In this document: positions 1 through 64,000 of the stretch, piece by piece
Layout of the letters: every line of letters begins with the position of its first letter
How positions within the stretch are numbered: the stretch's first letter is position 1
Assembly: GCA_965221125.1 (NCBI GenBank)
Contig: CBDCRW010000002.1
Span: 128,001 to 192,000, forward strand
Length of the DNA: 64,000 nt
Source of the DNA: Alphaproteobacteria bacterium
GTDB taxonomy: Bacteria > Pseudomonadota > Alphaproteobacteria > UBA828
Direction: 5' to 3'
Notes under the pieces: generated by a model
The model's database searches: none
Seen by the model: the letters and a program-made list of their open reading frames with translations, nothing else
What the model was told of the DNA's origin: nothing
Program-made: the position numbers and the translations under genes

Positions 1-1493
1 ACGCCGGGGAAGTACCGCACCACATCCTCGGTGTAGGCCGCGAACAGCACGAGCGCGGCGAGCCCGGCCGAGGCGATGGCGTAGCCCTTGGTCACTGCCT
101 TCGTGGTGTTGCCCACCGCATCGAGCGCATCGGTGGTCTTGCGCACGTCCTCGTCCAGCTCCGCCATCTCGGCGATGCCGCCGGCGTTGTCGGTCACCGG
201 GCCGTAGGCGTCGAGCGCCACCACCATGCCGGCGAGCGCCAGCATCGCCGTCACCGCGACCGCGATGCCGAAGAGGCCGGCCGCGAGAAAGGCGAGGATG
301 ATGCCCGCCGCGATGATGATCGCGGGGATCGCCGTCGCCTGCATGGAGACCGCGAGCCCCTGGATGATGTTGGTGGCATCGCCCGTGGTCGACGCCTTGG
401 CGATGCCCCGCACCGGCTTGAACTCGGTCGACGTGTAGTACTCGGTGACCCAGATCATGAGCCCGGTCACCACCAGCCCGATCAGGCCGCAGAGGAAGAG
501 GTCGAGGCCCGACGCGGTCACGCCGCTCACGGTGAACTCGGTGCTCCAGCCCACCACCCAGTCGGTGATCGGGTAGAAGGCGACGGCCGAGAGCACGGCC
601 GAGACCAGGAAGCCGCGATAGAGCGCGGGCATGATCTTCTGGCTCTTGCCGAGGCGGACGAAGAACGTGCCGATCACCGAGGCCAGGATGCAGGCGCCGC
701 CGATGGCCAGTGGGTAGAGCATCAGCGCTTCCTGCAGCGGCCCGGTGAAGAACACCGCCGCCAGCAGCATGGTCGCGACGATGGTGACGGCGTAGGTCTC
801 GAAGAGGTCGGCCGCCATGCCGGCGCAGTCGCCCACGTTGTCGCCGACGTTGTCGGCGATCACCGCCGGGTTGCGCGGGTCGTCCTCGGGAATCCCGGCT
901 TCCACCTTGCCCACCAGGTCGGCGCCCACGTCCGCGCCCTTGGTGAAGATGCCGCCGCCGAGGCGCGCGAAGATCGAGATGAGCGAGCCGCCGAAGCCGA
1001 GCGCCACCAGCGCCTCCAGCACCTTCTTGGTCTCGACGTCGGCGATCAGCAGGATCGCGTAGTAGACCGCGACGCCGAGCAGGCCGAGGCCCACCACCAG
1101 CAGGCCGGTGATCGCGCCGGAGCGGAAGGCGACGCCGAGCGCGGGCTTGAGCCCGCCGGTCCGCGCCGCATCGGCGGTCCGCACGTTGGCGCGCACCGAG
1201 ACGTGCATGCCGATGTAGCCGGCCGCGCCGGACAGAACCGCGCCGATGAGGAAGCCGATACCCACCAGATAGCCGAGCAGCCCGGTCAGGATGGCGAACA
1301 GCACCAGGCCGACGAGGCCGATCGTCAGGTACTGGCGGTTCAGGTAGGCCCGCGCGCCCTCCTGCACGGCGCCTGCGATTTCCTGCATGCGTTCCGTGCC
1401 GGCGCTCGCGGCCAGGACCGACCGGGTGGCGTAGAGACCGTAGGCGAGCGCGACGAGTCCGCTGGCCACGGCAAACCAAAGGATTGCTGACAT
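1..1493 (-). CDS. hppA: Membrane H+-translocating pyrophosphatase, K+-independent type (3' end outside window)
   Basis: Minus-strand translation shows [52 protein letters not shown] and [15 protein letters not shown] carries the Lys determinant of K+ independence. ATG at 1493 with GAGG RBS. Confidence 0.95.
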
Positions 1494-1867
1494 GGTGGCA
1501 ACCTCATTGAGCGATGGGGAGAAAGGCGTTTGTGCACACGATGGTGCGCGCCGGGGCGGCCCCGCCGGCGGGCCGGAAAATGCCAGAAGCGCCCGGCGAA
1601 CGCAACCGGTGTACGGGCGACCTCGCCCCGGCAGCAAACGGGCGTGCACATTAGTTGGGCCGGGCCGCTAAGCGGCCCGCAGCGCGCGACCGCGCGTCGC
1701 ACGGCCACGTGCGCAGGCGCACGATGCGCCAATTGGCGCGAAAGCCAAGCGAGCGTCGCGCGTCCACACGCGCGCGGGCGCGTGATGCGAGCGCCCGGCG
1801 CCTGAGGGATATCAATAAGGCCTCGGGCTGGTATAGTGCGCGCGCCTTCAGAGCCGGGAGAGGACGA

Positions 1868-2722
1868 ATGAAGCTGTTGCGTGTTGGCGAGGCAGGCGCC
1901 GAGCGGCCGGCCGTGATGCTGCAGGACGGAACCATCATCGACGTGTCGAGCGAGGTCGGCGAGATCGACGGCGCCTGGCTCGAAGGCGGCGGCATCGGGC
2001 GCCTGGCGGGGGTCCTGGCCGAAGGCACGGACCGCTTCCCCATCGTGGAAGCCGGCACGCGAATCGGCGCGCCGGTCGCGCGGCCGGGGCACATCATCGC
2101 CATCGGCCTCAACTATGCCGACCATGCCAAGGAAGCCGGCATGGACCTGCCGACGGAGCCGATCATCTTCAACAAGGCGCCGAGCTCCTACAGCGGGCCG
2201 GACGACGACGTGCTGATCCCGCGCGGCAGCACCAAGACCGACTGGGAGGTCGAGCTCGGCATCGTGATCGGCCGCGGCGCCGAGTATCTGCCCGACGAGG
2301 CGGCGGCGATGGCCCATGTCGCCGGCTACTGCATCTGCAACGACGTCTCCGAGCGCGACTTCCAGCTCAATCGCGGCCCCACCTGGGTCAAGGGCAAGTC
2401 GGCCCGCACCTTCTGCCCCACGGGCCCGTGGCTGGTGACGCCGGACGAGGTGCCGGACCCCCAGAGCCTCGCCATGTCGCTCACCGTCAACGGCGAGGTG
2501 CGCCAGAGCGGCAGCACGGCCACGATGATCTTCGGCGTCGCCCACCTCGTCCATTACATCTGCCAGTTCATGGTGCTGGAGGCGGGCGACCTGATCGCGA
2601 CGGGGACCCCGCCCGGCGTCGGCATGGGCATGAAGCCGCCGATCTTCCTCAAGGCCGGCGACGTGATGGAGCTCGAGATCGAGGGCCTCGGCCGCCAGCG
2701 GCAGACGCTCCGCCAGGGGTAG
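1868..2722 (+). CDS. Fumarylacetoacetate hydrolase family protein
   Basis: IGLNYADH, DWEVELG, NDVSERDFQ, KGKS and TGTPPGVG motifs; GGAGAGG RBS before the ATG at 1868. Confidence 0.92.
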   Translation: MKLLRVGEAGAERPAVMLQDGTIIDVSSEVGEIDGAWLEGGGIGRLAGVLAEGTDRFPIVEAGTRIGAPVARPGHIIAIGLNYADHAKEAGMDLPTEPIIFNKAPSSYSGPDDDVLIPRGSTKTDWEVELGIVIGRGAEYLPDEAAAMAHVAGYCICNDVSERDFQLNRGPTWVKGKSARTFCPTGPWLVTPDEVPDPQSLAMSLTVNGEVRQSGSTATMIFGVAHLVHYICQFMVLEAGDLIATGTPPGVGMGMKPPIFLKAGDVMELEIEGLGRQRQTLRQG

Positions 2723-2765
2723 CCCTGCGCCCAGGGGTAGCCCTGCTCCAGGGGTAGCCCTGCGC
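2713..2765. repeat. Three tandem 17-18 bp units CCAGGGGTAGCCCTGC(G/T), each a CAGGG-GTAG-CCCTG hairpin
   Basis: Units start at 2713, 2731 and 2748; the first contains the TAG stop of the FAA hydrolase gene. Confidence 0.9.
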
Positions 2766-2771
2766 CATCGT

Positions 2772-2800
2772 TTGACAGGGGTGCGGGTGCTCCCTATGGT
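2772..2800 (+). promoter_or_regulatory. Sigma70-type promoter for rpmJ
   Basis: TTGACA-N17-TATGGT, ending 26 nt before the rpmJ ATG. Confidence 0.75.
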
Positions 2801-2826
2801 GCGCCGCGCTTCCCGAAGAGGATGAC

Positions 2827-2952
2827 ATGAAGGTCCGCAACTCGCTTCGCGCCGCGAAGAAGCGCCACAAGGATTGCCAGATCGTGCGCCGCCGGGGCCG
2901 CGTGCTGGTCATCAACAAGCGCAACCCGCGCTTCAAGGTGCGCCAGGGCTGA
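2827..2952 (+). CDS. rpmJ: 50S ribosomal protein L36, type B (zinc-free form)
   Basis: Translated by hand as [41 protein letters not shown] (41 aa, below the ORF track cutoff). Confidence 0.97.
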
Positions 2953-3076
2953 TCGCGCCGCGCTACGCCAGCCGCGCCGGCGCGGCATCCGCCTGCATTG
3001 ACGGGCGGCGCTTGCGCACCGACAATCCGCTCCCAACGACAACCAGGGCCCCGGCCGGGCCCCGAAAGGTGCTGCC

Positions 3077-4567
3077 GTGGTAGCCATGCCGGAGCCCGAC
3101 GCGGGCGTCATCAGCGAGCGGCAGTCCTTGGTCGCGGCGCTCCGCAAGCTGCTGCCCGAGGACTGCGTCATCGACGACGAGCGCGGCCTGCGCCCCTTCG
3201 AGTGCGACGGCCTCAGCGCCTACCGCGCGCTCCCTATGGTGGTCGTCCTGCCGCGCGACACCGGCGAGGTGAGCCGCGTGCTCGCGCTCTGCCACGAACG
3301 CGGCGTCAAGATCGTGCCGCGCGGGGCCGGCACCGGGCTTTCCGGCGGGGCGCTGCCGCTCGCCGACGGGGTCACGGTGGGCTTCGGCAAGCTCAACCGC
3401 GTGCTCGAGATCGACACCGCCAACCGCTGCGCCGTGGTGCAGCCCGGCGTCGCCAACCTCGCCATCTCGACGGCGGTGAGCCCCCACGGCTTCTACTATG
3501 CGCCGGACCCCTCCAGCCAGATCGCCTGCTCCATCGGCGGCAACGTCGCCGAGAATTCCGGCGGCGTGCACTGCCTCAAGTACGGGCTCACCACCAACAA
3601 CCTGCTCGGCGTCGAGATGGTGCTGATGGACGGCGAGGTCCTGCGCCTCGGCGGCAAGCAGTTCGACGCCGAGGGCTACGACATGCTGGGCGTCGTCACC
3701 GGTTCGGAGGGCCTGCTCGGCGTCGTCACCGAGGTGACGGTGCGGATCCTGCCCAAGCCGGCGACGGTGCGCGCGCTGCTCCTCGGCTTCCCCGACAACG
3801 CATCGGCCGGCGCCTGCGTGGGCGAGATCATCGCCGCCGGCATCATCCCGGCCGGGCTGGAGATGATGGACAAGCCCGCGATCGAGGCGGCGGAGGCCTT
3901 CTGCCAGCCGGGCTACCCCTTGGACGTGGCGGCGATCCTGATCTGCGAGCTGGACGGGCCGGAGGTGGAGGTCGACGAGCTGGTCGACCTGGTGGGCGAG
4001 CTCGCCCGCAAGTCAGGTGCTACGACGATCCGCTCGAGCACGAGCGAGGAGGAGCGCGAGCGCTTCTGGCTCGGCCGCAAGACCGCCTTCGGCGCCGCAG
4101 GCCGCATGGCGCCGGACTACTACGTGATGGACGGCACCATCCCCCGCGCGCGCCTGCCCGAGGTGCTCAACCGGATCGGCGAGCTTTCGCAGGAGTACGG
4201 CCTGCCGGTCGCCAACGTCTTTCACGCCGGCGACGGCAACCTGCACCCGCTCATCATGTACGATTCCGCCGTCCCCGGCGAGCTGGAGCGGACCGAGGAG
4301 ATGGGCTCGGAGATCCTCAGGCTCTGCGTCGAGGTGGGCGGCGTGCTGACCGGCGAGCACGGCGTCGGCGTCGAGAAGCGCGACCTGATGGGCGCGATGT
4401 TCACCGAGGACGACCTCAAGCAGCAGCAGCGCATCAAGTGCGCCTTCGATCCCGACCAGCTGCTCAACCCCGGCAAGGTCTTCCCGACGCTGCACCGCTG
4501 CGCCGAGCTCGGCCAGATGCACGTGCACCGGGGCGAGACGCCCTTCCCCGACCTGCCCCGCTTCTGA
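3077..4567 (+). CDS. glcD: Glycolate oxidase FAD-linked subunit
   Basis: PRGAGTGLSGGA, APDPSSQIACSIGGNVAENSGG, HAGDGNLHP and GEHGVG motifs; first gene of glcDEF. Confidence 0.93.
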   Translation: MVAMPEPDAGVISERQSLVAALRKLLPEDCVIDDERGLRPFECDGLSAYRALPMVVVLPRDTGEVSRVLALCHERGVKIVPRGAGTGLSGGALPLADGVTVGFGKLNRVLEIDTANRCAVVQPGVANLAISTAVSPHGFYYAPDPSSQIACSIGGNVAENSGGVHCLKYGLTTNNLLGVEMVLMDGEVLRLGGKQFDAEGYDMLGVVTGSEGLLGVVTEVTVRILPKPATVRALLLGFPDNASAGACVGEIIAAGIIPAGLEMMDKPAIEAAEAFCQPGYPLDVAAILICELDGPEVEVDELVDLVGELARKSGATTIRSSTSEEERERFWLGRKTAFGAAGRMAPDYYVMDGTIPRARLPEVLNRIGELSQEYGLPVANVFHAGDGNLHPLIMYDSAVPGELERTEEMGSEILRLCVEVGGVLTGEHGVGVEKRDLMGAMFTEDDLKQQQRIKCAFDPDQLLNPGKVFPTLHRCAELGQMHVHRGETPFPDLPRF

Positions 4568-5784
4568 TGGCCGATAGCCTGGCGCCGGCCGACGCGGACA
4601 GCCTCGCGGACGCCGTCCGCTGGGCGATCGCGGGCGAGCATCCGCTGGAGGTCATCGCCGGCGGCTCCAAGCGGGCGCTCGGCCGGCCGGTGCAGAGCGC
4701 GGCCACCCTCTCGCTCGCCGCGTTCGACGGCATCGTCGATTATCAGGCCTCCGAGCTGGTGCTGACGGCCGGCGCCGCGACGCCGCTCGCCGCCATCCAG
4801 GCGGCGGTCGAGGCCGAGCGGCAGATGCTGGCGTTCGAGCCCGCGGACTACGGGCCCCTCCTCGGCGCGGCGGAGCCTGCGACGCTCGGCGGCGCGCTCG
4901 CCTGCAACCTCTCGGGCCCGCGCCGCATCAAGGCGGGTGCGGCGCGCGATCACTTCCTCGGCGTGCATGCGGTGAGCGGGCGGGGCGAGCGCTTCAAGGC
5001 CGGCGGCCGCGTGGTCAAGAACGTGACCGGCTACGACGTCTGTAAGCTGCTCGCGGGCTCCTACGGCACGCTCGCGCTCATGCACGAGGTGACGGTCAAG
5101 ATCCTGCCCGCGCCGGAGCGCACGCGCACGGTGCTGGTGTTCGGCCTCGAGCCGCCCGCGGCCCTCGAAGCCCTGGGCACAGCGCTCGGCAGCGCGCACG
5201 AGGTTTCCGGGGCGGCCCACATGCCGGCCGAGGTCGCCGCGCGCTCGGCGGTCTCCTACGTCTCGGGCGCCGGCGCTGCGGTGAGCGCCGTCCGCGTCGA
5301 GGGATTTCCCGCCTCGGTGGAAGCGCGCTGCGCGGCGCTGCGGGAACTGCTCGGGCGCTTCGGCGCGGTCGAGGAGCTGCATTCCAAGAACTCGACGACG
5401 CTCTGGCGCGAGATCCGGGACGTTCGCTCCTTCGCCGGCGACGACCGGCCGCTCTGGCGCCTCTCCGTGCCCCCGGCAGCGGGCGCGGACGCGGCCGCGC
5501 GCGTGACTGAGGCGGCGGACGTGCGCGCCCTCTTCGACTGGGGCGGCGGGCTCGTCTGGCTCGCGGTGGGTGGTGCTGCCGACGCGGGCGAAGCCGCCGT
5601 GCGCGCCGCTGCGGCGGCCGTCGGCGGGCACGCGACGCTGGTGCGCGCCGATGCGCCCACGCGGGCGGCACGGGCGGTGTTCCAGCCCCAGGCGGCGGGC
5701 CTGGCCGCGCTGACCACGCGCATCAAGCGCGCGTTCGATCCCACGGGCGTGCTCAACCCCGGGCGCATGCACGCGGGCGTCTAG
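4567..5784 (+). CDS. glcE: Glycolate oxidase FAD-binding subunit
   Basis: TGATG overlap with glcD; SGPRRIKAGAARDH, GGRVVKNVTGYD, DWGGGLVW and FDPTGVLNPGR. Confidence 0.93.
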   Translation: MADSLAPADADSLADAVRWAIAGEHPLEVIAGGSKRALGRPVQSAATLSLAAFDGIVDYQASELVLTAGAATPLAAIQAAVEAERQMLAFEPADYGPLLGAAEPATLGGALACNLSGPRRIKAGAARDHFLGVHAVSGRGERFKAGGRVVKNVTGYDVCKLLAGSYGTLALMHEVTVKILPAPERTRTVLVFGLEPPAALEALGTALGSAHEVSGAAHMPAEVAARSAVSYVSGAGAAVSAVRVEGFPASVEARCAALRELLGRFGAVEELHSKNSTTLWREIRDVRSFAGDDRPLWRLSVPPAAGADAAARVTEAADVRALFDWGGGLVWLAVGGAADAGEAAVRAAAAAVGGHATLVRADAPTRAARAVFQPQAAGLAALTTRIKRAFDPTGVLNPGRMHAGV

Positions 5785-5789
5785 CGCGG

Positions 5790-7094
5790 ATGCAGACCCA
5801 GTTCTCCGAGAGCCAGCTCGCGCACCCGGCGGTGGCCGAGGCCAACCAGGTGCTGCGCACCTGCGTCCACTGCGGGCTCTGCCTCTCCACCTGCCCCACC
5901 TACGCGCTGCTGGGCGACGAGCGGGACAGCCCGCGCGGGCGCATCTACCTCATCAAGGACATGCTGGAGCAGGACGCGCCGGCCGACGCCACGGTGACGC
6001 GCCACATCGACCGCTGCCTCTCCTGCCTCTCGTGCATGACGACCTGCCCGGCGGGCGTCGACTACATGCACCTGGTCGATCACGCGCGAGGCCACATCGA
6101 GCGGACCTGGCAGCGGCCGCTTGCCGAGCGCGCGCTCCGCACCGTGCTCAGCACCGTGTTGCCGCGCCCGGCCCTGGCCCGCCTCGCGCTGATGGCGGCG
6201 CGCGGCCCCTCCCTGCTGGCGCCGCTCTTCGGCGGGCGCATCGGCGCGCTGCTGCGCCTGGCGGGCCGGCCCTCCTACGGGCCGAGCTGGGTCGAGCGGC
6301 CGCAGGTGATTCCCGCCCAGGGCCCCCGCCGCAGGCGGGTGGCGCTGCTCACGGGCTGCGTGCAGTCCACGCTTGCGCCGGAGATCAACGAGGCGGCGGT
6401 GCGCGTGCTCACCCGCCACGGCTGCGAGGTGGTGGTGGCGCGCGGCGCGGGCTGCTGCGGCGCGCTCTCGCACCACCTGGGCGACGAGGCGCGCGGCCGG
6501 GCCCAGGCCGGGCGCACGGCGGCGGCGCTCGCGCGCGAGGCCGGCGACGGCGGGCTCGACGCGGTGGTCGCCACGGCGTCCGGCTGCGGGACCATGCTCA
6601 AGGACTACCGCCATGTGCTGAAGGACGACCCCGCCCATGCCGACACGGGCGAACGGGTGGCGGCGCTTGCCCGCGATGTCAGCGAGGTGCTGGCCGAGCT
6701 CGGCCTTGCCGCCGACGGACCCGCGCCCACGGATGCGCCGGTCGCCTACCACTCGGCCTGCTCGCTGCAGCACGGCCAGCGGGTCGAGCGCCAGCCGATG
6801 GCGCTCCTCGCCGCCGCCGGCTTCACCGTGCGGACGGTCCCGGACGGACATTTCTGCTGCGGTTCGGCGGGAACCTATAATATTCTTCAATCGGAGATCG
6901 CCGAGTCACTCGGAAAACGAAAGGCGGCAGCAATCGAAAGCACGGGCGCCGCGCTCGTCGCTGCGGGCAACATCGGCTGCATGGTGCAGATCGGAGGCCA
7001 CACCGCGCTGCCGGTGGTGCACACGGTCGAGCTGCTCGACTGGGCGACCGGCGGCCCGCGCCCTTCGGCGCTGCCGCACTCGGCCGCCGCATAG
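5790..7094 (+). CDS. glcF: Glycolate oxidase iron-sulfur subunit
   Basis: CVHCGLCLSTCP and CLSCLSCMTTCP ferredoxin motifs, plus two CCG domains. Confidence 0.94.
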   Translation: MQTQFSESQLAHPAVAEANQVLRTCVHCGLCLSTCPTYALLGDERDSPRGRIYLIKDMLEQDAPADATVTRHIDRCLSCLSCMTTCPAGVDYMHLVDHARGHIERTWQRPLAERALRTVLSTVLPRPALARLALMAARGPSLLAPLFGGRIGALLRLAGRPSYGPSWVERPQVIPAQGPRRRRVALLTGCVQSTLAPEINEAAVRVLTRHGCEVVVARGAGCCGALSHHLGDEARGRAQAGRTAAALAREAGDGGLDAVVATASGCGTMLKDYRHVLKDDPAHADTGERVAALARDVSEVLAELGLAADGPAPTDAPVAYHSACSLQHGQRVERQPMALLAAAGFTVRTVPDGHFCCGSAGTYNILQSEIAESLGKRKAAAIESTGAALVAAGNIGCMVQIGGHTALPVVHTVELLDWATGGPRPSALPHSAAA

Positions 7095-7175
7095 CGCCAC
7101 CCGGCCGGGACCGGCGCGCAAGAGAAACGACAGGTGGGGCATTCGTTGGGATCGCCCAGAGCCAGCCAGGACATC

Positions 7176-7514
7176 ATGAACGTGACGACGGAACGCGAGG
7201 CCGGCGTGCTGTCGGTGCGGGTCGAGGGGCGCATCGACGGCTCCACCGTGCTCGCGTTCCACGAGGCGATCGAGACTGCGCTCGAGGACGGCGATCACAC
7301 CGTGGTCGTCGACTGCGAGAGGCTGACCTACATCGGCAGCGCGGGCCTTCGCACCGTGCTGGCGCTCACCAAGGCCGTCTCCAACCGTGACGCCCGGTTC
7401 GCGCTCTACGCGGTTTCGGCTCACGTCAGGAGCATTTTCGAGAAGAGCGGATTCGACACCATCATCACGATCCGCCCGTCGCGGGCCGAGGCGATCGCCG
7501 CCCTCGCGGAGTGA
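7176..7514 (+). CDS. STAS-domain anti-sigma factor antagonist (RsbV/SpoIIAA-like)
   Basis: VEGRID...VVVDCERLTYIGSAGLR, containing the phospho-acceptor Ser motif; about 112 aa. Confidence 0.88.
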   Translation: MNVTTEREAGVLSVRVEGRIDGSTVLAFHEAIETALEDGDHTVVVDCERLTYIGSAGLRTVLALTKAVSNRDARFALYAVSAHVRSIFEKSGFDTIITIRPSRAEAIAALAE

Positions 7515-7720
7515 GGTCGCGCCCCGCGCACGCGCTCACGCGGCGTGCGACCAAGAATCAGCCCGCACCATGGTGCGGTGCACGGGGCGGGCGGGTGGGG
7601 GCAGGCTCTGCGGATGCAGCACGCAGACCGTCGCACTTCAGGGAAAGCCGGGCCGGAGCGGCTCGGGGGAGCCGGCGCGTGGCCGGGCGCTTATACACCG
7701 GGTTCCCGCCGCCGCCGGCT

Positions 7721-7844
7721 TGTGCCGCCTTGTGCCACCTTGGGCCACTTTGTGCCACCTTGTGCCACTTTGTGCCACTTTGTGCCGCCCGATTCGTGCC
7801 ACTTTGTGCCACTTTGTGCCGGCGTATGCCGGAATGTGCCGGGT
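7721..7844. repeat. Tandem array of about 12 decamers, consensus TGTGCCAC(C/T)T
   Basis: Seven in-phase units at 7721-7790, a 4-bp insertion (GATT), then five units at 7795-7844 that degenerate toward the right. Confidence 0.92.
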
Positions 7845-7877
7845 TAAAGCCTTTCCGTGTGAAACGGGACCGCTCTA
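7845..7877. repeat. 33-bp palindromic repeat unit (REP/RIME-like family)
   Basis: TAAAGCCTTTCCGT-GTGAA-ACGGGACCGCTCTA, similar to 21220-21252 and 52367-52399; the terminal CTA is the LysR gene stop. Confidence 0.7.
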
Positions 7878-8819
7878 CAGGCGGATCGCCTTCTGCGCCT
7901 CCTCGGTGAGCGCGGCTCCAGCGCCGGCCGCGGCCTCCGCCAGCACGTCGATCCACCGCTGGCCGTGGGCGGCAACCCGGTGGGTGAGGCCGATCCGCCG
8001 CGAGGGCTCGGGCGCGGCGAAACGCAGGAAGCTCAGGTCGGGCTCGGCTGCGCGCTCGGCGAGCGCGGCGGTTTCCGGGAGGAGCGTCAGCCCGGCGCCG
8101 CTCGCGACCAGCCGGGACAGCGTGGCAAGCGATTCCGCGCCGCGGCGCACCTCCCGCGTGCGCCACATCAGGGAGGCGCCGAGGACCTGGTCGGCCAGGC
8201 AATGCCCGTCGCCGAGCGTGAGCAGCGGCCCGATGTCCGCCCGCGCCAGGTCGGAGGGACGCACGTCGTCGCCGAGCGTGCGCCGGATCGAGGCCAGGCG
8301 GTCGGCCCGGCCGGCGAGCACGAAGTGATCCTCGAAGAGCTCGCGCTCGGGCAGCTCCATCAGCCCCAGCGGGAGAGAGACGATCGCCGCGTCGAGGCGC
8401 CCGGCAAGGAGGCCGGCCACGACGTCCTGCCCCGGCGCCTCCCTGATATCGAGCTCGATACGGGGCGAGGCCTCGTGCAGGCGGCTCAGGATGCCGGAAA
8501 GCAGATAGGGCGCGAGCGTGGAGACGATGCCGACGGAGACGTGGAGCGGGCCCGACTCGAACCTCTGGCCCAGGTTCTCGAGGAGCAGCGTCTCGTCCAG
8601 GATGCGAAGGGTCTGCTCATGCGCCTCGCGGCCGAGCGGCGTGAGCAGGATGCCGCGGGGCTCGCGCTCGACCAGCGGCCCGCCGAGCGAGCCCTCCAGC
8701 TCGCGAATCTGGAGCGAGAGCGCGGGCTGCGAGACGTGGACGCTCTCGGCGGCCCGGCTGAACGAGCCGTGCTCGATCAGGGCCTGGAAGTAGCGGAGCT
8801 GACGCAGGGTGACGGGCAT
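7875..8819 (-). CDS. LysR-family regulator, OxyR-like (one-Cys)
   Basis: N-terminal HTH TLRQLRYF...SFSRAAESVHVSQPALS; GHCLADQ and ESLATLSRLVASGAGLTLLP resemble OxyR. Confidence 0.85.
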   Translation of the reverse strand: MPVTLRQLRYFQALIEHGSFSRAAESVHVSQPALSLQIRELEGSLGGPLVEREPRGILLTPLGREAHEQTLRILDETLLLENLGQRFESGPLHVSVGIVSTLAPYLLSGILSRLHEASPRIELDIREAPGQDVVAGLLAGRLDAAIVSLPLGLMELPERELFEDHFVLAGRADRLASIRRTLGDDVRPSDLARADIGPLLTLGDGHCLADQVLGASLMWRTREVRRGAESLATLSRLVASGAGLTLLPETAALAERAAEPDLSFLRFAAPEPSRRIGLTHRVAAHGQRWIDVLAEAAAGAGAALTEEAQKAIRL

Positions 8820-8944
8820 GTCCTGTCCCTATGGGCGCGGCCGCTGCGGCGAGGGCGATCGAGGCCGGATGCCGGCGAGAGCATGCCCCGGCGACCGTGC
8901 CGTCAGACGGTGCGAAAGAACACCACCGGCCGCCGGAATCAACG

Positions 8945-9070
8945 ATTCATGATATATCATAATTGATATTACTCTGTCGCCTGCAATCGCATCGCAGTAT
9001 ACCTCGCCCTTTGTGACGACATGGGGCAACAACTTCAAATATAGAATTCTTTATCGATCTATAAAATGTG
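8945..9070. promoter_or_regulatory. AT-rich control region upstream of the LysR gene with palindromes
   Basis: ATGATATATCAT (8949-8960) and ATAGA-N12-TCTAT (9041-9062) within a sharply AT-rich patch. Confidence 0.5.
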
Positions 9071-9113
9071 CTTATGCGTCACCGTCGCGGCCACGCGCAG
9101 GGCCGGAACTCAG

Positions 9114-11102
9114 TCAGGCAGGGGCGGTATCGCCCGGCTCGCCATCGTAGCGCAGCACGATGCACGTGATGTCGTCGGACTGCTCCGCGCCGGCGACGAA
9201 TTCGACCACCGCGCTGGTCACGTTCGTGAGCACGGCGTCGACGGGCAGCGCGTGGCCATCGGCAAGAACCGCCTCCAGACGGGCCTCGGTGAACTCCTCC
9301 TCGTCGGCGTTCATGGCCTCGGTGATGCCGTCGGTGTAGAGGAACATCGTGTCCCCCGGCGCCAGCGTCGTCTTGTCTTCGCTGTAGGGCAGTCCGGGCA
9401 TGACGCCGACGGCCATGCCGCCCGTCATCGGCAGCGCCAGGACGTCGCCGGGGCGCTTGACGACGAACGGCGGGTTGTGCCCGGCATTGGCGTAGACGAA
9501 CTCGCCTGTCTTGGGGTCCAGGATTCCGTAGAAGAGCGTGACGAACAGGTCTTGCGGGTTCTGCTCGCAGATCGCGTCGTTGACCTCCTCCAGGCAGGGG
9601 CCAGGATCGGGATGCCGGGCCGCAGCCGCGCGCATGACGGTGCGCGCGATCGCCATGAAGAAGGCCGCCGGCACGCCCTTGCCGGAGACGTCCGCCATGA
9701 CCACGCTGAGCCGGCCGTCGTCGAGCATGAAGAAGTCGTAGAAGTCGCCGCCCATCTCGCGTGCCGGAGTCATGAGCGCGTGCCCTGAGAAGGACGGGCT
9801 GTCCGGCAGCGTCTTGGGCAGGATCGCGCCCTGCAGGGCGTGCGCGATCTTGAGCTCCGACTCCATGCGCTCCTTCGCCCGTTCGAGCTGCGCGTTGGAT
9901 TCCTCCAGGTCCCGCGTGCGCGCGCGCACCATGCTCTCCAGGTATTCCTCGCGCGCCTGCACCTGGCGCACCATGTTCTGGAACACGCGGACCAGGGTGC
10001 CGAGCTCGTCCCGCCGGCCGGCGACGGGATCGAGGGTCTCCGGCGCGAAGCTGAGCGTGTCGGTGTCTACCTCCGCCGCCGCCGTGGTCAGCGCCGTGAC
10101 CGGCTGCACGATGCGGCGCGCCGAGATGGCGGCGATGATCGAGCCGATGGCGAAGGCCGCCGCCGCGACGATGAGGCCGTACTTCACGTGGTCCGCGAAC
10201 AGCCGGTCCAGGTGGTCGCGCCCCATGTGGAGCACCGCGGCCCCGGTGGCGACGCCGCCGCGGTCGAGAATCGGCGCCGCCACGTGAAGGGCGCGCTCGC
10301 CCAGGTAGGACATGGAACCGTCGATGCCGAGCGCGCGCGTGGCGAGATCCTCGTCTTCGGCCGAGAGGGACGCGTCCGTTATGGGGTCGTCCGGGCCCGC
10401 GAACGCAGCCATGCCGATCAGGTCGAGCAGGTCGTTGACGACCCAGATCGCCTGGATCGCCTCGCGCCCGGCCAGCGACTCCAGCGCCGCCTCGATGCCG
10501 ATGATCTCGCCGGGGCCGCCGGTCTCGGCCGCCAGCGTGCCGACCAGGACGGATTCGCGACTGCTGGCGCGAACGCCTACGTACCGCATGGGCTTTTCCC
10601 ACCCGCTTGGCGGGATCGACTGGAACGTGATCGAGAAGCGCCGGCCGGAGACCAGCGCCTCCACGACACGGGAATCGATGCCGGCGGACGCGAGATCCGA
10701 GGGCCTGTCCTCGCTCAGCCCGCCGACCGCCCGCAGCTCCGGCTTGCCGTCCTCGTCCAGCAGCCAGATGTCGTCGACGGCGCTATCTGCCGTCAGCTTC
10801 GCGAAATAGGCGCCGAGGGCTTCTTCGCTGAGCTCCTCCTCGTGGTCGCGGCTTTCGAGATGGCGGGCGATCGCCAGCGCCTGCGCCTCCATCTGGCGGA
10901 CGATCATGCGGTCTATCTCGTCGGCGGTGAGCTCCGCCCGGTTGGCTTCGCTCGCGATCAACCCGGCGACGAGCCGGGCCTGGTCCTCGGCCTGCTCGAT
11001 CAGCGCGTCGCGCGCAAGAAAACCCATCGCCAGCGAAACGCCGACGATGGCCACGCCGACCGACGCGGCAACCGTGATGATCAGGCGTCTCGAGAGGGTC
11101 AA
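9114..11102 (-). CDS. Membrane sensor PP2C/SpoIIE (RsbU/SiaA-like) protein phosphatase with HAMP domain
   Basis: Two TM segments around a periplasmic region; HAMP (RRDELGTLVRVFQNM); coiled coil; GGDFYD, ADVSGKG, NAGHNPP, YTDGITEA and DDIT motifs. Confidence 0.92.
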   Translation of the reverse strand: MTLSRRLIITVAASVGVAIVGVSLAMGFLARDALIEQAEDQARLVAGLIASEANRAELTADEIDRMIVRQMEAQALAIARHLESRDHEEELSEEALGAYFAKLTADSAVDDIWLLDEDGKPELRAVGGLSEDRPSDLASAGIDSRVVEALVSGRRFSITFQSIPPSGWEKPMRYVGVRASSRESVLVGTLAAETGGPGEIIGIEAALESLAGREAIQAIWVVNDLLDLIGMAAFAGPDDPITDASLSAEDEDLATRALGIDGSMSYLGERALHVAAPILDRGGVATGAAVLHMGRDHLDRLFADHVKYGLIVAAAAFAIGSIIAAISARRIVQPVTALTTAAAEVDTDTLSFAPETLDPVAGRRDELGTLVRVFQNMVRQVQAREEYLESMVRARTRDLEESNAQLERAKERMESELKIAHALQGAILPKTLPDSPSFSGHALMTPAREMGGDFYDFFMLDDGRLSVVMADVSGKGVPAAFFMAIARTVMRAAAARHPDPGPCLEEVNDAICEQNPQDLFVTLFYGILDPKTGEFVYANAGHNPPFVVKRPGDVLALPMTGGMAVGVMPGLPYSEDKTTLAPGDTMFLYTDGITEAMNADEEEFTEARLEAVLADGHALPVDAVLTNVTSAVVEFVAGAEQSDDITCIVLRYDGEPGDTAPA

Positions 11103-11157
11103 CGGCGGTGTCCGGCAGTGGTGTACGCCCGATGCGAGCCTCGGGCGCGGGGCGCTG

Positions 11158-11835
11158 TCACGGCAGCGGAGCCCCGGTTATATCGGTCGTCTCTTCCAGC
11201 GGCCGATGCACGCGCCGCCTGATGTGTCTGCTCAGCCAGTTCATTCCGAGCGTCAGCAGGATGCTGAAGCCGAGGAACCAGATCATAGCCCAGAGATAGA
11301 CCCAAAGCGCCAGCCCGATCTCGTCGACGGCGCCGATGACCGTATCCGCGCGCCGCACGAGCTCCGGCACGCCGATCACCGAGGCGGTGCTGGAGGCCAT
11401 GACGATGATCAGGAAGTAGCTGGTCCAGGCCGGCACGAAGAGCAGCGCCTCCGGCATCTCCTGGCGGCGCATGTGGCGGATCGCGGCGAGCGCGTTGTCC
11501 GACACGTAGCCGGCGACCGCGATGCCGAGCGCGAGCGATGCCTTGATCCAGGCCGGGAAGGTCGCGGAGGCGCCGAAGAGCGTGAACTCGGTGGGGATGA
11601 TGTAGGCCAGGTAGAACAGCATCACGAAGGTCGGCGCGTTGCGGGCCAGCGTCGTGAGCCCGCTGCCGCCGTGCCTCACGCCCCAGTTGGCGCCGCCCCG
11701 CAGCAGCGCGAGCACGACGCCCACGACCGTCCCGATCGCCATGGCGAGCAGGGAGACGATGATGTTCCAGCCGAAGCCCTCCGCCAGGAAGGGCGACCAG
11801 ACCCAAAGGACGTCGATCGTCTCCCCCGCCGTCAT
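11158..11835 (-). CDS. Polar amino acid ABC-type permease (HisM-like), EAA loop apparently missing
   Basis: RNAPTFV and SSTASVIGVPELV motifs; several TM helices; ATGA overlap with the upstream gene. Confidence 0.8.
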   Translation of the reverse strand: MTAGETIDVLWVWSPFLAEGFGWNIIVSLLAMAIGTVVGVVLALLRGGANWGVRHGGSGLTTLARNAPTFVMLFYLAYIIPTEFTLFGASATFPAWIKASLALGIAVAGYVSDNALAAIRHMRRQEMPEALLFVPAWTSYFLIIVMASSTASVIGVPELVRRADTVIGAVDEIGLALWVYLWAMIWFLGFSILLTLGMNWLSRHIRRRVHRPLEETTDITGAPLP

Positions 11836-13433
11836 CGTGTCGTGGCCCTGCCCCGCTCGAACCGGCGGAAGAGCTGCACGGTGATGATGACCAGAACGAA
11901 GTAGCAGATGAGGAGAAGGTTCATCATGACGTCGGCATTGCCCTTCTCCGCCACGATCGACGTGCTGGCGTGCACCAGCTCGGGCAGGGCGAGCGTGCTG
12001 GCCATGCCGGTGGCCTTCACGATATTAGCGGAGTTGCCCATGATCGCGGCGTAGCAGAGCCTGAACGCCCGATTGATGTCGCGCGGCACGAATTTCAGCT
12101 TGTGGCTGCCGGTGGCGGCGACATCGGCCGCCAGCGAGAACGCGATCGCATTGCTCGAGGCGGCATAGAGCGACAGCACCACGGCGGCGACCAGGAAGGC
12201 GTCGAGCGTGAACCCGAGCGACAGCAGCACGCCGCCGAGGCCGAAGAACACGATGTAGAGCTGGAGCAACGGGGGAGTCATGCGCAGGAACTCGCTGAAC
12301 GCCCGCAGGAAGTGGCTGACCCCCGGCACGCGGCGGTGCATCAGCCAGCCGAAGATCACCCCCAGCAGGATGCTGCCGAAGACCGTGATGGCCGAGAGCG
12401 CCGCGGTGAGCGCGAGGCCGTAGAGGAAAACGCTGCGGTCGAGCGGGTCGTAGAGGATGCTGATGTCGAGGCCCGTCACCTCCATGATCGTCAGCGAGAA
12501 GCCCGAAAGGCCGCCGATGCCGCTGCCGGTGACGAGGGCCACCACCCGGCATTCGAGCGGCCACTGGCCCTGCTCGTTTCGCCGGCACTTCGGCTCCCCG
12601 GCTTCGTCGGTCTCCTGCCAGGTCGTCCGCGCGTCACGCAGGAAGGGCGAGGGCGGCAGCTCCCACTTCTTCTCCAGCGATTGCAGGAAGCCGTCGCGAT
12701 GCCACCCCGCCAGCGTGTCGCCCATGAGCCGGTCGAGCGCGCCGCCGCCTTCCTCCTTGGCGATGGCGACGGCCCAGGGCAGCACGAAGCGCGTCGGCAG
12801 CGAGACGCTGAAGCCATCCCACTCGCCGGATTCCAGTTCGTGGAGGAGGAGGACCTCGTCGTAGATCCAGCCGACGCAGTGCTCGTTGCGCAGCCCCTGG
12901 CTGGCCTCGCGGGTGCTGTTGAAGGCGGTCACGTCGAGCAGCAGCCGCTGCTTGGCGAGCCGGTTCCAGAGCGAGCCCTGAAGCCCGCAGACGGTCTGCC
13001 CGCGCAGGTCGGCCCAGGTGCCGATCCTGGCGCTGTCCCGCAGCAGCACGTTGGCCCCGTCGCCGTAGTATTGCGGCTCGATCATGGTGACCAGCTCGCG
13101 GCGGCTGCGGGTGTCGCCCATGGTGGCGGCGACGATGTCGATCTCGCCCTGCTGCACCTTCTGCAGCCGGTTGGCGCTGGTGACCGGCTCCAGCCGGAGC
13201 TCGACGCCGATCGCCTCCGCGAAGCCGCGCGCCACGTCCACGTCGTAGCCGACCAGCGTGCCCTCGGCGTCGCGAAAGCCGAAGGGCGCGTAGTCCTCCT
13301 TCACGCCGACGGTGACGTAGCCGCGCTCCTGGATCTCCTGCAGCCGGTCGGCAAGCGCAGGCGAGGCCAGGCCCGCCCAGGCGACGAGGGCGATGGCGCC
13401 GAGCAGGCGCCAGGGCGGGAATCGCAAGCTCAT
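11832..13433 (-). CDS. Fusion of amino acid substrate-binding domain and ABC-type permease
   Basis: Signal peptide; GVKEDYAPFGF, GYDVDVA and TSANR of SBP family 3; C-terminal TM domain with RMTPPLLQL. Confidence 0.85.
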   Translation of the reverse strand: MSLRFPPWRLLGAIALVAWAGLASPALADRLQEIQERGYVTVGVKEDYAPFGFRDAEGTLVGYDVDVARGFAEAIGVELRLEPVTSANRLQKVQQGEIDIVAATMGDTRSRRELVTMIEPQYYGDGANVLLRDSARIGTWADLRGQTVCGLQGSLWNRLAKQRLLLDVTAFNSTREASQGLRNEHCVGWIYDEVLLLHELESGEWDGFSVSLPTRFVLPWAVAIAKEEGGGALDRLMGDTLAGWHRDGFLQSLEKKWELPPSPFLRDARTTWQETDEAGEPKCRRNEQGQWPLECRVVALVTGSGIGGLSGFSLTIMEVTGLDISILYDPLDRSVFLYGLALTAALSAITVFGSILLGVIFGWLMHRRVPGVSHFLRAFSEFLRMTPPLLQLYIVFFGLGGVLLSLGFTLDAFLVAAVVLSLYAASSNAIAFSLAADVAATGSHKLKFVPRDINRAFRLCYAAIMGNSANIVKATGMASTLALPELVHASTSIVAEKGNADVMMNLLLICYFVLVIITVQLFRRFERGRATTR

Positions 13434-13886
13434 GCGGCCGACCGCGCCTCGGGCGCGGAGACAACGGGTTCGACGGCATGGCCGCTGCCCGCGGCAGTCG
13501 AGCGACGGGATGGTGGAACGGGAGCGCGCCTGCGCATCAATCCGCCCCGGCCGTGGCGGCACGAGCCCCGGAGGCCAGGCAAGATGCCACGGCCGCATTG
13601 CGTCGGAGGTCGATGATCGTCGCGTGAATCATCGTTGCCACTCTTCTTGACGCGAACCGGAAACAGGGTTCTGCGCAACGGAACGCTCGCCCTCCCGGCC
13701 ATCGCCGCGGTGCCGTCGGCCGCGGCAACGAAGAATCCTATCCGATATGGACATAGGACGAAATAGAGTATCGTGCCGCACGGGTGGAACCAGTTTCTGC
13801 CGTCATTCCATGCGTCGCCGTGCCGCAGGGGGTCGGCGCGCGCGCATCGCGGCCCGCGGGAAGGACGGCAGACCGTCGGGGGAAGA

Positions 13887-14831
13887 ATGACCGGCTTCAG
13901 TCATCGTCTGCACCTCGCTCTGCCGCGACGTCGGGCGCTGCCGCGCTACGGGGGCGCCCTGCTTGCGCTCGTCATGCTGGCGTCGGGCGCGCCGCACCCG
14001 GCGCCGCCGGCACACGCCGCCGCCGACGGCGTGCTCGCCAGGATCGAGGCGGACGGCGTGATTCGCGCCGGCACCCGGGCGAGCGCGCCGCCCTTCGCCC
14101 GGAAGCTCGAAACCGGCGGCTTCGAAGGCTTTTCGGTCGACCTGCTGGAGCTGGTCCGGGCCGCGACGCAAGAGAAGGTGGGCCGGCCGGTCGCGCTGGA
14201 GCTGCAAGAGGTGACGCCGGGCGACCGGCTGCAGCGGGTCGCCGCGGGCGAGCTCGACATCGTCTGCGGCATCACCACGCCGACCTGGGATCGCGAGGCC
14301 CTGGTCGACTTCTCCGTGCCCTTCTTCCGCGACGGCACGCGCATCCTGACCTATCGCGAGCATGCCACGGGCGGAGTCGATCTCGGCCGGCTCGACATCG
14401 GGGTGGTCGAAGGCACGACGACCGTGAACATCGTCAACGAAGAGCTGCCGACGGCGAACCTGCATCGGTTCCCCACCATGAAGGACGCGATGAGCGCGCT
14501 TGCGGCTGGCGAGGTGAAGGGCGTCGCCAACATCGGCATCACGCTGCTGGGGCTTGCGGCGAAGGCGGAGCCGCGCCGGAGCGTGGTCCTGCTGCCGCGC
14601 ACCTACGCGCTCGCCATGGAAACCCTGGCCTGCGTGCTGCCGCAGGACGACAGCCCGTGGCGCGATACCGTCAACCGGGTCATCATCGACATGTTCAGCG
14701 GCGTCGAGGACTCCAACAGCCGCTACGACGAGGTCTACGACCGCTGGTTCGGGCGCGACAGCGAAATCTTCTATCCGCTCGACCGTGACAATCGCACCTA
14801 CCTGAGCACGGTATCGATCTGGGCGCGCTGA
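13887..14831 (+). CDS. Amino acid ABC-type substrate-binding protein (GltI-like, family 3)
   Basis: GTRASAPPF, GFSVDL, DIVCGITTPTWDREALVDFS and YDRWFG; N-terminal signal peptide. Confidence 0.85.
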   Translation: MTGFSHRLHLALPRRRALPRYGGALLALVMLASGAPHPAPPAHAAADGVLARIEADGVIRAGTRASAPPFARKLETGGFEGFSVDLLELVRAATQEKVGRPVALELQEVTPGDRLQRVAAGELDIVCGITTPTWDREALVDFSVPFFRDGTRILTYREHATGGVDLGRLDIGVVEGTTTVNIVNEELPTANLHRFPTMKDAMSALAAGEVKGVANIGITLLGLAAKAEPRRSVVLLPRTYALAMETLACVLPQDDSPWRDTVNRVIIDMFSGVEDSNSRYDEVYDRWFGRDSEIFYPLDRDNRTYLSTVSIWAR

Positions 14832-14883
14832 CGGCCTCCGCCGCGGCGCCCCCGCATCCGCCATCCGACGCTAAGCCTGGGTG

Positions 14884-14900
14884 ATGGTATAGTGTAGCCT
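14884..14900 (+). promoter_or_regulatory. Possible Zur box overlapping a -10 element
   Basis: ATGGTATAGTGTAGCCT loosely matches ATGTTATAnTATAACAT and contains TATAGT; lies directly upstream of zur. Confidence 0.3.
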
Positions 14901-14949
14901 GACGCGGCGGCCGCAGGACGTCTCGCGATGCGGCCGGACCGGGGAACGA

Positions 14950-15456
14950 ATGGACGCTCCATCCGCAGACCGGCCCGCCTTCCACGACGGCGGGCACGAG
15001 CACCGGGGCTGCATCGCGGACGCGCTGGCCCGCGCCGAGGCCGTCTGCCGCGAGCGCGGCGCCCGCCTGACCCCCTTGCGGCGCAGGGTGCTGGAGCTGG
15101 TCTGGGAAAGCCATCGGGCGGTCAAGGCCTACGATCTGCTCGCCGCGCTCGGCGACGAGGGCGGCGCGGCCAAGCCGCCGACGGTCTACCGCACCCTCGA
15201 GTTCCTGATGGAGCATGGCCTGGTCCATCGCATCGACAGCCTCAACGCCTTCGTCGGGTGCCCGCAGCCGGACGAGGGCCACAGCGCCCAGTTCCTGATC
15301 TGCGGCGATTGCGGCGAGGTCTCGGAGATGAACGCGGCCAGCATCGACCGCGCGGTCGCCGCTCAGGCGGCCGGCTCGGGCTTTGCGCTCACGCGCACGA
15401 TCGTCGAGCTGCACGGCAAGTGTCCGCAGTGCGCGCCGCGCCCGCAGAGCGGCTGA
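14950..15456 (+). CDS. zur: Zinc uptake regulator (Fur family)
   Basis: RLTPLRRRVLEL, KPPTVYRTLEFL and two CxxC motifs; precedes znuCB. Confidence 0.9.
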   Translation: MDAPSADRPAFHDGGHEHRGCIADALARAEAVCRERGARLTPLRRRVLELVWESHRAVKAYDLLAALGDEGGAAKPPTVYRTLEFLMEHGLVHRIDSLNAFVGCPQPDEGHSAQFLICGDCGEVSEMNAASIDRAVAAQAAGSGFALTRTIVELHGKCPQCAPRPQSG

Positions 15457-16295
15457 GCCGGCAGCCCGCCGCGCCCGGGCCGCTGCTTGCCTCGGGCCGC
15501 GACCTGGTGGTGCGCTACGGCGGCCGCGCGGTGCTGGACCGGGTCTCGATCGAGGTCCGCCGCCAGGAGGTGGTAAGCCTGATCGGGCCGAACGGCGCGG
15601 GCAAGACCACCGCGGTGCGCGCGCTGCTCGGCCTCATCAGGCCCGATTCCGGCGCCGTCCACCACGAGCCCGGCATCGCGGTGGGCTACGTTCCCCAGCG
15701 CTTCGAGCAGCAGGAGCTTCTGCCGCTCAGCGTGCGCCGCTTCGTGGCGATGGCGAGGCGGCGCGCCAGCGGCGATGCTGCCGCTGTGCTTCAGGAGGTG
15801 GGGGCGGCGGCGGCCATCGACCGCCAGCTCAGCAGCCTCTCCGGCGGCGAGTTCAGGCGGGTGCTGCTCGCCCGCGCCCTGTTGCGCGACCCCGACCTGC
15901 TGGTGCTCGACGAGCCGATCCAGCAGGTCGACTTCGCCGGCCAGATGGCCATGCACCAGCTGATCGGCCACCTGCGGGACCGCCGCGGCTGCGGCGTGCT
16001 GGTCATCTCCCACGACCTTCACCTCGTCCTCGGCGCGACCGACCGCGTGATCTGCATCAACGGGCACGTCTGCTGCGCGGGCGAGCCGGAGGCGGTGAGC
16101 CGGCATCCCGAGTACGTCGCGCTGTTCGGCCCCCATGCGGCTGCGGCGGTGGCGGTCTACACCCACCACCACGACCACAGTCATGGCCTTCCCGTCTCCG
16201 TGGCCGCGATGGAGCCCGGCCTGCCGGACGGCGGACCACCGTCCGGCGACGGACCTGCGTCCGGTGACGGACCTGCGTCCGGCGAGGCCGGCTGA
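15453..16295 (+). CDS. znuC: Zinc ABC transporter ATP-binding protein (start uncertain, possibly CTG)
   Basis: GPNGAGKTT, LSGGE, LDEP, SHDLHLV, HVCC and a YTHHHDHSH tail. Confidence 0.9.
   Translation: MSRQPAAPGPLLASGRDLVVRYGGRAVLDRVSIEVRRQEVVSLIGPNGAGKTTAVRALLGLIRPDSGAVHHEPGIAVGYVPQRFEQQELLPLSVRRFVAMARRRASGDAAAVLQEVGAAAAIDRQLSSLSGGEFRRVLLARALLRDPDLLVLDEPIQQVDFAGQMAMHQLIGHLRDRRGCGVLVISHDLHLVLGATDRVICINGHVCCAGEPEAVSRHPEYVALFGPHAAAAVAVYTHHHDHSHGLPVSVAAMEPGLPDGGPPSGDGPASGDGPASGEAG
16243..16286 (+). repeat. 18-bp tandem duplication encoding (SGDGPA)x2 in the ZnuC tail
   Basis: CCGGYGACGGACCTGCGT twice plus a partial third copy. Confidence 0.8.
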
Positions 16296-16302
16296 GCGCG
16301 CA

Positions 16303-17136
16303 GTGCTCGACGACTTCTTCGCGCGCGCGCTCGCCGGCGGCATCGGCGTGGCGATCGCCACCGGGCCGCTCGGCTGCTTCATGGTCTGGCGGCGCATGGC
16401 CTACTTCGGCGATTCGGTCGCCCACAGCGCGCTGCTCGGCGTCGTGCTGGGCGTCGGCCTCGGCATCGAACCCAACGCCGGCATCCTCATCATGTGCGTG
16501 GCCCTCGCCCTGCTGCTCCTGCTCCTCCAGCAGCAGCGCCGCCTCGCCACCGATACGCTGCTCGGCATCATGGCGCACGGCGCGCTCGCTCTCGGCCTCG
16601 TCGGGATCAGCTTTCTCGAGACCGTGCGGGTGGACCTGATGAGCTACCTGTTCGGCGACATCCTGGCCGTGAGCGGCCGCGACCTGCTCTGGATCTACGG
16701 CGGCGGCGGCGCGGTCCTGCTGGCGACGGCGCTGATCTGGCGGCCGCTGCTGGCCGTCACCGTGCACGAGGAGCTGGCGCGTGCCGAGGGCGTGCGCGTG
16801 CACCTCGTGCGCATCGCCTTCACCCTGCTGATCGCGCTCGCGGTCGCCATCGCCATGAAGATCATCGGGCTGATCCTGATCGTGTCGCTGCTGATCATCC
16901 CGGCGGCGACGGCGCGCCGGCTCGCACGCTCGCCCGAGCAGATGGCCCTGCTCGCGAGCGCGACCGGGGCGGTGGCCGTGGCCGGCGGGCTCCACGGCTC
17001 GCTTGCGTGGGACACGCCGTCCGGTCCCTCCATCGTGGTCGCGGCGCTCGCGCTCTTCGCGCTGGCGCACGGCGGCGCCGCGCTGGCCTCGGCCTTCGCC
17101 GGCCGGATCGTTGATTCGGCACGCGCCAACCACTAG
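16303..17136 (+). CDS. znuB: Zinc ABC transporter permease
   Basis: GPLGCFMVWRRMAYFGDSVAHSALLG, YLFGDIL and DTPSGPSIV. Confidence 0.92.
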   Translation: MLDDFFARALAGGIGVAIATGPLGCFMVWRRMAYFGDSVAHSALLGVVLGVGLGIEPNAGILIMCVALALLLLLLQQQRRLATDTLLGIMAHGALALGLVGISFLETVRVDLMSYLFGDILAVSGRDLLWIYGGGGAVLLATALIWRPLLAVTVHEELARAEGVRVHLVRIAFTLLIALAVAIAMKIIGLILIVSLLIIPAATARRLARSPEQMALLASATGAVAVAGGLHGSLAWDTPSGPSIVVAALALFALAHGGAALASAFAGRIVDSARANH

Positions 17137-17165
17137 CTTCGCGCTCTCGCGCAAGGAGAACGCAG

Positions 17166-17546
17166 ATGGCTGCGAGCGGTGAGGTGGCCCGGCAGGTGAT
17201 CGAGCGGCTGCGTTTCGACGATGCCGGCCTCATCCCCGCGATCGCGCAGTCGCACGAGACCCGCGAGGTGCTGATGCTCGCGTGGATGAACGCCGACTCG
17301 GTGCGGGAGACGCTCGCCACCGGCCGGGTCTGCTACTGGTCCCGCTCGCGCCAGCGGCTATGGCGCAAGGGCGAGAGCTCGGGCCACACGCAGCGGCTGG
17401 TCGAGATGCGCTTCGACTGCGACAGCGACGCTCTGCTCCTGCTGGTCGACCAGACCGGCCCCGCCTGCCACACCAACCGCCCGGCCTGCTTCTACCACGC
17501 CGTGCAGGACGGCGAGATCCGCGTGATCGCGGAGCCGGTCAGCTAG
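17166..17546 (+). CDS. hisI: Phosphoribosyl-AMP cyclohydrolase
   Basis: WSRSRQRLWRKGESSGH, DCDSD and ACHTNRPACF. Confidence 0.95.
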   Translation: MAASGEVARQVIERLRFDDAGLIPAIAQSHETREVLMLAWMNADSVRETLATGRVCYWSRSRQRLWRKGESSGHTQRLVEMRFDCDSDALLLLVDQTGPACHTNRPACFYHAVQDGEIRVIAEPVS

Positions 17547-18666
17547 CTAGGAGGCGGCCGGGGCCGAGGGTCTCGGCGGCGATGCCGCGGGCGGCGGCGG
17601 CCTCGGGCACCGGATTGCCGCTGGCGAGCGCCGCCACCACAGCGCCGAGCGCGGGCGCGGTCATGATGCCGGCGCCCCCCTGCCCCGCCAGCCAAAAGAA
17701 GCCTTCGGCGGCGCGGTCGAAGCCCGCGACCGGCTGACGATCCTTCACGAAGCTCCTGAGCCCCGCCCACTTGTTGCGGATGTGGCGGATCTCCAGCCGC
17801 GTCGCCTGCATGATGCGGTCGGCGCCGATGGCGATGTCGAGCTCCTCGGGATACGCATCGCAGGGCTCGGACGGGACCTCGTCGGCGGGCGATCCCAGGA
17901 CCCGGCCGGCGTCGGGCTTGAGGTAAAAGGAATCCTCGACGTCGTGCACCATCGGCCAGCCGTCGACGCCCTCCGCCGGCCCGTCGAAGATGAACGCAGT
18001 GCGCCGCTTCGGCTCGAGACCGATGGGCGCGACGCCGGCAAGCGCGGCCACGGCGTCGCACCAGGCGCCGGCGGCGTTGACCACGACGGGCGCCGCGAAC
18101 CCGCCGGCCGGCGTCTCCGCGTGCCAGAGGCCGCCCTCGCGCCGGAGCCCCGTCACCGCCGCCTCCGTCATCAGCGTGCCGCCGCGCGCGCGGAGGCCTC
18201 GCAGGTAGCCCTGGTGCAGGGCGGCGACGTCGATCTCCTCCGCATCCGGCTCCAGCACCGCGCCGGCGACGTAGTCCTCGCGCAAGGGCACGGGCTGCGC
18301 CAGAGCTTGCTTGGCGTCGAGGCGGGCCAGGGACGGCACGCGCCGCCGGTTCTCCTCGTAGAAGCGGTCGAGCGCGGCGATCTGCTCGCTGCGGCCCACG
18401 TAGAGCACGTGGCGCGGGCTGAGCAGCGGCGCGGCCGCGAAGCCGGCGGGCGGGTCGGCGAGGAAGGCGCGGCCCGCGACGGCGAGACCCTTGGTGAGCG
18501 GCCCGCCATACGTCTCCATGTACATGGCGGCTGAGCGCCCGGTGGAGTGATAGCCGGGCGCGTCCTCCTGCTCGAGAACGACGACGCGGCCCCGCTCGGC
18601 AAGCCAGTACGCCGCCGAGGCGCCCGCCATGCCGGCGCCGACGACCAGGAAATCGCAACGCTGCAT
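17539..18666 (-). CDS. FAD-dependent oxidoreductase (DAO family, D-arginine dehydrogenase DauA-like)
   Basis: GAGMAG, GYHSTGRSAA, WAGLRSF and AGQGGAGIMTAPA. Confidence 0.85.
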   Translation of the reverse strand: MQRCDFLVVGAGMAGASAAYWLAERGRVVVLEQEDAPGYHSTGRSAAMYMETYGGPLTKGLAVAGRAFLADPPAGFAAAPLLSPRHVLYVGRSEQIAALDRFYEENRRRVPSLARLDAKQALAQPVPLREDYVAGAVLEPDAEEIDVAALHQGYLRGLRARGGTLMTEAAVTGLRREGGLWHAETPAGGFAAPVVVNAAGAWCDAVAALAGVAPIGLEPKRRTAFIFDGPAEGVDGWPMVHDVEDSFYLKPDAGRVLGSPADEVPSEPCDAYPEELDIAIGADRIMQATRLEIRHIRNKWAGLRSFVKDRQPVAGFDRAAEGFFWLAGQGGAGIMTAPALGAVVAALASGNPVPEAAAARGIAAETLGPGRLLAS

Positions 18667-18799
18667 GGCGCGCATTCTATGCGGCGCACCCGGCAGCCGA
18701 AATGGCGGGACTCGGCGTTCGGGGATACGGAACTGCCGCTCTCGGCAAGGCGGGCGCGGCCCGCTACTCTTGCGCCCTCTTCAAGAGCGGGAGCGGACG

Positions 18800-19615
18800 A
18801 TGGAAATTTCGTGTGAGGGCCGGCGCGCGGTGGTGACCGCAGGCGGGTCGGGGATCGGGCGGGTCATCGCGGAGACGCTGGCGGCCAACGGCGCCGCCGT
18901 CTTCACCTGCGACGTCCAGCCCGGACTGGTCGAGGACGTGCGGAGCAGGAGGATCGGCGCGATCGAGGCCGACGTCGCCGATCCGGCCCAGGTGGACCGG
19001 CTGTTCGAGGTCGCGGCGGAGGCCATGGGCGGCGTCGACATCCTCGTCAACAACGCCGGGATCGCCGGCCCCACCGCCCACGTCGAAGCCATCGAGCCCG
19101 CCGACTGGGACCGCACGATCGCGGTCAACATCTCCGGCCAGTTCTATTGCGCGCGCCGCGCGGTGCCGCTCATGCGCGCGGCCGGACAGGGCGCCATCGT
19201 CAACATCTCGTCCACCGCAGGGCGCATGGGCTTCCCGCTCCGGCTCCCCTATGCGACATCGAAGTTCGCCATCACCGGGCTTACCAAGACGCTCGCCATC
19301 GAGCTGGGCCCGGCCAACATCAGCGTCAACGCGATCCTGCCGGGCTACATCCTGAACGAGCGGGGCAGACGCGTGGTCCGCGCCAAGGCCGAGGCCGCCG
19401 GGCGCACGGTGGAAGAGATGCAGGCGACCATCCTGCGCAACATCGCCATGCGGACGGGCATCACGGAGCAGGAGATCGCCGACCTCGCGCTCTACCTCTG
19501 CTCCGACTCCGGCCGCCACATCTCGGGCCAGCTCCTCGGCGTCGACGGCATGTTCGACACCTACATGGGCATGGACAACCTCGACGACCCGCCGTCCGGC
19601 GCGGCCGGCGCGTGA
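18800..19615 (+). CDS. SDR-family oxidoreductase
   Basis: TAGGSGIG, NNAG, and the catalytic YATSK motif. Confidence 0.9.
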   Translation: MEISCEGRRAVVTAGGSGIGRVIAETLAANGAAVFTCDVQPGLVEDVRSRRIGAIEADVADPAQVDRLFEVAAEAMGGVDILVNNAGIAGPTAHVEAIEPADWDRTIAVNISGQFYCARRAVPLMRAAGQGAIVNISSTAGRMGFPLRLPYATSKFAITGLTKTLAIELGPANISVNAILPGYILNERGRRVVRAKAEAAGRTVEEMQATILRNIAMRTGITEQEIADLALYLCSDSGRHISGQLLGVDGMFDTYMGMDNLDDPPSGAAGA

Positions 19616-20352
19616 TCGTCCTCTTCACGGATTTCGGGCCGGGCGGGCCGTACACGGGCCAGATGAAGGCCGTGCTCGCGCGCGAGGCGCCGGGCGTCCC
19701 CGTGGTCGACCTCGCGGACGACCTGCCCGCCTGCGATCCCGAGCCCGCCGCCTATCTGCTCGCGGCCTTCGCGCCGGCCTTCCCGCCGGGCGCGGTCTTC
19801 GTCTGCGTGGTCGACCCCGGCGTGGGCAGCGCGCGGGCGCCGGTGGCGGTGAGCGCCGGCGGTCGCTGGTACGTCGGCCCCGACAACGGCCTCCTCGCCA
19901 TCGTCGCCCGGCGGGCGGACGACGCGCGCTGGTTCGCCATCGACTGGCGGCCACCCACCCTCTCCGCCTCCTTCCACGGCCGCGATCTCTTCGCGCCGGT
20001 GGCGGCGCAATTGGCGCGCGGGGACGCGCTGCCGGGCACGCCGCTGGACGGCGCCCCGGCCGGCGCCGACTGGCCGGACGACCGGGCCGCGATCGTCTAC
20101 ATCGACCCCTACGGCAACGCGATGACCGGAATCCGCGCGGCCCGGCTGGCGGAGGACGCGGTCGTCGTCGCAGGCGGCCGGCGGCTCCAGAAGCTGCGCA
20201 CGTTCTCCGACGCCGCAAGGGGCGCGGCCTTCTGGTACGAGAACGCGAACGGGCTCGCCGAGGTCGCGGTCAACCGGGGCCGCGCGGACCGGGTTCTGGG
20301 TCTCGGCGTGGGAACGCCGGTCCGCATCGAGACGGCGGGCGGCGCGGGATGA
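19612..20352 (+). CDS. SAM hydroxide adenosyltransferase (DUF62; chlorinase/fluorinase fold)
   Basis: TDFG, VVDPGVGSAR, GPDNG, FHGRD and DPYGN; GTGA overlap with the SDR gene. Confidence 0.88.
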   Translation: MIVLFTDFGPGGPYTGQMKAVLAREAPGVPVVDLADDLPACDPEPAAYLLAAFAPAFPPGAVFVCVVDPGVGSARAPVAVSAGGRWYVGPDNGLLAIVARRADDARWFAIDWRPPTLSASFHGRDLFAPVAAQLARGDALPGTPLDGAPAGADWPDDRAAIVYIDPYGNAMTGIRAARLAEDAVVVAGGRRLQKLRTFSDAARGAAFWYENANGLAEVAVNRGRADRVLGLGVGTPVRIETAGGAG

Positions 20353-21080
20353 CGGGCTGGCGGCCGAACGGAGACCAGATTCGCGCGGGCGCGCTCGCCG
20401 GCGCCGACCTCTCGGGCTTCGACCTGCAGGGCTTCCACTTCCGCCAGGCCGACCTGCGCGGTGCCAGCTTCGCCGGCAGCATCCTGCGCGAGGTCGACCT
20501 CTGGGCCGCCGATCTCACCGGCGTCGACCTCACCGGCGCGAACCTGCGGCTTGCCACCTTCAAGGGTGCAAAGCTGCAGGGCGCGCGGCTCGCCGGCGCG
20601 GACCTCTGGAGCGCCGATCTCAAGGTCGCCGACCTGGACGGCGCCGTTCTCTCGGAGTGCAATCTCGCCCAGGCCGAGCTTGCCGGTGCGAAGTGCCGGG
20701 GCGCGGACTTCAGCGGCGCCGAGCTCTACTGCGCCGACCTGCGCCTCGCCGACCTGGAGAACGCCAACCTCGGCCGCGCCGACGGGCGCCTCGCCAAGCT
20801 GGAGGAGGCGGTGCTGATCGGCGCCAACCTGCGCGAAGCGAATTTCTCGGGCGCGAGCTTCAAGCGCGCGCGCCTCGCCACTGCCGACTTCGCCGGCGCC
20901 TACCTGCGCGAGGCGAACTTCCGCGAGGCCGATCTCATCCGCGCCGACTTTCGCGGGGCCGAGGTGGCGGACGCCTTCTTCGGCCAGGCCAACCTCGACG
21001 GCACGGTGATGCCCGACGGCACCATCGAGTCCGCGGCGCTGCGCCACTGGTCCCCGCCGCCGGAGCCGGACGAGGATTGA
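20349..21080 (+). CDS. Pentapeptide repeat protein
   Basis: Continuous A(D/N)(L/F)xx repeats over about 200 aa, ending in MPDG. Confidence 0.92.
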   Translation: MTGWRPNGDQIRAGALAGADLSGFDLQGFHFRQADLRGASFAGSILREVDLWAADLTGVDLTGANLRLATFKGAKLQGARLAGADLWSADLKVADLDGAVLSECNLAQAELAGAKCRGADFSGAELYCADLRLADLENANLGRADGRLAKLEEAVLIGANLREANFSGASFKRARLATADFAGAYLREANFREADLIRADFRGAEVADAFFGQANLDGTVMPDGTIESAALRHWSPPPEPDED

Positions 21081-21252
21081 AGCGCGTCCGTCATGCACGG
21101 ACGCGCTTCAGGCCGCGACCGCGGCCCGCCGCGAATGCGGCGCGCCCGCATCGTGCGCTCCGCGCGCGTTCCGCGCGACGGCGCCGGTCGAAGACCGGCT
21201 GCCGTGAGCGATAAAGGCATAGAGCGTTTCCGTGCAATACGGATACGCCCTA
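21078..21252 (+). repeat. Composite intergenic repeat element, copy 1 (two 33-bp palindromes around a conserved core)
   Basis: Matches the reverse complement of 52365-52514; both ends are stop codons of the convergent flanking genes. Confidence 0.88.
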
Positions 21253-22935
21253 CCGCCCTTCGTTCCCGAAGCCGTCGTCGACGACGACATCGAGGAGCGT
21301 CGGCCCGTCGCGCCGGGTGGAGTCGGCGAGGGCCGGCGCGATGTCGTCCGCATCCGTGATCCGCAGCGCGGTCACCCCGAGCGAGCGGGCGAGGCCGGTG
21401 AAGTCGATCGCCGGGTCCTTGAACTCCATGCCGGCGTAGTGCTCGACGCCGTGAAACGATTTCAGGCGCTCCTTGATGATGCGGTAGCCGCCGTTGTTGG
21501 CGATGACGTAGGTGATCGGCAGCCTGGCGTTCGCGGCGGTCCAGAGCGCCTGGATGCTGTACATCGCGCTGCCGTCGCCGACGACGGCGACGACGGGCCG
21601 GTCGGGAAGCGCCAGCTGCACGCCCACCGCGCCCGCCATAGCGAAGCCGATGCCGCCGCTGCCGAGGCCGAAGTACGCCCTGGTGTCGCGGAAGGGATAG
21701 AGCGCGGGGAGCGCGCGGGCGCTCAGGATCCCCTCCTCCACGATGACCGCGTCGGCGGGCAGGGCGTCGACGAGCCGGAGCATCGCGAGGTCCGGCGCCA
21801 TCGGCGTCTCGCCCGCGCGCGCACACGCGGTGGCGCGGACGGCCTCGCGCTTCGCGGACCAGTTGGAGGGCCCGAGCGCCGCAATCGCGGCTTCTGCCTC
21901 GGCGGCTCCTGCAGCGCCCCGCCTGCTCGCGATCAGGCCGGCGAGGGCGGCGAGCGTCTCCTTCACGTCGGCGCGCAGCGCGATCTCCGCCGGGTAGTTC
22001 TTGCCCATCTCCCAGTCCCGGAGGCCGATCTGGACCACGGCCAGGCCGTCGGGCATCGGGTCGGTCTCGCTGAACACCGACATGCGCAGCACGTCCGAGC
22101 CGATGCAGAACATCAGGTCGTGGGGCGCAAGGGTCTCGCGGATCTCGCGCTGATCGCGCGTGAGCGCGCCCATGAAGGCCGGGTGCTCGGAGAGGAAGTG
22201 CGCCCCGTCGCACACCGTCTGCTGGTAGACCGGCGCGCCCAGCGCCTCGGCAATCCTCGCCGCTTCCGCAAGGGCGCCCGAGGTCGCGACTTCGTGCCCG
22301 GCCACGATGACCGGGCGCCGCGCCGCGAGCAGGCGGTCCGCCAGGCGACCGAGCGCCGCGTCGCTCGGCCTGCCGGCCGCATCCACCCGCGTCGGCTGGC
22401 CGAGCTCGAGCGCGTCCTGCTCGTTGAGAATGTCGCCCGGCAGCGAGATGAACACCGGGCCGGTGGGCGGCGTCGTCGCGATCTTCGCGGCACGGCGCAG
22501 GATGCGCGGCAGGTCGCGCAGCCGGCTCACCTCCACCGCCCACTTCACGAGCGGCTGCGCGATCGGCACCAGGGGCGCGTAGAGCAGCGGCTCGGTCAGC
22601 CCGTGGCCCTGCTCCTGCTGCCCGGCGGTGACGATGACCGGCGAGCCCATCCACTTCGCGTTGTAGAGCGAGCCCATGGCGTTGCCGAGCCCCGGCGCGA
22701 CGTGGACGTTGCAGGCGCTGAGAGCGCCCGAGGCGCGCGAGTAGCCGTCCGCCATGGCGACCACCAGGGCCTCCTGCAGCGCCATGACGTATCTGATCGC
22801 AGGCCGGCCGGGGAGCGCCGCCATGATCGGCAGCTCGGTGGTGCCGGGGTTGCCGAAGAGATGCGATACCCCCTCGCTCTCGAGCAGCGCGAGGAAGGCG
22901 TCGCGGCCGAAGATTGTGTTCATGGCGTCGGACAT
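21250..22935 (-). CDS. Thiamine diphosphate-dependent enzyme (benzoylformate decarboxylase-like)
   Basis: FGNPGTTELP, QE motif, HVAPGLGNAMG, and the GDGSAMYS...NN ThDP motif. Confidence 0.88.
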   Translation of the reverse strand: MSDAMNTIFGRDAFLALLESEGVSHLFGNPGTTELPIMAALPGRPAIRYVMALQEALVVAMADGYSRASGALSACNVHVAPGLGNAMGSLYNAKWMGSPVIVTAGQQEQGHGLTEPLLYAPLVPIAQPLVKWAVEVSRLRDLPRILRRAAKIATTPPTGPVFISLPGDILNEQDALELGQPTRVDAAGRPSDAALGRLADRLLAARRPVIVAGHEVATSGALAEAARIAEALGAPVYQQTVCDGAHFLSEHPAFMGALTRDQREIRETLAPHDLMFCIGSDVLRMSVFSETDPMPDGLAVVQIGLRDWEMGKNYPAEIALRADVKETLAALAGLIASRRGAAGAAEAEAAIAALGPSNWSAKREAVRATACARAGETPMAPDLAMLRLVDALPADAVIVEEGILSARALPALYPFRDTRAYFGLGSGGIGFAMAGAVGVQLALPDRPVVAVVGDGSAMYSIQALWTAANARLPITYVIANNGGYRIIKERLKSFHGVEHYAGMEFKDPAIDFTGLARSLGVTALRITDADDIAPALADSTRRDGPTLLDVVVDDGFGNEGR

Positions 22936-22949
22936 CGGGCCGGCCCCTC

Positions 22950-24044
22950 CTAGGCGCCCACGTCCACGATGGCCACCACCGGGCCGCCGCCCTGCGGCCC
23001 CTGGTGCATCGCATCGACCGAGACGAACACGGCGGGATCGCCGATGGCCGCCGCCGCGACGCCGCCGACCGCGCCCTTGGAATGGCGGTGGTGGTGGACG
23101 TCGGAATCGTCCAGCATGATCTGGCGGCGGCCGCGCAGGCGCGCGGTGCGGTCGGCCTCGCACTTGATGAAGCAGTTGACGAGCTTGCCGCCGAGATCGG
23201 CCGCGCGCGCGCGCTCCGGCAGGTCGAGGCCAGCGTTGCGGATGCCATCGTAGATGCCGTCGATGTCGAGCGCGTCCTGCATGACGCCGTGGCCGATGCG
23301 GAAGCGCCCGCCGGCGCCGCGCGCGTTGCCGAAGAGGACGATCTGCCCGCGGTCGAGCTCCACGCCGGACGAGCACGAGGCGACCGAGGAGTAGAGGTCG
23401 AGGTTGCGGCAGATTTCCTCCGCCCGCGGCATGGCGACTTCGCCGAGAGCGACCGCGATGCCGAGCCCGGTGGTGCCGTTGGAGACCCCCATCGATTCGT
23501 GGACCTCGCAGGCCGCGCTCTCGCCCCGCCCGTGGGCGTCCTGCACCGTGTCGATGGTGAGCAGCGGCGTCTTGGTCTGCACGTAGTGGACGTCCGCCGC
23601 ATCGGCGATGCCGGCGTCGGCCATGGCGGCGCGGACGCCGTCCGCGATCTTTTCCACCATCGCCGGCCGGCCGATGTCCTCGGGCAGGATGGGCGCGCTC
23701 ATGGCGGTCCCCATGGCGAGGCGGAGCGCATCCGGGGGCCCGGTCTCGTCGTTGCGGGCGAAGACGGTGGCGTGCGGGGTGAGCACGCCGTCGCAGCCGC
23801 CCGACCAGACCATGGGGATCTCGCCGACCTCCGCTTCGCTCCGCGCGCCATGCGCGAGGAGGACGCCGCGGAAGGCGTTGTCCGACAGGATCCGGGTGAA
23901 GTCGTTGACCCCGCCGTTGCCCTCCGTCTTGCCGATCACGGCGACGACGGAATCCGCCGCCATGCGGCCCGACGCGATGAGTTCCTCAAGCCCTGAGGCG
24001 TCCGAGACCGACTTGATCTCGACCTTCGCGACGTCGATGGCCAT
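22950..24044 (-). CDS. Ring-opening amidohydrolase, AtzD/barbiturase family, barbiturase-like
   Basis: [37 protein letters not shown] and HQGPQGGG; from memory it closely follows the actinobacterial barbiturase sequence. Confidence 0.9.
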
Positions 24045-24064
24045 GTCTCCCTCCCCTGCCGCTC

Positions 24065-25318
24065 TCAAGCCCAGGCCGTGCGCCGCTGCGTCACGGTCTC
24101 GGCGACGACGCGGCCGCGCTTGATGACGTGGGTGCGGTCGGCCCGCCGGGTCAGCGCCTGCAGCGGGTCGGCCGCGTCGATGACGACCAGATCGGCGACG
24201 CAGTCGGGCGCCGCGCCATAGTCGGCGAGCCCCATGGTGCGCGCGGCGGCGCCGGTCTGCATGTCGAAGACGGTCTCGATCTCGTGCGGGCGGCTCATGT
24301 GCGCGGCGTGGCTCGCGAGGAAGGTCACCTCCAGCGGATCGCCGGTGCCGAAGGGGTAGAACGTGTCGCGGATGCAGTCCTGACCGCAGGAGACGTTGAC
24401 GCCCGCCTCCAGCAGCTCCTTCACGCGGGTGATGCCGCGCCGCTTGGGCTGCGCGTCGCCCCGCCCCTGCAGCATCAGGTTGGTCGCCGGGTTCACGATC
24501 ATGTGGATGCCGGCGTCCCGCACGAGGCCGATGACGCGGTTGGCGTAGTTCTCCTCGTAGCCCGCGAGCGCGCAGGTGTGGCCGGCGGTGACGCGCCCCT
24601 GCCAGCCGTTCTCCATCGTCTGCTCGGCCAGCATCTCCAGCGTCTTGGCGTCGGGGTCGTCGGTCTCGTCCACGTGCATGTCGATATCGGCATCGTGGTG
24701 CTTCGCGATCTCGAAGGCGAGCGCAATGTGGCGCGCGCTCTCCGCCGGCGAGGCCTCGTTGAAGGGCATGCCGCCCACCAGATCGCAGCCGGCCTCCATC
24801 GCCTTCCACATGAGGTCGTGGGTGCCCTTGTCCTTGAAGATGCCCTCCTGCGGGAAGGCCACGATCTGCACGTCGGCGATGTCGCGGGTGCGCTCGCGCG
24901 CTTCGAGAACGCCTTCGAGGGGGCGCAGGCCGCCGATGCTGTCCACGTCGACGTGGCTGCGAAAGCGCGTGACCCCGTGGGCGACGGCGGAGCGGATGGT
25001 GCGCACCGCGCGCGCGGCGATTTCCTCCACCGTGTAGGCGCGCTTCCGCGCCCAGATGATCTCGATGGCCTCGTCGAGCGTGCCCGACGCGTTGGGCCTC
25101 ACGTCGTCGTTGATCTGCGCCTTGTCGAGGTGGATGTGCGGCTCCAGAAAGCCGGCCACGCAGAGGCGCCCGCCGGCATCGACGGTGCGCTCGGCCGCAG
25201 CCGCGCCGCCCGGAGGCGCGTCGACGAAGCGGCCGTCTCGGGCGAAAAGGTCGCAGGGCGCGTCCTCCCGCCAGAGGCGCGCGCCTGTGATCGCGAGGTC
25301 GACCCGGTCGTCCGTCAT
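24065..25318 (-). CDS. Metal-dependent amidohydrolase, cytosine deaminase/AtzC-like
   Basis: [27 protein letters not shown] and [13 protein letters not shown]. Confidence 0.88.
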
Positions 25319-25332
25319 CGTTCGCTCCTTCC

Positions 25333-26742
25333 TCAGCCGCCAGCGTCCGCAAGGCGGGCCAGAGTCTCGTCCCGGCCAAGCGCCGCCATGACGGCGAAGA
25401 TTCCGGGCGACGCATGGGAGCCCGTGAGCGCCGCCCTGAGCGGTTGCGCGACCTTGCCCAGCCCGACCCCTTCGCCTTCGGCGAAGGCGCGGACGGCACT
25501 CTCAAGCGCCGCCTGGTCCCACGCCGCGCCATGCTCCAGGGCGGCCTTCAGGCGGGCAAGACGGGCGCGCGCCTCGCTGCCCGCGTCGCCGATCAGCTTC
25601 GCCGCCTTGGGCGTCATGGCGTCTCGCGGATCGCGAAACAGGAACGCGAGGTTGTCCGCCAGCTCGACCAGGGTCTTGGCGCGCGCCTTGGCCTCGGGCA
25701 GCAGGGCTGCGATGCGCCGGCGCCCCTCGGCGGTGGCGGCCAGCGGGTACGTTGCGGCGAGGCGGGGCTCGACCTCGGCCAGCAGGTCCGAGTCCGCGCT
25801 CTCGCGGATGTAGTGGCCATTCAGGCTCTGCAACTTCTCCATGTCGAAGCGGGCGGCGCCCCGGTTCACCGCCCCTAAGTCGAACCAGGCGATGGCCTGG
25901 GCGGTGTCGATGATCTCGTCGTCGCCGTGGCTCCAGCCCAGCCTCAGCAGCGCGTTGCGCATGGCGGCGGGCAGGATGCCGTCATCGGCATAGGCGCCGA
26001 TGGCGACCGCGCCGTGCCGCTTGGAGAGCTTCGCGCCGTCGGCGCCGTGGATCAGCGGGATGTGCGCGTAGGCCGGCGGCTCCCAGCCCAGCGCGCGGAA
26101 GAGCTGGGTCTGGCGAAAGGCGTTGCTGAGGTGGTCGTCCCCCCGGATCGCGTGGGTGATGCCCATGTCGTGGTCGTCGACGACCACCGAGAGCATGTAG
26201 GTGGGCGTGCCGTCGGCCCTGAGCAGCACCATGTCGTCGAGCGCGCTATTGTCGATTTTGACTTGTCGTTGTACCAAATCCGATATGACTGTCTCCCCCT
26301 CCTGCGGCGCCCGGAAGCGGATGACGGGGTCTGCGCCGGGCGGCGCGTCCGCCGGATCGCGGTCGCGCCAGCGGCCATCGTAGAGCGCGGCCCGGCCCTC
26401 GGCGCGGGCCTCGGCGCGCATGGCCTCCAGCTCCTTCGGCGAGCAGTAGCAGCGGTAGGCCCCGCCGGCGGCGAGCAGCCCGTGCGCGACCTCCACATGG
26501 CGCTGCCGGCGCTCGGACTGCCGCACGATCTCGCCGTCCCAGTCGAGGCCGAGCCAGCCGAGCCCGTCGACGATGGCGGCGATGGCCTCGGGAGTCGAGC
26601 GCTTGCGGTCGGTATCCTCCAGGCGGAGCAGAAAACTGCCGCCGTGGTGGCGCGCGTAGAGCCAGTTGAAGAGGGCGGTCCGCGCGCCGCCGAGATGCAG
26701 CATGCCGGTCGGCGACGGCGCGAAGCGCGTGACGACGCTCAT
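25333..26742 (-). CDS. gltX: Glutamate--tRNA ligase
   Basis: [16 protein letters not shown] (HIGH motif) and KLSKRHG (KMSKS motif). Confidence 0.96.
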
Positions 26743-26876
26743 GTGCGGTCTCACCCCCGGCAGGCGGCCCGGCGCTTGGCCGCGGATCGGAACGGTCGAG
26801 CGTTTAGCATATCGCCCGGCGGCAGGCGACCGGCGGCGGCACGTGCAAGGCGCCTTCGCTGCGCGAGCTTGCCCGC

Positions 26877-28934
26877 GTGCTGAGGCGCCTGGCCGGGCTG
26901 CGCCTCCATCTCGCCTCGGTGTGGGCTGCCGAGCGTCAGCGCGTGTTCCTCTGGGTGCCGGTGCTGTTCGGCGCGGGCGGCGGCCTCTATCTCACCCTGC
27001 CGGCGGAGCCGGTGGGCTGGATCGCGCCGGCGGCCGCCGGGATTTTCGTGTCGGGCGCGCTGCTCGTGCGCCGGCACACGGCGCCGGCCCTCGCACTTGC
27101 GGCGCTGGCGCTGCTCGCCGCCGGCGTCGCCGCCGCCGACTGGCGCACCGGGCGGGTCGCCGCGCCGGTGCTGGAGGAGCCGATCGGCCCGGTCGATGTG
27201 ACAGGGCGCGTGGTTTGGGTCGGCGCCGGCGACGGCCCGCAGCGCTACCTGCTCGACCGCGTGCGCATCGAGCGCCTGGCCCCGGAGGCAACGCCCGCGC
27301 GCGTGCGCCTCAGCGTGCGCAGCACGGGCCCGGACGGCCTGGCCGCGCCCGGATCGTGGCTCACGGCGCTCGCCTCGCTCAGGCCGCCGCCGGCGCCGGC
27401 GGAGCCCGGCGCGTGGGACTTCGCGCGGCAAGCGTGGTTCCAGCGGATCGGCGCGGTCGGCTTCGTCTACGGCGCGCCGCAGCCGTTGGCGGCGTCTGAG
27501 GGCGAGGGCGGCGGGCTGCTCTCGCTGCTCTCCCAGGTGCGCCACTGGGTCTCGGCGCGGATTCTGGCACACACCACGCCGTCTGCAGGACCCTTCGCGG
27601 CGGCGCTGCTCACCGGCGACCGGAGCGCCATCGAGAAGACGACGCTGCAGGCCATGCGGGACTCCGGCCTGGCTCATCTGCTGGCGATCTCCGGGCTTCA
27701 CGTCGGCCTCGTCGCCGGGTTCATCTTCTTCGCCGCGCGCGGGGCGCTGGCGCTGATCGAGCCGGTGGCGCTGCGGATGCCGATCAAGAAATGGGCGGCG
27801 GGATGCGCGCTGCTCGGCGGTGCCGCGTACCTGTTGCTGTCCGGCATGAGCGTGCCGACGCAACGGGCGTTCGTCATGGTCGGTTTCGTGCTGCTCGCGA
27901 TCATGCTGGACCGGGCGAGCATTTCCATGCGCCTGATCGCCCTGGCGGCGCTCCTGGTGCTCGCGCTCGCGCCCGAGAGCATGCTGGGCCCGAGCTTCCA
28001 GATGTCCTTCGCCGCGGCGACGGCGCTGATCGCGACCTACGAGGCGGCGCGCCGCCCCTTCGCCCGGCTGGCGGCGCGGGGCGGCCTCGCGCTCCGCCCC
28101 CTCGTCTACGCGGCGGGCGTGGCGCTCACCTCCCTCGTTGCCGGCATCGCCACCGGCCCGTTCGCGGTCTACCACTTCAACCGCATCGCCGACTACGGGC
28201 TGGTCGCGCTCGTCCTCATGCCGCTCGGGCTCGAAGGGCTCGCGCTCGCACCCATGGGCTGGGGCATCGACGCGGTGGTGTGGATCGCGAGCCGGGTCGC
28301 CGAACAGCCGGGCGCGGTCACGCTGGTTCCGGCGATGCCGGCGGCTGCGCTGCTTGCCATCGTGGTCGGCGGCCTCTGGCTCTGCCTCTGGCGCAGCCGC
28401 TGGCGCTTTCTCGGGATCGCCGTGATCGGCGGCGGCATGGTGATCGCGGGCCTGGACCGGAGGCCGGACATTCTGATCGACGGCGAGGCCAAGGTGATGG
28501 CGGTGCGGGGCGAGGACGGGCGGCTCTGGGTCTCCACCCGCAAGCGCGGGCGCTTCGTGAGCGACGTCTGGCTCAGGCGGGACGGACAGGCGGAGCCGCT
28601 GACCTGGCCGCGCGCCGGCGAAGGCGCGCCCGCCGCGGGCCTCCGCTGCGATACGCTCGGGTGCATTCAGCAGCGGGGCGAGAGAATCATCGCCTTCGTG
28701 CGCGACCCCCGCGCCTTCGCGGAAGACTGCCGCCGGGCCGATCCCGTCATCGCCGCCGTCCCCGCCTGGGATCTCTGCCCGAGCCCTGAGACCGTGGTGG
28801 ACCGCTTCGACCTGTGGCGGGCCGGCAGCCACGCCATATGGTTCCTGCCCGACGGCGTCCGCGTGGAAAACGTGACCGAATTGCGCGGAGAGCGGCCGTG
28901 GGTCGCACGGCGCACTCCGGCCTGGGAGAAATAG
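26877..28934 (+). CDS. comEC: ComEC/Rec2 competence protein (apparent short internal in-frame deletion)
   Basis: [17 protein letters not shown] and PSFQMSF; conserved position between gltX and lexA. Confidence 0.88.
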
Positions 28935-28964
28935 AGCGCGTCCGCAAGAGTCGGACGCGCTCTA
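28932..28964. repeat. 33-bp palindromic unit filling the whole comEC/lexA gap; possible bidirectional terminator
   Basis: TAGAGCGCGTCCG-CAAGAGT-CGGACGCGCTCTA, a perfect 13-bp stem whose two ends are stop codons. Confidence 0.9.
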
Positions 28965-29669
28965 GTAGCGGCGGAGGATGCCCTTGAGCTGCCCCTGCAC
29001 CTTGACGCGGCCGGGGCCGAAGATGCGCGTCTCCAGCCGCTTGTTCGCGGGCTCCAGCGCGATCGACTCGCCCTTGCGGCGCAACCGCTTGAGCGTCACC
29101 TCGCTGTCGTCGACCAGGGCGACCACGATGGCGCCGTTCTCCGCCGTGTCGCAGCGCTCGATCACGGCGGTGTCGCCATCGAGAATCCCGGCTTCGATCA
29201 TCGAATCGCCGTCGACCTCGAGCGCGTAGTGCTCGCCGGACCCCAACATGGCGCCGGGGACATCGGTCTGGCTGGTCTCGTCGCGCAACGCCTCGATGGG
29301 CGTGCCGGCGGCGATGCGGCCGTAGAGCGGCAGCGCCACGCTCGCCCGGTCGTCGGACGGGCGCTCGGTCCCCCGCCCGGAGCGGAAATCGCCCTTGATG
29401 ACGCTCGGCCGGAAGCGCCGGTTGGGCTGCCGTTGCGGCACGCTCTCGACCCGCGACGGCGGCGGCCGCAGCACCTCGAGCGCCCGCGCCCGGTGCGGCA
29501 ATCGTCGCAGAAATCCACGCTCCTCCAGTGCTTTGACCAGCCTGTGAATGCCGGACTTGGACTTGAGGTTGACCGCCTCCTTCATCTCTTCGAAGGAAGG
29601 GGCGATCCCCCGTGTCTCCAGATACGAATCGATGAAGAGCAGAAGCTCTTTCTGTTTCTTGGTCAGCAT
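28962..29669 (-). CDS. lexA: SOS repressor LexA
   Basis: [27 protein letters not shown] cleavage site, GDSM and TLK catalytic motifs. Confidence 0.96.
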
Positions 29670-29714
29670 CGGACGAACTCCAGGAGCCGAACAAAGGGGC
29701 AACTGACGCGCCAT

Positions 29715-29729
29715 GTTCTAGTTTGGTTC
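29715..29729. promoter_or_regulatory. Alphaproteobacterial SOS box
   Basis: GTTC-TAGTTTG-GTTC (N7) upstream of lexA. Confidence 0.9.
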
Positions 29730-29743
29730 GCCCGCTATGTCAA
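29715..29743 (-). promoter_or_regulatory. lexA promoter
   Basis: Minus-strand TTGACA-N17-TAGAAC, with the -10 overlapped by the SOS box. Confidence 0.6.
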
Positions 29744-29840
29744 GAGGCGCAGTTCTCCCGCGCCCGCGGTCATGCCGGAACGACCTCGGCCAGAGCCTGT
29801 CCCGGACCTTCCCGGCCGCGAAAGGCGTCCGCGAACTGCA

Positions 29841-29869
29841 TTGAACCTGCTTCGGCCAAGGGCTAGCAT
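29841..29869 (+). promoter_or_regulatory. Sigma70-type promoter of the nitrile hydratase operon
   Basis: TTGAAC-N17-TAGCAT, ending 32 nt before the alpha-subunit ATG. Confidence 0.6.
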
Positions 29870-29901
29870 TTACCGAAGGATGCGACGGGGGGACCTCCGA
29901 C

Positions 29902-30510
29902 ATGGCACACGATCATGCTCACAATGCGCCTCCATCCGATACCGCGATGAGGGTGAAGGCGCTGGAGACGCTGCTCACCGAGAAGGGCCTGCTCGATCCG
30001 GCCGCCATCGACGCCCTGGTGGAGACCTACGAGACCAAGATCGGCCCGCGCAACGGCGCCAAGGTGGTGGCCAGGGCGTGGACGGACCCGGACTACAAGG
30101 CAAGGCTGCTGGAGAACGGCAGCGCGGCGATCGCCGAGCTCGGATTCAGCGGCGTGCAGGGCGAGGACATGGTCGTCGTGGAGAACACCGACGACGTGCA
30201 CAACATGGTCACGTGCACGCTCTGTTCCTGCTACCCGTGGCCGACGCTCGGCCTGCCGCCCATCTGGTTCAAGAGCGCGCCCTACCGGGCCCGCTCGGTC
30301 ATCGACCCGCGCGGCGTGCTCGAGGAGTTCGGCGTCGAACTCTCCGACGACGTCGAGATCCGCGTGTGGGACAGCAACGCCGAGCTCCGCTACCTGGTGC
30401 TGCCGCAGCGGCCGGCAGGCACCGAGGGCATGAGCGAAGACGCGCTGGCGGCGCTGGTGACCCGCGATTCGATGATCGGCACGGCGCTGGCCGAAGCGCC
30501 CGCCGCCTAG
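29902..30510 (+). CDS. nthA: Nitrile hydratase alpha subunit, cobalt type
   Basis: CTLCSCYPW metal-binding motif; Thr and Tyr indicate the Co type. Confidence 0.95.
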
Positions 30511-30532
30511 CAGGTCGCAAGGGAGCAGAGCG

Positions 30533-30847
30533 ATGAACGGCATCCACGACATGGGCGGCATGCAGTGCATGGGCCCGATCGTCCGCGAAGAAAACGAGCC
30601 CCAGTTCCACGAAGAGTGGGAGGGCCGGGTCTTCGGCATGTTCTTCACCAACTTCGCCGAGGGCCACTTCAACGTGGACATGTTCCGCCACGCCATCGAG
30701 CGCATGGGCCCGGCCGAGTACCTGGAGACCTCGTATTACGAGCACTGGCTGCACGTCTACGAGACCGTGCTGGTGGAGCGCGGCGTGCTGACCAGGGAAG
30801 AACTCGACGAGAAGCTCGCCAGCCTTCGCGAAGCGGGAGGATCGTGA
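30533..30847 (+). CDS. Nitrile hydratase beta subunit, N-terminal half as a separate gene
   Basis: MNGIHDMGG, FHEEWEGR and FRHAIERM...YYEHW; stops after 104 aa. Confidence 0.88.
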   Translation: MNGIHDMGGMQCMGPIVREENEPQFHEEWEGRVFGMFFTNFAEGHFNVDMFRHAIERMGPAEYLETSYYEHWLHVYETVLVERGVLTREELDEKLASLREAGGS

Positions 30848-31200
30848 TGCCGACTCTGACGCCTGACATGGTGCCGGGCCTGGTGGCCGGCGGCGCCTCC
30901 TGCCGGATGGACGTGGACGTGGCGCCCAGTTTCAAGGTGGGCGACGCGGTGACCGCCCGCGACATCAACCCCGTGTCCCACACGCGCCTGCCGCGCTACA
31001 TCCGCGGCAGGACCGGGCGGATCATGCGCGATCACGGCGTCTTCGCGTTTCCGGACACGTCGGCCGCGTCCGGCACCCACTGCGACCCGCAGCACGTCTA
31101 CAGCGTGCGCTTCGAGGGGAGCGAGCTTTGGGGGGCGCATGCGAACGCCAACGCCTGCGTCTACATCGACCTCTTCGACGACTATCTCGAGAGCGCATGA
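30847..31200 (+). CDS. Nitrile hydratase beta subunit, C-terminal SH3-like half as a separate gene
   Basis: FKVGD, HTRLPRYIRG, YSVRF...ELWG and DLFDDYLE; TGATG coupling and GGGAGG RBS. Confidence 0.88.
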   Translation: MPTLTPDMVPGLVAGGASCRMDVDVAPSFKVGDAVTARDINPVSHTRLPRYIRGRTGRIMRDHGVFAFPDTSAASGTHCDPQHVYSVRFEGSELWGAHANANACVYIDLFDDYLESA

Positions 31201-31571
31201 GCGACGCGCCGTCGGCCGACGATCTGCCGCAGCTTCCCTGGGAGGCCGAGGACGGGCCTGTCTTCAAGGAGCCGTGGGAGGCGACCGCCTTCGCCATGGC
31301 GGTGCGGCTGTCGGAGGCCGGCACGTTCACCTGGTCGGAGTGGGTTGACTACCTCTCCGCCGAGATCGCGGCGGCGAAGCGCAGCGGCGAGCCCGACCTC
31401 GGCGATCGCTACTACGAGCACTGGCTGCGCGCGCTGGAGAAGCTCGTGGTCGACAAGGGGCTGGGTTCCGAAGCGGAGCTTGCCCGCCTCAAGCACGACT
31501 GGACCGAGGCGGCCGTCCATACGCCCCGCGGCAAGCCCATCGCGCTGAAGAAGCGCACGCCCGCCGATTAG
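31197..31571 (+). CDS. Nitrile hydratase accessory/activator protein (P14K/NhlE-like)
   Basis: PVFKEPWEATAFAMAV, FTWSEW, YYEHWLRALE and HTPRGKPI; ATGA overlap. Confidence 0.88.
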   Translation: MSDAPSADDLPQLPWEAEDGPVFKEPWEATAFAMAVRLSEAGTFTWSEWVDYLSAEIAAAKRSGEPDLGDRYYEHWLRALEKLVVDKGLGSEAELARLKHDWTEAAVHTPRGKPIALKKRTPAD

Positions 31572-31595
31572 CGCGGGGCGGGCGATGGCCTCGCC

Positions 31596-32447
31596 CTAGA
31601 TCACCCTCACCGCATCGCCTCGCTTTACCGTCCCGCCCTGGATGACGAAGGCGTAGACGCCCGCGCACGGCAGCGACTCGCCGTCGAGCAGCGGGACCGG
31701 GAGGCGGTTGTGCTCGACGATGGTGCGGAGTATCTGCGGGTCCTTCGCGAGGTCCTCCTGCGCGAGGGTTGGGATCGAGCAGCGGGGCGTGGGATCGGAG
31801 ATGCGGAGCCGCACGTCCGCGCCGATGGCAAGCTCGCGGCCGACCCAGTCGTTCTCGACGAAGCCGGTTTCGCCCTCCGGCGTCGCGATCGTCACGTTGG
31901 GGCGAAAGCGGCGCGCGTTGAACTTGGACTCAGGGCGGAGTTCCGCGAGGCGCGCCATCGTCGCCGTGGTGATGAGGTGCAGCGCCGCGTAGTCCGAGAA
32001 CCGGCCCGCCATCATCAGCTCGCCGATGTCGACGATGGTCTCTTCGTCCGCGAGCGGGTCGAGGCGCTCGAGGCTCACGGTCTCGGGCCGCTCCGCGGTG
32101 AGCGTCACCGGCCGCCCCAGGGTATCGGAGAGGCGCGCGTCGGCGTCGCCGCCGTCGCTGGCGGCCTCCGCGCCGTCGGGCCAGACGATGCGGACCGGCG
32201 GCAGCGGCGCGCCGGCCTGGGGCGGGCTCGTGAAATCAGCGGCAAGGGCCATCAGCGCGGCCCACTTCTTCGGGGTCTTGGCGCTCCCCACCCGGCCGCT
32301 GGTCCTGTCGATCACGGCGTAGGCGCGATCCCCCAGGATGCCGCCCTCGGCAATCACGGCCTCGTCGAGCTTGTTGCCGGCCATCGACTTGACCGGATAG
32401 CGCCAGAGCGCCTTGACCGTGCCGCCGTTGGTACCCTGTGATGCCAT
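31596..32447 (-). CDS. MOSC domain protein (YcbX/mARC-like)
   Basis: RYPVKSM, GDR, RRFRPNV and PRC motifs. Confidence 0.88.
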   Translation of the reverse strand: MASQGTNGGTVKALWRYPVKSMAGNKLDEAVIAEGGILGDRAYAVIDRTSGRVGSAKTPKKWAALMALAADFTSPPQAGAPLPPVRIVWPDGAEAASDGGDADARLSDTLGRPVTLTAERPETVSLERLDPLADEETIVDIGELMMAGRFSDYAALHLITTATMARLAELRPESKFNARRFRPNVTIATPEGETGFVENDWVGRELAIGADVRLRISDPTPRCSIPTLAQEDLAKDPQILRTIVEHNRLPVPLLDGESLPCAGVYAFVIQGGTVKRGDAVRVI

Positions 32448-32496
32448 GATCGATCCCTCCGTGATGTCCGCGCGCCGTGGCCGGGAGTGTCTCACA

Positions 32497-32973
32497 CTAC
32501 TGATCGAGCAGTCCGCGGCTCCGGTGCCAGTCCTCCAGCGACTGGTCGGGATACGCGGCGAAGTGCGGGTCGCGCCTGCCCGACGGGATCCTGACCCAGC
32601 CGGGCGCGAATTCCGCCATGATATGGCAGCGCTCGGGCGGCGTCGGCAGGGCGGTGTCGATAGCCGAGGCGAAGGGGTGGATCAACTCGGGCCAGCGCGG
32701 GTCCCAGACCCAGAGCGCGCTGCCGCAGCGGCCGCAGAACCGCCGCTCGGCCGGGCTCTCGCTGCCGTCCTCCAGCGTGGCCCGGTAGACCCTGAGATGC
32801 CGCCTACCCTGAACGCTCAGCGTTTCCGCCTCGCCGCCGAGATTGATGGCGTAGCCGCCGCCACCGGCGGTCTTGCGGCAGATCGAGCAGTAGCAGTGCA
32901 TGTAGGGGCGCGGCGTCCTGGACCGGAGCGAGAACCGGACGGCGCGGCAGTGGCAGGAGCCTTCGAGCAGCAT
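32497..32973 (-). CDS. GFA family protein (glutathione-dependent formaldehyde-activating fold)
   Basis: EGSCHC, CYCSICRK and RRFCGRCGS zinc motifs. Confidence 0.88.
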   Translation of the reverse strand: MLLEGSCHCRAVRFSLRSRTPRPYMHCYCSICRKTAGGGGYAINLGGEAETLSVQGRRHLRVYRATLEDGSESPAERRFCGRCGSALWVWDPRWPELIHPFASAIDTALPTPPERCHIMAEFAPGWVRIPSGRRDPHFAAYPDQSLEDWHRSRGLLDQ

Positions 32974-33126
32974 GGAATCCCCCGTGGGGCGGTTGGGCGT
33001 CGCGGGCACTTCGGCACAGTGTCGCGCGCTTCTGCCCTGAAAGCGATTTCGGCCGCTCCCGTTCCGCATCCTGGACAATTCAGGCGTTGGAAGGGACAGT
33101 CTTGCCTCCTCGGGAGACCCTCGGCC

Positions 33127-34347
33127 TTGAGCGACACGCCGCCCACAACCAGCGAATCCGCCACAGCGCCGCCAGTCGAGCTTCGCTTCTCGCGCGACGA
33201 GTACGCGGCGCGGATCGCGAAGACCCGCCGCGCGATGGCGGAGAGGGGGCTCGAGCTGCTCGTCGTCTCCGACCCCTCCAACATGGCGTGGCTCACCGGC
33301 TACGACGGCTGGTCCTTCTACGTACACCAGTGCGTGCTGCTCGCCCACGACGGCGATCCGGTGTGGTTCGGGCGCGGCATGGACGCGAACGGCGCGAAGC
33401 GCACCGTGTTCATGGCCCACGACGACATCGTGGCCTACGCGGATCACTACGTGATGTCCACCGAGCGCCACCCGATGGACTACCTGAGCGAGGTCATCGC
33501 CGCGCGCGGGTGGGGCGCGTCGCGGATCGGCGTCGAGATGGACAACTACTACTTCAGCGCCGCCGCCTACCGCGCGCTGGAGACGCATCTCCGCGATGCG
33601 ACGCTGCGCGACGCGACGGGCCTCGTGAACTGGCAGCGCATCGTGAAGTCGGAAGCGGAGATCGCCTGCATGAGGAACGCGGCGCGCATCGTGGAGAAGA
33701 TGCACGCGCGCATCCTCGACGTGATCGAGCCCGGCATGCGCAAGAACGACCTGGTGGCGGAGATTTTTCACGCGGCGATTACCGGCGTCGACGGCGCCGG
33801 CGGCGACTACCCCGCCATCGTGCCGATGCTGCCGACCGGCATCGACGCATCGGCGGCCCACCTCACCTGGGACGATAAGCCGATGCGCGCGGGCGAGGCG
33901 ACCTTCTTCGAGATCGCGGGCGTCTATCAGCGCTATCACTGCCCGCTCTGCCGCACGGTGTTCCTGGGCAAGCCGTCGGCCCGCGAGCTGAACGCGGAAG
34001 GCGCGCTGCTGGAGGCCATCGAGGCGGGGCTCGAAGCCGCGAAGCCGGGGAACCTGTGCGAGGACATCCACCGCGCGTTCGCGGCCTCGCTCGCGCGCCA
34101 CGGGCTCACGAAGGAGAGCCGCTGCGGCTACTCCATCGGGCTCAGCTATCCGCCGGACTGGGGCGAGCGCACCATCAGCCTGCGCCCCGGCGACCGCACC
34201 GTGCTGCAGCCCAACATGACCATCCACTTCATGCCGGCGCTCTGGTTCGAGGACTGGGGCCTCGAGATCACCGAGAGCATCCGCATCACCGAGACCGGCG
34301 CGGAGACCCTCGCAAACTGGCCGCGCAAGCTGCAAGCGAAGGGGTAA
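33127..34347 (+). CDS. doeA: Ectoine hydrolase (M24 family, DoeA/EutD)
   Basis: FSRDEYAARIAKTR, DPSNMAWLTGYDGWSFYVHQ, RYHCPL and YPPDWGERT; TTG start inferred. Confidence 0.85.
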   Translation: MSDTPPTTSESATAPPVELRFSRDEYAARIAKTRRAMAERGLELLVVSDPSNMAWLTGYDGWSFYVHQCVLLAHDGDPVWFGRGMDANGAKRTVFMAHDDIVAYADHYVMSTERHPMDYLSEVIAARGWGASRIGVEMDNYYFSAAAYRALETHLRDATLRDATGLVNWQRIVKSEAEIACMRNAARIVEKMHARILDVIEPGMRKNDLVAEIFHAAITGVDGAGGDYPAIVPMLPTGIDASAAHLTWDDKPMRAGEATFFEIAGVYQRYHCPLCRTVFLGKPSARELNAEGALLEAIEAGLEAAKPGNLCEDIHRAFAASLARHGLTKESRCGYSIGLSYPPDWGERTISLRPGDRTVLQPNMTIHFMPALWFEDWGLEITESIRITETGAETLANWPRKLQAKG

Positions 34348-34357
34348 GGGGTAGCGC

Positions 34358-35041
34358 CTACACCTTAGAAGGGTCGGGCTGCTTGCCGTAGGTCTTCATG
34401 AACGCCAGGACCTCGGCCATCTTGCGCTGGGAGACGACCTTCGGGTCCTTGCCGGTGGCGGCGCCGATGGCGAGCGTGCGGATATAGAGCTCGGCCAGGT
34501 ACTCGACCTCGGCGAGCAGGTTCACGCAGGCCTCGGGCGTCTCGCCCAGCACGATGCACCCGTGGTTCTGCAACAGGCAGGCCCTGCGCCCTTCGAGCGC
34601 GGGGAGTGCCACGTCGGAGAGCGCCTGGGTGGTGGGCGTGCGGTAGGGCGCGCAGCGGATGGTGGTGCCGCCGGCGGCCGCGACCATGTAGTGCACCGCC
34701 GGGATCTCCATCCCGTGCACGGCGAGCGCGGTGCAGTGGACGGCGTGGCTGTGCAGCACGGCGTCCACCTCCGGCCGCGCGGCCAGGATGTCGCGATGGA
34801 AGCGCCATTCACTGGTGGGGCGGCGGGCGCCGACGTGCGTGCCGTCGAAGCGCATCTCCACGATGTCGGCCGGCGTCATCGCGTCGTAATCGAGGCCGGA
34901 GGGCGTGACCAGGAAGCGCTCGCCCACGCGAAAGCCGACGTTGCCGGAGGTCCCATGATTGAGGCCGAGCGCGTTCATCCGCCGCGCGGCGTCGATGATG
35001 GCGCGCCGCGCCCTGAGATGCGTCGGTCTCTTGCCAGGCAT
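34358..35041 (-). CDS. Class II aldolase/adducin family protein (FucA/Ald2-like)
   Basis: GTSGN, TPSG, PTSEWRFH, HSH and NHG motifs. Confidence 0.88.
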   Translation of the reverse strand: MPGKRPTHLRARRAIIDAARRMNALGLNHGTSGNVGFRVGERFLVTPSGLDYDAMTPADIVEMRFDGTHVGARRPTSEWRFHRDILAARPEVDAVLHSHAVHCTALAVHGMEIPAVHYMVAAAGGTTIRCAPYRTPTTQALSDVALPALEGRRACLLQNHGCIVLGETPEACVNLLAEVEYLAELYIRTLAIGAATGKDPKVVSQRKMAEVLAFMKTYGKQPDPSKV

Positions 35042-35064
35042 GGAGGCCGGCCGGCGCTCTCGCG

Positions 35065-35729
35065 CTAACGCCCGCCCGCCGCGCCGGCGCCTTCGAGGGC
35101 CGCGACGATGGCCGCCGAGATGGCCTCGATGCCGCCGGAGCCGTCGACCCGGGCGAAGCGCCCGCCGGCCTCGTAGTGAGGGATGATCGGGGCGGTCTGC
35201 TCGCGGTAGGCGGCGAGCCGAGCTGTCATGGTCTCGCGGTTGTCGTCGGCGCGGCGCGTGAAGTTCGTGCTCCCGCAGTGGTCGCAGACGCCTTCCGTGC
35301 TCGGCCGGTTGAACTGGTCGTGGTAGCCGGCGCCGCAGTCGGCGCAGGAGAAGCGGCCGACGATGCGCTGGATCAGCGCCTCCTCGTCCACCTCGATCGC
35401 GACCACCTTGTCGAGCGCGAGCCCGCGCTCGGCCAGCATGCGGTCCAGCGCTTGCGCCTGCGCCACGGTGCGCGGGAAGCCGTCGAGGATGAAGCCGGTG
35501 GCGCAGTCGGGCGCGTCGATCCGCTCGGCGATGAGCGCCACCATCAGGTCGTCCGGCACCAGCTCGCCGGCCTCCATGATCGCCTTGGCCTGGGTGCCGA
35601 GCGCGGTGCCCGCCTTCACCGCCGCCCGCAGCATGTCGCCCGTGGAGAGCTGGACGATGCCGAAGCGCTCGACCAGCCGCTGTGCCTGTGTGCCCTTGCC
35701 CGCGCCCGGAGGGCCGAGAAGGATCAGGT

Positions 35730-35733
<4 letters not shown>
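35065..35733 (-). CDS. adk: Adenylate kinase (zinc-lid type)
   Basis: [24 protein letters not shown] and a CxxC...CxxC lid; TTG start overlaps the secY stop. Confidence 0.95.
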
Positions 35734-37073
<1,340 letters not shown>

Positions 37074-37078
37074 GTTCG

Positions 37079-37585
37079 TCAGGCGTCCTTAGCCGTTTCC
37101 TCGGCCGTGGTGTCGGCCTTTGCCGGTGCGCTGAGGGCCACCGAGCCGCCGGCCGCCTCGACCGCGGCGATGGCGGCCTTCGATGCGCCGGTCACCTCGA
37201 CGGCGACCGCGCTCTCGATCCGGCCCTTGGCGAGCAGTCGCACGCCGTGGCGCCCGCGCGTGAGGCCGGCAGCCGCGAGCGCAGCCTCGGTCACGGTTGC
37301 GCCCGCGTCGATGCGGCCGCGCTCGATCGCCTCCTGCAGGCGGCCGATATTCACGGTCTCGAAGGTCTTGCGGAAGCGCGCGTTGGTGAAGCCCCGCTTC
37401 GGCAGGCGCCGGTAGAGCGGCATCTGGCCGCCCTCGAAGCCCTTGAGGGCGACACCGGCCCGCGACTTCTGGCCCTTGTGGCCGCGGCCCGAGGTCTTGC
37501 CCGTGCCGGAGCCGATGCCGCGGCCGAGCCTGCGGCCCTTCCGGGACGCGCCGGCGCGGTCAGCGAGTTCGTTCAGCCTCATCAC
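37079..37585 (-). CDS. rplO: 50S ribosomal protein L15
   Basis: GRGIGSG.GKT.GRGHKGQ and FEGGQMPL. Confidence 0.97.
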
Positions 37586-37803
37586 TCAGCCTCCGCGTCC
37601 ACCGGCTCGGCCCGCACGAGGTGCGGAATCTTGTCGATCATGCCGCGCACCGAGGGCGTGTCCTCGAGCACGCGGCTGCGGTGCATCTTGTTAAGGCCGA
37701 GGCCGACGAGCGTCGCGCGCTGATCCGCCGGCCGGCCGATGGGGCTGCCGATCTGGGTGACCCGCACCTTAGGCGCCGCGCTGCCTGCCTTGCTCCCAGC
37801 CAT
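37582..37803 (-). CDS. rpmD: 50S ribosomal protein L30
   Basis: [10 protein letters not shown]...GLGLNK; synteny. Confidence 0.95.
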
Positions 37804-37806
37804 GGC

Positions 37807-38385
37807 CTACGCCTGCTCCGTCCGCTCCCTAGCGGACTCGTCCTGGCCGAAGATCTGGCCCACCGTGCGGTTGCGCTTGGCGGCGACGGCGCGGGGCGAA
37901 TGGCAGCGCCCGAGCGCGTCGAAGGTCGCCTTGACCATGTTCTGCGGGTTGGACGTGCCGACCGACTTCGCGACCACGTCCTTCACGCCCAGCATCTCGA
38001 ACACGGCGCGCATGGGGCCGCCCGCGATGATCCCGGTGCCGGGCGGTGCTGCGCGGACGATCACCTTGCCCGCGCCGAAGCGGCCTTCCACGTCGTGGTG
38101 GAGCGTGCGCCCCTCGCGAAGCGGCACGCGGACCATGCGCCGCCGGGCCTGCTCGGTGGCCTTGCGGATCGCCTCCGGCACCTCGCGCGCCTTGCCCGAG
38201 CCGCCGCCCACGCGCCCGCGCTGGTCGCCGACGACGACGAGCGCCGAGAAGCCGAAGCGCCGGCCGCCCTTCACCACCTTGGCGACGCGGTTGATGCTGA
38301 CCAGCTTGTCGAGCAGCTCGGGCTCTTCGCGGTCGCGGTCGCGCCCGCGGCCGCCGCGATCGCGATCCATGGATGGTCGTGCCAT
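37807..38385 (-). CDS. rpsE: 30S ribosomal protein S5
   Basis: [14 protein letters not shown]. Confidence 0.97.
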
Positions 38386-38400
38386 ACCGGGCCCTTCCCC

Positions 38401-38751
38401 CTAGAAAGAGAGGCCGCCTTCGCGGGCTGCCTCGGCGAGCGCCTTCACGCGCCCGTGATACTGGTATCCGCCGCGGTCGAACACGACCTCCTTGTGACCG
38501 GCGGCCAGCGCGCGCTCGGCGATGAGCGCGCCGACGCGCCCGGCAGCCTCGCGGTCCGCCCCGCTGGTGCTGCGCAACGCGCCTTCCACCGTCGAGGCCG
38601 CGGCCACGGTCCTGCCCTCCCTATCGTCGATGAGTTGGGCGTAAATGTGGCGGTTGGAGCGGAAGACCGAGAGCCGCGGCCTGCCGCCTGCGGCGGTGCG
38701 CAGCTTGAACCGCACCCGCTGCTTGCGCTTGTCGAATTCGCTGGTGCTCAT
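38401..38751 (-). CDS. rplR: 50S ribosomal protein L18
   Basis: [16 protein letters not shown] and [12 protein letters not shown]. Confidence 0.97.
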
Positions 38752-38753
38752 CG

Positions 38754-39287
38754 CTACTTCTTCTTGCCCTCCTTGCGCCGGACGTACTCGCCGACGTAGC
38801 GGATGCCCTTGCCCTTGTAGGGCTCGGGCTTGCGGAAGGCACGAATCTCGGCGGCGACCTGGCCGACCGCCTGGCGGTCGTAGCCGGCGACCCTGATCGC
38901 CGTCGGCCGTTCGCACGTGATCTCGATGCCGTCGGGAATGGGATAGCGCACCCGGTGGCTGAAGCCGAGATCGAGCGTGAGCGTGCGGCCCTCGACCGCG
39001 GCGCGGTAGCCCACGCCCTCGATCTGCAGGTTCTTGTGGAAGCCCTGGCTCACGCCCACGACCATGTTGTTGATGACGCTCCGGGTCAGCCCCCACATCT
39101 GGCGCGCGCGCTTGGTCTCGCCCCTGGGCGTGACCACGACCGCGCCGTCCGCGAGTGCGGCGTCCACCTCCGGCGCGATGGTGGCGGCGAGGCTGCCGAG
39201 CTTGCCGCTCACGCTGACCGCGGCGCCGTCGATGGAGACCTCGACGCCGTCCGGGATGGCGACCGGGTTCTTGCCGACGCGAGACAT
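38754..39287 (-). CDS. rplF: 50S ribosomal protein L6
   Basis: MSRVGKNPV and [11 protein letters not shown]. Confidence 0.97.
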
Positions 39288-39288
39288 C

Positions 39289-39684
39289 TCAGAACACCCG
39301 GCAGAGCACTTCGCCGCCGACATTCTGCTTGCGCGCCTCGTTGTCCGAGAGCACGCCGCGCGGCGTCGAAAGAATGGAGATTCCGAGCCCGCCGTAGTGC
39401 TTGGGCAGGTCCTTGATGCCCGAGTAGACCCGGCGGCCGGGCTTCGATACCCGGTGAATCTCGGCGATCACCGGGCGGCCTTCGTGGTACTTGAGCTCGA
39501 CGGAGAACGCCGGCTTGCCGGTGTCCGATTCCGCCGCCGCGTAGCCGCGGATGTAGCCCTCGCGCTCGAGCACGTCGAGCACGGAGCCGCGCAGCTTCGA
39601 CGCCGGCGTGAGCACGGAGGACTTGCGCGCCTGCAGCCCGTTGCGGATGCGGGTCAGCATGTCCGCCAGAGGGTCAGTCATCAT
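39289..39684 (-). CDS. rpsH: 30S ribosomal protein S8
   Basis: [12 protein letters not shown] and SKPGRRVY. Confidence 0.97.
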
Positions 39685-39694
39685 GGCGTCAGCC

Positions 39695-40000
39695 TCACCA
39701 GCTCGATTTCACCATGCCCGGCACCTGGCCCGCCGAGGCCAGCTCCCTGAGCGCGATACGCGACAGCCCGAACTTGCGGTAGGTGCCGCGCGGCCGGCCG
39801 GTGAGCCCGCAGCGGTTGCGCACCCGCACCTGCGCGCCGTTGCGCGGCAGCTCTGCCAGCTTGAGCTGCGCCGCGAAGCGCTCCTCCGCCGGGCGCGAGC
39901 GGTCGCGCACGATGGCGCGGAGATCCGCCCGCTTGGCCGCATCCCGCTTCGCCATCCGCTGGCGCCGCTTGTTCTTCTCGATCGTGCTCTTCTTCGCCAT
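39695..40000 (-). CDS. rpsN: 30S ribosomal protein S14 (long, zinc-free form)
   Basis: [12 protein letters not shown]; 101 aa. Confidence 0.97.
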
Positions 40001-40023
40001 CTCTCAGCCCGGCCCCTCCGCAC

Positions 40024-40608
40024 TCACTGGCCGACGAACGGCATCTGAAAGCCGGCAAGCAGCGCGCGGCCCTCGTCATCGGTCATCGCCGTCGTGCAAA
40101 TGACGACGTTCATCCCCCGCACCTGGTCGACCTTGTCGTAGTCGATTTCCGGAAAGACGATCTGCTCCTTGAGGCCCAAGGCATAGTTGCCCCGGCCGTC
40201 GAAGGCGCGCCCGGAAAGGCCGCGAAAGTCGCGCACCCGTGGCAGCGCGATGGTGATCAGCCGGTCGAGGAACTCGTACATCCTCTCCCGCCGAAGCGTC
40301 GTCTTGCAGCCGACCTGCATGCCCGTGCGCACCTTGAACGCGGCCACGGACTTGCGCGCCTTGGTGATGATCGGCTTCTGCCCCGCGATCAGGGTCATGT
40401 CCTGAAACGCGGCGTCGACCTTCTTGCCGTCGGTGGCACCTTCGCCCACGCCCATGTTCAGCACGATCTTCTCGAGCCTGGGCGCCTGCATGGCGTTGGT
40501 GTAGCCGAACTGCTCCATGAGCTGAGGCCTGATCTCGCTCTCGTAGAGCAGTTTCAGCCGGCTCGGCTCCCTGGCGCCGCCGTTCGGCTGGCCGTTGGTC
40601 TCAGACAT
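40024..40608 (-). CDS. rplE: 50S ribosomal protein L5
   Basis: KIVLNMGVG and LPRVRDFRG. Confidence 0.97.
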
Positions 40609-40924
40609 CGATCACTTCCCCCGAGCGGGCGGCGACGCGCACCTTGCGCCCGTCCTCGAGCGTCTTGTAGCGGACGCGGGTGGGCCGGTCGCTTTCGGGA
40701 TCGATCAGCGCCACGTTCGATATATGGATCGGCGCCTCGCGCTCGACAATACCGCCTTGCGGATCGCCCTGTGTCGGCTTGACGTGGCGCTTGGTCACGT
40801 TGACGCCCTCGACGAGCACGCGGTCGGTCCTGGTCACGACCCGCAGCACGGCGCCGCGCTTGCCCTTGTCCCGCCCGGTGAGGACGATGACTTCGTCATC
40901 CTTGCGTATCTTTCGCTTGCGCAT
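40601..40924 (-). CDS. rplX: 50S ribosomal protein L24
   Basis: GRDKGKRG and EAPIHISNV. Confidence 0.97.
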
Positions 40925-40930
40925 GGCGGC

Positions 40931-41299
40931 CTACAGCACCTCGGGCGCGAGTGAGATGATCTTCATGTACTGGCGCTGCCGGAGCTCGCGGGTCACCGGC
41001 CCGAAGATGCGGGTCCCGATCGGCTCTCCCTGCGCGGTGATGAGCACGGCGGCGTTGCGGTCGAAGCGGATCGCGCTGCCGTCCGGCCGGCGGATCTCCT
41101 TCGCGGTGCGCACGATGACGGCGCGGTGAAGCTCGCCCTTGCGCACCTTGCCGCGCGGGATCGCCTCCTTGACCGTGACGACGATGGTATCGCCCACCGA
41201 GGCGGTCTTGCGCTTGGACCCGCCCAGCACCTTCACGCATTGCACGCGCCTGGCACCGGAATTGTCGGCGACGTCCAGATTCGTCTGCATCTGAATCAT
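40931..41299 (-). CDS. rplN: 50S ribosomal protein L14
   Basis: VADNSGA and [10 protein letters not shown]. Confidence 0.98.
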
Positions 41300-41332
41300 G
41301 GGACCCGGCCTTTCCGCTGCCTGCCGTGCCGC

Positions 41333-41581
41333 TCAGCGCTGCTCGGCGCCGGCATCGTCGAGGACGATCCAGCGCTTGCGCTTGGAGATGGGGGCGCATT
41401 CGCGAATCTGCACGATGTCGCCGACCTTGTGCTTGTTGCCGTCGTCGTGCGCGGCGTAGCGCTTCGAGCGGCGCACGACCTTCTTGTAGAGCGGGTGCAT
41501 GACGCGGCGGTCGATGCGCACGATGACGGTCTTGTCCGCCTTGTCGCCGACCACGGTGCCTCGCATTACGCGGCGCGGCAT
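41333..41581 (-). CDS. rpsQ: 30S ribosomal protein S17
   Basis: HPLYKK and PISKRKRW. Confidence 0.97.
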   Translation of the reverse strand: MPRRVMRGTVVGDKADKTVIVRIDRRVMHPLYKKVVRRSKRYAAHDDGNKHKVGDIVQIRECAPISKRKRWIVLDDAGAEQR

Positions 41582-41612
41582 GTCAGCCCTCCTTCACCCA
41601 TCGCTCTCACCC

Positions 41613-41819
41613 TCAGGCCTCGCCGCCGGCAGCGCTCCTGCGCTCGGCGACGATCGTCTTGATGCGGGCCACGTCGCGCCGGACGGCGCGCATGCGCGCC
41701 GTGTTCTCGAGCTGGCCCGACGCCCGCTGGAAGCGCAGGTTGAAGGCCTCCTTCTTCAACGCGAGCAGCATGGTCTGGAGCTCGTCGTCGGTCTTGAGGC
41801 GGATCTCCACGCCGTTCAT
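41613..41819 (-). CDS. rpmC: 50S ribosomal protein L29
   Basis: [14 protein letters not shown]...RRDVARIKT. Confidence 0.96.
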
Positions 41820-42241
41820 CAGGTCGCCCCCTCGCCGAGCCGGGTCACGACCCTGGTCTGCACCCGGAACTTGGCCGAGGCGCGGCGGAAGGCCTCTTCC
41901 GCCACCGCGCGCGGCACGCCGTCGACCTCGAACATGATGCGTCCGGGCTTGACCCGCGCAACCCAGTATTCCGGCGAGCCCTTGCCCTTGCCCATCCGCA
42001 CCTCGGCGGGCTTGGTCGAGACGGGCACGTCGGGGAAGACGCGGATCCAGATCTTGCCGGCGCGCTTCATGTGACGCGTGATGGTGCGCCGCCCGGCCTC
42101 GATCTCGCGTGCCGTGATGCGGCCCGGCGTGATCGCCTTCAGCCCGTAGGCGCCGAAATTGAGCTGCGTGCCACCCTTGGCCGCGCCGTGGATGCGGCCC
42201 TTGTGGGCCTTGCGGTACTTGGTGGACTTCGGCTGCTGCAT
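41819..42241 (-). CDS. rplP: 50S ribosomal protein L16
   Basis: [12 protein letters not shown]. Confidence 0.97.
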
Positions 42242-42262
42242 GATCCGGCTCCGATCCCGGCC

Positions 42263-42940
42263 CTAGCGCGGCGTCGCCTGCTCCATGGCGCGCTTGTCCT
42301 GCGCCATGGGGTCGTGCGCCATGATCTCGCCCTTGAACACCCAGACCTTGACGCCGCAGGTGCCGTAGGCGGTGCGCGCCGTGGCGATGCCGAAGTCGAC
42401 GTCGGCCCGGAGCGTGTGCAGCGGAACCCGGCCCTCGCGATACCACTCGGTCCGCGCGATCTCGGCACCGCCGAGCCGGCCGCCGCAGTTGATGCGGATG
42501 CCCTGCGCGCCCAGCCTGATCGCCGACTGCACCGCCCGCTTCATGGCGCGGCGGAAGGCGACGCGGCGCACGAGCTGCTGGGCGATGTTCTCCGCCACCA
42601 GCTTGGCCTCGATCTCGGGCTTGCGGATCTCGACGATGTTGAGGTGGACGTCGCTCCCCGTCATCGAGGTGATGTCGGTGCGCAGCCGCTCGATGTCCGC
42701 GCCCTTCTTGCCGATCACGACGCCGGGGCGGGCGGTGTGAATGGTGATGCGCGCCTTCTTGGCCGGCCGCTCAATGACGATGCGCCCGATGCCCGCCTGG
42801 TTCAGCCGCTTGAACAGGAATCCCCGGATCTGCAGGTCCTCGTGCAGCAGCCGGGAGTAGTCGTCGTCGGCGTACCAGCGCGAGTCCCAGGTGCGGTTGA
42901 TGCCGAGGCGCAGCCCGACGGGATTGACCTTCTGACCCAT
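42263..42940 (-). CDS. rpsC: 30S ribosomal protein S3
   Basis: [13 protein letters not shown] and [11 protein letters not shown]. Confidence 0.97.
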
Positions 42941-43320
42941 CAGGCCCCCTTCGCGCGTTCGCGCACCACGATGGTGAGGTGGCTGAACGGCTTCATGATG
43001 CGCCCGACCCGCCCGCGGGCTCTCGGCCGCCAGCGCTTCATCACCAGACCCTTGCCCACCGTCGCTTCGGCGACGATGAGCCGGTCCACATCGAGCTCGT
43101 GGTTGTTCTCGGCGTTCGCGATGGCCGACTGCAGGCACTTGCGCACGTCGCCCGCGATGCGGCGGCGCGAGTTGGCGAGCGTGACAAGCGCCTCGTCCAC
43201 CGGCCGCCCGCGGATGGTGGCGGTCACAAGGCCGAGCTTCTGGGGGCTGATCCGGAGGTTCCGGATCCTGGCCTGGGCTTCCGTCTCGCCCAGCTGCCGG
43301 GGTCGTGCCATCTTGCCCAT
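42940..43320 (-). CDS. rplV: 50S ribosomal protein L22
   Basis: [15 protein letters not shown] and PRARGR. Confidence 0.97.
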
Positions 43321-43322
43321 GC

Positions 43323-43601
43323 TCAGACCCGCCGCGCCCGCTTGTCGCCGGCATGGCCGTGGAAGACCCGCGTCGGCGAGAACTCGCCGAACTTGTGGCC
43401 GACCATGTTCTCGTTCACCAGCACGGGCAGGAACTTGCGCCCGTTGTAGACGCCGAAGGTGAGGCCGACGAACTGCGGCAGGATCGTGGACCGCCGCGAC
43501 CACGTGCGGATGATGTCCTTGCGCCCGCTCGCCCGCGCCTGCTCGGCCTTCTTGAGCAGGTAGCCGTCGACGAAGGGGCCTTTCCATACGGATCGCGCCA
43601 T
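43323..43601 (-). CDS. rpsS: 30S ribosomal protein S19
   Basis: [10 protein letters not shown] and TWSRRS. Confidence 0.98.
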
Positions 43602-43616
43602 CGCTCGTCCCCCGCC

Positions 43617-44444
43617 CTACTTCTTGCCCCGACGCCGCATGATGAAGCGGTCGGTTCTCTTGTTGCTCCGCGTGCGCTTGCCCTTGGTCGGCACGCCCCA
43701 GGGGGTGACCGGATGCCGCCCGCCCGAGGACTTGCCCTCGCCGCCGCCGTGGGGATGGTCCACCGGGTTCATGGCGACGCCACGCACCGAGGGCCGGCGG
43801 CCCTTCCAGCGCATGCGGCCGGCCTTGCCCTGGTTGGTGTTCTGGTTGTCCGGGTTGGAGACCGCGCCGATGGTGGCCATGCAGCGCCCGTGCACGATGC
43901 GCTGCTCGCCCGACGGCAGCCGAAGCTGGGCATAGCCCTGGTCCTTGCCCACGAGCTGCACGTAGTTGCCGGCGGAGCGCGCGATCTGGCCGCCCTTGCC
44001 GGGCTTCATCTCGACATTGTGGATGATGGTGCCGACCGGGATGTTGCTCATCGGCATCGCGTTGCCGGGCTTGATGTCGCAGCGCTCGCCGGAGACCACC
44101 TTGTCGCCGGGCGAGACCCGTTGCGGGGCCAGGATGTAGGCCTGCTCGCCGTCCTCGTAGCGCACCAGCGCGATGAAGGCCGAGCGGTTGGGGTCGTACT
44201 CCAGCCGCTCCACCGTCGCCGGCACGTCGAACTTGCGGCGCTTGAAGTCGACCTTGCGGTAGCGGCGCTTGTGGCCCCCGCCGCGGTGGCGCACGCTGAT
44301 GCGGCCGTCGTTGTTGCGCCCGCCCTTCTGGCTCAACCCCTCGGTGAGCTGCTTGACCGGCTTTCCCTTCCAGAGGTCGGAGCGGTCCACCAGCACGAGC
44401 TGGCGGCGCCCCGGCGTGGTCGGCTTGTAGTTCTTGAGTGCCAT
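43617..44444 (-). CDS. rplB: 50S ribosomal protein L2
   Basis: [17 protein letters not shown]. Confidence 0.98.
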
Positions 44445-44447
44445 CGC

Positions 44448-44753
44448 CTAGAGCCCGGTCATCACGTCGATGGTGTCGCCCTCGCCGAGCGAGACCGTTG
44501 CCTTCTTCCAGTCCGAGCGCTTGCCCAGCCGGCCGCGCCGGCTGCGCTTGACCTTGCCCTTGACCACGCTCGTGTTGACCTTCCTCACCTTGACCTCGAA
44601 GAGCCCTTCCACGGCCTCCTTGATCTGGGGCTTGGTCGCGTCCGTGCGCACCCTGAAGGTGACCTGGTTGTTCTCCGAGCCCTGGGTCGACTTCTCGGTC
44701 ACCACGGGGCCGAGGATCGTGTCGTACCAGCGCTCCTTGGGCTCGACGCTCAT
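44448..44753 (-). CDS. rplW: 50S ribosomal protein L23
   Basis: PVVTEKST and WKKA. Confidence 0.97.
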
Positions 44754-45370
44754 GCGAGCCTCGCTTGCAGGCTTTCCACCGCCTTGCGCGTCAGCACCAG
44801 GCGATCGCGGCGGAGGATGTCGTAGACGTTGGCGCCGAGCTGCGGGAGCACCTGGATTCCGGTGAGGTTGCGCGCCGCCTGGGCGAAGCCGGCATCGATC
44901 TCGTCGCCGTCGATCACCAGCGCCGACGACCAGCCGAGGCCCGCGAGACGCTCGGCAAGCACGCGGGTCCTGGCCGAGCCGAGGTCGAGGGAGTCGACGA
45001 TCGCGAGCTTGCCGTCGGCCTGCTTGCTGGAAAGCGCGGACTTGAGCGCGAGCTTGCGGACCTTCTTCGGCAGCTTGTGGGCGTGGTCGCGCAGCACCGG
45101 GCCGAACTGGGCCACGCCGCCCCGGTGGTGCGGCGCCCGGCGCGAGCCCGCGCGGGCGCGGCCCGTGCCCTTCTGCTTGAAGGGCTTGCGCGTGGACCCC
45201 CTGATCTCGGCGACCGACTTGGTCTTGTGCGTGCCCGCGCGGCGCTTGGCGAGCTGCCAGCGCACGGTGCGGTGCATCAGGTCGGGCCGCACGTCGACGC
45301 CGAACACCTCGTCGGCAAGGTCGATCTTGCCGACCTTCTTCGCGTCGAAGTCGATGACGTCGACCTTCAC
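44750..45370 (-). CDS. rplD: 50S ribosomal protein L4
   Basis: [12 protein letters not shown]. Confidence 0.97.
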
Positions 45371-46200
45371 GAGGACTCCTCCTCGCCGCTCTCCGCAGCG
45401 TCCTCTGCTTCGGGTGCGGCCTCCTCGGCCTCCGCCTCCGCTTCAGGCGCAGCGTCCTCTTCGGCCTCGGGCTCTGGCTCTTCGGCCGGCTCCGGCTCCG
45501 GCTCGGCCATCAGCCCGGCCGGAAACGGAACGTCGTCCGGCAGGCTGCGCTTCTTCGCGTCCGAGAGCAGCACGACGCCGCCCTTGGGGCCGGGCACGCC
45601 GCCCTTCACCATGATGAGCCCGCGCGCGGCGTCCGTCGCCACGACCTCGAGGTTCTGCACGGTCGCCCGCGCGTTCCCCAATTGGCCGGCCATCTTCTTG
45701 CCCTTGAACACCTTGCCGGGGTCCTGGCACTGGCCGGTCGAGCCGTGGGAGCGATGCGAGACGGAAACGCCGTGGCTCGCACGCAGACCCGCAAAGTTGT
45801 GCCGCTTCATGCCCCCGGCGAAGCCCTTGCCGATGGACGTGCCGACCGCATCGACGAACTGGCCCGTGGCGAAGTGGTCAGCGCCGAGCGTGGCGCCCAC
45901 GTCCACCAGTGCATCCTCGCTCACGCGGAACTCGAACAGATGGCGCTTGGGCTCGATCCGCACCTTCGCGTAGTGGCCGCGCACGGCACGCGTCGTGTTC
46001 TTCACCTTCACGCCGCCGGCGCCGAGCTGGAGCGCCGTGTAGCCGCCCTGATTCTGCGTCCGCTGGCCGATGACCTGGCAGTTGTCGACGCGCAGCACGG
46101 TCACCGGCACGTGCTCGCCGGCATCGTTGAAGACGCGCGACATGCCGAGCTTCTCGGTGATCACGCCCGTGCGCCTGCGCTCTGCGGCCTGGCCCGCCAT
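45367..46200 (-). CDS. rplC: 50S ribosomal protein L3 with acidic C-terminal extension
   Basis: [13 protein letters not shown] and [12 protein letters not shown]. Confidence 0.97.
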
Positions 46201-46209
46201 GACGCCCTC

Positions 46210-46524
<315 letters not shown>

Positions 46525-46560
46525 TGTGGCTTCCCGGCCCCTTCCCCTGCGCGCTCTGGT

Positions 46561-47751
<1,191 letters not shown>

Positions 47752-47789
47752 CGGTGCTCTCTCAGGGGGTTCTTGTCGCGGCTGCGCGT

Positions 47790-49865
<2,076 letters not shown>

Positions 49866-49895
49866 GATCTTCTTCTTGTCCGCGGACGCCTTCGC

Positions 49896-50366
49896 CTACC
49901 AGCGGTAGTGCGAAAAGGCCCGGTTGGCCTCGGCCATGCGGTGGGTATCTTCCCGCTTCTTGACGGCAACGCCGCGGTTTGCCGCGGCGTCGAGGAGTTC
50001 GTTGCTGAGACGGTCGACCATCGTGGTCTCGGAGCGGTCCCGTGTCGCGCCGATGAGCCAGCGGATCGCCAGCGTCTGGCGGCGGTCGGGCCGGACCTCG
50101 GTCGGCACCTGGTAGGTGGCGCCGCCGACGCGGCGCGAGCGCACCTCCACCGCCGGTTTCACGTTGTCCAGCGCCTCGTGGAACACCCGGACGGGATCCT
50201 GCCCGGTCTTGTCCCGGATGCGGTCGAGTGCGCCGTAGACGATGCGCTCGGCCGTCGACTTCTTGCCGTCGAGCATCAGCGAGTTCATGAACTTCGCCAG
50301 CACCATATCCCCGTGGCGGGGATCGGGGTTGATGGTTCGACGCTCTGCAGCGCGACGGCGAGACAC
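49896..50366 (-). CDS. rpsG: 30S ribosomal protein S7
   Basis: [12 protein letters not shown] and MAEANRAF. Confidence 0.98.
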
Positions 50367-50387
50367 CGGCCAGCTCCCTCTCTTGCT

Positions 50388-50759
50388 CTATTTGGGGCGC
50401 TTGGCGCCGTACTTGGAGCGCCGCTGGCGGCGGTCCTGGATGCCCTGCGTGTCGAGCGAGCCGCGAATGATGTGATAGCGCACGCCCGGCAGATCCTTCA
50501 CCCGGCCGCCGCGGATCATGACCACCGAGTGCTCCTGAAGGTTGTGGCCCTCGCCGGGGATGTAGCTCGTCACCTCGAAGCCGTTGGTGAGGCGGACGCG
50601 CGCGACCTTGCGCAGCGCCGAGTTCGGCTTCTTCGGCGTCGTCGTGTAGACCCTGGTACAGACGCCGCGCTTCTGCGGGCAAGCCTGCAGCGCCGGCACC
50701 TTGTTGCGTGCGGCAGGCGCCGTGCGCGGCTTGCGAATCAACTGGTTGATCGTCGGCAT
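50388..50759 (-). CDS. rpsL: 30S ribosomal protein S12
   Basis: [17 protein letters not shown] and RVKDLPG. Confidence 0.99.
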
Positions 50760-50962
50760 CGCGGCGGTTCCATGTTCACGAGCGTGGTCAACAGCGTGTT
50801 CAACAGGCAGTGCGGCGCGTGCAGGTGGACCGGGGCAAGCGGACCCGGCCCGCTTCCCCGCCGCCGGCCTGCGCCGACACATCGGAAACTCTCTCGAACA
50901 CGGGGCATGACAGCGGGCGCCCTGGCACGCGCCGAACAGCCCCGTCGGCAAGAGGGTGGCGC

Positions 50963-50991
50963 ATCCTAGTGACGCGCCTACCCACCGTCAA
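50963..50991 (-). promoter_or_regulatory. Sigma70 promoter of the str operon
   Basis: Minus-strand TTGACG-N17-TAGGAT, about 200 nt upstream of rpsL. Confidence 0.7.
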
Positions 50992-51099
50992 GCGGCAAGA
51001 ACGGCCTAATTTACGGGAATTTCCCTGAGAGAATCGCGGGCTGGCGGGGGCCCGAGCGTGTATCGTAACGCCCGAATCGGCGGGCGCGGAGAGGCGCAC

Positions 51100-52362
51100 A
51101 TGAACGTTCTGGTGGTGGGCTCGGGCGGGCGCGAGCACGCGCTCTGTTGGCAGCTTGCAGCGTCGCCGCTGCTGGAGACGCTCTGGTGCGCGCCGGGGAA
51201 CGCCGGGATCGAGGGCGAGGCGCGTTGCGTCGCGCTCGACCCCATGGATTTCGCGCGCGTGGTCGCCTTCTGCCGCGAACACGCGATCGATTTCGTCGTC
51301 GTGGGGCCGGAAGCGCCGTTGTGTGCGGGCCTCGTCGACCGGCTCGAGGCGGAGGGCATCGCGGCCTTCGGCCCGCGCAGGGCCGCCGCGCGGATCGAGG
51401 GCTCCAAGGGCTTCATGAAGGACCTGTGCGCCCGCCACGGCGTGCCGACCGCCGCCTACCGGCGCGCGGACTCGCTCGCGGACGCGGAAGCCTTCATCGC
51501 CGCACACGGCGCGCCGCTGGTGGTCAAGGCCGACGGCCTCGCCGCCGGCAAGGGCGTCGTGCTCGCGCAGACGGAGGACGAGGCCCTCGAAGCGGCGCGC
51601 GCGGCGCTGGGGGGCGCCTTCGGCGAGGCTGGCGCGGAACTCGTCATCGAGGAGATGATGGCGGGCGAGGAAGCCAGCTACTTCGCCCTGGTCGACGGCG
51701 AGACTGTGCTGCCGCTGGAGACGGCGCAGGACCACAAGGCCGTGGGCGACGGCGATACCGGGCCCAACACCGGCGGCATGGGCGCCTATTCGCCTGCGCC
51801 CGTCATGACTCCGGCGCTCTGCGAGGAGGCGCGGACGCGGATCGTCGAGCCGCTGGTGCGCGCCCTGGCGGAGGAGGGCGCGCCCTATACCGGCGTCTTC
51901 TACGCCGGGCTGATGCTGACCGCCGACGGGCCGAAGCTGCTCGAGGTCAACGCCCGCTTCGGCGACCCCGAGTGCCAGGTCCTCGTGCCCCGGCTCCGGT
52001 CCGACCTGCTGGCGGCGCTGGTGGCGGCGCACGACGGCGAGCTCAGGGACTTCGACCTGCGCTGGCGCGACGAGGCCGCGCTCTGCGTCGTGCTGGCGAC
52101 CGAGGGCTATCCCGGCGCCTACGAGAAGGGCAGCGCGATCCGCGGGATCGACGCGGCCGAGGCCCTGGGCGACGTCACCGTGTTCCATGCCGGCACGGCG
52201 CTGGGCGAGGAGGGCATCGTGGCCGCAGGCGGGCGCGTGCTCGGCGTGACCGCGCTGGGTGCCGACGTCGCCGCAGCCCAGCGACGCGCCTACGACGCCG
52301 TGGATCGCATCGACTGGCCGGAGGGCTTTTGGCGCCGCGACATCGGCTGGCGGGCGGTCTAA
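51100..52362 (+). CDS. purD: Phosphoribosylamine--glycine ligase
   Basis: [30 protein letters not shown] and RFGDPE. Confidence 0.97.
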
Positions 52363-52364
52363 AC

Positions 52365-52514
52365 CCTGGAGCGTTTCCGTTTTGCACGGCAACGCTCCAG
52401 GCCTTTATCCCTCGCGGCAGCCGGTCTTCGACCGGCGCCTCCGCGAGGGCGCCGCATACGCGGCGGGCCGCTGTCGCGGCCTGTCGCGCGTCCGTCAAAG
52501 TCGGACGCGCTCCA
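52365..52514 (-). repeat. Composite intergenic repeat element, copy 2 (inverted relative to 21078-21252)
   Basis: 33-bp palindromes at 52367-52399 and 52482-52514; shares the core GCGCCGGTCGAAGACCGGCTGCCG and GATAAAGGC with copy 1. Confidence 0.88.
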
Positions 52515-52557
52515 ACCCCTGCTTGGCGAACGTGGGCGCGGCCCTATAATCCCAGCG

Positions 52558-53388
52558 ATGACCAACGAGATACGCCCGATTCAGAGCCGGGACCCGGCGC
52601 GGCCAGGCGTGCCGCGTGCCGGCGGGCTGAGCTTCCTGGGCGTGACCCCGCTCCGCCCCTGCCCGTACCTGCCGGGACGGCGGGAGCGCTCGATCGTCAC
52701 GACGCTCACCGGCCCGCAGGCGGACACCGACTACGACGCGATGCTGCGCGCGGGCTTCCGCCGCAGCCACCTCGCGGCCTACCGGCCGGCCTGCCCCGGC
52801 TGCCGGGCCTGCGTCTCGGCGCGGGTCCGGGTCGGTGCGTTCGTGCCGAGCCGCTCGCTGAAGCGCGTCGGCGCGCGCAACGAGGGTGTCGCGCTGCGGG
52901 TGATGCCGGCGCTGGCCCGGCCCGATCACTACGCGCTCTTCCAGCGCTACCTGGCGGCGCGGCACGCGGACGGCGCGATGGCGGGAATGGGGCGCGAGGG
53001 CTACGGCGCCCTCGTCGAGGAAAGCGCCGTCGAGACCCGGCTCGCCGAGTTCCGCAGCCCGGACGGGCGCCTCTACGGCGTCTGCGTGTTCGACGTCGTT
53101 GCCGACGGGCTCTCGGCGGTCTATTCGTTCTACGAGCCTTTGCGGGTCAAGGACAGCCCGGGCAGCTACATGATCCTGCGCCTCCTGGGCGAGGCGCGGT
53201 CGCGGGGCCTGCCCTACCTCTATCTCGGCTACTGGATCGACGGCTGCGACAAGATGGACTACAAGGCGCGCTTTCGACCGCTCGAGGTGCACGGCACGGG
53301 CGGCTGGACGCTGCTGGACGCGCGGGAAGGCGGCCGAGACGTCTCGAATCACCGACTGCAACCACGCAAGGGAGACCCAAGGAAATGA
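52558..53388 (+). CDS. bpt: Aspartate/glutamate leucyltransferase (ATE/Bpt family, N-degron pathway)
   Basis: CPYLP, GFRRS, CPGCRAC, RH.DG.M, LSAVYSFY, YLGYWI and KMDYK. Confidence 0.88.
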   Translation: MTNEIRPIQSRDPARPGVPRAGGLSFLGVTPLRPCPYLPGRRERSIVTTLTGPQADTDYDAMLRAGFRRSHLAAYRPACPGCRACVSARVRVGAFVPSRSLKRVGARNEGVALRVMPALARPDHYALFQRYLAARHADGAMAGMGREGYGALVEESAVETRLAEFRSPDGRLYGVCVFDVVADGLSAVYSFYEPLRVKDSPGSYMILRLLGEARSRGLPYLYLGYWIDGCDKMDYKARFRPLEVHGTGGWTLLDAREGGRDVSNHRLQPRKGDPRK

Positions 53389-54491
53389 GCACGAAGATCG
53401 GAAGACGCAGCCTCCTCAAGGGAACGGCCGTCGCAGGAGCCGCCGTGGCGGCCGCCGCGGCATCGAGCTTCCCCGCGCCCGCGATCTCGCAGGGCAAGAT
53501 GGAGCTCAAGCTGGCGACCTCCTGGCCGAAGCAGTTCCCCGGCCTCGGCACCGGCGCGCAGCGGCTCGCCGACCGCATCACCGACGCGACCGAGGGCCGC
53601 ATCACGGTCAAGCATTACGGCGGCGGCGAGCTGGTGCCGCCTCTCGGCTGCTTCGATGCGGTCTCGGAGGGTGCTGCGGACATGTACCACTCCGCCGAGT
53701 ACTACTGGCAGGGCAAGTCCAAGGCCTTCAACTTCTTCGCCACCGTGCCCTTCGGGCTCACGGCAGACGAGGTCAACGCCTGGATTTACCACGCAGGCGG
53801 ACAGGAGCTCTGGGACGAGCTCTCGGCCGACTTCAACGTGAAGCCCTTCCTCGCCGGCAACACCGGTGTCCAGTGGGGCGGGTGGTTCAACAAGGAGATG
53901 AACACGCTCGAGGACTACAAGGGCCTGAAGATGCGCATGCCGGGCCTCGGCGGCGAGGTGCTGCGCCGCATCGGCGCCAACGCCCTGCTGCTGCCGGGCG
54001 GCGAGATCTATCCCGCGCTCGAGGCCGGCACCATCGACGCCACCGAATGGGTGGGGCCGTGGAACGACCTCGCCTTCGGCTTCTACAAGGTGACCAAGTA
54101 CTACTACTGGCCCGGCTTCCACGAGCCCGGCACGGTCCTGACCTGCGGCGTCAACCGTGGCGTGTGGGAGGGACTCAGCGCCGCGGACCAGAGCCTGATC
54201 GAGAGCTGCTGCGCGGCGGACAACGCCGCCATGCTGGCCGAGTTCAACGCGCGTAACGCCGGGGCGCTGGACACGCTCATCAACGAGCACGGCGTCCAGG
54301 TTCGCCGCGTGTCGGACGAGATGCTGAAGGCGCTCGGAGAGAATTCGGCCGACGTGGTCGCCGAGGTCGGCGCCGAGGGCGGCATCACGCAGCGCGTCTA
54401 CGACAGCTTCAGCGCCTTCCGCAAGACCGCGGTGCCCTACCACGAGCGCTCGGAGCTGGCTTACGGCAACGCCCGGCTTCTGACCGCATAG
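53385..54491 (+). CDS. dctP: TRAP transporter substrate-binding protein (TakP-like, Tat signal)
   Basis: GRRSLLK Tat motif; GNTGVQWGGWF, KMRMPGLGG and IDATEWVGPWND. Confidence 0.92.
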   Translation: MSTKIGRRSLLKGTAVAGAAVAAAAASSFPAPAISQGKMELKLATSWPKQFPGLGTGAQRLADRITDATEGRITVKHYGGGELVPPLGCFDAVSEGAADMYHSAEYYWQGKSKAFNFFATVPFGLTADEVNAWIYHAGGQELWDELSADFNVKPFLAGNTGVQWGGWFNKEMNTLEDYKGLKMRMPGLGGEVLRRIGANALLLPGGEIYPALEAGTIDATEWVGPWNDLAFGFYKVTKYYYWPGFHEPGTVLTCGVNRGVWEGLSAADQSLIESCCAADNAAMLAEFNARNAGALDTLINEHGVQVRRVSDEMLKALGENSADVVAEVGAEGGITQRVYDSFSAFRKTAVPYHERSELAYGNARLLTA

Positions 54492-54508
54492 TACGCTGGC
54501 GAGACGTG

Positions 54509-54543
54509 CGTTCGGGGCGGGCGGTCGTTGCCCGCCCCGAACG
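54509..54543 (+). terminator. Strong hairpin after dctP (mRNA-stabilising or partial terminator; no U-tract)
   Basis: CGTTCGGGGCGGGC-N7-GCCCGCCCCGAACG, a 14-bp stem. Confidence 0.6.
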
Positions 54544-54662
54544 GCGCCGCCGCAACGGAAATAGCCCGGCGCCGCCACAGGGCGCCGGAGAGGCGGGCAT
54601 GAGGGCCGCCGCCGCGCTTGAGCGCTGGCCGCCTGAAAGGAGCGCCGGCCGGCTGAAATGAG

Positions 54663-55226
54663 ATGCAGGCGTCTCTCTCCGCATTAGCCGCGCTCACACG
54701 CGCAATCGACGTGGTCAACGAGCACGTCGGGCGCGTCGCCTCGTGGCTCGCGCTGCTCATGGTGCTCCTCCAGTTCGTCGTCGTGGTGATGCGCTACATC
54801 TTCGGCGCGGGCTTCATCGCGATGCAGGAGGGGGTGATCTACCTCCACGCCACCCTCTTCCTCGTGGGTGCGGGCTACACGCTGCTGCACGGCGGCCACG
54901 TCCGCGTCGACATCTTCTACCGGGATGCGCGCCCGCGCCTGCGCGCCTTCATCGATCTCATGGGCGTGATTCTCTTTCTGATGCCGGTCTGCGTGATCAT
55001 CGGCTGGGCGAGCTGGCCCTATGTGGAGCAGTCCTGGTCAGTGTTCGAAAGCTCGGCGGAAACCAGCGGCATACCGGCGATCTACACGCTCAAGTCGATG
55101 ATCCTCGCGTTCGTGGTGCTCATCGCCCTCCAGGGCCTTTCGCTCGCGCTCCACGCGGTCCTCACGCTGGCCGGCCGCCAGAGGCGCCACGACGCCATCG
55201 CCGATCCCGGCGGCGGGACCGCCTGA
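54663..55226 (+). CDS. dctQ: TRAP transporter small permease
   Basis: HVRVDIFY motif; 4 TM segments. Confidence 0.92.
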   Translation: MQASLSALAALTRAIDVVNEHVGRVASWLALLMVLLQFVVVVMRYIFGAGFIAMQEGVIYLHATLFLVGAGYTLLHGGHVRVDIFYRDARPRLRAFIDLMGVILFLMPVCVIIGWASWPYVEQSWSVFESSAETSGIPAIYTLKSMILAFVVLIALQGLSLALHAVLTLAGRQRRHDAIADPGGGTA

Positions 55227-55232
55227 TCCGCC

Positions 55233-56825
55233 ATGCCCATCGGCGAAGTCCTCGTCATCGTCATGTTCGTGACGACCTTCGCCTGCCTGCTGGCGGGCTT
55301 CCCGGTCGCCTTCACGCTGTCCGGCGTGGCCGCGCTGTTCGGCCTCTTCTCGTACGCCTTCGGCGTCTTCGACGTCAGCTTCCTGCGCGCCATGCCGCAG
55401 CGCATCTTCGGCAACGCGATGTGGAACGAGGTGCTGATCGCCGTGCCGCTCTTCATCTTCATGGGCGTGATGCTGGAACGCTCGAAGGTGGCGGAAGAGC
55501 TGCTGGAGGCCATGGGGCGGCTCTTCGGCGGCCTGCGCGGCGGCATCGGGCTCTCGGTGATCGCGGTGGGCGCGCTGCTCGCCGCCTCCACCGGAATCGT
55601 CGGCGCCACGGTGGTGACCATGGGCCTGCTCTCGCTGCCGACGATGCTCAGGCGCGGCTACGACCCCAAGCTCGCGACCGGGACGATCTGCGCCTCCGGC
55701 ACCCTCGGCCAGATCATCCCGCCCTCCATCGTCCTCGTGATCCTGGGCGAGCAGATCTCCAACGCCTACGTCGATGCTCAGCGCGCCATCGGCAACTGGT
55801 CGCCGGAGCCGGTCTCGGTGGGCGACCTCTTCGCCGGCGCTCTCTTGCCGGGGATGGTGCTGGTCGGCCTCTACATGCTCTATCTGATGGTCGTCGCCTG
55901 GTTGCGGCCCAATGCGGCGCCGGCGATTCCGCGCGGCGAGCTGGGCGGCGACTGGCGCGAGGTGTGGCGGCGCACCGGCCGCGCACTGGTGCCGCCGATC
56001 GTGCTCATCATCGCCGTGCTCGGCTCCATCCTCGGCGGCATCGCGACCCCGACCGAGGCTGCGGCGGTGGGCGCCGTCGGCTCGCTGATCCTCGCCGGCG
56101 CACGGCTCGCGCCCGAAGGCGGCACCAGGCTCGAACGCAGCGTCGGCAGCGCACCGCTCTACCTCGCGGGCGGCGCCTTGATCCTGATGATGATCCTCGC
56201 CGGCCAGTTCGATCTCGTGATCACGCGGGCCGGCATCGGCGCGCCGGCCATCGCCGCCTTCGTCTGCTGCGGGCTGCTTGTCTACGGGATCTGGACGAGC
56301 CTCTGGCGGGTCTGGCGCGCCGGCGTGCTCGTGCCGGTCATGCGGTCGACCATGCAGATCAGCGCCATGGTCTTCGTCATCCTGATCGGCGCCGCCTTGT
56401 TCTCGCTGGTCTTCCGGGGCCTCGGCGGCGACGAGATGGTCCACCAGGCGCTGTCGAACGTTCCGGGCGGGGTCATCGGCGCGATGCTGGTGGTCATGCT
56501 GATCATGTTCGCTTTGGGCTTCTTCCTCGATTTCATCGAGATCACCTTCGTGGTGGTGCCGATCATCGCGCCGGTGCTGCTGCAGATGGACATCAACCCG
56601 ATCTGGCTCGGGATCATGATGGCGGTGAACCTGCAGACCTCGTTCCTGACGCCACCCTTCGGCTTCTCGCTCTTCTACCTGCGGGGCGTGGCGCCGCGCA
56701 CGGTGCGCACCGGCGAGATCTACCGGGGGGTCATCCCCTTCGTCATCATCCAGCTCGCGGCGCTTGCGGTACTCGGCCTCTTCCCCGAGCTCACCACCTG
56801 GCTGCCGTCCGTCGTCTTCGATTGA
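55233..56825 (+). CDS. dctM: TRAP transporter large permease
   Basis: AVPLFIFMG, GTLGQIIPPS, ATPTEAAA and LTPPFG. Confidence 0.93.
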   Translation: MPIGEVLVIVMFVTTFACLLAGFPVAFTLSGVAALFGLFSYAFGVFDVSFLRAMPQRIFGNAMWNEVLIAVPLFIFMGVMLERSKVAEELLEAMGRLFGGLRGGIGLSVIAVGALLAASTGIVGATVVTMGLLSLPTMLRRGYDPKLATGTICASGTLGQIIPPSIVLVILGEQISNAYVDAQRAIGNWSPEPVSVGDLFAGALLPGMVLVGLYMLYLMVVAWLRPNAAPAIPRGELGGDWREVWRRTGRALVPPIVLIIAVLGSILGGIATPTEAAAVGAVGSLILAGARLAPEGGTRLERSVGSAPLYLAGGALILMMILAGQFDLVITRAGIGAPAIAAFVCCGLLVYGIWTSLWRVWRAGVLVPVMRSTMQISAMVFVILIGAALFSLVFRGLGGDEMVHQALSNVPGGVIGAMLVVMLIMFALGFFLDFIEITFVVVPIIAPVLLQMDINPIWLGIMMAVNLQTSFLTPPFGFSLFYLRGVAPRTVRTGEIYRGVIPFVIIQLAALAVLGLFPELTTWLPSVVFD

Positions 56826-56839
56826 GGGGTGGGCGGAAG

Positions 56840-58138
56840 TTAACGCTCCTTCGACCACGCCGTCACGACATCGATGAGCGCGTCCGTGAGGCAGGCGAGG
56901 TCGGCCTCGTCGATGGTGAGCGCGGGCGTCACATAGACGATATCGCCGAAGGGGCGGACCCAGACGCCCGCGTCGACGAAGCGCGCCTTGAGCCAGCCGA
57001 TGCGGCTCATGTCATCGAGCTGGATGACGCCGATCGCGCCCCGCACGCGCACGTCGACCACGCCCGGCAGCGCCCGCGCCGGCTCCAGCGCGGCCTCGAG
57101 ACGGCCTTCGATGGCGCGCGCCTGGGCGAGGCGGGGCTCCCGCTCGAACAGGTCGAGCGAGGCGTTGGCGGCGGCGCAGGCCAGCGGATTGGCCATGAAG
57201 GTCGGTCCGTGCATGAGGGCCGCGTCGGGATCGTCGGAGAGGAAGGCCTCGAAGATGCGCTCGCTCGCGACGGTCGCGGCGAGCGCCATGGTGCCGCCGG
57301 TGAGCGCCTTCGACAGCGTCACGATGTCCGGCACGACGTCTGCCTGCTCGCAGGCGAACATCGTCCCGGTGCGGCCGAAGCCGGTCATGATCTCGTCGGC
57401 GATCAGCAGCAGGCCGTGCCTGTCGCAGGCCGCGCGCAGCGCGCGCAGCGTCTCCGGCGCGTGGAAGCGCATGCCGCCCGCGCCCTGGACCAGCGGCTCG
57501 ACGATGACCGCCGCCACGTCCTCCCGATGCCGGGCGAGGTAGGCATCGAAGGCGGCGCCACCCGCCTCGTCCTGCGGCAGCGGCACGACGTGCTGCTCCG
57601 GCAGCGCGCCCGCGAACAGGCTGTGCATGCCCTCCTCGGGGTCGCAGACGGACATCGCGGCGAAGGTGTCGCCATGATAGGCGCCCTGGAAACTCACGAA
57701 GCGGTGGCGCCCGCGCACGCCCTGGTTGAGCCAGTACTGCAGCGCCATCTTGAGCGCGATCTCCGCCGCCACCGAGCCCGACTCCGAGAAGAACACCCGG
57801 CTCAGCGGATCCGGCAGCATGGCGGCGAGGCGGCGGGCCAGCGTGAGCGCGGGCTCGTTGGCGAGGCCGCCGAACATCACGTGTGGCATGCGGTCCAACT
57901 GCGCGGCGACGGCGGCGCGGATGTGGGGGTGGTTGTAGCCGTGGCAGGCGGTCCACCACGAGGCGATGCCGTCGATCAGCTGGCGGCCGTCGGCAAGCAC
58001 GATGCGCGTGCCCCTGGTCTCGGCCACCGCAAGCGGCGGCGGTACGGCGGCCATCTGGGTGTAGGGCAGCCAGACGTGGCCGTAGCCCTCGGCGAGCCAG
58101 TCTGGCTCAGAAGGGGTGCTTTGGGGGCGGCACGCCAC
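56840..58138 (-). CDS. bioA: Adenosylmethionine--8-amino-7-oxononanoate transaminase
   Basis: WLPYTQM, SWWTACHG, YHGDT, DEIMTGFGRTG and HGPTFMANP. Confidence 0.93.
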   Translation of the reverse strand: MACRPQSTPSEPDWLAEGYGHVWLPYTQMAAVPPPLAVAETRGTRIVLADGRQLIDGIASWWTACHGYNHPHIRAAVAAQLDRMPHVMFGGLANEPALTLARRLAAMLPDPLSRVFFSESGSVAAEIALKMALQYWLNQGVRGRHRFVSFQGAYHGDTFAAMSVCDPEEGMHSLFAGALPEQHVVPLPQDEAGGAAFDAYLARHREDVAAVIVEPLVQGAGGMRFHAPETLRALRAACDRHGLLLIADEIMTGFGRTGTMFACEQADVVPDIVTLSKALTGGTMALAATVASERIFEAFLSDDPDAALMHGPTFMANPLACAAANASLDLFEREPRLAQARAIEGRLEAALEPARALPGVVDVRVRGAIGVIQLDDMSRIGWLKARFVDAGVWVRPFGDIVYVTPALTIDEADLACLTDALIDVVTAWSKER

Positions 58139-58168
58139 GGCGAACGCTGGGAGCGCCGCGGCCGCGGC

Positions 58169-59164
58169 CTAGACCGGCATCGGCTGGATGCCGAGGCGGG
58201 CGAAGAGCCGGCTGTCGCGGTCGCGCTCGGGATTGGGCGTCGTCAGCAGCTCCGGCCCCACGAACACCGAGTTCGCGCCGGCGAGGAAGGCCAGAGCCTG
58301 CATCTCGTCGGACATCTGCTCGCGCCCGGCGGAGAGCCGGACCATCGAGCGCGGCATGGCGATGCGCACCGCCGCCACCGTGCGCACGAACTCGAAGGGG
58401 TCGAGCGCGTCCGTGCCGGCGAGCGGCGTGCCCTCGACCTGCACGAGCATGTTGATGGGCACGCTCTCAGGGTGCGTCGGCAGGCTCGCGAGGGTCGCGA
58501 TCATGTCCGCCCGGTCGCGCGTCGATTCGCCCATGCCGACGATGCCGCCGCAGCAGACGTTGATGCCGGCGTCGCGCACGTGACCCAGGGTGTCGAGGCG
58601 ATCCCGGTAGGTGCGCGTGGTGATGATCTCGCCGTAGAACGATTCCGAGGTGTCGAGGTTGTGGTTGTAGTAGTCGAGGCCGGCGTCCGCGAGCCGCGCC
58701 GCCTGGGGCGCGCTCAGCATGCCGAGGGTGACGCAGGTCTCCATGCCGAGCGCCTTCACGCCCTCCACCATGTCGGCGACCGCGTCGAGGTCGCGGTCCT
58801 TCGGGCTGCGCCACGCGGCGCCCATGCAGTAGCGCGTGGCGCCGGCGTCGCGGGCGCGCCGGGCCGCGGCCAGCACCTCGTCGAGCGACATCATCTTCTC
58901 AGCCGTGAGCCCGGTGTCGTAGCGCGCGCTCTGCGGGCAATAGGCGCAATCCTCCGGGCAGCCGCCGGTCTTGATGCTGAGCAGCGTCGACATCTGCACC
59001 TGGTTCGGGTCGAAATGGCGGCGATGCACGGCCTGGGCGCGAAACATCAGCTCGGCGAAGGGCAGCGCAAGCAGCGCCTCGACCTCCGCCACCGACCAGT
59101 CATGCCTGAGCGCGCCCACCGCCCCGGAGTGCGCGTCCGCGCCGATCGCCTCGACAGCTTCCAT
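58169..59164 (-). CDS. bioB: Biotin synthase
   Basis: [11 protein letters not shown] radical SAM motif, YNHNLDT and RLSAGRE. Confidence 0.96.
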
Positions 59165-59194
59165 GATCGTTCGCCCCCGGCCCTGGATCGGCGC

Positions 59195-59222
59195 AGGATA
59201 GGCCGGACCGCCGCCGGGTCAA
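59195..59222 (-). promoter_or_regulatory. Putative bioB promoter
   Basis: Minus-strand TTGACC-N16-TATCCT. Confidence 0.45.
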
Positions 59223-59349
59223 GGAATGCGGCCCGGAGACGGCTGATCGCGGCCCAACCCGCACAGTCATGTTGGGCCGCTATGCTGCATTGAACATACA
59301 ATATGTGGCGTTCCGTTAGAGCAATTGGCTACAAGACCGGCAATATCCA

Positions 59350-59378
59350 TTGACGGACGGCCCTGCCGGCATCATGCT
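59350..59378 (+). promoter_or_regulatory. Putative kdsD-lpt promoter
   Basis: TTGACG-N17-CATGCT. Confidence 0.45.
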
Positions 59379-59407
59379 TGCCACGAAATAGACAAAATTC
59401 GAATTCC

Positions 59408-60400
59408 GTGGGCCCGACTGCAATATCTGCCGCGCTCGACATCATCGAGCATGCCGATCTCGCCGCCGCCCGGCGCGTGGTGAGCCAGGAATCGCGCGCG
59501 CTCGCGCGGCTCTCCGAGTCACTGACCGAACGCTTCGTCGTCGCGACCGAGATTCTCGCGGCCACCCGGGGCCGGATCGTGGTCTCCGGCATGGGCAAGA
59601 GCGGCCACATCGCCAACAAGATGGCGGCCACCTTCGCCTCGACCGGGGCGCCGGCGCTCTTCGTTCACCCGGCGGAGGCGAGCCACGGCGATCTCGGCAT
59701 GATCACCGATGCCGACACGCTGCTGATGCTGTCGAACTCCGGCGAGACGCCGGAATTGGCCGACCTCGTGAATTACGGAAAGCGCTTCCGCATCCCACTC
59801 GTCGCGATCGTGGGGAGGGCGCCGAGCACGCTTGCCGAGGCGGCCACGGTCGCGCTCGTTCTGCCCAACGAGCCTGAGGCCGGCACCCTCGGCCTCGCGC
59901 CGACCACGTCGACCATCATGATGCTGGCGCTGGGCGATGCGCTGGCGGTCGCCCTGCTGGAGCGCAAGGGGCTCACGGCCGACGACTTCAAGATTTACCA
60001 TCCGGGCGGCAAGCTCGGCCGGCGGCTGGTCCGGGTCGCCGACATCATGCACGCGGGCGACGACTTGCCTTTGGTGCCTGCCGATACGGCGATGGCGGAG
60101 GCGCTGATCGTCATGACCGCGAAGCGCCTCGGCTGCGTCGGCGCCGTCGACGGCGACGGCACGCTGGCCGGCATCGTCACCGACGGCGACCTCAGGCGGC
60201 ACATGGACGCGCAGCTTCTGCAACGATCCGTCTCAGAGGTCATGACCACCGATCCGATCACGATCCATGCCGGCGCGCTCGGCGTCGAAGCGGTGCACCT
60301 CATGAACCGCTGCCAGATCACCAGCCTCTTCGTGACCGAGGAGAAGCGGCCGGTCGGCGTCGTCCACGTCCACGATTGCCTCCGGGCGGGTCTCGCATGA
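59408..60400 (+). CDS. kdsD: Arabinose-5-phosphate isomerase (KpsF/GutQ, SIS+CBS)
   Basis: GMGKSGHI, HPAEASHGDLG, APTTST and HPGGKLG; start uncertain. Confidence 0.93.
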   Translation: MGPTAISAALDIIEHADLAAARRVVSQESRALARLSESLTERFVVATEILAATRGRIVVSGMGKSGHIANKMAATFASTGAPALFVHPAEASHGDLGMITDADTLLMLSNSGETPELADLVNYGKRFRIPLVAIVGRAPSTLAEAATVALVLPNEPEAGTLGLAPTTSTIMMLALGDALAVALLERKGLTADDFKIYHPGGKLGRRLVRVADIMHAGDDLPLVPADTAMAEALIVMTAKRLGCVGAVDGDGTLAGIVTDGDLRRHMDAQLLQRSVSEVMTTDPITIHAGALGVEAVHLMNRCQITSLFVTEEKRPVGVVHVHDCLRAGLA

Positions 60401-61131
60401 CCACCGAGGTGGGCGGAACCACGCCGGCGGGCACCACCGAGGTGGGCAGGCTCCGCTACTACCGGGCCGGCGCCGGCACGGGCGGAGGGGCTCCGAGCCG
60501 GTACAGCGGCTTCGTCGGCCTCATGCGCTATCTGCTGCCGGCGGTGGCCGCATGCCTGCTCGGACTCGTGGTCGGGTGGCCGCTGGTCAGCGACGGGGGA
60601 GAGGGAATCCACATCCCGCTGGCCACCGACGCGGGCATCGACGGCCGCCTGACCATGCTGAACGCGAGCTATCTGGGCACGGACGCGAAGAACCGGCCCT
60701 TCGCCGTGCGGGGCAAGGAGGCGTTCCAGCCGGAGAGCGATTCGCCCATCGTGCATCTCTCCGGCGTGGAGGCCGACATCTTCACTGATCCGGCGCAGAA
60801 CGGCGTGCTGGCGCTGTCGGCGAACGAGGGCCTTTACCAGCGCGATGCCGAGAGCCTCGACCTTGCCGGCGATGTCACGGTGCGCTCGGACGCGGGGCAC
60901 GAGTTCGTCACCACCGAGGCGCATATCGACCTGCCGGCAGGCGTCGCGACGGGCCGCGAGCCGGTGAGCGGCAAGGGCCCGCACGGGCTGCTCGATGCGG
61001 GCAATTTCGCGCTCCTGGAGCGCGGAGAGGTCATGACCTTCGGCGGCCGGGTGCGGGTGACCCTGTTCCCGCATGCGCTGGAGGAACTGGATGGCTCGTC
61101 GGGAGGACAAGACGATGAGAGCCGGGGATAG
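60397..61131 (+). CDS. lptC: LPS export protein LptC
   Basis: Single N-terminal TM followed by a beta-jellyroll-like region; lies between kdsD and lptA. Confidence 0.85.
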   Translation: MTTEVGGTTPAGTTEVGRLRYYRAGAGTGGGAPSRYSGFVGLMRYLLPAVAACLLGLVVGWPLVSDGGEGIHIPLATDAGIDGRLTMLNASYLGTDAKNRPFAVRGKEAFQPESDSPIVHLSGVEADIFTDPAQNGVLALSANEGLYQRDAESLDLAGDVTVRSDAGHEFVTTEAHIDLPAGVATGREPVSGKGPHGLLDAGNFALLERGEVMTFGGRVRVTLFPHALEELDGSSGGQDDESRG

Positions 61132-61669
61132 CCGACGCAGGCGGGCGCTCGACCTGTCGCGGGCCGCTCTGATCGCCGCGGCGCTCGCGGTATCGGTCGC
61201 CCTCGCCGGCGCGGGCGCGGCACAGGAGGCCGATGACGGGGCCGGCGCGGCGAGCGAAGCCATCGAGATCACCGCCGATACGCTCGAGGTGCGGCAGTCG
61301 GAGAACGTCGCCATCTTCGAAGGCGCCGTCAACGCGGTCCAGGGCGACCTGGTGCTGAACGCGGACATGCTCACGGTCCACTACCGCGAGGCGGAGGGCG
61401 GCGCGGGCAACCTCGGCGTCTCGCGCATCGAGGCCCAGGGCAACGTCGTGGTCACCTCGGCAGGCGAGATCGCGCAGGGGCAGCGCGGCATCTACAACGT
61501 GGAAGACGGGACCATCGACCTGACCGGCGGCGTGGTGCTGAACCAGGGCAACAACGTCGTCGAGGGCGAGACGCTGACGATGAATCTCGAGACCGGGGTG
61601 AGCAAGGTTTCCGGCGCGGGCGACACCCGCGTGCAGGGTCTCTTCGTGCCGGAGGAGGAAGGCGAGTAA
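61115..61669 (+). CDS. lptA: LPS transport periplasmic protein LptA
   Basis: Signal peptide; IEITAD, FEGAVNAVQG and RV.GLF; synteny. Confidence 0.88.
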   Translation: MRAGDSRRRRALDLSRAALIAAALAVSVALAGAGAAQEADDGAGAASEAIEITADTLEVRQSENVAIFEGAVNAVQGDLVLNADMLTVHYREAEGGAGNLGVSRIEAQGNVVVTSAGEIAQGQRGIYNVEDGTIDLTGGVVLNQGNNVVEGETLTMNLETGVSKVSGAGDTRVQGLFVPEEEGE

Positions 61670-61698
61670 CGCGTGACGGCAGGCAGGGTGAGAGCCGC

Positions 61699-62484
61699 AT
61701 GACCGCGCCGGCGACCGTGGGCCCCGGCGGCAGCCCTGCTGCGCCCGTCGTCCATGCCGGCAATCCGGGCCTGCGGGCGGAGAACCTCGGCAAGAGCTTC
61801 AGGAAGCGGCCGGTCCTGCGCGGCCTCAGCCTGAGCGTGCAGCGCGGCGAGGCGGTCGGCCTGCTCGGCCCCAACGGCGCCGGCAAGACGACCTGCTTCT
61901 ACCTGATGACCGGCCTGATGGCGGCGGACTACGGCCGTGTCTTCCTCGACGGGCACGACATCACCGGGCTCCCCATGTATCGCCGTGCCCGCCTCGGCCT
62001 CGGCTACCTGCCGCAGGAGGCCTCGATCTTTCGCGGGCTCACGGTGGAGAACAACATCCGCGCGGTGCTGGAAGTGACGATCGAGGCGCGCGACGAGCGC
62101 GAGCATGTGCTGGACGAGCTGCTCGCCGAGTTCTCGATCACCCATCTGCGGCGCACGCCGTCGCTCGCGCTCTCGGGCGGCGAGAGGCGGCGGGTGGAGA
62201 TCGCCCGCGCGCTCGCGTCCAAGCCCCGCTTCATGCTGCTGGACGAGCCGCTGTCGGGGATCGACCCCATCGCGGTGGCGGAAATTCGCGACCTCGTCGC
62301 CCACCTCAAGGACCGCGGCATCGGCGTGATGCTGACGGATCACAACGTGCGGGAGGCGCTCGACATCGTCGACCGCGCCTTCATCATCAACGAGGGCGCC
62401 GTGCTGATGGAGGGCCCGCCCTCGGAGATCGTCTCCCACGACGAGGTGCGGCGCGTCTACCTCGGCGACCGCTTCCGGCTGTAG
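61699..62484 (+). CDS. lptB: LPS export ABC ATP-binding protein
   Basis: GYLPQEASIFR, TDHNVRE and YLGDRF. Confidence 0.96.
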   Translation: MTAPATVGPGGSPAAPVVHAGNPGLRAENLGKSFRKRPVLRGLSLSVQRGEAVGLLGPNGAGKTTCFYLMTGLMAADYGRVFLDGHDITGLPMYRRARLGLGYLPQEASIFRGLTVENNIRAVLEVTIEARDEREHVLDELLAEFSITHLRRTPSLALSGGERRRVEIARALASKPRFMLLDEPLSGIDPIAVAEIRDLVAHLKDRGIGVMLTDHNVREALDIVDRAFIINEGAVLMEGPPSEIVSHDEVRRVYLGDRFRL

Positions 62485-62559
62485 GGCACGATCCGACCGG
62501 ATCGAACCTTTCTCAGTTGCCGCACGCTCGCGTCGTCGCCTGCGACGCGGCCCGCGGCT

Positions 62560-62676
62560 CCCCCTCCTCACCCCGGCCCTCTCCTCCCCCGTGGGGAGGA
62601 GAGGGAGAAAAGGCTGGTTCGGCTTGCGTCCCCTCTCCGCCCCTGGGGGGCGGAGAGGGACAGGGAGAGGTGGGGG
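62560..62676. repeat. REP-like doublet of the CCCTCACCCC..CCCTCTCC..GGAGAGGG type
   Basis: Two inverted hairpins, CCCTCTCCTCCCC..GGGGAGGAGAGGG and CCCTCTCCGCCCC..GGGGCGGAGAGGG, with complementary outer arms. Confidence 0.8.
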
Positions 62677-62716
62677 ATGTTCGAGCCGCCGTGAGCCGGC
62701 AGGGTCGAAACTCGCT

Positions 62717-64000
62717 CTAGGCCGCCTGTTTCGCCATCTCGGCGCGGCGCGCCGCGGTCGCGGCGACGTCGATCTCCAGCGCCTCGGTGAGAACCACGCC
62801 GTAAGCGTCGCGCGCATGCTCGCGGGTGCAGAAGTCGTCGAGCACGTCTTCGCGCACCTGCTCGGCCGTGCGCTCCAGCGGGTCGCCGTAGCCGCCGCCG
62901 CAGGGGCCGAGGAAGCCTATGCAGTCGCCGGTCTGGTTGCGCAGCCCGTGGATCTTGGCCGGCAGGTCCTCGACGCGCTCAGGCTCGGCCACGTTGTACT
63001 TGATGAGGCGCCCGCCCTGGCCGGTCGTGCCGCCGCGAAAGCCCCAGGGCGGGTCGTCGTGGCGGTCCGCCTCGTGGGTGAGGAAGCCGGGCGTGAGGTA
63101 GCGCTGCACCTTGATCACGCCGATGCCGCCGCGATGGCGGCCCGCGCCCGGCATCACGTCGTCGCGCAACTCGTAGCGATCGCAGAGCAGCGGCAGGTGC
63201 ATGCCGAGGTCCTCGATGGGGTTGTTGCGCGTGTTGCGCATCAGCTCCTCGATGGTGTCCGGCCCGTCGGAATGGGGCCTGCCGCCGCAGGCGCCCTCGT
63301 TGACCTCGATGAAGACCCAGTACTGGCCGTCCGGCCTGACGCCGGAATAGGCGATCGCGGAGACGTCGGCGGAAGAGCCCGCCGTCACCTTCTCCGGGAT
63401 CACCGGGGCAAGCGCCTTGGCGATGCAGTCGACCACGCGCTGGATCTGGTTGAAGCGCGCCTCGGCTGACGCCGGATACTCGGGGTTGAAGATCGTGCCC
63501 TTGGGCGCGGTGACCTTGATGGGGCGGAACGAGCCCTCGTTCTGCGGCACGTGCTCGCTGATGGTCGCCGTATCGAGCAGCAGCGCGCGGAAAGCGAAGT
63601 AGCAGGCGACCTTGGTCGAGCCCTCGAAGGGCACGTTGAAGGCGGTCGGCACCTGGGGGGACGAGCCGGTGAGGTCGACCTCGGCGGAATCGCCCTCGAT
63701 GCGGACCGCGACCTTGACCGGGAGTGGCTCCTTCCGGTTGCGTCCGTCGTCGTCCAGAAAACCCTCGGCCCGGTACTCGCCGTCGGGGATCGCCCCGATC
63801 TGGCGGCGCAGCATGCGCTCGGAATAGTCCATGAGCTGCTCGGTGGCGGCGAACACCAGGTCCTTGCCGTGCTGGTCGATGAGCTCGACGAAGCGCTTGA
63901 CGCCGAGCTCGGCGGAGGCGACCTGGGCCTCGATGTCGCCCATCACCTGGCTCGGCACCCGCGTGTTGGTCTCGATGAACTGCCAGAGCGCACGGTTGAG
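62717..64000 (-). CDS. Hydantoinase B/oxoprolinase family protein (5' end outside window)
   Basis: FLDDDG, VDLTGS, GAGRHRGGIG, PPWG..GG and GGGYGDPLER. Confidence 0.9.
   Translation of the reverse strand, partial: LNRALWQFIETNTRVPSQVMGDIEAQVASAELGVKRFVELIDQHGKDLVFAATEQLMDYSERMLRRQIGAIPDGEYRAEGFLDDDGRNRKEPLPVKVAVRIEGDSAEVDLTGSSPQVPTAFNVPFEGSTKVACYFAFRALLLDTATISEHVPQNEGSFRPIKVTAPKGTIFNPEYPASAEARFNQIQRVVDCIAKALAPVIPEKVTAGSSADVSAIAYSGVRPDGQYWVFIEVNEGACGGRPHSDGPDTIEELMRNTRNNPIEDLGMHLPLLCDRYELRDDVMPGAGRHRGGIGVIKVQRYLTPGFLTHEADRHDDPPWGFRGGTTGQGGRLIKYNVAEPERVEDLPAKIHGLRNQTGDCIGFLGPCGGGYGDPLERTAEQVREDVLDDFCTREHARDAYGVVLTEALEIDVAATAARRAEMAKQAA

Follow-up and report, generated by a model that had tools for sequence, protein, structure and literature searches.

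A putative receptor derived from a polar-amino-acid ABC importer, without coupling loops or ATPase and next to a HAMP-PP2C phosphatase

We analyzed a 64,000-nucleotide stretch of DNA (the window) from Alphaproteobacteria bacterium (UBA828; assembly GCA_965221125.1, contig CBDCRW010000002.1, positions 128,001–192,000 of the forward strand). The genome is 92% complete. On the minus strand, an open reading frame of 588 amino acids (11832–13598) encodes a fusion of a substrate-binding protein (SBP) to a permease. It is followed on the same strand by permease 2 (11158–11835, 225 amino acids) and by a membrane phosphatase of the HAMP-SpoIIE type (9114–11102). Reading the sequence directly, the fusion and permease 2 overlap by ATGA at 11832–11835, and a gap of 55 bp (11103–11157) separates permease 2 from the phosphatase. 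A second, free SBP is encoded divergently (13773–14831, plus strand). This is the layout given in a preliminary description of the locus, and the open reading frames are as described there. The synteny of the module is conserved in 11 close relatives. Between the phosphatase gene and the gene for a single-domain STAS protein (7134–7514, plus strand), there is a LysR-type regulator, identified by a domain match (7875–8819, minus strand). Its synteny with the module is also conserved in relatives, and it is a candidate part of the system.

Both SBPs contain an SBP_bac_3 domain. In the fusion, this periplasmic domain spans residues 95–312 (12663–13316, minus strand; E = 1.9e-25), and among solved structures, its closest relatives are amino-acid binding proteins (AncQR, 4zv1, E = 1.6e-19). 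The fusion may start at an internal ATG at 13433, just upstream of a stretch that resembles a signal peptide. In relatives, the free SBP is kept beside the module or between its genes. The free SBP resembles the GrrP family of orphan binding proteins, but its score against TIGR04262 (131.3 bits) is under the model's cut-off of 190.

In a domain search, neither permease matched PF00528 at E ≤ 0.01. There are no precomputed Pfam domains on any of 120 family members among the matches listed, and full-loop relatives in loci L056 and L063 do match PF00528. Against TIGR01726 (the N-terminal three-helix domain, cut-off 42.2 bits), permease 2 scores 44.3 bits, while the C-terminal half of the fusion is a weak match to such polar-amino-acid permease models and stays below the cut-off, at 38.3 bits. 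Permease 2 is predicted to have the fold of a type I ABC importer membrane domain: the AlphaFold2 (AF2) model is confident (pLDDT 93.8), its best Foldseek matches are 4yms_D and 4yms_C (E ~2e-6, TM 0.69/0.72), and a profile-profile alignment (hhalign) of its family to five canonical permeases from the same genome has 99.4% probability.

That alignment has a single gap of 20 columns, right after the EAA position. Between two fixed positions of the profile, all canonical ATPase-linked permeases have 63 residues, while the TM3-TM4 segment of permease 2 has 43 (11380–11508, minus strand). So, the region of the coupling helix is deleted. The preliminary description had judged by eye that permease 2 was roughly 20 residues too short; exactly 20 are missing from the EAA/coupling-helix loop. 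(A single-sequence phmmer alignment to 4yms_D, which smeared the gap, had suggested that permease 2 was short by only about 6 residues; it is superseded by the profile alignment.) In the AF2 model, one 4-residue helix links TM3 (95–123) to TM4 (133–154), and the usual helix pair between them is absent. Thus the alignment, the segment lengths, and the model agree that the EAA-x3-G-x9-I-x-LP loop (the coupling helix) between TM3 and TM4 is missing from permease 2.

The membrane domain of the fusion (11835–12554, minus strand, from alignment A4) was also said to have lost its loop. The EAA-x3-G motif is indeed gone, but the loop itself has been shortened rather than deleted: the TM3-TM4 segment (11997–12155, minus strand) has 53 residues, or 10 fewer than the canonical 63. 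A profile built from this membrane domain (fusTMD) also matches the orthologous loci, where the segment is 46–53 residues long. In the full-loop forms from loci G315 and G178, it has 63 residues and a DSAAALG motif.

Loop length is bimodal across 115 homologues that span the loop: 95 have 34–47 residues, 20 have 63–64, and none lie between. Some members, with 34–36 residues, are even shorter than permease 2. In the short-loop family, the TM3-TM4 linker is the least conserved segment (entropy of 2.90 bits versus 2.37 overall), while the membrane core and the periplasmic face are still conserved (TM3 and TM4 cores, 1.88 and 1.80 bits). The EAA loop of canonical relatives shows more conservation than average (1.48 versus 1.84 bits).

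There is no polar amino acid ATPase gene at the locus, as had been claimed. The only two ABC_tran matches in the window are at 15534–15920, which we consider ZnuBC-like because an ABC-3 permease adjoins it, and at 61816–62253. The genome encodes three GlnQ-type ATPases, each of which adjoins its own set of canonical permeases, and we found no spare GlnQ-type (GlnQ/HisP) ATPase in the operon or in the genome, which at 92% completeness could lack a gene. ATPase genes are not a usual part of homologous loci either. Our metagenome sample was retrieved with motifs of the window's own subfamily and includes near-duplicates, so locus counts are neither unbiased nor independent; with that caveat, none of the 90 short-loop loci has an ABC ATPase gene closer than 1.5 kb, and 20 of 24 full-loop loci have one on the same strand, 54–532 bp away. 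Ten of the 90 short-loop loci have an ATPase at 1.8–3.0 kb, and where tested, these belong to other ABC classes (ZnuC-like, RbsA-like, MalK-type, and ABC-F).

In the same sample, a signalling gene lies within 3 kb of the module in 56 of the 90 short-loop loci, and in 33 of the 40 that have 2.5 kb or more of flanking sequence on each side. (The other 7 of these 40 have no recognised signalling neighbor within 3 kb.) The neighbors in the well-flanked loci are SpoIIE (29), HATPase_c_2 (5), STAS (5), MCP (2), and cyclase (2). Further outputs beside homologues include dCache-cyclases (dCache_1-Guanylate_cyc in another subfamily), a CHASE8 hybrid kinase, and chemoreceptors. In some homologues, the permease and a signalling domain form one protein. 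Among 24 longer homologues, 22 are natural fusions of permease, HAMP, and SpoIIE (PP2C), with 853–855 amino acids; in one of these (P0002), a short cytoplasmic linker joins the last permease helix to the first phosphatase helix. In other relatives, an RsbW-like kinase is adjacent to the permease or fused to it, and the permease::HATPase_c_2 fusions (P0005, P0013, and L054) lack a periplasmic sensor altogether. In 46 of the 90 loci, though not in the window's own clade, a gene for a class I SAM methyltransferase directly precedes the SBP-permease gene on its upstream side; if the enzyme acted on an imported substrate, this could favor residual transport.

The short-loop permeases form one clade (SH-aLRT 99.9; 64 short-loop versus 39 full-loop rows) in a tree that was rooted on 12 canonical permeases; our trees were quick searches under LG+G4. 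Since all 64 short-loop rows fall in this clade, the short loop would have a single origin. The nearest full-loop relatives of the clade are ATPase-linked importers. G315 and G178 lie in its sister group and retain full loops and PF00528 matches. The full-loop permeases of G315 adjoin an operon for STAS, HAMP-PP2C, methyltransferase, GlnQ-type ATPase, and RsbW-like proteins, and two of the nearest full-loop relatives sit by a STAS/PP2C/GlnQ-type ATPase/RsbW-like operon. We regard the G315 and G178 loci as a transitional form. The module genes are under purifying selection (dN/dS of 0.09–0.20). With a threshold of E ≤ 1e-20, the family profile has matches in at least 1173 clusters of 90% identity.

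The phosphatase has a transmembrane helix, a periplasmic domain, a second transmembrane helix, a HAMP domain (residues 328–382; 9957–10121, minus strand; PF00672, E = 3.4e-6), a coiled coil, and a SpoIIE-family PP2C catalytic domain (residues 461–652; 9147–9722, minus strand). The PF07228 match to the catalytic domain (E = 1.7e-54) spans positions 1–191 of 192, and the genome has no other SpoIIE-family match. Among NCBIfam models, SiaA (NF038263) fits the phosphatase best, but the score is 105.8 bits against a cut-off of 700, so the phosphatase is not a SiaA equivalog. For PPM phosphatases with N-terminal sensors, including HAMP domains, switching via dimeric coiled-coil linkers has been proposed (PMC12143880).

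The periplasmic domain of the phosphatase (about 275 residues; 10188–11012, minus strand) is absent from the preliminary description and seems dCache-like. The AF2 model of residues 1–400 (pLDDT 78.7) has a long helix and then two alpha/beta modules, as in dCache. Foldseek matches the domain to the ligand-binding domains of Tlp3, TlpQ, DctB, KinD, and Mlp24, with E of ~1e-6 to 3e-5 but TM scores of only 0.3–0.45, and we found no Pfam dCache match for it.

The likely substrate of the phosphatase is the STAS protein, which is of the anti-sigma-antagonist type and scores above the cut-offs of PF01740 (E = 2.9e-19) and TIGR00377 (75 bits). It has a serine in a GSAGL context, which we take to be the motif for phosphorylation of STAS domains, so this serine is a candidate site. 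The STAS gene is syntenic in 9 of 11 close relatives, and the other two loci end short of its position. We found no RsbW-type kinase (HATPase_c_2) in the window; its stand-alone copies, of which there are at least four, are dispersed elsewhere in the genome.

With the docking part for the ATP motor lost and a signalling phosphatase adjoining, nutrient sensing is the most likely role for this locus, not import. We propose that it probably encodes a receptor that is derived from a polar-amino-acid ABC importer and coupled to the phosphatase. A transporter-derived sensor had been suggested from the window's sequence, and comparative genomics supports this: the loop is lost, the ATPase is absent, and signalling proteins are the module's neighbors or fusion partners. 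In our proposal, a periplasmic, amino-acid-like ligand would be captured by the two binding proteins, of which the first membrane domain tethers one while the other is free. The binding proteins would dock on a heterodimer of the two ABC-type membrane domains, which has neither coupling loop nor ATPase. Without driving transport, the conformational change would pass inside the membrane to the adjacent dCache-HAMP-PP2C phosphatase, and the HAMP/coiled-coil linker would set PP2C activity on phosphorylated STAS proteins. These would then control the RsbW-like kinases encoded elsewhere.

We also considered that the SBPs, once loaded with ligand, might contact the dCache-like domain of the phosphatase directly, with the membrane domains as a passive tether for the fused SBP. 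Some sensor kinases are in direct contact with binding proteins, and a dCache-like domain means that the phosphatase could sense ligands without the permeases. Conservation of the free SBP would fit, as would the dCache receptor that neighbors the module in another subfamily. However, a mere anchor does not need two membrane domains under purifying selection (dN/dS ~0.1) or conserved TM3 and TM4 cores. The permease-kinase fusions have no periplasmic sensor to contact, and the short linker in P0002 joins permease and phosphatase on the cytoplasmic side. We think that this explanation is unlikely. An importer might borrow an ATPase encoded elsewhere via a non-canonical interface, with the phosphatase as a mere neighbor or as a sensor of flux. 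Some ABC importers do share ATPases, the closest full-loop relatives retain a GlnQ-type ATPase (albeit inside a signalling operon), and the methyltransferase that is conserved in many related loci could modify an imported substrate. But the docking loop is lost from both membrane domains, what remains of it is short and variable, ATPases are missing within 1.5 kb in all 90 short-loop loci, and this genome's three GlnQ-type ATPases are matched by three canonical sets (the best match to the ATPase of G315 is only 41% identical). These observations make a borrowed ATPase quite improbable.

An ATP-independent facilitator or channel, in which solute delivered by the SBPs crosses passively and the signalling protein responds to it inside the cell, would account for the conserved membrane core and periplasmic face, and the methyltransferase could trap the solute. 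Yet we are not aware of any type I ABC membrane domain that functions in the absence of its ATPase. Furthermore, the signalling proteins linked to the module carry sensors in the periplasm or the membrane instead of cytoplasmic ligand-binding domains, and a facilitator does not explain the direct fusions to signalling domains, so we find this very doubtful. Finally, the loss of both PF00528 recognition and the ATPase might suggest a decaying remnant with no function. This is contradicted by the selection and conservation data: the low dN/dS, the confident AF2 fold, the many clusters in the family, and the synteny in close relatives leave it with almost no credibility.

If the receptor proposal is extended to the whole family, the chances seem about even that this is a large, misannotated clade with a single origin, at which the coupling loop was deleted. 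The clade would provide an ATPase-free, SBP-fed receptor module to at least five outputs (PP2C phosphatase, RsbW-like kinase, class III cyclase, histidine kinase, and chemoreceptor), and G315-like loci, with an ATPase gene inside a partner-switching operon, would represent the transitional state. Our literature search found no description of such a system.

The membrane-domain fold is shared with Art(QN)2 of Thermoanaerobacter (4yms), HisQMP2, and GlnPQ, and polar amino acid importers also use family 3 binding proteins. Even the SBP-permease fusion has precedents, in PDB entries titled 'glutamine ABC transporter permease and substrate binding protein'. Unlike those importers, this module has lost the EAA/coupling loop from both membrane domains, does not match PF00528, and lacks a cognate ATPase, and it is linked or fused to signalling proteins. 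Periplasmic binding proteins are the ligand-recognition elements of signalling pathways in LuxP-LuxQ, TorT-TorS, and BvgS, but in these systems the SBP either binds to the sensor itself or forms part of it, and ABC membrane domains are not involved. In BceAB-BceS and PstSCAB-PhoU-PhoR, the state of an ABC transporter is relayed to a signalling protein, as we propose here; those systems keep their ATPases and their signalling requires transport activity, while here the ATPase has been lost together with its docking site. Partner-switching phosphatases with membrane sensors (RsbU/RsbP type, and SiaA of Pseudomonas) have the same HAMP-coiled coil-PP2C architecture, and the genome encodes single-domain STAS proteins and RsbW-like kinases. 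The difference is that the phosphatase shares its operon with an ABC-derived SBP/permease module and the kinase genes are dispersed instead of lying in the operon. Another system that joins a transporter fold to a signalling output is the 'transceptor' CbrA, in which an SLC5 domain is joined to a histidine kinase. This protein is described as a transporter-kinase in a single polypeptide (PMC13022988, PMC7096432). CbrA has the fold of a secondary transporter and still transports, whereas the module described here is predicted to be an SBP-dependent ABC membrane pair without a motor, and its short-loop family, unlike CbrA, is associated with PP2C, RsbW-like kinase, cyclase, histidine kinase, and chemoreceptor outputs.

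The three closely packed ORFs of the module lie on the minus strand, and their arrangement is as the preliminary description had claimed, both from the ORFs and from a direct reading of the sequence. A 588-amino-acid SBP-permease fusion (11832–13598, minus strand; SBP_bac_3 in Pfam) is followed by permease 2 (11158–11835, minus strand; 225 amino acids), whose start overlaps the stop of the fusion in ATGA, and, 55 bp further on, by a 662-amino-acid phosphatase with HAMP and SpoIIE (PP2C) domains (9114–11102, minus strand; Pfam). A second SBP_bac_3 protein (13773–14831; Pfam) is encoded divergently from the module, while a LysR gene (7875–8819) and a single-domain STAS gene (7134–7514) lie beyond the phosphatase. 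Pfam has no match at E ≤ 0.01 in permease 2 or the fusion's membrane half; the polar amino acid permease models of NCBIfam matched weakly. The annotated start of the fusion is uncertain because an internal ATG, 55 codons into the ORF, precedes a signal-peptide-like hydrophobic stretch (window 13433–13598). In the divergent SBP, an in-frame ATG lies 37 codons past the first GTG.

The window comes from contig 2 (128001–192000) of a 4.58-Mb assembly that is 92% complete, and its closest public relatives are Rhodospirillales or Alphaproteobacteria MAGs. The fusion, permease 2, and the phosphatase are kept together in the loci of 11 relatives, with permease 2 being 85–96% identical. Where the DNA reaches, the flanks are syntenic as well: the second SBP and Zur are found in 10 of 11, and LysR, STAS, and GlcF in 9 of 11. 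(The Zur-like gene belongs to the Fur family and is followed by genes for a ZnuC-like ATPase and a ZnuB-like ABC-3 permease, at 14950–17136, after the divergent SBP. All three seem unrelated to the module; the Zur-like gene is the only one of them that was queried for synteny.)

In both permeases, the segment between TM3 and TM4, where canonical permeases have the EAA motif, is shortened. Permease 2 has 339 matches at E ≤ 1e-3 among 1.84 billion cluster representatives, and we aligned it with 39 homologues from this search. When compared to five canonical permeases from the same genome with hhalign (99.4% probability), there is one 20-column gap, which starts directly after the position of the EAA motif. 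We also defined loop length as the number of residues between two fixed profile positions on either side of the TM3–TM4 region. By this measure, the canonical ATPase-linked permeases of 40 fetched genome regions all have 63 residues, versus 43 in permease 2 and its orthologues, so the original impression that permease 2 is roughly 20 residues too short was accurate. The membrane domain of the fusion has 53 residues in the window and 46–53 in its orthologues. (A phmmer alignment of the single sequence to 4yms_D, with about 6 residues missing, was overruled by the profile-profile alignment and the HMM-based lengths.) The loop region is spanned by 115 of 173 stored homologues, the other 58 being fragments; 95 of the 115 have loops of 34–47 residues (80 have exactly 43), 20 have 63–64, and none are in between. 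The TM3–TM4 linker is the least conserved segment in the short-loop family, while in canonical relatives the EAA loop is conserved above average. An AlphaFold2 model of permease 2 (pLDDT 93.8) has the same overall fold as the membrane subunit of Art(QN)2 (4yms, TM 0.69/0.72), with helices for TM3 (95–123) and TM4 (133–154) and a 4-residue helix at 127–130.

A short-loop member was found in 9 of 401 genomes in a class sample of reference genomes and in 4 of 401 in a phylum sample. Together with one MAG locus, these samples gave 11 short-loop loci, including the window, and a metagenome scan with a narrower alignment (A5) added 79 loci, all short-loop, for a total of 90. The polar ATPase query was a profile built from 12 ATPases of the window's own genome. 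In none of the 90 loci is there an ABC ATPase within 1.5 kb; counts for this set include near-duplicates and lean to the window's own subfamily, as the metagenome scan was done with that subfamily's motifs. Ten of the 90 have an ABC ATPase at 1.8–3.0 kb, and those tested belong to other ABC classes. Among nearby ATPases, we rejected as cognate the ZnuC-like ATPase of the window (beside ABC-3) and those of five other loci: a TOBE type with its own permeases (L053), a LivG type (L055), a RbsA-like protein (L125), a MalK type (L142), and an ABC-F protein (L162). The ATPases of L099, L101, L104, L126, L144, and L147 were classed from their matching layout. Within the window, ABC_tran matched only the ZnuC-like gene and one gene 50 kb away, which bears out the claim that the locus has no polar amino acid ATPase.

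Among full-loop loci with a full-length match, 20 of 24 have a same-strand ATPase 54–532 bp away. In two of the other four (from genomes G315 and G178), the ATPase is in a neighbouring operon; one is a short contig with none, and one lies on a contig too short to judge. Eight more canonical loci are not in these counts, as their profile match was split. Each has a 63-residue loop, and six have an adjacent ATPase; of the other two, one is on a contig of 3.9 kb that stops at the permease (L065), and in the other the nearest ATPase is about 8 kb away, beside another permease (L091).

A signalling gene lies within 3 kb in 56 of the 90 short-loop loci, and in 33 of the 40 that have at least 2.5 kb on both sides. 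Neither pattern in homologous loci that would have counted against the preliminary description, a usual ATPase or no linkage to signalling genes, was thus seen in this sample. The signalling neighbours are mostly dCache-like HAMP-PP2C proteins, with others being RsbW-like kinases, dCache-adenylate/guanylate cyclases, a CHASE8 hybrid histidine kinase, and chemoreceptors. Some of these partners also occur fused to the permease. Of 24 homologues with over 395 amino acids, 22 are proteins of 853–855 amino acids with an N-terminal permease and then HAMP and SpoIIE; such fusions are found in many distinct clusters and on contigs of up to 6.9 Mb. In one of these (P0002), a short linker joins the last helix of the permease to a stretch matching the beginning of the phosphatase in the window. 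The predicted topology is compatible with such fusions: the models of permease 2 and the phosphatase, together with the known topology of HisQ/HisM, would place the C-terminal end of a five-helix polar amino acid permease and the N-terminal end of the phosphatase in the cytoplasm. The permease is also fused to an RsbW-like HATPase_c_2 domain in three independent proteins (P0005, P0013, and the one at locus L054), and further homologues bear SBP_bac_3 or TAXI-type (NMT1_3) binding domains.

From these sequence comparisons, we propose that the module is probably an ATPase-free receptor, built from an ABC importer and fed by binding proteins, that controls the PP2C phosphatase, through which it would set STAS phosphorylation. 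In the main variant, the SBPs would act on the phosphatase's own sensory domain, with the permeases merely anchoring the SBPs. In the model of residues 1–400 of the phosphatase (pLDDT 78.7), two alpha/beta modules lie between a first long helix and another one that enters HAMP, and the top Foldseek matches are dCache ligand-binding domains (Tlp3, TlpQ, DctB, KinD, and Mlp24), with modest TM-scores. We consider this variant unlikely. (A complex prediction with the fusion's membrane domain, permease 2, and phosphatase residues 1–400 scored 0.00, but was run without controls, and we counted it neither way.)

We also considered that the module might be an importer that borrows an ATPase, which seems less likely still. 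Exactly three ATPases in the window's genome are strong GlnQ types (323, 309, and 280 bits, with 203 for the runner-up), and each adjoins a canonical polar amino acid permease set. Nor does this genome have a close copy of the ATPase of G315: the best match is 41% identical and is a canonical system's ATPase. Passive facilitation by the permeases appears more doubtful again. Finally, the module is not decaying: against five orthologues, dN/dS is 0.09–0.13 for permease 2, 0.10–0.18 for the membrane domain of the fusion, and 0.15–0.20 for the N-terminal 400 residues of the phosphatase. We therefore regard decay as very improbable.

In a quick maximum-likelihood tree (103 rows, rooted with 12 canonical permeases and excluding P0112, which has a very long branch), all 64 short-loop rows are on one side of a branch (SH-aLRT 99.9). 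The sister group contains full-loop permeases from three genomes (G163, G315, and G178). In G315, the SBP-permease fusion and the permease retain 63-residue loops and PF00528 matches, with an SBP gene beside them. Genes for STAS, a methyltransferase, an RsbW-like kinase, and a GlnQ-type ATPase (which scores 209 bits against the GlnQ model) are in the adjoining operon, together with one for a HAMP-SpoIIE phosphatase whose periplasmic domain is of the kind found in the window's phosphatase. This arrangement looks like the state that preceded the loss of the ATPase motor. In both G315 (L056, C33:155500–175400) and G178 (L063), a gene for a TonB-dependent receptor lies directly upstream of the SBP genes, and one of the DUF3108 type is downstream. 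In G178, a type I secretion cluster (a C39 peptidase ABC exporter, a second ABC exporter, and OEP) lies between the permease operon and the ATPase and RsbW-like genes.

The module's phosphatase is the only SpoIIE-family match in its genome. STAS has eight matches there, and stand-alone RsbW-like kinases number at least four; both groups are dispersed beside unrelated genes. Given one phosphatase, eight STAS, and several kinases, the module is the only identifiable input to this partner-switching network. The stand-alone kinases adjoin a family 2 glycosyltransferase, a PPK2 polyphosphate kinase, and LysR, and one STAS is beside an ammonium transporter (loci L094–L097, at C3:44500–52500, C7:308000–316000, C4:5000–13000, and C3:20500–28500). 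Two RsbW-like matches score identically (C4:8731–9105, near a phage-type integrase, and C7:55311–55685); these may be a duplicated mobile segment, or assembly redundancy (5.8% contamination).

At E ≤ 1e-20, the family profile matches at least 1173 clusters (90% identity). All of the 120 members listed are without a Pfam domain; their source names are "polar amino acid ABC transporter permease," "ABC transporter permease subunit," or "hypothetical protein," and the ESM Atlas has only unnamed or generically named clusters. Because of these names, metabolic reconstructions credit their genomes with uptake systems that are probably absent.

Transporter-derived receptors are known for secondary transporters, and ABC transporters can feed signals during transport. 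Among the nearest concepts are SBP-dependent kinases and ABC transporters that are co-sensors and still hydrolyse ATP. Another is transceptors such as CbrA. We found no description of ATPase-less ABC permeases as sensors in the full-text literature searched, which includes few subscription journals. In the main text of a 2025 survey of bacterial PP2C architectures, "permease" and "ABC transporter" occur 0 times (PMC12088040). As far as our searches show, a motor-less ABC importer that is reused as a receptor scaffold is undescribed, and the module would be a new variant of transporter-derived receptors. The family is a natural experiment in how ABC membrane domains are moved by SBP docking without nucleotide, and a modular input device for phosphatases, kinases, cyclases, and chemoreceptors.

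We also noticed other genes near these modules. In 46 of the 90 short-loop loci, a class I SAM-dependent methyltransferase (about 265–330 amino acids, with an intact GxGxG) is about 90–300 bp upstream of the SBP-permease gene. Examples are L053:6969–7853, L093:7628–8428, L125:2046–2837, and many of L099–L177. Such a methyltransferase is also encoded at the full-loop locus of G315 (L056:12301–13128), within the PP2C operon. It is absent from the window and its closest relatives (L099, L100, L101, and L104), and a PDB profile search matched generic methyltransferases alone. In G048, the genes after the phosphatase encode an ammonium transporter and a GPP34-family protein. In an Acetobacteraceae MAG, a 556-amino-acid ORF (L014:4777–6447) is 36 bp downstream of the short-loop permease. 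This ORF has no match in Pfam or NCBIfam and is not similar to the chemoreceptor of 556 amino acids at L113; its GC3 is very high (0.95), so it is likely coding. And in a metagenomic locus (L156:10348–12603), the module is clustered with genes for a SpoIIE phosphatase, two STAS proteins, an RsbW-like kinase, and a SulP-family transporter with STAS and cNMP-binding domains.
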